41,413 nucleotides of DNA from a virus (taxonomy: Duplodnaviria > Heunggongvirae > Uroviricota > Caudoviricetes), in IMG/VR virus record IMGVR_UViG_2541047940_000004, positions 1 through 41,413 of that record; one strand, 5' to 3'. The translations under genes and the position numbers were made by a program. Position 1 is the first letter of the stretch; every line of letters starts with the position of its first letter. Positions 1 to 41,413 of this stretch are shown here, piece after piece. The notes below the pieces were generated by a model, which was given only the letters and a program-made list of their open reading frames with translations, did no database searches and was not told where the DNA came from.

Positions 1-1158
1 ATGCTCACCGTTAAGCAGATTGAAGCAGCAAAGCCGAAAGAAAAACCATACCGCCTACTCGATGGTAATGGCCTGTACCTTTATGTCCCTGTGTCAGGGA
101 AAAAGGTATGGCAGCTTCGCTACAAGATTGACGGTAAGGAGAAAATCCTGACCGTAGGAAAATATCCGCTAATGACTTTGCAGGAGGCAAGAGATAAAGC
201 ATGGACCGCGAGGAAAGACATCTCGGTTGGCATCGATCCGGTAAAAGCGAAAAAGGCTTCGTCTAACAACAATTCCTTTAGTGCCATTTACAAGGAATGG
301 TACGAGCACAAGAAGCAAGTCTGGTCAGTAGGCTATGCAACTGAACTTGCCAAAATGTTTGATGACGACATTTTACCCATCATCGGCGGTCTTGAGATTC
401 AGGATATTGAGCCGATGCAACTGCTGGAAGTAATCCGCAGATTTGAAGATCGCGGTGCAATGGAGCGAGCCAACAAAGCCCGCAGAAGATGCGGCGAGGT
501 TTTCCGTTACGCTATTGTCACCGGCAGGGCTAAATATAACCCGGCACCTGACCTTGCTGACGCCATGAAGGGGTACCGCAAGAAGAACTTCCCGTTTCTT
601 CCTGCAGACCAGATCCCGGCATTCAATAAAGCACTGGCAACATTTTCAGGAAGTATCGTATCGCTCATTGCCACCAAGGTTTTACGCTACACTGCCCTAA
701 GAACGAAAGAGCTTCGTTCCATGCTATGGAAGAACGTCGATTTTGAAAACAGAATTATCACCATCGACGCCAATGTGATGAAGGGACGCAAAATTCATGT
801 GGTCCCGATGTCAGACCAGGTGGTTGAACTTCTCACTACGCTAAGCTCAATCACCAAACCAGTATCAGAGTTTGTTTTTGCCGGGCGCAACGATAAGAAG
901 AAGTCAATCTGCGAGAACGCGGTACTGCTTGTGATCAAACAAATCGGCTATGAAGGTCTGGAAAGCGGTCACGGATTCAGGCATGAATTCAGCACGATTA
1001 TGAACGAGCACGAATGGCCTGCTGACGCTATTGAAGTGCAACTGGCACATGCCAACGGCGGATCTGTGCGAGGGATTTACAACCATGCTCAGTATCTCGA
1101 TAAGCGCAGAGAAATGATGCAGTGGTGGGCGGACTGGCTTGATGAAAAGGTGGAGTGA
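1..1158 (+). CDS. int: Tyrosine integrase, P4-type (tRNA-site family)
   Basis: 385-aa ORF; N-terminal arm-binding-like region (KPYRLLDGNGLYLYV...WQLRY) and C-terminal catalytic motifs (HGFRHEF ... RGIYNHAQY); sits at prophage end. Confidence 0.85.
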   Translation: MLTVKQIEAAKPKEKPYRLLDGNGLYLYVPVSGKKVWQLRYKIDGKEKILTVGKYPLMTLQEARDKAWTARKDISVGIDPVKAKKASSNNNSFSAIYKEWYEHKKQVWSVGYATELAKMFDDDILPIIGGLEIQDIEPMQLLEVIRRFEDRGAMERANKARRRCGEVFRYAIVTGRAKYNPAPDLADAMKGYRKKNFPFLPADQIPAFNKALATFSGSIVSLIATKVLRYTALRTKELRSMLWKNVDFENRIITIDANVMKGRKIHVVPMSDQVVELLTTLSSITKPVSEFVFAGRNDKKKSICENAVLLVIKQIGYEGLESGHGFRHEFSTIMNEHEWPADAIEVQLAHANGGSVRGIYNHAQYLDKRREMMQWWADWLDEKVE

Positions 1159-1183
1159 TCCACCTTAACCACTATCGGATAGT

Positions 1184-1215
1184 ACAAAGCCTTGCAATCC
1201 AGTGCAAAGCTTTGT
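1184..1215. terminator. Imperfect 13-bp hairpin between convergent int and tailspike genes
   Basis: acaaagccttgca / tgcaaagctttgt arms with 6-nt loop, one mismatch; lies between two convergent stops; no clear T-run. Confidence 0.35.
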
Positions 1216-1294
1216 GTGTTTCAGTTCCCTCACAATCACTATAATGTTCATTACGGTAATCATAAAACTAATGTATAGTTACATATTGTTTTCT

Positions 1295-3469
1295 TCATTT
1301 CACCACCCAACCAGAATTCCAGCGACCTGATTCTTTGATGTAGAGTCTTCCATTTACGATATCTCGATACTCGCTTCCAGGTGTGGCTATTTGTACTCCT
1401 TCAGGATTTCCAGTGCCAGCAATTATACTGTAACTAACGTCTGTGGCTAAATTCCTAACAATGTTAGCAGGAGGGTAAACGTTATCTGCAACAATAATAT
1501 TTGAGCAACTTGCTGTTACATCTACAAAAAACTCATTGCTTATCGAGTTGTGATAACAGTTGTTACTAATCACACCATTTTTAGCAGATGAATCAATACC
1601 TATAACTGCGTCTCCAGCTACAGATTCAAATGAATTTGATGTCACAGTGAATCCGTGGCATTCGCAGTTAATATGGACAGCTCTTCTTCCGTTCATTGCT
1701 GTATTACCTACAATTGATATGTTTCTACTTAACAAAGTTCCTTTGTATTCGCCATCATCCTCAAATATATAGAATATCGCCTTAGCCGTATCAACTTTAT
1801 TGTTGCTTGCAATCACATTAGCAATGTAATTCCCTCTAAGGAATATCCCATTACATGAATCGACTGTGTTTCCAGTGATGGAAACTCCGTCAACCCATCT
1901 CATATCAAGAATGGAGCCATCACAGGACTCAAAATTATTTCCTGATATCCTCCAGTCTCTGTGAAATATTCTACTACCTTCCAATCCGCTCTCAATAAAT
2001 GTTGGTGTAAGGCATGATATCACAGAATTTCCAGTGCAATTTTTAAATGTATTATGATGTATACACACATCTCTTGATGTTTCCCGAAGAGTTGTGCTTA
2101 CTTTCCTCCCGGTAAATATTATTGCTGGATTAGTGAAATTTATAAATGTGTTTGAACCAATGTCAACATTTTCCCACCTAGAAAAGCCACGAATGCCAGA
2201 ATAAGAATTACCATCAAAAGTACAATGGTGGATTTTTATATCAATAACTGGCTGCGCTCCATCTGTTGAACCGTGATTCCCTACGCCAACAGCCCATGAC
2301 GGTAGAGATTCTGACGGTCCAAAATAACAACCAGACACTTTAATGCTAGCGATATTATCATTGCTGGACAATGGTGTTTCAATCTGAATAGCATCTGAAA
2401 AACCTCTGTTACCTGCCCAATCCATAAACCCCATAAAACGGCAGTTTTCAATATTAACATTTCTCACGCGAGACAAGTCTATAGCATGCGCCCCTGAAAC
2501 ATTAAGGAATGTGCAATCCCGAAATATAATCCCATTAGTAAAAACAAATTCAAATATACTGGCTTGGTTTTTGTATATATTGCCATTGTTATTAAAAACA
2601 CCACCAAATACAGATATATTATTACCACATTCGACTTCAGATGTGTATATGCAAGCAAATGTATTTACACCTGTGTCTGAATTATCAAAAGCACGAATAA
2701 TAGTTGCACCTCGTAGATGTAAACTTGTGTTTGAGTATATCATTATTTTTTTTGTTATTTTTATAAGCCATTCACTACGAAAAGTTAAATTCAAACATCC
2801 GTTTATCTTTGCGATATTTAAAGCATTCTGTAAGGCATCGCTATCGTCGCTTACACCATCACCTGTAACCCCAAACCATGACGGTGAAACCTCATTCCCG
2901 TAAACCCTCTTCCACCTTCTACCGTTAAAACCTACAAGAATTGTTCCGTCATTATCTTCTGATGTCGTATCTGTTGGGTCAGCATAGAACACCCCATCAC
3001 CGCCATCGAACAAATTATTTCTTCCATAACAGATTATTTTGTCATTTGTGCCATTATATGAACGTATGTCTGTATAATTACCACCTCCTAAATACGATAC
3101 CCCGTCAATCTGATTTAGTTTCTGCTGAAACATGTCTGGATCATACTTCAGCACATTAGGAAAATAGAATTGCTGCGCTCCATACGCATCATATACAGCC
3201 ATAGAATGGCCTTGCACGGTTACGAATTTGGCAATCTGTCCGTTATATACCGGATATCCAGCAGCGTTAATGATGATTGGTTGCGAAACAGGGATGTGAG
3301 AACCGTCTTCGTTCTCCACATAAACCTGAATCTGGTTTTCAGGATTTACCGGGTCAGTGTCAATTTTACCGATATAAATTTTGCCATTAGCTACGGCTTT
3401 AAAAGAACGCGCCATAGTGAAAAGTTGCGAAGGCATCGATACGATCACATTGGCTGTAATGTCTGTCAT
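1295..3469 (-). CDS. Tailspike protein: P22-type head-binding N-terminal domain plus beta-helix receptor-binding domain
   Basis: 724 aa; N-terminus MTDITANV...[37 protein letters not shown] matches the P22/Sf6-family tailspike head-binding domain from memory; remainder is Asn/Gly/Ser-rich repetitive and AT-rich, consistent with a beta-helix. Confidence 0.9.
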
Positions 3470-3526
3470 TTAATTTTCTCCAGATACAAGGAATCGCCGA
3501 AGCATGGCTACGGTGAATTTTAGGCA

Positions 3527-3550
3527 TAAAAAAACCCAGCCTAAGCTGGG
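3527..3550 (-). terminator. Rho-independent terminator downstream of ant
   Basis: Minus strand reads CCCAGC-ttag-GCTGGG followed by a 7-8 nt T-run, immediately after the ant stop. Confidence 0.55.
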
Positions 3551-3569
3551 TCGTTGCGTTGGTTATCTG

Positions 3570-4538
3570 TCAGTAGTTATGTACTGAAGGAGGTAATTCT
3601 TTATTCTTAAGTCTTATCCATGCGGAAAGATTCGTTGGTCCGTCTGGCTCATTGATATCAACATCTCGTGTGTGGTTGATTAAAACGTCTCTCGCCATTC
3701 CGATAACATACGAGAATTCATGACCGTAGTCGTAGCATCTGCCGGAATAGTTCGATTGAATTTGTTTCAGCGCCGGATACAATTCGCGGAATAATGCCTG
3801 TGAGCGGTTGGCATAATCCCATAACCATACAAGGCTGTTTGCTTCTTTTGCAGAAAGCTCGTTTGCTTTCTTCTCTTGTTTGCCGATTAACTCGCCTTCA
3901 AGCACTACCCTGTGGATGTACTCTACGGCTTGCGGTATCTGAGATGCATCAAGCTCTTCAATACTTTCCACATTGAAACGCTGATGAATCATTGCATAAG
4001 CTTCTGGGTACATTAGATGCTTTTTGCTGACTAGCATATTTACAGCATCACGAAGCGGAGTCCTGTCATCAACAGATGTTTTCTTACGTGCATTTTCTGC
4101 CTTTCCCTTTGTCCAGTAGTCATGCAGTACAGTAAAGCATTCTTCCTGGTACTGAATCAGTTTATCACGGATGTCAGCACGAACTTTCTCAGGGTTGATG
4201 CTGATCAGCCATCCATTTAACTTCTTCAAAGGAAGGCATAGTAGCTTACGAAGCTTCCCATCAGCGGCAACCATGTTCATATGAACACAGTTGAATTTGC
4301 TAATCTGCTTCATGAGTTTTGTTTGCTGCGTTGACCAGCTCATTCCAAGGTTTTCAACGATTGGCTTCATCGCAACATATGCAACTCCGGCAGCCATGGC
4401 GGTGATAATTTGCTGACCGTTGAATGGTACATAAGAGGTGTTCACTGCTTCTAAAATTGCTATACTATTCATGTTGGTTTTTCTCCACGGATTTACTGAC
4501 AACCGAAGCCCTGACTGTTCCCGCAGTTGGGGCTTCAC
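3570..4538 (-). CDS. ant: Antirepressor Ant
   Basis: Position downstream of arc in the immI operon; ORF start at 4538 overlaps the stop of the upstream ORF (ATGA); alternative start at 4472 (MNSIAIL..., preceded by GGAG) gives 300 aa, the size I recall for P22 Ant. Confidence 0.8.
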
Positions 4539-4756
4539 TGTTTTTGTAAGTCACTGTAGTTATAAAGCCACTGACCACTCATTCTTGCTTTGATTGACTC
4601 TACTGAATCACGGCAAGGAATGATTCCACCTGACATCATTCTGATCTCCGTAAATTCACCGCTCCTTATCGACTCAATGCCATTAACGTTAACTAAAGAT
4701 TTACCTCTACCAAGTGCATTCTCATAGCCAATCTCATCAACCTCAATAAACCTCAT
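4535..4756 (-). CDS. Hypothetical 73-aa protein inserted between arc and ant
   Basis: ORF with ATGA overlap to the arc stop and to the ant alternative start; AGGGG-type RBS upstream; no P22 counterpart at this position as far as I recall. Confidence 0.5.
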
Positions 4757-4911
4757 ACCGTTATCCCCTCTCTCTTCAGGCTGTCCATCACTCGCTTATA
4801 AATCTCAGAGTTAACAGATCGCCCGTTCTCTTCAGCTACCTTGCGCACCAAATCCAATACTTCTTTAGGCCACCGCAAATTGAACTGCGGCATTTTGCTC
4901 ATTCCTTTCAT
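4753..4911 (-). CDS. arc: Arc repressor
   Basis: MKGMSKMPQFNLRWPKEVLDLVRKVAEENGRSVNSEIYKRVMDSL... matches P22 Arc from memory; true start at internal Met of the 73-aa track ORF (4753-4974). Confidence 0.9.
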   Translation of the reverse strand: MKGMSKMPQFNLRWPKEVLDLVRKVAEENGRSVNSEIYKRVMDSLKREGITV

Positions 4912-4927
4912 ATTTACCTCACAATAT

Positions 4928-4944
4928 AGGTCCACGGTGGACCT
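4928..4944. promoter_or_regulatory. Mnt operator (Omnt)
   Basis: Exact 17-bp palindrome AGGTCCACGGTGGACCT between divergent mnt and arc. Confidence 0.75.
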
Positions 4945-4953
4945 ATTGAGAAT

Positions 4954-4974
4954 ATAGTAGAGTGCTTCTATCAT
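4954..4974. promoter_or_regulatory. Arc operator (Oarc)
   Basis: 21-bp ATAGTAGAGTGCTTCTATCAT, the reverse complement of the P22 arc operator as I recall it. Confidence 0.75.
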
Positions 4975-5001
4975 GTCAATACACTAACTTGGGGTGATGG
5001 C

Positions 5002-5256
5002 ATGGCTAGAGACGATCCGCACTTTAACTTCCGTATGCCTTTGGAAGTAAGAGAAAAATTGAAATTAAGAGCAGAGGCTAACGGAAGGTCAATGAACTCT
5101 GAGTTATTACAAATCGTTCAGGATGCTCTCTCAAAGCCATCATCAATTGTAGGCTATCGAGACGAAGCTGAGCGAGTCGCGGATGAGCAATCTGACGTTG
5201 TTAAGAAGATGGTCTTTGAAACGCTGAAAAATATTTATAGCAAAAGTAAGTTATAG
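5002..5256 (+). CDS. mnt: Mnt repressor
   Basis: 84 aa MARDDPHFNFRMPLEVREKLKLRAEANGRSMNSELLQIVQDAL... matches P22 Mnt from memory; divergent from arc. Confidence 0.9.
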   Translation: MARDDPHFNFRMPLEVREKLKLRAEANGRSMNSELLQIVQDALSKPSSIVGYRDEAERVADEQSDVVKKMVFETLKNIYSKSKL

Positions 5257-5305
5257 GCTTATGACGTACAGTTAACCATATCGATATTGGCTCGCGTGAT
5301 GACAA

Positions 5306-6025
5306 ATGAAAAAAAGCAATGGACTCACATTAAAACTTGACGGAACCACCCCAGGCCAGCTGTCAATGGCTAAGTTGGTCAAGTATATGTCTGCTCTCGT
5401 AGATCTATACGGTTCTGCAGATTCTGTTCACTTCGACTGTGTAAGTGAAGGATCGGCTGACTTAAATGCATGGGTCGATAATGATATTTGTTATAACGCT
5501 GTCATAGCAAGGGCCTCTCTCTCAGCCAAAGAGAAATCACCCGCGTATCAAAAAATTGTTAATTTACTGGAACATGATGGTTTTTCAGCGAAACTACTCG
5601 GACGAAACCACTCAACCATTATCGCATTCCCGCGAGTAAAAAAGGAGCCAATCCCTTTACTCATAACAAAAACGTCAGAAGTTCAAGGAAGGCTATACAG
5701 TGTTGGCGGAAAAGACAACTCAATACCTGTGCGTATTGAGGGAGCCAACGGTGAAACATTCAAGTGCGAGGCAACCCCTGATTTGGCGGCAGCTCTTGGG
5801 TCCCATCTATTCAAATATATTAGGGTTAAAGGAGATGGGTGCTGGGAAAAAAAGAACAACAAATGGGAGCTAAAGAAACTAAAAATAACTTCATTTGTAT
5901 TGCTCAAAAAATCATCACTCAAGGATGCTATTAATGCTATCAAGCAAGTTCCTGGAGATCAGTGGTCCGAGGAACGCGATGTTGATTCAATCCTTAGGAC
6001 TCTGAGGAAGATAAATTGCGAGTAA
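5306..6025 (+). CDS. Hypothetical 239-aa protein, upstream partner of PIN-like gene
   Basis: Long ORF immediately after mnt; AT-rich by eye; stop overlaps the start of the next gene; no domain recognised by eye. Confidence 0.7.
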   Translation: MKKSNGLTLKLDGTTPGQLSMAKLVKYMSALVDLYGSADSVHFDCVSEGSADLNAWVDNDICYNAVIARASLSAKEKSPAYQKIVNLLEHDGFSAKLLGRNHSTIIAFPRVKKEPIPLLITKTSEVQGRLYSVGGKDNSIPVRIEGANGETFKCEATPDLAAALGSHLFKYIRVKGDGCWEKKNNKWELKKLKITSFVLLKKSSLKDAINAIKQVPGDQWSEERDVDSILRTLRKINCE

Positions 6026-6564
6026 TTTTAGATACCAATATTCTGGTATACCTACTATCAGATATAGAACACGATTATAGATTATCTGACCCTATACTTG
6101 GTTCTGAGATTCCAGATGCCAAAAGAAGAGCAGAAGCTCTTGTTGATCGAATAGATAACAAGAACGGGACAATCATCGTTCCAACTCCTGTATTGGCGGA
6201 GTTTTTAGTTGGAATCCATAAAGATTACCAACAAGAAAAACTGAATGTTATCAAATCGTTATCGTGCTTCGAGACTGTATCATTTGATGAGTTGGCTGCT
6301 ATTGAATGCGCATCGATACCAACATTAAAAGAATTAAGGAAAATTAGCACAGAAGGTACAGCAAATAAAATTAAGTTTGACAGACAAATAATAGCAATTG
6401 CAAGAGCAATTAATGCTGACGAGGTATGGACTCATGATAAGGGAGTGTTTGAGCGTTGCAAAAGTCTCAATATTCCTGTGTTCACATTATCATCAATAGA
6501 ACCAATTCCGGTTCAAAGTCTCATGGAGTTCTTACACGATTCAGACGATCAGAGATTACACTAA
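6016..6564 (+). CDS. PIN-domain-like nuclease (VapC-like fold), 182 aa
   Basis: TTG start overlapping upstream stop (TTGCGAGTAA); motifs ILDTNIL (D6), PVLAEF (E62), FDRQIIAIARA (D122), WTHD (D141) fit the PIN acidic quartet. Confidence 0.7.
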   Translation: MRVILDTNILVYLLSDIEHDYRLSDPILGSEIPDAKRRAEALVDRIDNKNGTIIVPTPVLAEFLVGIHKDYQQEKLNVIKSLSCFETVSFDELAAIECASIPTLKELRKISTEGTANKIKFDRQIIAIARAINADEVWTHDKGVFERCKSLNIPVFTLSSIEPIPVQSLMEFLHDSDDQRLH

Positions 6565-6692
6565 AATATAATTTTTATGCATCCGTGATAATTACATCCG
6601 TCACGGATACATAAAGCTATAGCCAAAAGTGGACAAACCTTTATCTCACTCCAAACCATCTGGTATCCTACTCAAAACTAAGGAGGTTGGTG

Positions 6693-6880
6693 TGAAGAAA
6701 AAATTTGTAAACGTTGCAAAGTGCGCAATTTTTATATTTTTTATGACCTTTTACGGATTTAGTGCCGGAGAAGGTTTCGATCGTGATGCCAATGCATTCA
6801 GTTTCTTTTGTCTGTCTATAGTGGTCATAATTGTATGGGTGGAATTAAAGCAAACATTGTTTCATGTGCTAGGGAAATAA
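6693..6880 (+). CDS. Small predicted membrane protein (about 62 aa, two hydrophobic segments)
   Basis: GTG start 5 nt after a strong AAGGAGG; VKKKFVNVAKCAIFIFFMTFYGF...FFCLSIVVIIVWV; track ORF 6629-6880 is the same frame extended. Confidence 0.5.
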
Positions 6881-6897
6881 CCATCCATGGCATTTAG

Positions 6898-8739
6898 TCA
6901 CTGCTGTGTTGCCTCAGTGGCAAGCAGCGGTCTGATGGCATTTGCAGCGTTACTCAACGCTCTTTCATAGGCTGGCGTTCCAGCTTTAGTGTTTGCCAGA
7001 CGTAAGAGCGCATTCCTTGCTGCTTTGGATTCATACAAGCGCATCATTGCACCGAAACCAGCCTCAAGCCCCATTGATACGCCAAGAGTCGCAGTTGCGC
7101 CAATCGTCCTTATCCTGTTGGCTTGCGATTGCCCCGTCTGAGTTACTACATTTGCGGTGTCTGACCTTGCTGTTTGCTGCAGAACTTCATGAAGAGCATC
7201 AAGTTCTTTCATGTGCTTTCCAGAAAAAATAGTGTTGTAAATTTCACCGCCTGACTGAGATTTCAGCTTATTAACTTCAGTGATGAACTTGGCTGGAGAG
7301 TCACCGGCCTTTTCCGCTATTTTGCTGACGTAAGCTGCACGCATAGCATCTTTCCCTTTATCATCCAGTGCGCTCCAGATTCGTTTCACGTCAGATGGTT
7401 TTCTGCTTAATACAACGGTATTTATAAGTTCAGGACTGGCTTCACTGCTTGCCTTGTTGAGCTTGTTAGCAATGTTTTTATTAAGCACCTTATTATAAAC
7501 GTTTGCATAATCGGAATTTGCTTTAAGGTATTTTGCTGCGTCTGATGCACCGAGGTTTTTAGCAACTGCGTTACGAAGGTCTTTTGACATTGCATTCTCT
7601 ACCATATTGGTAGCTGCTTTTGCCTGGTTGGGGAAGACCATAGCATCTCCCTGAACATTAGATCTAAATGCTGTTCTGTGCTGACGCAAGAGATCAAACG
7701 TAACATCCAAATCAGTTGCAGGGTTTGCTAATTCTTCACGTAGGTTACGCAAGGATGTAAGCAGGCTTTGATTGGCAGACGTCCCAAGCCGTTCCTGTCT
7801 TGCGATCGCTGTATTCAGAGCATTCATGGTATTTGTGGTATCAACTGCGGCATTACCCATTTTATTGGTGACGTCATTGATAACAGCGCCAGCGGCATCC
7901 TTCCGCCCCCTTAACGTGGTGGTCAGAGATTTCACCACATCATCAGGGTTGTACTCACCAAAACGGTCAAAATAATTGCTTACCAGCTTACTACGCGTTG
8001 CATATTGCTCCGCTCGCTTTGAGCCTGTCCCGAGCAAAGCCCCCTCGGCATCCTGAGTAAGGCCGCGAGTGAAAGCATTTTTCGGCGGGATAACATCAGA
8101 TGTCATTGGTGTCACGCCCATCGATTCTGATGTGGCAATTTTCTTCGCCACTTCTGGCGCAATATCACCTTTTATAGCCGTTATTCCACGCCCTATTCCC
8201 TTTGCTGCTGCGGAAAGAACACCCTGAGCGGCAAGGTTAACTCCGGCATTTTTAGCTGCATTTTGTGCGAAATCGCCTTTCTGATTTGCGGCCTCTGCCA
8301 GTGATCCAATAGCCATGCTTCCTGCCGTTCCAACTCCTGGAACTAAATACCCGCCAATTGTTTCTCCAGCTTGCGCATAAGGGTCTGTTGGTCGATCTAC
8401 TGGACGATAGACATCGTCCAAAACCTTGGGGCCACCAAGCCCCTGGCTGATTGCATTAATCAGACTTGCGCCACCCTGCAATACGTCAAATGGTATGTTT
8501 ACCAGACCACGACCAGCCTGCTCTGCAATTTGCCCTGCACTTTGACCATCTGTGAGCCAATCGCCAGCTTGTTGCATCAATGATGGTTCTTCACGTGCTG
8601 GTTCATTATTGGCCTGATTAACTGTTTGTTGCTGAACAGCCTGACCAGCAAAATACTCATCAATGGCGGTGCCAATATCTTCCGTGCTCGTACCATCAGG
8701 GAAGGTAAATGTCTTACCGTTTGCAGTTACTTTCATCAT
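6898..8739 (-). CDS. Ejection (injection) protein, P22 gp16-like
   Basis: 613 aa; last gene of the P22-order virion operon; size and position match gp16; Ala/Gly-rich. Confidence 0.75.
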
Positions 8740-10112
8740 TCCACCGTAAATTGAATGCCTGATTTTGACGTGTAGCTACCTCCTGCTGATTGCTGAGTAG
8801 CTGGCTGTTGCCTTGATGATTTCTTCCCGCCATTACCGACATTAACGTTATATTGCTGGTTGTAATTGTCGGTATATTGCTGAATGTCGCGCATTGATTG
8901 TTGCAGTGCTTCAGGGCTTGAGAAATCAACCTGTGGCATACCTTGAAAATACATCTTTGCTTCTGCAACGGTGTTGATACCGGATGCCCCCATGTCTCTG
9001 GCTGCTGCAATGCCCTGATTCTGCATCTTTCCTTGGATTCGCTGTGCAGCGTTGTATAGTTTCCTCTGATCACCACCAGATGCACGGCTACGAATATCTG
9101 CACCAAGAGCAGGAGAACCTGAAGAGCCTGTAATGCCAGTCATGAAGCCAAGATCGTCAATTGATGCACCAGAAATTGCATCAAGATCTTTCTTCATTGC
9201 GTAATTCTGCGCGCTTGCTGCCGATGTAGCCGGAGCGGCAATAGAGCCAGCAGGAACGCGAACCATATTCCCCTCGTTGTCGATACCTTCGTAGAACGCA
9301 TTAGCCCCAGCGCCGTGAAGCTTCCCGCCTACCGTTACAGTTCTGCCATCTGCTAACTGAACTGTACGCTCATTATTCCCAACCGCCCCTTTCATTGATG
9401 CTCTCTGCATCGATAAATCCTGACCGCGCATCGTGATGTTCTGACCTCGTGCTGTTAGCGCCTCTCCAGCCTGATTGCTGCGGATTGTCTCTGCCAGTCT
9501 GCCTCGGTCAATCTCACGACCAGCTATCTTGTCCTGAACATTGAAGTAATCAATCGGACCAAGCGCGGCCATTCCAAGGTGATCAACAAACTCCGTGAAA
9601 CCTTGTGGATTTTGCTGATACATTTTCGCCACATCCAGAGGGTCTACTCCGGCACGAGTAAGCTCAGATGAGTTGTTCTGCAACCATGACATCATGGCTT
9701 CTGGAGATGAAGCTGCGAGTCTGGCACTTGCTGCCAGTGTACCGACAGTGGAACGCTGGTCTTCATCAACAAATTTCATGCCGTTTCTTACAGCGTCAAA
9801 CTGCTCAGGATACTGTGATGCCAGTTTTCGCATTGCATCGCGGTCACCAGATGTATATGCATCAGCATAAGCCTGCTGAAACTCTTGATGTCGCTTCTGC
9901 TGATCCATCTGCTTATACATATCCATGACAGGTGAAATGCCCTGCAAAGCCTGCAAGCCAACGTTATTACGTCCTGAACGCTCCATCTCGTTATTCTGTC
10001 GAATGTATGCAAGCGTGGCGTCTGCATCACTTGCTCTTGGAGCGTTGGAGTTCATGCCGCCCAACCCGGCAAGAAGCGCGCCTGAATTACCAGCCTGTTG
10101 CCATGTAGCCAA
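8736..10112 (-). CDS. Ejection protein, P22 gp20-like
   Basis: 458 aa; synteny and size match gp20; overlapping stop/start with neighbours. Confidence 0.75.
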
Positions 10113-10124
10113 GAGACACCTCCA

Positions 10125-10784
10125 TTAAAAAAGTGAACCAAGAAGACCGACGCCAGCACCAATTGCTGTACCCCAACCAGGCATGATTGCAGTACCTGCA
10201 GCTGCACCGGCCGCCGCTCCACCCAAGGCGCTCTGAAATCCTGATGGTTTATTTGCATTCGCCGCAGATGCTGCCGCCTGCTGTTGATACAATTGGCTGA
10301 CGTTGTTAGCGTAGTTCTGCCCAGCGTTTGCCTGACCTGTAAGAGCACCAAGGCCGATATTTGCCAGATTGTTGTAGTTGTTCATCTGACCTGACAGCCA
10401 GTTTTGACCGAGTGTAGGTGCGATTGCTGCTAACTGGTTTCCTGTTGCTGTAGAGCCTAATCCACCCGTTGCCTCTGCTGCTGCCAGACTCTGGTAACGC
10501 GCCTGACCAGCAAGGTCTTTGTACTGCTGGGAGTTGTAATACTGGTTAAGCGCCTGACCTTGCCCCTGAAGAGAGGAAAGATTTTGCAACTGTGATACGT
10601 ACTGCTGAGCGAGTGGCGTGAACGGTGCAAGGTTCTGCATGTTCGTCTGCCACATTTCACGTTGCAGTTCGATGCCCTTTTCAGTTGCGCGTGCCTGGGC
10701 TTTAGATCCGGAGTCGCTGCCGCCTTTCATATACCCATTCATGGGAAGCAATTTATTCTTGAAGCTTTCGCTAAGTACTAACAT
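10125..10784 (-). CDS. Ejection protein, P22 gp7-like
   Basis: 219 aa; Gln/Ala/Gly-rich; synteny and size. Confidence 0.7.
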   Translation of the reverse strand: MLVLSESFKNKLLPMNGYMKGGSDSGSKAQARATEKGIELQREMWQTNMQNLAPFTPLAQQYVSQLQNLSSLQGQGQALNQYYNSQQYKDLAGQARYQSLAAAEATGGLGSTATGNQLAAIAPTLGQNWLSGQMNNYNNLANIGLGALTGQANAGQNYANNVSQLYQQQAAASAANANKPSGFQSALGGAAAGAAAGTAIMPGWGTAIGAGVGLLGSLF

Positions 10785-11241
10785 TTAATAGCTCCTCATA
10801 TTTCGAACGAGGTAATTGATAGAGGGTGATTCCAACCGGTTTTCCGTTACTCATGTAAGAATCATCAAGGTGACCAACACGGGTAGCGCCAAGCAAACGG
10901 ATAATTGCCCGTCCGTATTTCGTTGTGTCAGGAACCATAGTGATGCTGTTAAGGAATGGTGAGTTTTCGAGAAGCCATTTGCAGAATAATCGATGCCCTT
11001 GCAGTGCATATTCACCACGGAATCCGGGGTCGTACACCGCATGGCATTCAACAACGCTATGCCAGAAGTTACGCACTTCATGAACTCCAGCCAGCACTAA
11101 TCCTTCGTAGATGCCGAGGTATACCGCATCAGGCTTGATGTAGTATTTATCTCCACTGTCTACGATATTTCCCGTGTTTGCCGGGTTGTTAAGGAATTCT
11201 GCAAGCTTCACCGGGTTATCGATGAGCTTTATTTCCATCAC
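10771..11241 (-). CDS. Head assembly/ejection-associated protein, P22 gp14-like
   Basis: 156 aa; position between tail needle and gp7 homologs. Confidence 0.65.
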
Positions 11242-12191
11242 TGCTCCGCAATGATTTTGATGGTTGTGGCAGTAAACGCCGCACCATTTGACTGAATGGT
11301 TAACGTACTGCCATTTGTGGCAAGAAAGCCGTTTTTATCCACGCTGAAGAACGTAGCTAACAGGATGTTGTCGGTTGTTGTCGCCGCATTACGACTGCTC
11401 ACAAGTGTGTCAGGAACAGAGCCGGAAAAGGTTAGCTGCATTGACCTGTTGGCGGTTCCGCTGGGCCACGTCCCGACAATCGACAGCTTGAAGAACAAGG
11501 TTTTGTTCTCGTTGAACACAACCATCTTGTTGTTAACGGTGTCGAAGAATGGTGCCAACGTGCCGGATGACGGCGTGAGCGTTTTCAGCAGGCTAACAAG
11601 GTTGGTCGGCGCTGTCGGGATGGTTACCGATAGTCCTGAGTAAACAACCTCTGATTTCTTGCGCGTGGTGGCATACTCAAGCGCAGATATTCTTGTTGAG
11701 TGATCACCAACTGTGCTTTGTAGCGTCGAAATACTTCCCTCTGCCGCTGTGAGCCTGGTATCAAGTGCGCCGATATCGGTTGTATTCTGAGTTATTCGCG
11801 CATCATGGTTTGCTAACTCAGATTCATTGGCAGCAATTCGCGTCTCGTGATCAGCCAGCTCTGTTTCGGCAGCCGTAATCCTTGTTTCATGATCTGCAAG
11901 AGTGCTTTCCGCTGCTGCAATTCTATGTTCATGATTGATGAGAGTTGCTTCAGCAGCTTCAATTCTGGATTCATGGTCTGCAAGGGTGACATCCTGCTCA
12001 TCATTCTTCACCTGTGCATCATAAGCCCCCTTCCCTGCTTCGTTGGCCTTGTTAGCCACGTTACCAACATCAGTACCCTGTGCGATAACGTACAGCAGAT
12101 ATGACTGCGAGAAGATATTGCGTGGAAGGACTGATGTGTCGAGTCTTGTAGCCTGAATGATTACCGGCTCATTGAGATTCGAATCAGCCAT
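11238..12191 (-). CDS. Tail needle protein (P22 gp26-like) with extended C-terminal domain
   Basis: N-terminus [43 protein letters not shown]...[13 protein letters not shown] matches P22 gp26 from memory; heptad-like HE(T/S)RI repeats; 317 aa versus about 233 in P22, implying an added C-terminal knob. Confidence 0.85.
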
Positions 12192-13609
12192 TACTCGATC
12201 CTTATCTGGCAGCCTGACAGAGTGACAGGTGACTTAGTGATAACACGCAATTTGAAGCCGACATTTTTCCTGATGCGCCCAACTCGCTTCCACAAAACGC
12301 GTTTGTCGTAAACGAACGGTTCATTCTGCTCAATCATCTGCTCACGACCGTAATTGATGCCGTCAGTGGTTGCAGAGAGGAACAGGCGGTCAGCGTACTG
12401 CGCAACGCCAGTTGACGATTCAACCTCAAGGTCGAAAACTCTGGCGTTATCTGCTTTGAAGAGTGGAGTAAACAGCAGATGTTCCTGTTGCTTGTCGTAC
12501 TGGCTGCTGATATCGAATTGCAATTTCCCGGTCACGGATTCCAGCTTATCGCCGCACGTTATCTGATTGCCTTCGTAAATGAAGTCGATAGCGCGATACA
12601 CATCGTCATACAGGCATGTTTTCAGTACACACCATTGCGGACCATTGGCGCTTGAAGATGCGTCGTACACGAGAACATGGCGCGGAAGATGGATAATCAG
12701 CAGCTCATGCGCATCAAATCGCAGAGACTCCATCACACCCTCAGCCAGTTCATCAGCAGTGTAGGAGCGGAGAATTTTCTCAATGCTCGCGCTGGCGATT
12801 GGTGATACCTGACCGGAACCGATGATGTATACAGACGGCGCACCTGTTGCCGGATTGCTGATGAACGCATAGGAATCAGCAAACGGCGTTTTGCAGTAAG
12901 TCCCGGCGATGCCTTTTTGCACCATCAGTGATGGCTGTGCGACATACAAAGCAGCACCAACTGTGGTTGCGCCAGTCAGGGAGAAATATTCAATAGTCGA
13001 TGAACCAAAGCAGACGATGAAGTCTCGCCATGTTCCGATGCCGATGATGCCGTCAGGCTGCGATTCTGCGCGATATTGTGCGCTGTAGCGGTCAGGGTGC
13101 GATTCGTCTTCAAGGTCAGTGATAAACCATGAATCAGTTCCGTCTTTTGACCACGCATAACGCCCACGTAAGCGCGTAATGTCACGAACAGAACCTAACT
13201 CATACTGAGTGAATCCGCTGTCTGTAGGCCAGTTTGAGACGGTTTTAACCGTGCCATCATAGCGATACTCGACCAGTTGACCATTAACGCCTACAGCCTG
13301 AGATGTCCGACCATGCGCCATTGATACGCGACCACTTCCGGCAACATCACCGACTGCATTTTCTCCTTTGTACAGCTTGCCACCACACACGCGATAAACA
13401 GCACTCTGCGCCATGTTGTACTCGACGCCTCGAGATACACCGTTCACATCAGAACGTTTGGCAATGCCCGGGAATGAGCGAAGATATCCGCTGCTGTTCA
13501 GGATTTCTTTGGGTGTAGCCAGCATATTCACTGGCAGATAGTCGATATAGTCGGCGTTTCGAAAGTCTTTGCCGACACCTTTCATAAGCGGAAGTTGCTG
13601 AATCGGCAT
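12191..13609 (-). CDS. Tail accessory factor, P22 gp10-like
   Basis: 472 aa, same length as P22 gp10 as I recall; synteny. Confidence 0.75.
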
Positions 13610-13618
13610 TTATTCACC

Positions 13619-14080
13619 TCACGTACTCGGATCATCTTTCTCGATGTAAAACCGATTCCACGTAAACGCGCTTTTGTTACCACTACCGCGAGGCATGTCA
13701 TTTCGCCGCTCAAGTGGTGGTATTTTGGTTAAAGCGATACAGATTGTTTGATATGCACTGTCAGCAGCGGTAATGAGAGCGTCTGACGGCTGAATGACGT
13801 TATCCATGCACACTTGCACAGCGAGTTTCAAAGCGACGCCATCATTTGCCCATGCAGGGATACCTGAATCATCGTCAGGTAACGGCATGATGCCGTTTTC
13901 TGTATCAGCAAACTGATACCCAAGCTCGATACCTTTCGCCAGCCATGCTGCCATCATGTCTTCGAGGTCATTAATGGCATCTTCAATTGCCTGAGGGTCA
14001 GCATCTGTCAACGTGGCATTGGAATACAGCCCGGCTTTTCGTAAAGCCTTTAGAACGAGATCACCCTTCGTTTTCGCCAT
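13619..14080 (-). CDS. Head completion / tail adaptor protein, P22 gp4-like
   Basis: 153 aa; synteny between coat and gp10. Confidence 0.7.
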   Translation of the reverse strand: MAKTKGDLVLKALRKAGLYSNATLTDADPQAIEDAINDLEDMMAAWLAKGIELGYQFADTENGIMPLPDDDSGIPAWANDGVALKLAVQVCMDNVIQPSDALITAADSAYQTICIALTKIPPLERRNDMPRGSGNKSAFTWNRFYIEKDDPST

Positions 14081-14249
14081 CTTCTTCCGCCTTAGCCACT
14101 TTTTGCTTCGTTGCGGTTTCTTCAGGAGTTTTTACCCAACCTTTTTTCAGGTGAGATTTAACTTCTTCGTCATCAACAATGATGTAATCGACAGCAAACT
14201 GACCACAGGTGATCATGTTGCCAGGCTTATAGAGCATTGCTCGTGCCAT
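14061..14249 (-). CDS. Small hypothetical protein between coat and gp4 genes
   Basis: ATG at 14249 (MARAMLYKPGN...) with GGAAG upstream; acidic C-terminus; track ORF 14061-14288 starts at a TTG. Confidence 0.4.
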   Translation of the reverse strand: MARAMLYKPGNMITCGQFAVDYIIVDDEEVKSHLKKGWVKTPEETATKQKVAKAEEDGENEG

Positions 14250-14260
14250 TGTCTTCCCCC

Positions 14261-14283
14261 AATAAAAATGGGGCCGAAGCCCC
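14261..14283 (-). terminator. Hairpin plus T-run just downstream of coat gene (possible partial terminator)
   Basis: Minus strand reads GGGGC-ttcg-GCCCC followed by ATTTTTATT. Confidence 0.45.
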
Positions 14284-14290
14284 ACCAAAA

Positions 14291-15544
14291 TTACTGCCCG
14301 GCAATAACGATGCCCGTATATTCAGGAACAAGTACAGAGCAACCGTACAGAGTGGTGAAACGCGCAGTGGTTACGCCTTTGATGTGGTCGAAGGCGTAAG
14401 ACATGATCAGCGTAGCGCCCTGCTCGGTGGTTGCCGTCATTACCTGTGGACCCTGACCAGTCGGGAACGCCAGTTTGCCGTACATCAGTTCAACAGAACC
14501 ATCAGCCCAGAACAGGTTAGCCGGTGCGGAATTTTTGTTGAGAATGGTGATTGCTGCTGATGCTGCCGGTTTGGCATCGACGTTTGCATATGGACGACTC
14601 GCAACATCGGTATTTTCAACAGGGAGAATCTTTGGAGAGATTGTTACGGTAGTTCCGCTAACAGCCAGAACACGGAATACCTGCGGTTGCCCGGTGGTAT
14701 CTTTTGTGATCTGGTGTACGGAATTCACACCGGCAATGGTGAACGCATCACCAACCTGCAAGCCAGATGCAGATACCGTAATAGTCCCCTGTCGGTTATC
14801 AACTGGCATACCATTTGAATCTTTCGCTTCAACCTTGTGTTCAGGTTGGCCTGATACTGTCAAGGATTCAGAGCTTCCTTTCGGTAATCGACCAGAAATA
14901 TCGGTCTTGTAGCTATCGAAGGACGCAACCGGAGGGATCTGCGCTTTTTCGTATGCTGTCAGGGTTGCACCCTGAGCATAGGCACGGTGACCAAGCTCGC
15001 CAGCAAGGTCTTTGTAGTTGAAGGGGTTCCAGAAAGAGCGACGGTTGATACCCTGAGGTACACCAATCGCCGTCATGGTGGCATCAATACCTGCTGCACA
15101 GTTCCACAAATCACGGCCCCGTGAACCTGTGGTTGAGTCAGCCATCGTGATCACGTTAGTAGCACGCTGCGTGACCATGGAAATCAGGTCAGAGTCAATC
15201 TGTGCAGCAAGGCGCATACCTGCGGCTCGACCAGCTTCAGTTTTATGTTCCGGGTCACGCATTTCACGCGCATCCAGAGTGTACAGAATGTTTTTCGGCT
15301 CCTTGAACACAGAAGGAACAAGGCGCTGAACCAGTGCTGTAGGCGTTTTGCTGCTGAGGTCTAGGCCTTCCTCAATGTTCATGTGGTAATGCTGCGGACG
15401 ATACAGAACATCACCTGCTCGCTGCATTGCTGTATCACCAGGACGGAATTTTTTAGCGTTACGGGAAACTACACAGGCGGCCTCAAAGCCTTCAACGTAG
15501 TTTTCGAACATGATTTCAAGGTCTTTTGCTAATTGGTTAGCCAT
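14291..15544 (-). CDS. Major coat protein (P22-type)
   Basis: 417 aa; position after scaffold; local similarity to P22 coat from memory (for example NLFWADGSVEL versus NVFWADDAIRI). Confidence 0.8.
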   Translation of the reverse strand: MANQLAKDLEIMFENYVEGFEAACVVSRNAKKFRPGDTAMQRAGDVLYRPQHYHMNIEEGLDLSSKTPTALVQRLVPSVFKEPKNILYTLDAREMRDPEHKTEAGRAAGMRLAAQIDSDLISMVTQRATNVITMADSTTGSRGRDLWNCAAGIDATMTAIGVPQGINRRSFWNPFNYKDLAGELGHRAYAQGATLTAYEKAQIPPVASFDSYKTDISGRLPKGSSESLTVSGQPEHKVEAKDSNGMPVDNRQGTITVSASGLQVGDAFTIAGVNSVHQITKDTTGQPQVFRVLAVSGTTVTISPKILPVENTDVASRPYANVDAKPAASAAITILNKNSAPANLFWADGSVELMYGKLAFPTGQGPQVMTATTEQGATLIMSYAFDHIKGVTTARFTTLYGCSVLVPEYTGIVIAGQ

Positions 15545-15562
15545 GCTTAATGCTCCGATAGG

Positions 15563-16456
15563 TTATTTTTTTGCCTTTTTAGCGGCGAAATACGGCGTCC
15601 AGTCACCAGTTTCCAGCGCCTTGGCTTTCAGTTTGTCGAGGTTATTGATTACTGCGCCGCTGCTCCCCTTAACTGTCGGGGTTGTGGCTGCCGTGTTTTT
15701 TGCTTTTGGCATGATTTTGGCCTTCGATTCGATACGTTCCAGCAGACGACCAATTGCTACGGGGTTGGTAGCTTCTGCCAGTTGCTTGCGCAGTTCAGCG
15801 TTGCGACCGAGTGCCAGAACAACGATTTCCGGCTTCTCTGACTCAAACAGGATCGCGTTTTGTGTCTCGATGGGGATTTCCTCGAGTACGGCCTGTTCTG
15901 CTTCCTGATAGCCAGGAACCTTGAGAGCCTTAACACGTTGCTGATATTTGGATAATCGCTCTTGATAAGCAGCCTGAAGCTCCTGCTCCTTCTGCTTGCG
16001 AGCCATCTCCTGTTGCTGGTACTTTCCGTTATCCTCTGCCCACTTAGCCATGCGTTGCTGGTAGATTTCTTCATCGAAACCGATGTCCTCATCGTCCAGT
16101 TTTGGCATTCGCGGTGGTTGAGTGATTACCGACTGCTGCTCGACGGGTTTCTGAGACTGACGCATCAGTTCTTTCAGTTCGCGGTCTTTCTCTTTAATCG
16201 TCTTGCGCAGGTGTTTTACCAGTCCATGCTCTGCGCTATCTTCGCTGGTTGGCGAATCCAGCTTTTCGTCACCAAAGTAGAATTCCTGTTCTGATTCGTC
16301 GTCATCAGTTTCAGTAGCTTCCTCTGCATCATTGCCGGAGGACTCACTGCCATCTTCTGTTTCAACTTCTTCAGCCAGTTCGACATCATCAGGAATCTGC
16401 TCTGACGCGTCGTTTTCGATTTCAACTTCTGGTGTGTTTTCTGCCATCTGGTCCAT
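15563..16456 (-). CDS. Scaffolding protein
   Basis: 297 aa; highly acidic N-terminus, charged helical C-terminus; between portal and coat. Confidence 0.8.
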   Translation of the reverse strand: MDQMAENTPEVEIENDASEQIPDDVELAEEVETEDGSESSGNDAEEATETDDDESEQEFYFGDEKLDSPTSEDSAEHGLVKHLRKTIKEKDRELKELMRQSQKPVEQQSVITQPPRMPKLDDEDIGFDEEIYQQRMAKWAEDNGKYQQQEMARKQKEQELQAAYQERLSKYQQRVKALKVPGYQEAEQAVLEEIPIETQNAILFESEKPEIVVLALGRNAELRKQLAEATNPVAIGRLLERIESKAKIMPKAKNTAATTPTVKGSSGAVINNLDKLKAKALETGDWTPYFAAKKAKK

Positions 16457-16546
16457 TTGTTACCCCTGTTTACTCGATGTTCAGCCCATCGGAAGGCAAT
16501 AGGGTGCCAGGCCTCATAAAGACAGCCATTGCACGTTATGGGTTAA

Positions 16547-18745
16547 TTACTGCTGTGGTTGTTGCTGAGTTGATTTTTGCAGGATGCTGCTGATGTCCAT
16601 GCGCTGCGCATGGCCCTGTGCCTGACTTTTCAGGACAAGCTCTGCATCAGCACGGGCATTGTCTCCTTGCTGTTGCTGGAACTGTCCGAGCAGTTTCAGA
16701 GCCTCGCGGATATCAGATTTCTGCTGGCTATCGGCAGATGCGAGGATTTTCACAACATTTGCCGCTGCAACCTGAGCATCAGTCTGTGCCTGGAATGCTT
16801 TAACCTGAATGGCTGCCTGTTCGTTCTGCGCTTTCTGCAATTCAGCCTGACCAGCAAGAAGCTGACCTTGCGCAGCAACCATAGCCGGATCTGGCTGACT
16901 GGCCTGTTGTTGTTTCGCCTGCTCAACCATCTGCTGTTCTTCTGGGGTTCTCGGCTTGATAACTCCAGACAGAAGCAACTGATTGCGGTTGTATTCTTTA
17001 AGGTCGTCCATCCCTTCGCCGTCCATATTGTCGAGAATCATCGACGATACAAGGTCGTGCTTCGGCGTTCCTGGTGGGATAAGTGCCAGCATGGAAAGTA
17101 ACGACTTAACCGTTGCATCACGGCGAGTAGCGAACGACTGACCAACATCGACAGTCACTTCATAGTTGCCCTGCGAAAGGTCATTAAGCGCGATAACCTG
17201 CCCTGTCTGACGGTCAACAACTTCACCAGTCATCAGCGCCACATCATCGCTGCCGTCCTCATTAACGATACGCATCGGCGTATCACTGCCATAGACCTCA
17301 CGCGCCATAGAAAGCCACACGACGCCAGCGCGGCGCATGGATTTAGCCATGTTGTCCATGTAGATATAGGACTGCGTATCCATCCGGTTAAAGATGCTAT
17401 CAACGGTATCGGTAGCAACGTTGCTCGGCATGTTCTCAAGCTGCGAAGCCCCGGTAATTTGCTGAATAGCCGTTCCGGTGTACTGCAATAACCCGGCAAG
17501 AGCAGGAGGCATTTGTGTCGGAGGTGTATAACTACTTACCTGAGCCTGCGCAGTAATATCTCCGTTTTTGTTTTTCAGACTGACCATCGGCAGGAACGCC
17601 GGGCGCTTTTTGTTGCGCTCCGCCCAATGAGTGGCGAGAGGACCAGGAATCATGTCAACATCAACTACAGGAATGCCATCACCGCCAGCCTGAGTAGCGT
17701 TATCTGCAATCATGGAAACCATCAGGTTCTCAAGACGCTGTGCATCCATCGCTTTTGCTGCGTGGCCTTCGATTCGCTCCTGATTATCAACAAATGAGCG
17801 ACGCCCATATACCGGGATGAGTGGAATATGTTCGCCCGGAATACGCTTCGGTTCTTCCAGCCATTCAGCGCCAGACAGAAGACCGCAATAAACGCGGCGT
17901 TTCTTCACTGTCCGCTCACCGATCAGTTCGAATGAACCATCGGTTAGCTCGTCGACAATATCTTTGATTTGATCTTCATCATAGATTGCCGTTTCTCCGC
18001 TAACAGGGTTGCGCCATGCTGAGAGCTTCACCTTCTCTATGCGAACTTCGTAGTAGCGACCAACATAGATAGCATCAGGAGTTGACCAGTCATATTGAGT
18101 GCCAGTGTCATCACGAGAAAGGCTTGCCGCGATGGAATCAGGGTATTCAGCCTCGAACGCTTTAGGTGTCATGGAGAACATTTCCAAAGCCCACATAGCA
18201 TCAGAGCGGTCATATTGCTTGCTGTCCTGATCGAAGAAGACGCATGTCGCTGGGTCGTAAACCGGGATAAGGCTTATACGGCGCTGTTCGTTACTCGGAT
18301 CCATTTCATCTTCGTAATCGGCACACATGCGGAAACAACCGAATCCGCCAGTTACGGCATCATCAAATGCGTTATCACACGCTTCGCCACCGGATGTTTC
18401 CTGATAGTCAGCGCGGAATTTGCCGTTCATCTTTTCGGCTAACGCTTCCGATGCCTTGTCGTCCTTCGGCCTGAATTTAACGCTGATGCGATTCTGTCGA
18501 TACTCACCAATGATGCGATCACATTCACGGGCGATCTTATTCAGCTCAAAGCGCGGGTAATGCTCAAACCTGCCCTCATCAAATGAGTAACCAGCGTTTG
18601 TGCTGCCTTCCCACTGTGCGCCGGACACCCGTACGAAACGTTGAGCCTCAATAATCTGCTCACGCATATCCTGCGTTGCTGACCAGGCATTATCAAAGTT
18701 GCACAGCACCTTGCGATGCCAGTCAGTCATCTTTTTTTCTGCCAT
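16547..18745 (-). CDS. Portal protein
   Basis: 732 aa with Gln-rich C-terminal tail, as in the P22 portal; follows large terminase. Confidence 0.85.
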   Translation of the reverse strand: MAEKKMTDWHRKVLCNFDNAWSATQDMREQIIEAQRFVRVSGAQWEGSTNAGYSFDEGRFEHYPRFELNKIARECDRIIGEYRQNRISVKFRPKDDKASEALAEKMNGKFRADYQETSGGEACDNAFDDAVTGGFGCFRMCADYEDEMDPSNEQRRISLIPVYDPATCVFFDQDSKQYDRSDAMWALEMFSMTPKAFEAEYPDSIAASLSRDDTGTQYDWSTPDAIYVGRYYEVRIEKVKLSAWRNPVSGETAIYDEDQIKDIVDELTDGSFELIGERTVKKRRVYCGLLSGAEWLEEPKRIPGEHIPLIPVYGRRSFVDNQERIEGHAAKAMDAQRLENLMVSMIADNATQAGGDGIPVVDVDMIPGPLATHWAERNKKRPAFLPMVSLKNKNGDITAQAQVSSYTPPTQMPPALAGLLQYTGTAIQQITGASQLENMPSNVATDTVDSIFNRMDTQSYIYMDNMAKSMRRAGVVWLSMAREVYGSDTPMRIVNEDGSDDVALMTGEVVDRQTGQVIALNDLSQGNYEVTVDVGQSFATRRDATVKSLLSMLALIPPGTPKHDLVSSMILDNMDGEGMDDLKEYNRNQLLLSGVIKPRTPEEQQMVEQAKQQQASQPDPAMVAAQGQLLAGQAELQKAQNEQAAIQVKAFQAQTDAQVAAANVVKILASADSQQKSDIREALKLLGQFQQQQGDNARADAELVLKSQAQGHAQRMDISSILQKSTQQQPQQ

Positions 18746-18746
18746 A

Positions 18747-20162
18747 TCAACCTACACCACAAGGAATTGAGTAACTGGAATAGTCGGGTTGCGCAGCCGA
18801 CTCCGGGCAATGCATACACATCATCAGCGCATCAGCCAGGTTAGGAGATGGAATACCGAGCTTCTGCTTCATTTCGACCTTAGTCATTAGCTCCAGCTTC
18901 CCGTTGTTATTGAATTTGCGCTGAATCTGCGTCAGTTCTGCAAACAGCTTCTCAAGCATCTTCTCGCCTATCGCTTCTTTGTCGAAACTCAGCATGTCGT
19001 CGGGGTCTGCATACTCACCGTGAACAACCGCCCGATATGTCAGATACAACCTGTCAGCCAGCGCGTAATAGAATTGCGCTCGCTTATTGCGGAACACATC
19101 GCCAATAGTGCGAACGTTGTCGCCCTGCACGACTTCATCAGCCCATGCTCCAGCCTGATATGGTGCATCTTCATCAAATGGCGATTCGCTGCCCTTGAAC
19201 ATCGTGGCGGTGATTTTCTTACCGGAGAACGCTTCCGTTGTCTGTCTGCGTAGCCCTGCACCGACACCATCACCATCCCACAAGTAGTGGTCAGCACCGT
19301 CTTCAATCGCCAGCGAAGTAGCCCAGTCAGCCCCCTCGTTGATGTCCATCAGCAGACCTTCGGCAATGCGCTTAACTACCGAACCGTGACGCGATGCGTA
19401 ACCTTTAGCATCTGGCCCTGTATCTGATGGGTCATGCGCAGAGACAACAGCGCCTTTCGCTTTCCATCCGAGTTTCTTGTGCGCATCGGTTGCAGCTTCA
19501 AGCCATTCTCGTTTGATGATTGCCATATCACTTGCGCTTACCGGCTCACCAAGCCAGATGTGACGATACAGTGTCGGATTTCTGCGTTTACACTCTTCCA
19601 TCTCCAGACGGAGAACTTCAGGAAAGTGCGGGTTGTCGGTGTAGTTCACCGTCAGCAGACAAATATCATCAGGAGGATTTACGACGAATCGCTGATAGGT
19701 ATCGTCGAGGATGTTCTTCGGGTTAAAGCTCACCCATATTTCAGAGAACGGCTTACGGATGGTTGGTATCAGGATATCCCATGATTCCTTCGTTACCGCC
19801 TCCGCTTCTTCCACCCAGCAGATATCAATACCTTCGAGCGATTTAATCTTCGTCGGGTTGTTTTTGATGCCGTAGAACATGAATTCAGCATTCGTTCCGA
19901 GATGACGAATCATGGAACGCTGAATTTCAAACTCAGCCGTATACCCTTCACGCTCGATGGTATCTTCAAGCAACCGGATTACCGAATCGCTGATACTGTT
20001 TTGCAGTTCACGAGCGCAGAGAATACGCACAGGCTGCCGACGCGCCGCTTCAACAAGCAGCCTCGCAATTGCCCATGATTTGCCGCTACCTCGACCGCCT
20101 TTGGCGACTTTGTAGCGATGCGCCTCAATGAACGGTTCAAAGATAGGATTAATCGAGGTCAT
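18747..20162 (-). CDS. Terminase large subunit
   Basis: 471 aa; Walker A KGGRGSGKS; position. Confidence 0.9.
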   Translation of the reverse strand: MTSINPIFEPFIEAHRYKVAKGGRGSGKSWAIARLLVEAARRQPVRILCARELQNSISDSVIRLLEDTIEREGYTAEFEIQRSMIRHLGTNAEFMFYGIKNNPTKIKSLEGIDICWVEEAEAVTKESWDILIPTIRKPFSEIWVSFNPKNILDDTYQRFVVNPPDDICLLTVNYTDNPHFPEVLRLEMEECKRRNPTLYRHIWLGEPVSASDMAIIKREWLEAATDAHKKLGWKAKGAVVSAHDPSDTGPDAKGYASRHGSVVKRIAEGLLMDINEGADWATSLAIEDGADHYLWDGDGVGAGLRRQTTEAFSGKKITATMFKGSESPFDEDAPYQAGAWADEVVQGDNVRTIGDVFRNKRAQFYYALADRLYLTYRAVVHGEYADPDDMLSFDKEAIGEKMLEKLFAELTQIQRKFNNNGKLELMTKVEMKQKLGIPSPNLADALMMCMHCPESAAQPDYSSYSIPCGVG

Positions 20163-20599
20163 TTTCCGAATAGAGTGCTCATCGGTGATGTTTCAATCTG
20201 GATTGCGCCGCCGTCTTTGCCTGTTAGCTCGTGATCAACCTTGTCGCGCCATTTATCCTTCTGTCGGTTCTTAAGCCAGAAAATGGCAGCGGTTGTATCA
20301 GGCGGGTAATACTTCTCAAGCGGAGTTTCGACAATTCTGTTTTCAATAACACGAATATCGATATCTGGAGCCACGAAGCCCATAGCGCGTTGATAAAGAC
20401 GATCACTAACTTCTGCATCAGCGACGGCCTTACCCTTTTTTATGGACTCCGAAAACTTAGGATAATCAAGCTTCCACTTGTTAATAGTTGACTCACTGAC
20501 TTCAAAGAAATCAGCAAGTTCTGCATCGGTGTAGCCCAGCAAGCACAGTTTGCGTGCCTGTTCGGCATACGCCTCTTGATACTTTGTTGGGCGCGCCAT
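20159..20599 (-). CDS. Terminase small subunit
   Basis: 146 aa immediately upstream of and overlapping the large terminase gene. Confidence 0.75.
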   Translation of the reverse strand: MARPTKYQEAYAEQARKLCLLGYTDAELADFFEVSESTINKWKLDYPKFSESIKKGKAVADAEVSDRLYQRAMGFVAPDIDIRVIENRIVETPLEKYYPPDTTAAIFWLKNRQKDKWRDKVDHELTGKDGGAIQIETSPMSTLFGK

Positions 20600-20601
20600 G
20601 T

Positions 20602-20844
20602 TTATGCTCCGGTAGTGAACAGGTCTAACGCTTCCTTCGATTTACGCACCGCTTCGAATGTGCGGGTCGTGATATCTGAATTAGCGCCACCTGACTGGAA
20701 GTGAATTTTAAATAGCTCAAGCTTCAGCTCGTCAGTGCCAATGAATTGAAATGCTTCTTCAGCGGCTGCGTTCTGGTTCATGACCAGTTTATAAATCTCT
20801 AACTGGAATTTCTGTTCTTCAGTCATGGGAATAATCTCTGCCAT
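20602..20844 (-). CDS. Hypothetical 80-aa protein upstream of terminase genes
   Basis: ORF with GGAG RBS about 7 nt upstream; tightly packed against small terminase. Confidence 0.5.
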   Translation of the reverse strand: MAEIIPMTEEQKFQLEIYKLVMNQNAAAEEAFQFIGTDELKLELFKIHFQSGGANSDITTRTFEAVRKSKEALDLFTTGA

Positions 20845-21139
20845 TGTTGGCTCCGTTTATCCGTTAAAAGGGATATCAGTTAAGTTATCCCGTGTAGGGT
20901 ATAAGCTATTGTCGAGACCACTCATTGAATGGCCTCTGCAATAACCGATGTCTTTCCATCAGTCCGCCACCACAAAGAATCTTTTTTTGCCATAAGGCAG
21001 GAGGTTCATCTTTCAGTGGCTGCCAGTGTTATTTCCCCACTTACTGGCTTGGGTTGTTTCGCTGTACTGCCGTAACTGGTTGCCCAGAATAAATTCCGGT
21101 TTCATTATCAAGCCCACCCGTAGATGGGCTTTGGAATGG

Positions 21140-21658
21140 TCACTTTGGCAGTCCGGGGATCGATATTTGCGCCTGCTGCTCAAGCCTTTCGATTCTTGCT
21201 ATGAGTTGCGGTTTGTTGATCCTGCCCCAGCGGTTCAGCAAGCGTCCTGACATACTGGCAACATCCTTTTCCTTCATGAACTCCAGCATTAACTCGTTGT
21301 GCTCTCTTTGGTATGAGTGAGCCATCTCCATCAGCCTGTCACGCATCCAATTAAATGCTTTGATAAACGCCTCTTTGATGGCGGCAGCTTTTTTGCCGGT
21401 AAACGACATGATGATGTACATCGCGCCGTCTTTGGAAATTTCATATTCAACATACTGATTACCCTTGTGTTCATAGGTAACCCGCGAAAAGTTGCTGGTT
21501 AGAAATTCATCCGAACAGTCTAGCTTTTCGATTTTCTGAATGATGTGGTGATGCTGCTTGTCGAAGTAAGCTGCTACCTTGCGGGAGGTTGTGATCACGC
21601 GATCACCAGAAACAACCACCATGTCCCGGAAATCGAGATTAGCCAATTGATGATTCAT
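21140..21658 (-). CDS. rha: Rha-family phage regulatory protein
   Basis: Start placed at internal Met MNHQLANLDFRDMVVVSGDRVITTSRKVAAYF..., which fits the Rha N-terminal pattern; same position as P22 rha between lysis and terminase genes; the 81-codon upstream extension of track ORF 21140-21901 is rejected. Confidence 0.65.
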   Translation of the reverse strand: MNHQLANLDFRDMVVVSGDRVITTSRKVAAYFDKQHHHIIQKIEKLDCSDEFLTSNFSRVTYEHKGNQYVEYEISKDGAMYIIMSFTGKKAAAIKEAFIKAFNWMRDRLMEMAHSYQREHNELMLEFMKEKDVASMSGRLLNRWGRINKPQLIARIERLEQQAQISIPGLPK

Positions 21659-22000
21659 AGCGTCTTTACCTTTTAGAAAGTGAGCCTGTCTCACAGAAAA
21701 GCCGCCCGAGAGAGGTCGCCACCTATAACGGCATTTCTCAGGCTCGCTTACTGAAAGGCTCTCGTTAATATTCGCGTGAGATGCGCTGTGAAATTCAGAT
21801 ATAAAAAGCCCCGCGAATGCGAGGCTAAATCCTGGTATTTGTAATGAACTGGCTCTTATCTCAACGCAGCCCCTTACTGCGCGCCAGATGCTCAATATCA
21901 AGCATCAGCAATGAGATGTTTAATCTGGATTTACTCCAGAAGTGATCACCACCCTGTCTACAGAGCCAGATGTGAAGGATGATGAGTAAAATTATCGCTA

Positions 22001-22450
22001 TCATCGAAGGCATTGCGTCCTGATGTATTCCTGCAGGTAGTTAACCTGCGCGGTTATTTTGTCGATTCCACTTCGGAGACGGTAATAATTGAGTTCAGCA
22101 TCTGCTGTAAGTCTTGGGCTTTCTCCATCGCCCATGCTGCTGGCTCCGGTCGTTGGCTTTGCACAGGTGGCGGCGACTTGCAGGCGCTTACGACCAGCAG
22201 AAACATCAGCACGGAGACTTTCGATAGTCGCGTTAGCATCAGCAAGTTCCTTTGTATATCTTGCGTCGAGTTCTGCTACATCACGTTGACGCTTCTGCAT
22301 ATCAGCGATGATGGATGTGGCTTTATCGCGCTGTTCTTTGTAGGTCATGGCGTTATCACGGTAATGATTAACAGCCCATGACAGGCAGACGATGATGCAG
22401 ATAACCAGAGCGGAGATAATCACGGTTACTCTACTCATTGTTGCCCCCAC
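22001..22450 (-). CDS. Rz i-spanin
   Basis: 149 aa with N-terminal TM segment ([20 protein letters not shown]) and coiled-coil remainder; last gene of lysis cassette. Confidence 0.8.
22054..22245 (-). CDS. Rz1 o-spanin (embedded in Rz, +1 frame)
   Basis: 63 aa with lipobox-like LLVVSAC and proline-rich [12 protein letters not shown]; entirely within Rz. Confidence 0.7.
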
Positions 22451-22932
22451 AAACAGACTTCACGCTCAATCTCACGGCGAGTCATCAGCCCTTTCCATTG
22501 CTTACCGCCAGCGTATGTCCAGCGCCGTAGCTGATCACATGCGCCTTTGATATCGCCCTGGTTTATTTTGCGAAGAAGCGTCGATGTTCTGAAATTTCCA
22601 GCACCAACGTTGTAAACGAACGAGTAAAGAGCGCCGCGCGTTGTTTCCGGTATATCGACTTTGATGTACGGGTTAATTTGTCTGGCGACAGTGGCAAGGT
22701 CTTTATTCAGGAGGGCTTTGCATTCTGCTTCGGTATACGTTTTACCGAGCATAATGTCTTTTCCGGTATGCCCGTAACATACAGTCCATACACCAACGAT
22801 ATCTTTATATGGTATGTAGCTGACGCCTTCCAGACCATCGTTACCACTTGGGCCAGTGATTAACACAGATGCTATAGCAATAGCCCCGCCACCAATAGCC
22901 GCAGCAACGGCTTTTCGTAATGATGGAGGCAT
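22435..22932 (-). CDS. SAR endolysin (lysozyme)
   Basis: 165 aa; Gly/Ala-rich N-terminal signal-anchor-release-like segment ([20 protein letters not shown]), then lysozyme-like core; between holin and Rz. Confidence 0.8.
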
Positions 22933-23147
22933 TATTCACCTCTCGCAGCCTTTCTTCTGTCTTCTCTGATTTTGAAGTACAGATTTGTCAGATAGGTGAG
23001 AAAGCCCAACACAAGGCTTCCAAGCACCCCAATCGCAGCCCACTGTGATGGACTGACCTGATCCAACCACTGCAAAAACCAGTATCCCGCACTACCAGCG
23101 GATGTTCCGTAGGCAATGCCAGTTGAGATTTTGTCCATTGATTTCAT
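22932..23147 (-). CDS. Pinholin (phage 21 S21-type)
   Basis: 71 aa [71 protein letters not shown] matches S21 from memory. Confidence 0.85.
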
Positions 23148-23265
23148 AGCAACGCCTCCGCCAGTAACGGATTGCGTAGTTCTTATATTGGGAAGGGAGA
23201 AAAAGAAGACCGCAGCATAACTATCACTGATGAATTCAGGACATCCAGTGGCTACGGCTCAGTTA

Positions 23266-23341
23266 TGGTGCTGGTTAACGGACTTGAACCGCTACCCATT
23301 CGCTTACAAGGCGACCGCTCTACCATTGGAGCTAAACCAGC
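23266..23341 (-). tRNA. Phage-encoded tRNA-like gene, anticodon UGU (Thr)
   Basis: Hand-folded cloverleaf: 7-bp acceptor GCTGGTT/AACCAGC, D-stem GCTC/GAGC, anticodon loop CUUGUAA (U33, A37), T-arm AGCGG-TTCAAGT-CCGTT, discriminator A plus CCA; one G-A mismatch at the base of the anticodon stem. Confidence 0.6.
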
Positions 23342-23346
23342 ATATT

Positions 23347-23421
23347 TGGCGGGACAGCGTGGACTCGAACCACGATAAGAAGGTTAACAGCCTTCCGTAA
23401 TGACCTTTATACGACTGACCC
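23347..23421 (-). tRNA. Phage-encoded tRNA-like gene, anticodon GUU (Asn)
   Basis: Hand-folded: acceptor GGGTCAG/CTGTCCC (one U-U mismatch), anticodon arm GAAGG-CUGUUAA-CCTTC, T-arm CGTGG-TTCGAGT-CCACG, CCA end; D-stem imperfect. Confidence 0.5.
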
Positions 23422-23425
23422 AAAT

Positions 23426-23467
23426 AAAAAAAGCCACCGTTGCAACTTAAGAGTCACTAACGGCAGC
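23426..23467 (-). terminator. Hairpin plus 7-T run downstream of Q (tR'-like), with a possible pR' just upstream
   Basis: Minus strand reads GCTGCCGTT...AACGGTGGC then TTTTTTT; a TTGACA hexamer lies about 75 nt upstream on the minus strand. Confidence 0.4.
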
Positions 23468-23512
23468 TTATGCGAATAGTGTTGCTCATTTGCTCAATGA
23501 TGTCAACACGTT

Positions 23513-24001
23513 CTATGCTACATGTTTAATTTTCTCTACACGTTTCCGGTTTTTAAACGCACTATCCAGAACCGGGTAAATCATAAACAACGAGGCATTG
23601 AGGATTTCGTCAACTTCCCGTCGACAGGTTGCGAGCGATGGTTTTTGAATGCGCCCGCCGCCCCGGCATAACATCTTGCGAGGTCTTGCGACGCGATGAT
23701 AGTAAGATGCAATGGCGTGCTTGGAAGAGCCGTGGGCGTAGTAGCTGAGGAGGATGCCAAAGGCTTTCTTGTCAATGTACATGACGGAATCGACGACCTG
23801 AGAAATCAACATTCCATCATCATCATTACACATTGGCCTTGTCATAACTCTTCCCGGCTCTACGCTCTCCATGAACTTCGCTATTACGCTGCTCATGCGC
23901 TTTTCCAGACGACCTGAATAAACCCATGCGCCCCACAGTTCAAGCCAGCCATTCAGCCACTCATGCTGTTCTTTGGTGAGGTTTAGTTCTCTTATGCTCA
24001 T
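23513..24001 (-). CDS. Late-gene antiterminator Q-like protein
   Basis: 162 aa, last gene before the tRNAs and lysis cassette; resembles the phage-21/82-type Q family from memory; position-based. Confidence 0.65.
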   Translation of the reverse strand: MSIRELNLTKEQHEWLNGWLELWGAWVYSGRLEKRMSSVIAKFMESVEPGRVMTRPMCNDDDGMLISQVVDSVMYIDKKAFGILLSYYAHGSSKHAIASYYHRVARPRKMLCRGGGRIQKPSLATCRREVDEILNASLFMIYPVLDSAFKNRKRVEKIKHVA

Positions 24002-24186
24002 GGTCTACCCCTCTTGCCCTGTTTGACCATCAGGACGCCGTTAACTATTACGTGACGCTCACCTTTGCTGTCTCGGTTGTACTTGAGCACTGTTCCTCTT
24101 GCGCAGGAAAGCATCCTCGCCACTTCGGTCTGATTGCCTCGTGTCTGGATAAGAAGCTCTGGTATCGTTTGAATTGTGGCGTTCAT
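23998..24186 (-). CDS. ninH: NinH-like small DNA-binding protein
   Basis: 62 aa; IPELLIQTRGNQTEVARMLSCARGTVLKY resembles lambda NinH from memory. Confidence 0.75.
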   Translation of the reverse strand: MNATIQTIPELLIQTRGNQTEVARMLSCARGTVLKYNRDSKGERHVIVNGVLMVKQGKRGRP

Positions 24187-24545
24187 ACATTCTCCAGTTC
24201 GGTGATTTTTATTCCAAGCCTTCCGCCTGGTACTTTCACACCACGAATTACGCGAATGTCATCGAATTGCTCGTCGTCTTCCGCAAATCCGGCGTGGATA
24301 AGGGAGTCGAGTAAACCTTTCAGGATGTTGTCGAGGTCGCGGCGGCGGGAGTCTGGAACGTCTGCGATGACTTTGATGCGGAGTCGTGATTTGGTGAAAA
24401 TGTCTAACTTAAGTTGGCGGATGATTTGCTGAACGTCTTTTCGGTATTTCTGGCCTTTATCGCTGATGTAGTATTGGCTTCCCCGTCTTCGCCAGTAGGT
24501 ATTCACCGACGGCGGGTATGGAAGCACAAACTGATATTCGTTCAT
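24183..24545 (-). CDS. rusA: RusA-type Holliday junction resolvase
   Basis: 120 aa; motifs YWRRRG, RRRDLDN, AGF..DD and PGGRL..I.E match RusA from memory. Confidence 0.85.
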   Translation of the reverse strand: MNEYQFVLPYPPSVNTYWRRRGSQYYISDKGQKYRKDVQQIIRQLKLDIFTKSRLRIKVIADVPDSRRRDLDNILKGLLDSLIHAGFAEDDEQFDDIRVIRGVKVPGGRLGIKITELENV

Positions 24546-24832
24546 GACTTAATCTTCCCCTCCTTCAGCAGTATCGCCTGCGTCCTGATCACGCCTTCGA
24601 GGTGGTAAAGTCTGGCGTCTTTGTTGTCGAGATTATGGGTGCGTCGGTCGATTTCATCGTGACACGCGCTACAAGCCCATGCGCCAATCAGGTCGTCAGG
24701 TTTCATTCCCGTTCCGCAAATTCCAGCCATCCGGTAATGTGCCAGAACTGTAGTTTCAGGATTACCATTGCATACGCCGTAAATACGTACCTGACATTCT
24801 CTGCCGCGCGCTTCTTTGCGTAGGTTAGCCAT
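24542..24832 (-). CDS. DUF1364-family protein (YbcO-like)
   Basis: 96 aa; MANLRKEARGRECQVRIYGVCNGNPETTVLAHYRMAGICGTG...CSACHDEIDRR resembles E. coli DLP12 YbcO from memory. Confidence 0.7.
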   Translation of the reverse strand: MANLRKEARGRECQVRIYGVCNGNPETTVLAHYRMAGICGTGMKPDDLIGAWACSACHDEIDRRTHNLDNKDARLYHLEGVIRTQAILLKEGKIKS

Positions 24833-25554
24833 TAAGCAGCCTCACCTGTTACTTTCAGCATTCCGTTATCGAGAAGCTTTCTGGTCAGCCACTGTTGACC
24901 ACGCCCGGTGATTTTTGTGGTGAACGATATCTGTATTCCGTGATTTGTATTGACCGCTGTTTCTTTCACTGTGAAATAGCCGCGATCCATATATTCCTGC
25001 ATTGGCACATTGCGCCGGGAACCTGAAGCAATAAGGATTTTGTGATCGCGCATCCACGCAAACAGTTTGTTTGGACCAATTCCAACAACCTTTGCAAAGT
25101 TTCCAATCAAAATTCCGCTGGCCTCGCCAACGCGATCGGCAAACTCAACTTTAGGTGCTGCAATTGCGAGCTGGTTTTCCAGTTGCATTTTCTGCTCAGC
25201 AAGATCAGCAGCAAGGCGCAACGCTTCTGGTAGAGTTTTGGGGATATTAACCGCAGCGTCTTCAAGCTCTCGCCAACGGTCAACAAGACGAGCGGTGAAT
25301 TCCGGCGACAACTGGGCTACAACGACAATACTGTCTCGCTTACCTTGTTCTCCCTCAAAAACGTAAGCCTCTACGCCACGAAGTAATCCTAAGTTATTGA
25401 TTTTTTCGAAAACCACCATTGGGGGATTTCGGATCACACCTCGAGCCGCCAGTCGTTCAATAGATTGTTTCACCTTGTCATGACGACTTCCCACCAACTC
25501 AGCGATTTCAATGCTTGTCATTTTGATGGCATTGCCATTTATTAACTCATTCAT
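24832..25554 (-). CDS. Antirepressor-like DNA-binding protein (Roi / KilA-C type) occupying the ninG slot
   Basis: 240 aa in the nin region; N-terminal HTH-like segment, C-terminal region resembling KilA-C-type domains from memory. Confidence 0.5.
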   Translation of the reverse strand: MNELINGNAIKMTSIEIAELVGSRHDKVKQSIERLAARGVIRNPPMVVFEKINNLGLLRGVEAYVFEGEQGKRDSIVVVAQLSPEFTARLVDRWRELEDAAVNIPKTLPEALRLAADLAEQKMQLENQLAIAAPKVEFADRVGEASGILIGNFAKVVGIGPNKLFAWMRDHKILIASGSRRNVPMQEYMDRGYFTVKETAVNTNHGIQISFTTKITGRGQQWLTRKLLDNGMLKVTGEAA

Positions 25555-25723
25555 CGTCTTCTTCCTCGTACATTGAGCTATTCGGATCGCTCATCAGTTC
25601 TGCGCAGCAGTGCTCACACACGTGAACTTCCAGCATATGCAGCTTCTGACCGCAGTTAGCGCACGTTAAAGCTCGCTCGACGCTTTCTTTCTGGTATTGA
25701 AGGGATTGGGATGGGCTAAGCAT
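25547..25723 (-). CDS. NinF-like small Cys-rich protein (58 aa), absent from the supplied ORF track
   Basis: Hand-translated: [58 protein letters not shown]; ATG overlaps the stop of the upstream gene. Confidence 0.6.
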   Translation of the reverse strand: MLSPSQSLQYQKESVERALTCANCGQKLHMLEVHVCEHCCAELMSDPNSSMYEEEDDE

Positions 25724-26088
25724 TATTGGATTCTCTGCATCATGAGAAAGACAATCATGGCGGCGCGGAGGGGATTTTCATGTATAGCTCGCTTAGATTT
25801 ACAGTAGGCCACACCGCGTGCACCCCACTCGTCTTCATCGAGATTGATAATGCTAATCCTGTATTTTTCAATAATCGGCCATGCGTCTGCTGGGTTTACG
25901 CATGGGTTAAATGATCCGCGCTCAACTTCTACTTCAACTGCGTCTCCGTTTACAATGTCTCCCTCAAATGAGACAAACACCATATCGCCATTCTCACCTT
26001 CTTTGTAATCAGGTGATCCGTTATGAATGGCTTCGAATACCGCCACGTTAATTTCAAAATCACTTAACTGTGAATAATCCATTGTCAT
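25723..26088 (-). CDS. NinX-like protein
   Basis: Start at internal Met ([18 protein letters not shown]...) overlapping NinE stop (ATGA); position between ninE and ninF as in P22. Confidence 0.6.
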
Positions 26089-26261
26089 TTCCTCGCACGA
26101 TGTCTTAGCCACCGGATATCCCACAGGTGAGCCGTGTAGTTGAAGGTTTTTACGTCAGATTCTTTTGGGATTGGCTTGCGTTTATTTCTGGAGCGTTTCG
26201 TTGGAAGGTATTTGCAGTTTTCGCAGATGATGTCGGTGATACTTCGTCGCTGTCGCCTCAT
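26085..26261 (-). CDS. ninE: NinE-like protein
   Basis: 58 aa [58 protein letters not shown] resembles lambda NinE from memory; ATGA overlap with ninB stop. Confidence 0.7.
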
Positions 26262-26698
26262 GCCGCCCTGTCTCCCCATCTCGCTTTCCACTCCAGAGCC
26301 AGTCGCGCTTCGTCTGACCACTTAACGCCACGCTCTGTACCGAATGCCTGTATAAGCTCTAATAACTCCGCAAATTCGCTTACACGCATCCTGCTGGTTG
26401 ACTGGCCTATTACCACAAAGCCATTCCCGGTAAGGTTAGGAACAACGTCCTGCTGCTTTAATGCTGCTGTAAAAACGCACTTCCAGCTTTCTGCATCCAG
26501 CCAGCGACCATGCCATTCAACCTGACGAGAGACGTCACCAAGGCAAGCCCAAAGCTTTCGATTCTGGTCTAAGCTGCGGTTGCGTTCCTGAATGGTTACT
26601 ACGATTGGTTTGGTTGGGTCTGGAAGGATTTGCTGGATAGCTTGAATGGCGTTCTGCTGATGGATGGGGCTTCTTAGTTCAAATGTTAGTTTCCTCAT
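26258..26698 (-). CDS. ninB: NinB (Orf-family recombination mediator)
   Basis: [66 protein letters not shown]... matches lambda NinB from memory; start at internal Met of track ORF. Confidence 0.85.
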
Positions 26699-26867
26699 CA
26701 CCCTTAACCCTCTCGAAGTTCTTCTCGAAGTTTTTGGTGTCGAATACTGACCACCGCCCATTGTGAATGGCGTATGCACAGGTTTTGTTTTCGTCCTGAT
26801 AAACAACTCTTACCTTGCGATAAAACCGTGGCTTAATTTCTCTAAATATTTTCTCGCTCATACTCAC
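26679..26867 (-). CDS. Hypothetical 62-aa protein (ninA-position)
   Basis: ORF between replication genes and ninB; overlaps ninB start. Confidence 0.45.
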   Translation of the reverse strand: MSMSEKIFREIKPRFYRKVRVVYQDENKTCAYAIHNGRWSVFDTKNFEKNFERVKGDEETNI

Positions 26868-27178
26868 TCCTTCACTTTGATTCCAGCGGCGCGGATGGCC
26901 TCTACATCGCTTTCGTATTGTGATTCTGCACCTGAGTCATAGCCAATGTGATAATCACCGGGAAGTGGGCCTTTCTTTGGCTTTTGCAGCTCAATTTCAA
27001 TAGCTGCTCTCGATGCCTGCCACGTTTGCCAGTGGCCTTGAACATCGTCCATCACGTATTGACCACCAATATCACCACTGCCAATTTCATGGTGATTTTC
27101 AGGGTAACGGATAAGGTCTGATGATTCGCCTCCACGTCGCAACCAACTTTCTTCAAACTGCTTTCTTGATTCGTCCAT
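26864..27178 (-). CDS. Hypothetical 104-aa protein
   Basis: ORF with GAGGG upstream; acidic. Confidence 0.5.
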   Translation of the reverse strand: MDESRKQFEESWLRRGGESSDLIRYPENHHEIGSGDIGGQYVMDDVQGHWQTWQASRAAIEIELQKPKKGPLPGDYHIGYDSGAESQYESDVEAIRAAGIKVKE

Positions 27179-27416
27179 CGATACTTACCCTCAGTTCAAC
27201 TCACAAAACGCCACGCCATTTTTGCTACGACAACAGGCATAACACCGATAATCACCCAGACAAATGCAGCGCCAAACAACGTATACCATGGGTCTTTACC
27301 GTCATTCACAAGACGAAGTAGCTATGCAGAACAATAAAAAACGTCAGAAGAATCCATCCAACGCCAACGCATTTGAATGCGACGAGCATGAACTCAGCCA
27401 CGATTTACTCTCCCCC

Positions 27417-27447
27417 AAATAAAAAGGCCTGCGATTACCAGCAGGCC
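27417..27447 (-). terminator. Rho-independent terminator downstream of helicase gene (tR2-like)
   Basis: Minus strand reads GGCCTGC-tggtaatc-GCAGGCC followed by TTTTTATTT. Confidence 0.5.
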
Positions 27448-27473
27448 TGTTATTAGCTCAGTGATGTAGATGG

Positions 27474-28850
27474 TCATACGTCAGCCCCTTGTGCATATCG
27501 TCTGCCACGTGCAGCGGGTGCATTTGATGCTGTGCAAATCTGTCTGGCTTCATCCTGGTCACATGCAACAAAGTGTCCGTTACAGAACCGCTGGTAAACC
27601 GTACCAAGTGAGCCAAAACGGTTTTTCGTCACGATGATTTCAGCAAATGGCGCGGCGCTACTGTTCTCGTCATATACCGCTTCCCGATAGAGCATGATGA
27701 TTGAGTCTGCGTCCTGCTCAATGCTTCCTGAATCACGCAAATCTGCGTTTGTCGGGCGTTTGTTTGGTCGCTTCTCAACATCGCGCGAAAGCTGACTCAG
27801 GGAGATAACAGGCGTTTTCAGGTCTTTCGCCATCGCCTTCAGGCTTCCTGAGATGTGAGCAATTGCGAGGTCGTTGCGGTCTGCTTTCGGCTTCTCAATC
27901 AGGCCAAGATAATCCGCCATGATGAGTGACAGGTTTGGATTTTCCTGTTTGTGCCGCTCTGCGATTGAGCGAATTTCTTCTACCGATAACCGCGAGGCAT
28001 CGACTACCCATACATCCAAATCTGCAAGCTGACTCATGCCGTTAGCAACACGCGCCCAGCCTTCGTCATCCATCGATGCAGGATTTCGCAGTACGCTAAC
28101 CGACATCCTCCCGGCGTTGGCAATGCTTCGCTCTGCAATCTGCAATGCGCTCATTTCCATTGAGAAAATCAATACCCCGCGCCGGACGTCAGAACCAGGA
28201 ATAACGCGGCTTGCAACGCCTTCGGCAATCTTCAGCGCCAGTTCGGTTTTCCCCATACCAGGACGAGCAGCGATTATCACCAGGTCTTCCGCGTTCATCC
28301 CTCCGGTGATGGCATCAAGTTCTTCGATTCCGGTCTTCAGGGTATCTGACTCTTCTCCGTTCCTCAGACGCCTGTCAAGCGTGTCAGTGTAGTCGGTGAT
28401 GATTTCCCCTAACCGTACCGGTTTAACCTCGTCACGGGGCTTTCTGATGGCTGAAAGACGCTTTACAAGCTCATCCATCGCCTGACTCGATGCGTCGATG
28501 GTTCCGCTCTGAATTGGTTCACGCATTTCGTCCATGATTTCCAGCACCAGACGGCGGTGATAGTTATCCGCGACCATTCCAGCATATCCCTTCAGGTTTG
28601 CGGCGCTCGGGCAGTTTTTGCTGGTCATCAGGATTGACGTGAAATGCTCCTCTCCGCACGCCTCGGCAACCATCAGCGCGTCGATTAGGTTTCTGTTTCT
28701 CGCCTGCTTGCGGATAACCTCGAAGGCTTTCCGGTAGAGCGGAATTGAAAACGCTTCCGGCTCAAGCGTTGCCAGAACGTCACTGGCAGTTGGTGTTAAT
28801 CCACCAATCAGCAGGCCACCGATAACGCTCGCTTCGATATCCTGTCTCAT
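27474..28850 (-). CDS. Replicative DNA helicase, DnaB family (P22 gene 12-like)
   Basis: 458 aa; Walker A ARPGMGKT; N-terminal DnaB-like domain; downstream of O-like gene. Confidence 0.9.
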
Positions 28851-29794
28851 GCTATCCCCCTGTCTGCAAACTTCCCTTCCCGTACTCCCGTTAACGAGTC
28901 TTCCCTCAGCAGGTAATCAAAATCAGCCGTCCAGCCCGTGTCGTTGTCTCCGAAGTAAAACGGCTTGGCCTGATGCACAAACGCCCTGACATACGCTCTG
29001 AAACCGTCCACGTTTGGCGTTTTCAGTTGCGGAATGATTTTCTTCAGGCGACGTTTGCGTTTCTCGTTGACCGCAACAGCGTGTGGCAGTCTGTCACCGA
29101 CTTCGGTGTTGTAGGCGTTCAGGAAGGATTCGTAGTCGATGCGTTCTGCCTTGCGACGTTCAGGTTTAACCTGCCCATCGCCTCCCCCATTGGGGGGTAG
29201 GGGGGTATTATTTATATTCTTGTTAATACCTTCTTGTTCATGATGTGCGGTTGTTTGTGCGGCTTCATGTGCGCTTTCATGTGCGGCATGTACGCTGAAT
29301 GCCGCGCCATTACTGGCTTCATCATGTGCGGCATCATGTGCGGTTGTTTGTGCGGCTTCATGTGCGGGTAAATTGTCCATTTTTTGAGCATATTCATAGT
29401 AATTTGTGATGGTTATCACACGACCTTTTTGCTTCTCTCCATCAATGGAGATCATCCCCTCTTTCACAAAAACCTGAAGCATCCGCTCAACCTGATCACG
29501 GCTTGCTGGCTTGCCATGCCTGTCGCATAACTGAAGACCTAAATCAGCTGCTGTCACAACCAGTTGACCGGGTTGCAGATGCCATTCATGACCTTTGAAA
29601 TTCGCTTTGTATGGCTTTCTGGCGGCATTCAGGAGAAGGTTTTCCCACAGGGTGCGAAGATAAACATCTTTCGCCCATGACTGTTTCAGAATGCTCCGGT
29701 ACAACGGAATGTAACCAGTTTTCTGGTTCTCCATCCTGTTGCTCCTGCGCTCGTGTGCGGCGCTGAAATCGTAGATTTTTGCTGTATTGCTCAT
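28847..29794 (-). CDS. Replication initiator O-like protein with internal repeat linker
   Basis: 315 aa; position between cII and helicase; His/Ala-rich repeats ([19 protein letters not shown]...) encoded by tandem DNA repeats. Confidence 0.7.
29239..29365. repeat. Tandem ~12-bp repeats within O-like gene (candidate origin iterons)
   Basis: Units such as ttgtttgtgcgg / cttcatgtgcgg recur about 8 times; a roughly 33-bp block is duplicated at about 29230 and 29326; an AT-rich stretch lies at about 29205-29230. Confidence 0.5.
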
Positions 29795-29796
29795 AA

Positions 29797-30069
29797 CTAC
29801 CTGCCTTGACGAAAGACCTTAAGAACATCGTTAAACTGACTTACGGATATGTCTTCTTTGAGCAGCTTTTCCAGAAATGCGTTTGGAATGAACGTATATC
29901 CCTCCTCTTTTGGTAGAGACGGGAGCAACGCCCTCGCCTCAGCCTTCAGAAGCTCAGTTCTGGCAACTTTCACAAAAGAGATTTGAGTTCTTTCATCAAT
30001 GGAACGAAGGAAGCGCAAACGCTTAGCTTCTTTGTGTGTATCAGGTGGATTAAAGCCTTTGTTTCGCAT
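29797..30069 (-). CDS. Hypothetical 90-aa protein between cII-like and O-like genes
   Basis: Start at internal Met MRNKGFNPPDTH... with GAGGT RBS; stop overlaps O start (ATGA); the longer track ORF 29797-30234 overlaps cII and is rejected. Confidence 0.5.
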   Translation of the reverse strand: MRNKGFNPPDTHKEAKRLRFLRSIDERTQISFVKVARTELLKAEARALLPSLPKEEGYTFIPNAFLEKLLKEDISVSQFNDVLKVFRQGR

Positions 30070-30091
30070 ATAATTACCTCGCTGGATGTTG

Positions 30092-30388
30092 TTAAAATTC
30101 CATTTGTATTTGATCAGAACGCTCGGTTGCCGCCGGGCGTTTTTTATTGGTGAGTCCATCAAGCGCATACTTAAAAGCCCTGCTAATCGGACTGATGTCT
30201 GATGCCATTCCGAAAGCACACAAGACCGAAGCAATAAATCTCCAGTCCGTTCTGCTTATCTTCGATTCATGATAGCCAATCATCTTTGCCAACCCGCGCT
30301 GGGTAAGCGTTGACAGGTTGATGAGTAAATCAGTTTCAGCGCGATCAATTTCTCGCTGTGTTGGCTTGCTGTAGCTTGCTTGTGCCAT
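30092..30388 (-). CDS. CII-like transcriptional activator (P22 c1 homolog)
   Basis: 98 aa; C-terminus TNKKRPAATERSDQIQMEF matches the lambda CII C-terminus from memory. Confidence 0.8.
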   Translation of the reverse strand: MAQASYSKPTQREIDRAETDLLINLSTLTQRGLAKMIGYHESKISRTDWRFIASVLCAFGMASDISPISRAFKYALDGLTNKKRPAATERSDQIQMEF

Positions 30389-30503
30389 TTGTTAATTTTC
30401 CTATATTGATATTGAGTTATAGCGGCACACCCAATGGATTTGCCGCTGATGTTTGCTCACCCTGTTAGAGGTGAAAGGCCAGAACTGTTAAAGAGCAATT
30501 TGC

Positions 30504-30689
30504 TTATGCCACTTGGCGGTAAGCACTTTCTTGATACTTCAGGGCGCCAGCTGTAACAATTTCCAATCGATAGGCGTCTTTCTCTGGGATAACTTCTTTC
30601 CACTGAGAGACTGCTGCATCGCTAATGCCTAGTGCTTTAGCAACAGCACGCTGGGTTCCGAAGTGGTCAATAACATCTTTTTTGTACAT
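30504..30689 (-). CDS. cro: Cro repressor (P22-type)
   Basis: 61 aa MYKKDVIDHFGTQRAVAKALGISDAAVSQWKEVIPEKDAYRLEIVTAGALKYQ... matches P22 Cro from memory. Confidence 0.85.
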   Translation of the reverse strand: MYKKDVIDHFGTQRAVAKALGISDAAVSQWKEVIPEKDAYRLEIVTAGALKYQESAYRQVA

Positions 30690-30769
30690 AGACTCGCTCC
30701 GAAATTAAAGAACACTTAAATTATCCACCAAAGGAATCTTAAGTCAAGTTTATTTAAGATGTCTTAACT
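30690..30769. promoter_or_regulatory. OR operator / pR-pRM region between cro and c2
   Basis: P22-type operator palindromes ATTTAAGATGTCTTAACT (30752-30769) and ATTAAAGAACACTTAAAT (30703-30720); minus-strand TTGACT-17 bp-GATAAT promoter ahead of cro. Confidence 0.7.
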
Positions 30770-31420
30770 ATGAATACACAACTGATGGGTGAGCGTATTC
30801 GCGCTCGCAGAAAAGAACTCAAGATTAGGCAGGCTGCCCTTGGCAAGATGGTTGGCGTGTCTAATGTTGCTATTTCCCAATGGGAGCGATCTGAAACTGA
30901 GCCCAATGGCGAAAACCTATTGGCCTTAGCCAAGGCTTTGCAGTGCTCCCCTGATTACCTGTTGAAAGGAGAGGATAGTCTTTCAAACATTGCCTATCAC
31001 AGCAGGCATGATCCAAGAGGTTCGTATCCTCTAATTAGTTGGGTAAGCGCAGGATGTTGGATGGAAGCTGTAGAGCCATATCATAGGCGTGCAATAGATA
31101 ACTGGTACGACACAACGGTAGATTGTTCTGAAGACTCTTTTTGGCTCGATGTTAAAGGCGACTCAATGACTGCCCCGGCAGGACTGAGTATTCCTGAGGG
31201 GATGATTATTCTCGTCGACCCAGAAGTCGAACCACGTAATGGAAAGCTGGTAGTTGCCAAACTTGAAGGAGAAAACGAGGCGACATTCAAAAAGTTAGTT
31301 ATTGATGCCGGTAGAAAATTCCTGAAACCACTCAATCCACAATACCCAATGATTGAAATCAATGGGAACTGTAAAATCATTGGCGTTGTCGTTGATGCCA
31401 AGCTAGCAAACCTTCCTTAA
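30770..31420 (+). CDS. c2: C2 repressor (P22 immunity repressor, LexA-like autocleaving)
   Basis: 216 aa; near-identical to P22 C2 as recalled (MNTQLMGERIRARRK...GVVVDAKLANLP). Confidence 0.9.
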   Translation: MNTQLMGERIRARRKELKIRQAALGKMVGVSNVAISQWERSETEPNGENLLALAKALQCSPDYLLKGEDSLSNIAYHSRHDPRGSYPLISWVSAGCWMEAVEPYHRRAIDNWYDTTVDCSEDSFWLDVKGDSMTAPAGLSIPEGMIILVDPEVEPRNGKLVVAKLEGENEATFKKLVIDAGRKFLKPLNPQYPMIEINGNCKIIGVVVDAKLANLP

Positions 31421-31440
31421 GGGGCTTTCGCCCCTTTTTT
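31421..31440 (+). terminator. Rho-independent terminator after c2
   Basis: GGGGC-tttc-GCCCC followed by TTTTTT. Confidence 0.6.
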
Positions 31441-31509
31441 ATTTCCCGTTAAAAATCAAAGACAAACTAAATTCACGCTCATAAAATTAAGTTTTCTTCA
31501 AAAATACAC

Positions 31510-31538
31510 TTGACCAATAAATTAAGAGGTCTTAAATT
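31510..31538 (+). promoter_or_regulatory. pL-like promoter overlapping OL operator
   Basis: TTGACC, 17-bp spacer, TAAATT; operator palindrome AATTAAGAGGTCTTAAAT at 31519-31536. Confidence 0.5.
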
Positions 31539-31734
31539 TAAGCCATCGGCAGGACGCCGGAAGCCAAACGGAACAGATTGGCGGGCTCTTTAACATCGAC
31601 GAACTCTCAACCTAACCGTTGAGACCAGAACTTGAGTGGTTTTGGGGATGGCGCGAATTGCAGCTGCAAGACAGCGATCGAGAAGATAAGCACCTCGACG
31701 CGTCATGCGCCAAAGCCACTTAAAGGAGACCATC

Positions 31735-32040
31735 ATGGTAACCATTGTCTGGAAAGAATCCAAAGGTACGGCAAAAAGCCGCTACAAAGCTCGCAGAGCA
31801 GAACTTATTGCCGAGCGACGCAGTAATGAAGCACTGGCGCGAAAAATTGCGCTAAAGCTCTCTGGTTGCGTCAGAGCAGACAAAGCAGCTTCACTAGGAA
31901 GCCTTTGCTGCAAAAAGAAAGAAGAAGTCGTTCGAAAAAATAGAAGTATTTATTACAAGGATTCAAACCCATTAGGAAACAAAATACATGCAGTCCAAAA
32001 AATAAAATTGTACAGTAAACTGCCGTACGGTGCTTATTGA
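31735..32040 (+). CDS. N-like antiterminator
   Basis: First gene of the leftward early operon; arginine-rich motif KSRYKARRAELIAERRSNEALARK; start at internal Met MVTIVW of the track ORF. Confidence 0.65.
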   Translation: MVTIVWKESKGTAKSRYKARRAELIAERRSNEALARKIALKLSGCVRADKAASLGSLCCKKKEEVVRKNRSIYYKDSNPLGNKIHAVQKIKLYSKLPYGAY

Positions 32041-32042
32041 GT

Positions 32043-32381
32043 ATGCTTATGGTGAAAAAGACTATTTATGTTAATCCTGACCGCGGACAAAACAGAAAAG
32101 TATCTGATAGAGGTCTTACATCTCGGGACAGGAGGAGAATAGCGAGATGGGAAAAGAGGATAGCATATGCATTAAAAAACGGTGTAACAACTGGATTTAA
32201 TGCTATAGATGACGGTCCTGAATATAAGATTAATGAAGCCCCAATGGACAAAGTTGACAAAGCATTAGCAACACCATTTCCTCGCGATGTCGAAAAAATT
32301 GAAGATGAAAAATATGAGGATGTAATGCACAGAGTTGTTAATCACGCTCACCAACGAAATCCAAATAAAAAATGGTCATAG
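32043..32381 (+). CDS. Hypothetical basic protein (moron at the N 3' end)
   Basis: ORF beginning at or just after the N stop; AT-rich; followed by its own terminator. Confidence 0.5.
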   Translation: MLMVKKTIYVNPDRGQNRKVSDRGLTSRDRRRIARWEKRIAYALKNGVTTGFNAIDDGPEYKINEAPMDKVDKALATPFPRDVEKIEDEKYEDVMHRVVNHAHQRNPNKKWS

Positions 32382-32402
32382 CCCACTTCGGTGGGTTTTT
32401 TA
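32382..32402 (+). terminator. Rho-independent terminator
   Basis: CCCAC-ttcg-GTGGG tetraloop hairpin followed by TTTTTTA. Confidence 0.6.
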
Positions 32403-32410
32403 TTGTCTGA

Positions 32411-32512
32411 ACTAACAGAATTTATTACAGCAAGCCACGCAGCGAAGTGGGTGTGACTTGTGTTGGTCGCCAAAAGCAACGCGGAAAATCAATTCCAGCT
32501 TATTACGATTGA
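32411..32512 (+). pseudogene. Remnant of an N-gene 3' end (lambda N C-terminus-like)
   Basis: Short open frame translating TNRIYYSKPRSEVGVTCVGRQKQRGKSIPAYYD, resembling the lambda N C-terminus (...YSKPGERGITCSGRQKIKGKSIPLI) as recalled; no start codon, preceded by a terminator. Confidence 0.5.
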
Positions 32513-32520
32513 GGTGAGAT

Positions 32521-32970
32521 ATGGAAGAGCAAGCAAACAAGATTCTCGTAGAACTACTGCAAAAAGCCAGTAATGGAATAGACGCGGCTGTTTCATTTAG
32601 CCAGGCACAGATTCCTGATGTTGTTCATCAGTTGCTGCTATGGAATATGGTTGACAGTCTGATTAAAACATTAATGGCCATTCTAACAATCCCACTGGTT
32701 TTCTGGTTTATGAAGAAGCAGTGCCAAAGAGTTGAGACAGGTAAAATCGGTGATGAAGGATATTCATGGGAGAAAGGAAATCCCAAATACAGGCCGACAA
32801 TGGTTTGGGATAGCAAAGGTGATATTAATCTTCTTATCATGCCATTGGTTGGAGTTTTGACTCTGTGGGGGATTTTTATTATTGGTGTAGTAACCAATAT
32901 GACTTGGTTAAAAATTTGGCTGGCCCCAAAGCTTTACCTTATCGAATATGCAGCATCATTGGTTAAGTAA
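32521..32970 (+). CDS. Predicted inner-membrane protein in the SieB-equivalent position
   Basis: 149 aa with two long hydrophobic segments; GAGGTGA RBS; early-left operon downstream of N. Confidence 0.55.
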   Translation: MEEQANKILVELLQKASNGIDAAVSFSQAQIPDVVHQLLLWNMVDSLIKTLMAILTIPLVFWFMKKQCQRVETGKIGDEGYSWEKGNPKYRPTMVWDSKGDINLLIMPLVGVLTLWGIFIIGVVTNMTWLKIWLAPKLYLIEYAASLVK

Positions 32971-32974
32971 TTTC

Positions 32975-33000
32975 AGGCCGCATAGTCGGCCTTTATTTTT
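32975..33000 (+). terminator. Rho-independent terminator
   Basis: AGGCCG-catagt-CGGCCT followed by TTTATTTTT. Confidence 0.55.
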
Positions 33001-33022
33001 GGCATAAACAACAGAGGTGAAT

Positions 33023-33157
33023 ATGAACGCAGTTGAATTTACAAAATGGATGGCAGAGCAAGATATCACAGAAGCCGACGAAAAGGCTGTGTACTACATG
33101 GCTCTGCTATGGATTCACAAAGCAAAAGAGGCTGCAAATGCTCTTGGAGGTGAGTGA
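33023..33157 (+). CDS. Small hypothetical protein (44 aa)
   Basis: GAGG RBS; stop overlaps next start (TGATG); below the track length cutoff. Confidence 0.4.
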   Translation: MNAVEFTKWMAEQDITEADEKAVYYMALLWIHKAKEAANALGGE

Positions 33158-33345
33158 TGAAAGTAAAAATAACTGCTTCTAATACCAGTTTTGTTAGTGT
33201 TGGTGATATTACAGAAGTAATAACAAACCATGATGGAACACAAGTTATGTGGTCTGATTTTTGTAAAAGACATGAGCGAGTTAGTTGGTGTAAAAACGTA
33301 TGGGGAGTCGAATACGAAGAATTACCTGAAATGCATGACGAATAA
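33157..33345 (+). CDS. Small hypothetical protein (62 aa)
   Basis: ATG overlapping upstream stop; track ORF 33154-33345. Confidence 0.45.
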   Translation: MKVKITASNTSFVSVGDITEVITNHDGTQVMWSDFCKRHERVSWCKNVWGVEYEELPEMHDE

Positions 33346-33530
33346 GCACTGTGTATTCATTCCAACGAGTGAATACACGGAGCAATGTCGCTCGTAACTA
33401 AACAGGAGCCGACTTGTTCTGATTATTGGAAATCTTCTTTGCCCTCCAGTGTGAGGGCCTTTTTATATGCATACCAATAACGCTTCACTTGAGGCGTTTT
33501 CGTTATGCAATCAAATATAAGGAGTTACCC

Positions 33531-33665
33531 ATGATGCACTTTCAGCTCGCGGGTAGCGGCGTCATGTCCGCTTTCTACCCGCACGAATCTGAATTATCAC
33601 GCCGAGTTAAACAATTAATCAGAGCAGCAAAGAAACAACTGGAGGCGTTATGCGCAATGAAATAG
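33531..33665 (+). CDS. Small hypothetical protein (44 aa)
   Basis: AAGGAG 6 nt upstream of ATG at 33531; the upstream part of track ORF 33426-33665 is rejected. Confidence 0.4.
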   Translation: MMHFQLAGSGVMSAFYPHESELSRRVKQLIRAAKKQLEALCAMK

Positions 33666-33802
33666 CCATCAATCACCAGATGCTTCGTGCAGCACAAAAC
33701 AAAGCAGTAATAGCCAGATTTATTGGTGATTCAAAAATGTGGCTTGAAGCAAATAAAGCGATGAAATCAGCTATCAACCTTCCGTGGTATCGCAGGAAAT
33801 GA
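33650..33802 (+). CDS. Small hypothetical protein (50 aa)
   Basis: GGAGG 4 nt upstream of ATG; below track cutoff. Confidence 0.4.
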   Translation: MRNEIAINHQMLRAAQNKAVIARFIGDSKMWLEANKAMKSAINLPWYRRK

Positions 33803-33883
33803 GTTTTACAGATAACTGGTCAGACGAAGAATTCATTCGTCAGATGAACAAAATGCTCAATCAGCACAAAGAACAGGAGAAAG

Positions 33884-34195
33884 ATGATGATTCTGACTCT
33901 GAATGATAAGCGTGAAATATCGCAAATAATCGCAAGTTTTACTGATGAAGATTACGAGCGAATCAACAGTGAAGTTGATCGCCTCTGCAAACGTTGCGAC
34001 CCAATAAGCGAAATGCTTCGCTCATATAAACCAGATGAACACACTAAGGACGCTATCGACTGGCTGGAAGATGATGACTGTAACTATCAGGAAAAAGCCG
34101 CTGAATGGTTCTGGGATGCAATAACCGAAAGAGTTAAGGCTGAATATGCCTTCGCAATATTCAAACGCAGACATATTTATGGAGAAGCTGCATGA
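33884..34195 (+). CDS. Hypothetical 103-aa protein
   Basis: ORF immediately upstream of and overlapping the recT-like gene. Confidence 0.5.
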   Translation: MMILTLNDKREISQIIASFTDEDYERINSEVDRLCKRCDPISEMLRSYKPDEHTKDAIDWLEDDDCNYQEKAAEWFWDAITERVKAEYAFAIFKRRHIYGEAA

Positions 34196-35103
34196 GCAAT
34201 ATCGTTGAATTCGTTAAACAGCAAGAGCAGTTATTCTGCGGAGCATTGACTGAACAGACGGTGACATGGGCTAAGGAAAGCCAGTTTGCAATTCAGTATT
34301 TCCAGAAAAACGATTGCCTGGCTAAAACAGCACTGGCAAATCCAACCAGCGCACAGAACGCCATCATCAACGTTGCGGCGATCGGCATCACCTTAAACCC
34401 TGCAAGCAAACTGGCTTATCTAGTTCCGCGCGATGGCATGGTTTGCCTTGATATCAGCTATATGGGATTGCTTCATATTGCAATGGAGTCTGGTGTTATC
34501 TCATGGGGTCAGGCAAAACTTGTTCATGCTAACGATACCTATGAGTCAAACGGGCTTGATAAAGCACCAACCCATAAATACAACGCCTTCGGTGATCGTG
34601 GTGATATCGTTGGCGTTTACTGCACAGTTAAGACGCCGGCAGGTGATTATCTAACGGAAGAGATGAGTCTGGCTGAAATTGAGGCTGTAAGGAAAACAAG
34701 CAAGGCGGCATTCAGCGATAAAGGACCATGGGTAAATCACTGGAATGAGATGGCGCGAAAGACGGTCGTAAAGCGTGCAAGCAAGTATTGGCCTAAGGCA
34801 TCACGTCTTGATAGTGCTATTCACGTACTAAACGAAGAAGAAGGTGTGTGGACTGAACCAGTTATGCCGCACAAATCAGAGGAAGATATCCGCGAAGATG
34901 AACGGAAACGCCAGCAGGAAATAATGGATAAAGCACAACTTCTTTGCGATGAAATGGCTCAGGCAGAAAACATGGACGATTTGAAGCGATATTTTGCAGA
35001 AGCATATCGCCTGACATCTGGAATGAAATTGCAGCAGAACGTACAAGCCATTTACGCAGAATGCAAAGCGAAACTGGAGGTTGCCAGTGAGCAAACTATA
35101 TGA
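34192..35103 (+). CDS. RecT-family single-strand annealing recombinase
   Basis: 303 aa; position in early-left recombination module; resembles RecT-family proteins from memory; family assignment should be confirmed by HMM. Confidence 0.6.
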   Translation: MSNIVEFVKQQEQLFCGALTEQTVTWAKESQFAIQYFQKNDCLAKTALANPTSAQNAIINVAAIGITLNPASKLAYLVPRDGMVCLDISYMGLLHIAMESGVISWGQAKLVHANDTYESNGLDKAPTHKYNAFGDRGDIVGVYCTVKTPAGDYLTEEMSLAEIEAVRKTSKAAFSDKGPWVNHWNEMARKTVVKRASKYWPKASRLDSAIHVLNEEEGVWTEPVMPHKSEEDIREDERKRQQEIMDKAQLLCDEMAQAENMDDLKRYFAEAYRLTSGMKLQQNVQAIYAECKAKLEVASEQTI

Positions 35104-35569
35104 AATTGCCAATGAATACGCAAAATTGATGGATTCAGATTTAGAACCAGAGATGATTGCTGACACAATAGAAGGCATGGAAGGAGAATTTACCGATAAA
35201 ATAGAGCAACTTCTTTCCATTATTAAAAATGAATCTGGTTATGCCGAACGCCTCAAGGAAGAGGCAAAGTCACTGAATGAGCGAGCCGCAGTAATTCAAA
35301 ATAAGATTGACAGCATCAAATCATATATAGCGTCATCGCTTGAAATGGTTGGCAAGAAAAATATTCGAGCAGGTATTCACCAGGTAACAATCCGCAAACC
35401 GTCAGAAACTGTAGAAATCATCGACTCAAGCGCCCTTCCTCCTGAATACGTTGAGTTTGAAACGACAATTAAAGCCGACAAACTGGCAATCAAACACCAA
35501 CTAAAAGCAGGAATAAATATCCCCGGCGCTCAACTCAAAGTTGGGAAACCTTCACTTCTTATCAAATAA
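35087..35569 (+). CDS. Hypothetical protein, possibly Gp157-like recombination-module partner
   Basis: GTG start 6 nt after GGAGG; coiled-coil-like; directly downstream of recT-like gene. Confidence 0.4.
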   Translation: MSKLYEIANEYAKLMDSDLEPEMIADTIEGMEGEFTDKIEQLLSIIKNESGYAERLKEEAKSLNERAAVIQNKIDSIKSYIASSLEMVGKKNIRAGIHQVTIRKPSETVEIIDSSALPPEYVEFETTIKADKLAIKHQLKAGINIPGAQLKVGKPSLLIK

Positions 35570-35580
35570 CGGTATCGCCT

Positions 35581-35895
35581 ATGAAAAAGACTCCATGGGA
35601 GAAATGGGAAGTCGATTTCTTGCGCGAAGTAGCGGCGACAATGCCAGTTGAAGTTATCGCTGAAAAACTGGAAAGGACTGAAAAAGCAGTAATGGCGAAA
35701 GCAACAAGGATTGGCGCTGACATTGTTAGCCGACTTCGTGGAAGACGCTGGACAAGAGCCGAAGTATCACTTTTCGGTAAGTTCTCCGCAGAAGAAATAG
35801 CAATTGCAACCTGCCGCTCAATTTATTCAGTAAGAGCTATGCGATACAAGCTAAAAAAACTCGATGAAGAAAGAGAAGGCATACGAATAAATTAA
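35581..35895 (+). CDS. Hypothetical 104-aa protein
   Basis: ORF in early-left region. Confidence 0.5.
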   Translation: MKKTPWEKWEVDFLREVAATMPVEVIAEKLERTEKAVMAKATRIGADIVSRLRGRRWTRAEVSLFGKFSAEEIAIATCRSIYSVRAMRYKLKKLDEEREGIRIN

Positions 35896-35911
35896 CATGG
35901 AGTAATTAACA

Positions 35912-36193
35912 ATGAAGCTAAACATCGACCTAGGCAAATACGTTATTACCGGAACAAAACACGATCTGATTCTTAGTGAAATAGGAGTTATCAAAGAAGG
36001 TGATAATGCAGGGAAAGAAACATTAAGTCGTATCGGTTATTACAGCAAGTTTGAGCATCTGGTAAAAGAGTTATGCAACCGTGAAATCCTGTTATCTCAG
36101 GCGCAGACGCTACAGGATATTCAGCAGCATATCGAGACTTTAGGTGTATCACTTAGCATGGCTATTGACCAGTTCGTGGAGAGTAAATCATGA
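35912..36193 (+). CDS. Hypothetical 93-aa protein
   Basis: ORF in early-left region. Confidence 0.5.
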
Positions 36194-36354
36194 GAGGACT
36201 TGCATACAATCCCGGCATTCTTCCGGCAGAAATGATTATTCGCCAGCGCGTAAAGCCAATGCCATCGAGAGAGGAATTGCTTAAGAGAAATTCTTTTCCG
36301 TCAGTGAATCAAAACAAATATCTGAATGCGATGTGGTGGAGTGGAAAGAAATGA
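36190..36354 (+). CDS. Small hypothetical protein (54 aa)
   Basis: ATGA overlaps with both neighbours; below track cutoff. Confidence 0.4.
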
Positions 36355-36773
36355 AACAAATGACACTAATTGAGATGGATGGTTTTCTGAAAGGTAAATG
36401 CATCCCACGAGATTTAAAGGTTAACGAAACAAATGCTGAGTATCTGGTGCGTAAATTTGCTGAAGCGGAGGCCAAGTGCGCGGCGCTGGCTGCTGAAGTT
36501 GAGGCTGTGAAATCAGCACATCAAGATGCTGTAAACACCATCATGTATACCGCCAATCGAACGGGTGTTTTATACACTGAGAAGGCAATTCAAATGTCCT
36601 GCAAAACCCCGGCCACCGACGCCTTCCTGGCTGAAATTGAACGCAAAGCAATCCGCAAGTTCATTAACAGCATTGAACACATCCTGCGTGACAAGCTGTC
36701 TCCGTATGACACCGAAGAGATGCTTGAGGCTATGCGTATTTTTCTGGAAGAACAGGAAGGTGAGCAAAAATGA
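36351..36773 (+). CDS. Ead/Ea22-like protein (motif-sharing paralog)
   Basis: Contains [16 protein letters not shown], shared with the 37715-38314 gene; start at [10 protein letters not shown] overlaps upstream stop. Confidence 0.5.
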
Positions 36774-37081
36774 TGATCACAAAACAACGTGTAGAAGAAA
36801 TCATATCCCGTATTGAAATGTATGGGCATGGTTCCGGGTATACCGCTGATGAGGTTTATGACCTTGCTGTACTGGCGCTGAATTTATCAAATATCGCAAA
36901 ACTCAAGCGATACGAGCTTGATATGGATGGTTGTGACTCGTTCGGTCAGGATTGTGGCGCTGACATGACTGAAGATTCTGATGGCGATTATGTCCTGTTT
37001 GATGACGTGGTTAAGTTGTTTGAGTTTGATACAACCACTCAAAAGTTAGAAATCCCGGCAAAGGAGGCAACCAGTGAATAA
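36770..37081 (+). CDS. Hypothetical acidic 103-aa protein
   Basis: ORF with overlapping start. Confidence 0.5.
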   Translation: MMITKQRVEEIISRIEMYGHGSGYTADEVYDLAVLALNLSNIAKLKRYELDMDGCDSFGQDCGADMTEDSDGDYVLFDDVVKLFEFDTTTQKLEIPAKEATSE

Positions 37082-37718
37082 CCGCTTTTACATGATGTGC
37101 TTGCGTGAAACTGTAGGTAATAACGCCTCATTCCATTGCCATAACGGCAATGGTTACAGTTCTGATATCGATCGCGCTCATGTTTACACGCTGGAAGAAG
37201 CCCAAAAAACCTGGAATTGTGGTCGAGATATCGATCAGCCTGTTTGCGCTGATAGCGTGGATGCAATGGCAGTGTGGCACGTTGATTGCCAGTACATCCC
37301 TACAGAAAGCCTGATTGAGCCAGATTGCACTGCGTATGTGGCCTATAAAAAAGGTTGCTGGAATGGCAACGATGTTTATTGGCTTCAACACGGTGGATTG
37401 CCAACAGATGACTTCAGTAAAGCGACCATCTTTAGCGTCGCCAACAAAAACGAACCAGGAATAATTTGGTTGCCATTTCCCATTGCTGATGCAGCAAAGC
37501 GCCGGACGTTCAATATCAATAACTTTAACCGCAGAACAATGGTTCAGGGCGCAGGTTTGGTCATGCCTGACTGGTTGAAAGAGCAGAACAGAAGAAAGAA
37601 GTCGCGAAGCGGGAAGGTGCGTTGGAATTGTCCGCATTGCGGAAAAATAACCTGGCAGTACAGCCCATATGATTTTGAAGGCTGTAGTGATTACAACTGT
37701 GAAGGATGGCGAGAATGA
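37074..37718 (+). CDS. Hypothetical Cys-rich protein with C-terminal CxxC...C..C cluster
   Basis: GTG start 6 nt after AAGGAGG; C-terminus WNCPHCGKITWQYSPYDFEGCSDYNCEGW. Confidence 0.55.
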   Translation: MNNRFYMMCLRETVGNNASFHCHNGNGYSSDIDRAHVYTLEEAQKTWNCGRDIDQPVCADSVDAMAVWHVDCQYIPTESLIEPDCTAYVAYKKGCWNGNDVYWLQHGGLPTDDFSKATIFSVANKNEPGIIWLPFPIADAAKRRTFNINNFNRRTMVQGAGLVMPDWLKEQNRRKKSRSGKVRWNCPHCGKITWQYSPYDFEGCSDYNCEGWRE

Positions 37719-38314
37719 CAATTGACTATCAGGTACTGCGTGAGGCGGCAGAAAAGGCAACACCAGACGAATGGGTCGCATTTATTTCGACGGATACTGG
37801 TACTTATGCGGTGCACACGCCCGGTGATGAACGATGTGAAGACGTTATCAAATGGACCGGCTTTGATGGACAGAAAAATGCAGAGAACAACGCTCGTCAT
37901 GTTGCCGCGTTCAACCCAAAGGTTGCACTGGAGCTGCTTGGTGAAATTAAGTGCCTGGAGGACACAAATATTGATGCTATGTGTCGAATTGCAGAGCTTG
38001 AGACTAATCGCGCGGCGCTGGTGGTGGAGAATGAGCTGGCTCGTAAAGCAGTTCAGGCATTCTGCGATGTTGTTGGCGACAACACTGAGGTTATCTGTGA
38101 GGAGGTTGGGAGAGATGGCGTTCTGGTTATTTTGGAGGCCATGAAGGCAACAGGAAATATGCCAGCCACCGACGCTTTCCTGGCTGAAGTACGGGCGCAG
38201 GGCGTGGAGATGGCTATGGAGCATATGCAGTCGAGCGGTTCGTTAACATTTGGAGATTGCTACATATCACTTAACGAGTTCGCCGCCCAGCTTCGCAAAG
38301 GAGGCAACCAGTGA
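37715..38314 (+). CDS. Ead/Ea22-like protein
   Basis: N-terminus MTIDYQVLREAAEKAT parallels the next gene (MSEINYQALREKAEKAT); contains [12 protein letters not shown] motif; ATGA coupling. Confidence 0.55.
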   Translation: MTIDYQVLREAAEKATPDEWVAFISTDTGTYAVHTPGDERCEDVIKWTGFDGQKNAENNARHVAAFNPKVALELLGEIKCLEDTNIDAMCRIAELETNRAALVVENELARKAVQAFCDVVGDNTEVICEEVGRDGVLVILEAMKATGNMPATDAFLAEVRAQGVEMAMEHMQSSGSLTFGDCYISLNEFAAQLRKGGNQ

Positions 38315-39030
38315 GCGAAATTAATTACCAGGCACTGCGTGAAAAGGCAGAGAAAGCAACGTGTGGTGTGTGGTCGCTAGAATATGGAGAGGGCCGATTT
38401 GATGGTGATGATGCACTAATTCATCGCGAGGCTGCTGGATATATTCCCATTTGCAGAATTGAAGGAGCGCATCCAGAAAGCGGTTTCGATGAAGATTTCC
38501 AAATGGAACAGCAGGCCAATGCTGAATTCATCGCCGCAGCCAATCCGGCTACCGTCTTGGCGCTGCTGGGCGAGCTGGAAACAGCAAAAAAGCGCATAGC
38601 AGAACTGGAAGCCGAACCTGTAAGCCAAGCTTACAACTTGCCAGAATTAATCGAAGGCATGGAAGTTTCCATTGATGTAAGTACTTGTGATGCTGATTTA
38701 GGTAATCGCTATTTCGGCACCGTCACCGAGGCGTTAGAACTTGATACTGCCAAGAATGGTTACATCCTCCTGGTTCAGGACGCAGAGCCAAACTTCGATG
38801 TAAATGGCAACTCTCCGGTAACTCCGGATGGTTGGATAAGCTGTAGTGATCGAATGCCGGATACCAAAACAGCCGTTCTTGTTGCCGTGGAGTTTGACAG
38901 GAAAGGTGACTGGCGAATGAAATGGGCGACTTACATCCCGGGTCATCCTGACGCTAATGATGGGTGGATAATTCCTGGTGCGTCGTGGAAACCGTCACAC
39001 TGGATGCCGCTACCAGAGCCTCCACTTTGA
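38311..39030 (+). CDS. Ead/Ea22-like protein with C-terminal DUF551-like domain
   Basis: GTG start 6 nt after AAAGGAGG; C-terminus ...WISCSDRMPD...SHWMPLPEPP typical of DUF551 as recalled. Confidence 0.6.
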   Translation: MSEINYQALREKAEKATCGVWSLEYGEGRFDGDDALIHREAAGYIPICRIEGAHPESGFDEDFQMEQQANAEFIAAANPATVLALLGELETAKKRIAELEAEPVSQAYNLPELIEGMEVSIDVSTCDADLGNRYFGTVTEALELDTAKNGYILLVQDAEPNFDVNGNSPVTPDGWISCSDRMPDTKTAVLVAVEFDRKGDWRMKWATYIPGHPDANDGWIIPGASWKPSHWMPLPEPPL

Positions 39031-39126
39031 AAGCGAAGCTTATACATATCTTTTACATCAGCAATCTATTGTTAATCTCCAATCAATGTTACGTTGTCAT
39101 CTCACTCATGCTTTGGAGGTAGTGAT

Positions 39127-39306
39127 ATGTCTTGTCCAAAATGCGGTTCTGGAAATATTGCAAAAGAAAAAACAATGCGTGGATGGTCTGATGATTATGT
39201 GTGCTGCGATTGCGGATACAACTACTCTAAAGACGCATTTGGAGAGCGTGGTAAAAACGAGTTTGTCAAAATTAATAAAGAACGCGAAGGCAACGAAAAA
39301 AGCTAA
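39127..39306 (+). CDS. Small zinc-ribbon protein (59 aa)
   Basis: GGAGG 7 nt upstream; MSCPKCGSGN...CCDCGYNY with two CxxC pairs. Confidence 0.5.
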   Translation: MSCPKCGSGNIAKEKTMRGWSDDYVCCDCGYNYSKDAFGERGKNEFVKINKEREGNEKS

Positions 39307-39371
39307 TTTATTTATTCATATATGAAAACAATGTAACCAATATTCGAATTGAAGAACTGAAAGAACACCAA

Positions 39372-39392
39372 GCCGCCTGATGGCGGTTTTTT
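39372..39392 (+). terminator. Rho-independent terminator
   Basis: CCGCC-tgat-GGCGG followed by TTTTTT. Confidence 0.55.
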
Positions 39393-39437
39393 ATTGCCTG
39401 ATTTGCAGGTTCGATTCCCTATTCGGAGATAGCACTC

Positions 39438-39638
39438 ATGCAACACGAACTACAACCTGATTCACTGGTTGATTTGAAATTCATCATGGCCGATACTGGC
39501 TTCGGTAAAACCTTCATCTACGACCGGATTAAGTCCGGCGACCTGCCAAAAGCCAAAGTTATCCACGGGCGAGCAAGATGGTTATATCGTGACCATTGTG
39601 AATTCAAAAATAAGCTCTTAAGCCGCGCCAATGGGTAA
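39438..39638 (+). CDS. AlpA-family excisionase / transcriptional regulator (Xis-like)
   Basis: 66 aa; small HTH protein directly beside the att core at the prophage end. Confidence 0.65.
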   Translation: MQHELQPDSLVDLKFIMADTGFGKTFIYDRIKSGDLPKAKVIHGRARWLYRDHCEFKNKLLSRANG

Positions 39639-39711
39639 AATAGCGGGTAAAATATTTTTCACATCTAAAAAACACCATTCCAATCAATCCCCTGCCGCGT
39701 CAAGTAGATGT

Positions 39712-39726
39712 CTGCAGGGGACACCA
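39712..39726 (+). repeat. attR core: 15-nt copy of the argW tRNA 3' end (CTGCAGGGGACACCA)
   Basis: Matches the 3' terminus of E. coli argW as recalled; upstream bases do not continue the tRNA, so this is a partial copy left by integration. Confidence 0.7.
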
Positions 39727-40165
39727 GATACCCTTCAAACGATATCTACCTTCACCCCGTAAAAGATAAGTTTGGCAGCACATTTGCCCTATCTACTCAT
39801 TTTTCCTGCAACAGGTTGAAATCTCAACACGGTCAGAAAACGCTGATGACTAAACAGCCCTGGGCTGGGCGATGTAACCATCACACACAATCCTGATCGC
39901 GAAATATGGCGTGACTTGATACTTCACTCCACAATGCTTTCCTTGATGAATTCGCAGGCCCGTGATACACGGGACAGGTCGCTGAATTACGACAATGCCC
40001 TGGAAATCAGCGAGCCGTGTATCCGGAGTACATTTGAGCGACTGTACCAGAACATGAATGAGGCGTTTGGATTAGGCGATTATTAGCAGGGCTAAGCATT
40101 TTGGTATTATTATTTTCCGGTTGAGGGATATAGAGCTATCGACAACAACCGGAAAAAGTTTACGT

Positions 40166-41413
40166 TTATATTGCTGAAGGTACTGGCGTTTCCATCACTA
40201 TTTGCTCACGTTTTTTACTCAGGAAGAAAATGCCAAATAGCAACATCAGGCAGACAATACCCGAAATTGCGAAAAAAACCGTCTGGTAGCCTGCGTGGTC
40301 AAAGAGTATCCCAGTCGGCGTTGAAAGCAGCACAATCCCCAACGAACTGGCAATTTGAAAACCAATCAGAAAGATCGTCGACGACAGGCGCTTATCAAAA
40401 TTTGCCACGCTGTATTTGAAGACGGATATGACACAAAGTGGAACCTCAATGGCATGTAACAGCTTCACTAATGAAATAATCCAGGGGTTAACGAATAGCG
40501 CGCAGGAAAGGATACGCAACGCCATAATCACAACACCGATAAGTAATGCATTTTTTGGCCCTACCCGATTCACAAAGAAAGGAATAATCGCCATGCACAG
40601 CGCTTCGAGTACCACCTGGAATGAGTTGAGATAACCATACAGGCGCGTTCCTACATCGTGGGATTCGAATAAACCTGCATAAAAGACAGGAAAGAGTTGT
40701 TGATCAAAAATGTTATAGAAAGACCACGTCCCCACAATAAATATGACGAAAACCCAGAAGTTTCGATCCTTGAAAACTGCGATAAAATCCTCTTTTTTTA
40801 CCCCTCCCACATCCGCCGCTACGCACTGGTGTTCCTGCTCTTTAAAACGCATGTTGATCATCATAAATACAGCGCCAAATAGAGAGACCAACCAGAAGTT
40901 GATATGGGGACTGATACTAAAAAATATGCCAGCAAAGAATGCGCCAATAGCATAGCCAAAAGATCCCCAGGCGCGCGCTGTTCCATATTCGAAATGAAAA
41001 TTTCGCGCCATTTTTTCGGTGAAGCTGTCAAGCAAACCGCATCCCGCCAGATACCCCAGACCAAAAAAGAGCGCCCCCAGAATTAAACCTACAGAAAAAT
41101 TGCTTTGCAGTAACGGTTCATAAACGTAAATCATAAACGGTCCGGTCAAGACCAAGATGAAACTCATACACCAGATGAGCGGTTTCTTCAGACCGAGTTT
41201 ATCCTGAACGATGCCGTAGAACATCATAAATAGAATGCTGGTAAACTGGTTGACCGAATAAAGTGTACCTAATTCCGTCCCTGTCAACCCTAGATGTCCT
41301 TTCAGCCAAATAGCGTATAATGACCACCACAGCGACCAGGAAATAAAAAAGAGAAATGAGTAACTGGATGCAAAACGATAGTACGCATTTCTGAATGGAA
41401 TATTCAGTGCCAT
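40166..41413 (-). CDS. cscB: LacY-family oligosaccharide:H+ symporter, CscB-like sucrose permease (host gene)
   Basis: 415 aa with about 12 hydrophobic segments; matches E. coli CscB as recalled (MALNIPFRNAYYRFASSYSFLFF...); the csc locus is known to sit at argW. Confidence 0.8.
   Translation of the reverse strand: MALNIPFRNAYYRFASSYSFLFFISWSLWWSLYAIWLKGHLGLTGTELGTLYSVNQFTSILFMMFYGIVQDKLGLKKPLIWCMSFILVLTGPFMIYVYEPLLQSNFSVGLILGALFFGLGYLAGCGLLDSFTEKMARNFHFEYGTARAWGSFGYAIGAFFAGIFFSISPHINFWLVSLFGAVFMMINMRFKEQEHQCVAADVGGVKKEDFIAVFKDRNFWVFVIFIVGTWSFYNIFDQQLFPVFYAGLFESHDVGTRLYGYLNSFQVVLEALCMAIIPFFVNRVGPKNALLIGVVIMALRILSCALFVNPWIISLVKLLHAIEVPLCVISVFKYSVANFDKRLSSTIFLIGFQIASSLGIVLLSTPTGILFDHAGYQTVFFAISGIVCLMLLFGIFFLSKKREQIVMETPVPSAI

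Follow-up and report, generated by a model that had tools for sequence, protein, structure and literature searches.

The DNA between the right end of a prophage and cscB in the stretch analyzed here (the 41,413-nucleotide virus record IMGVR_UViG_2541047940_000004, hereafter the window) is the native argW–cscB intergenic sequence of the csc haplotype of Escherichia coli (439 bp, positions 39727-40165), and the same sequence is present in prophage-free strains. We consider it probable that this native junction holds a dead DUF4942 island scar together with a stem-loop that forms the 3′ element of the csc module and acts at the RNA level. The two features, the DUF4942 fragment and the stem-loop, are unrelated to each other. 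Homology, decay, single-copy status, linkage to cscB, and conservation well beyond the neutral expectation are each directly supported.

The argW–cscB junction and its setting

In the prophage-free, csc-positive strain A25, the order of elements is argW, the sequence of 39727-40165, cscB-cscK (minus strand), cscA, cscR, a truncated dsdX, and dsdA. In the window, a KplE1-like prophage parts argW from the 439-bp junction. The attR core, which aligns with the 3′ end of the annotated tRNA-Arg of A25, marks the right end of this KplE1/CPS-53-like prophage and directly precedes the junction (Table 1). A preliminary description of this DNA had placed the region between attR and cscB, and this setting was borne out by the 15-nt copy of argW and by the positions of torI and cscB. 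A second copy of the argW 3′ end was not found within the window. Among 5,426 complete E. coli genomes, 2,624 carried at least 80% of the junction. Of these junction-bearing genomes, about 135 were at least 99% identical to the window and most of the others about 93%. The window match of K-12-type genomes stopped at 39726.

Table 1 Features at the right end of the window and in the argW–cscB junction
Feature	Position	Strand	Remarks
torI, excisionase-like gene of KplE1/CPS-53-type prophages	39438-39638		just before the attR core
attR core	39712-39726	+	copy of the last 15 nt of tRNA-Arg(CCU) argW, CTGCAGGGGACACCA
Spacer, 151 bp	39727-39877	.	csc haplotype only; neutral rate
Internal DUF4942 gene fragment (pseudogene scrap), ~200 bp	39878-40078 (approx.)	+	Pfam, blastp, DNA identity
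46-aa ORF, MNSQARDTRDRSLNYDNALEISEPCIRSTFERLYQNMNEAFGLGDY	39946-40083, TAG stop 40084-40086	+	chance-open tail of the DUF4942 fragment
Short filler	40079-40097	.	separates DUF4942 homology from Citrobacter cscB-flank homology
cscB 3′ flank common to the Citrobacter amalonaticus group	40098-40165	-	homology
Two-tier stem-loop	40113-40156	-	inverted-repeat arms and RNA fold
Outer stem, 11 bp, perfect, TTTTCCGGTTG / CAACCGGAAAA	40113-40123 with 40146-40156		22 nt between arms
Inner stem, 4 bp, GAUA/UAUC	40127-40130 with 40137-40140		apical loop variable
cscB, sucrose:H+ symporter, 415 aa	40166-41413	-	RefSeq: 'cscB: sucrose MFS transporter'

The variable argW–csc/argW–dsdCXA island of E. coli has reportedly been treated by Jahreis et al. 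2002 and by Moritz & Welch 2006. Its locus and gene order agree with those seen here, and we found no difference in kind. Passages of two papers on this locus describe the DNA next to argW as a hot spot of recombination, occupied alternately by csc and dsdCXA, and argW itself as an integration site of lambdoid and KplE1-type prophages, as it is in the window (PMC11251922; PMC3032704). The locus and its variability are already known, and the junction as a whole is ordinary E. coli argW–csc sequence. In the available passages of the literature on the argW–csc island, we found no description of the DUF4942 scrap or of the hairpin 3′ of cscB.

The junction also matched records of other kinds. Its matches among plasmids (PLSDB CP061244.1, NZ_OL790696.1, NZ_CP141089.1, and CP137936.1; 0.37-4.9 Mb) appear to be chromosomal. 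Four GenBank 'phage' records (ON470608.1, ON470622.1, ON470589.1, and ON470594.1) hold the whole argW–cscB host junction, part of it labelled 'A-kinase anchor protein 5', and are therefore assemblies of a prophage plus host DNA.

Several observations concern the prophage side of the boundary. Beside the divergent csc locus of E. coli SCPM-O-B-8794 (L008, 4245-4786; a separate GTDB species), the torI product is 100% identical to the TorI of the window despite the divergence of csc, so that the prophage is either far younger than the csc haplotype or has been exchanged independently of it. A tandem direct repeat, GGGTAAAATA, occurs in two copies 12 nt apart at 39633-39654, where it overlaps the torI stop at a distance of about 60 nt from the attR core that follows. 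Possibly, a recombination protein of the prophage att region binds there. The only match in an Rfam scan of 39200-40400 was a weak one to the enterobacterial sRNA STnc130 (39361-39488, minus strand; 24.3 bits, gathering score 55, E=0.48); it spans the region upstream of torI and the torI start and is probably due to chance.

A DUF4942 gene fragment and its history

The preliminary description had noted a possible 46-aa ORF in the junction and suggested that it might be a gene remnant. The ORF exists, displaced by one base from where it had been placed (39946-40086 rather than 39947-40087), and its frame is open farther upstream, from a TTG at 39916 (56 aa). An ATG ORF of at least 46 aa was present in 299 of 500 dinucleotide-preserving shuffles of 39727-40165; its occurrence is therefore not beyond chance, and the ORF as such is uninformative. 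The suggestion of a gene remnant proved well founded, for the ORF is contained in an internal piece of a DUF4942 gene. The translation of 39880-40083 matches Pfam PF13708 (E=3.3e-10; 40.4 bits, cut-off 25) at profile positions 3-62 of 190, and blastp aligned it at 64% identity (E=2e-25) with residues 85-151 of a full-length 281-aa paralog whose DUF4942 domain spans residues 87-275. Because the match is limited to residues 85-151 of 281, the fragment is an internal piece with both gene ends missing. Its DNA shares 74-78% identity with full-length paralogs across about 39868-40078. A complete DUF4942 domain (~190 positions) in an intact gene of about 281 aa is absent at 39878-40078; NCBIfam holds no model for DUF4942.

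We examined the frame in 20 distinct haplotypes taken from genomes and metagenomes. Premature stops, at two independent codons, interrupt it in 13 of the 20, one haplotype carries an 18-bp deletion, and the variable sites are spread over the first, second, and third codon positions as 11, 11, and 10. Neither these codon positions nor the stops and indels gave any sign of purifying selection on the frame. The related junction of L008 has the same architecture but is more eroded. Its cscB is 94% identical to that of the window in amino acids and 73% identical at four-fold sites; about 80 bp of the left spacer remain, followed by a shorter DUF4942 piece with a 1-nt deletion, a 14-nt deletion, and a frameshift, and all remaining sequence down to the hairpin is deleted.

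RefSeq annotation implies another reading, in which a functional small protein with a truncated DUF4942 domain would be made from the ORF (46-68 aa). PGAP does annotate a CDS in many genomes, and in the haplotype of the window the frame is open for 68 codons. The annotation is inconsistent, however: the calls made here are a 'DUF4942 domain-containing protein' of 68, 60, 54, or 50 aa, or no CDS at all, and the 68-aa model requires an ATC start. With only profile positions 3-62 of the 190-position domain, an ORF of a size expected by chance, the stops, deletion, and even codon-position spread seen among the haplotypes, and the frameshift and deletions of L008, we regard a functional protein as very improbable. 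The RefSeq/PGAP call is a homology-driven annotation of a pseudogene fragment. The 68-aa RefSeq version, WP_224922710.1, corresponds to window positions 39880-40086 (locus L001, 6169-6375) and begins at the ATC codon. The outcome that the preliminary description had named as refuting its reading, namely that the region aligns to known intergenic sequence with no conserved ORF, did occur insofar as the ORF is taken as a coding sequence. Judged by these patterns, the DUF4942 fragment is old, non-coding, neutrally drifting, and without function.

The 151-bp spacer to the left of the fragment varies at a similar rate. Among the 20 haplotypes, 39 of its 151 sites are variable (0.26, vs 0.25 in the DUF4942 fragment). 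No homologs of the spacer were found outside csc-positive E. coli DNA in searches that covered plasmids and phages as well as E. coli genomes and every locus compared here, and it matched nothing in Pfam or Rfam. A possible identity with the spacer between argW and the integrase in strain F8111-1SC3 was rejected, as the alignment shows that the two are unrelated.

Full-length DUF4942 genes offer a candidate source for the fragment. In SLK172 and in a B strain, such a gene is the last one of CP4-type islands, following cbtA, DUF5983, and DUF957. These genes, at the distal end of islands of the CP4/P4-integrase type, are homologous to the fragment in the window (64% in protein, 74-78% in DNA). 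In contrast to them, the window keeps only residues 85-151 of 281, with no start codon and with a frame that is interrupted in most haplotypes, and the neighboring cbtA, DUF5983, and DUF957 are all missing. The fragment reads away from argW, the orientation that the distal end of an island would have if argW were its integration site. Directly after argW, F8111-1SC3 carries an N-terminal piece of a P4-type integrase (Arm-DNA-bind_3); ISEc46 comes next, and the hairpin and cscB then follow, starting at window position 40087. The insertion sequence abuts CAGGGCTAAGC with its right end, and the ISEc46 junction falls at window position 40086/40087. In this strain (L005, 2957-5000), ISEc46 is a member of the IS200/IS605 family with tnpA and tnpB, and the integrase fragment and ISEc46 together replace everything up to 26 nt before the hairpin.

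In a simple history, argW and csc would once have been parted by a CP4/P4-type island that was later removed by deletions, with the DUF4942 scrap left behind. We infer from homology and orientation that the fragment is most simply the deletion scar of a former argW island; we found no genome in which these flanks adjoin an intact argW island.

Structure and conservation of the cscB 3′ stem-loop

The other feature named in the preliminary description was an 11-bp inverted repeat downstream of cscB, regarded as a possible terminator or REP-like element. The repeat is there and is perfect, although it occupies 40113-40156 rather than 40112-40155, one base away. Perfect 11-bp repeats with a spacer of at most 50 nt occurred in 1 of 500 dinucleotide shuffles, and the repeat is therefore not a product of chance. 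On the cscB strand, the hairpin begins about 10 nt past the cscB stop (9 nt from the stop codon). Folding gave -17.3 kcal/mol (z=-4.6) for the minus-strand RNA and -16.8 kcal/mol (z=-3.6) for the plus-strand RNA. Only 4 of the 11 pairs of the stem are G-C, with a U-run 5′ and an A-run 3′ of the core CCGGUUG/CAACCGG. The hairpin is followed by UAAUAAUA on the cscB strand and by AGUUUACG on the other, and a U-tract is present on neither. A scan for promoter and terminator consensus sequences did not call the hairpin, and the number of sites in the region was no higher than in shuffles; likewise, an Rfam covariance-model scan of 39200-40400 gave no hit within 39727-40165 at E<=1. One of the sigma-70-like matches lies at 40083-40110 (+; TTAGCA, 16 nt, TATTAT, with TG), upstream of the hairpin and directed into cscB antisense; sigma-70-like matches in the region are as frequent as shuffles lead one to expect, and the -35 part of this one is not conserved in Citrobacter.

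The repeat is an imperfect intergenic palindrome lying between convergent transcription units, where the REP/BIME elements of E. coli are usually found, and this likeness speaks for a dispersed repeat of the REP/BIME or MITE type. The distribution of the element contradicts it. The 79 bp of 40087-40165 are confined to csc-positive genomes (2,641 of 5,426), with a median of one place in each. Scanning metagenomes for both arms with any spacer of 15-32 nt returned at least 120 stretches; among the matches listed, 15 had a similar loop, all of them next to an E. coli-type cscB, and about 105 were chance palindromes with unrelated loops. Furthermore, the hairpin is unlike the REP consensus, has no target-site duplication, and gave no Rfam or repeat match in the window. 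Unlike REP/BIME elements, it is single-copy, csc-linked, and not dispersed. The suggestion of a REP-like element is thus refuted by copy number, with one copy per genome, only in csc-positive genomes, and, among the metagenome matches listed, only beside cscB; we regard a dispersed repeat as almost certainly the wrong reading.

Scanning one genome per species with CscB, we found the same element after cscB in three species of the Citrobacter amalonaticus group and in Escherichia L008. The arms are identical at 22 of 22 positions between E. coli and the three Citrobacter species as well as L008, while the identity of E. coli cscB at four-fold sites is 47-56% with the Citrobacter species and 73% with L008; under neutrality, such invariant arms have a probability of P ~6e-8 to 9e-4. 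The stretch that runs from the cscB stop codon through the hairpin is 86-90% identical. Substitutions and a 3-nt indel are concentrated in the apical loop, and the inner GAUA/UAUC stem is kept in 10 of 10 sequences. Overall, all 15 pairs are kept in 99.3% of cells, 13 pairs never vary, and none shows changes on both sides; as the arms are invariant, no pair covaries. A single E. coli haplotype (GPEC1446) carries two uncompensated changes in the arms.

The hairpin stays beside cscB in four different downstream contexts: the scar of E. coli, the deletion of L008, which ends exactly at the hairpin arm, the ISEc46 junction 26 nt away, and a chemoreceptor gene in Citrobacter. There, a 370-aa MCP gene (HAMP, MCPsignal; at ~4300-5420 in loci L009-L011) starts 8-9 nt after the 3′ arm (..CCGGAAA..). 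E. coli has ATACCAAAAT (40098-40107, minus strand) where Citrobacter has ATGCCAAAAT, the start of this gene, and homology ends at about 40098. By this alignment, ATACCAAAAT is a relic of the first ten bases of the MCP gene, with its ATG changed to ATA, and the breakpoint of the Escherichia csc module falls inside that gene. In Escherichia sp. MOD1-EC7003 (L007, ~4259-4300), the sequence diverges inside the loop (..GATAGCTCG TAACCGG CTCATTT..), so that the stem is shortened to 7 bp, one pair being G-U, and the 3′ flank differs; the end of the contig follows shortly.

More distant relatives of cscB (83-61% identical; Pluralibacter, Raoultella, C. freundii, and a metagenomic contig) have 3′ flanks that are not homologous, and for this reason they offer no comparison for covariation. 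Each of them nevertheless has a hairpin at the same position, and some of these are canonical terminators: in Raoultella, a G+C-rich stem is followed by UUUUUCUUU, and Pluralibacter has a bidirectional terminator. The distribution of the hairpin indicates that it belongs to the csc module, and to cscB, rather than to the scar.

Role of the stem-loop and implications

Position and conservation make an RNA-level role, as the stem-loop at the 3′ end of the cscKB mRNA, the most likely one. The hairpin would form the end of the cscKB transcript, at the end of the operon and convergent with argW, where it could act as a barrier to 3′ exonucleases, as a pause or termination signal, or as both. It resembles the intrinsic terminators that follow the cscB relatives of Raoultella and Pluralibacter in lying at the same position near the permease stop and in forming a stable RNA hairpin, and it shares with intrinsic terminators in general a stable hairpin directly after the stop of the operon's last gene. 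However, it lacks their compact, G+C-rich stem with a short loop and a following U-tract, and it differs from the Raoultella and Pluralibacter terminators in the A-U-rich base of its stem, its reversed U/A layout, and the inner stem within the 22-nt gap, with no sequence homology to either. With no U-tract, reversed U and A runs, 22 nt between the arms, and no call in the scan, it is not a canonical intrinsic terminator. Its position, its conservation into Citrobacter, and the canonical terminators of relatives at the same spot make it plausible that it terminates transcription all the same. Termination would then probably be Rho-assisted, a help proposed here in view of the missing U-tract. 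On the cscB strand, the next 150 nt have more C than G (+ strand GC skew +0.24), and such C-over-G sequence lends weak support to Rho assistance. A literature search for transcript termination at the hairpin returned only synthetic terminators used with cscB, and we found no paper describing the hairpin. It is ordinary for the last gene of an operon to be followed by a conserved stem-loop; the mildly unusual point is that a hairpin with no U-tract is frozen across genera.

Invariant arms that do not covary fit a sequence-specific DNA or protein site as well as they fit an RNA structure. We therefore weighed whether the inverted repeat is a site in DNA, either a protein operator or a recombination or boundary site of csc, rather than an RNA hairpin. 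The arms are invariant between Escherichia and Citrobacter with no compensatory change, and in four lineages rearrangement junctions fall at an arm or within about 25 nt of it, although selection that keeps an element 3′ of cscB would also give junctions beside the hairpin. The 22-nt gap between the arms, the conserved inner stem, and the length-variable apical loop resemble a folded strand and not a dimer operator, the other end of the csc module has no matching repeat, and the arms are unlike the CscR operator GTTAACGTTAAC of the cscA-cscK region. On balance, a DNA site seems unlikely. CscR, a LacI-family regulator, has as its operator a 12-bp palindrome that occurs twice between cscA and cscK (PMC11251922). 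The more specific proposal that the hairpin is itself a CscR operator was rejected, as the arms are unrelated to this palindrome and lie 22 nt apart.

The neighboring chemoreceptor gene of Citrobacter suggests a different origin, in which the hairpin arose in a Citrobacter-like ancestor to control the MCP gene, by masking its ribosome-binding region or by attenuating read-through, and the E. coli copy is a relic. The close spacing of the 3′ arm and the MCP ATG in all three Citrobacter species, and the retention of ATACCAAAAT in place of ATGCCAAAAT in E. coli, accord with such an origin. Against it, the arms match at 22 of 22 positions between E. coli and L008, neither of which has the MCP gene and whose four-fold sites are 73% identical (P ~9e-4), and the deletion of L008 stops exactly at the arm. 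We thus hold control of the MCP gene to be a decidedly unlikely explanation. That the arms are intact in Escherichia lacking the MCP gene suggests a continued selection tied to cscB itself.

Alongside an mRNA 3′-end stem-loop, we also considered that the hairpin might be a sequence-specific cis-regulatory element of csc, that is, a 3′-UTR structure recognized by a protein or RNase that sets the stability of the cscKB mRNA, or a boundary or recombination site. This is a minor possibility. If true, it would explain why neither the arms nor the 5′ half of the loop have changed between Escherichia and Citrobacter, whose synonymous sites approach saturation, and why rearrangements stop at the edge of the hairpin.

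For annotation, these results call for a clean-up. The DUF4942 scrap is already annotated in RefSeq, misleadingly, and the 'DUF4942 domain-containing protein' CDS found in many E. coli genomes is a neutral pseudogene scrap and not a gene. For the history of the locus, argW would once have borne a CP4/P4-type island beside csc, and the csc module of Escherichia would have been cut from a Citrobacter-like context ten bases into a chemoreceptor gene. The hairpin is the only non-coding part of the junction that shows constraint, and those who transfer the cscKB operon for sucrose engineering in E. coli W-type strains would do well to keep it or test it.
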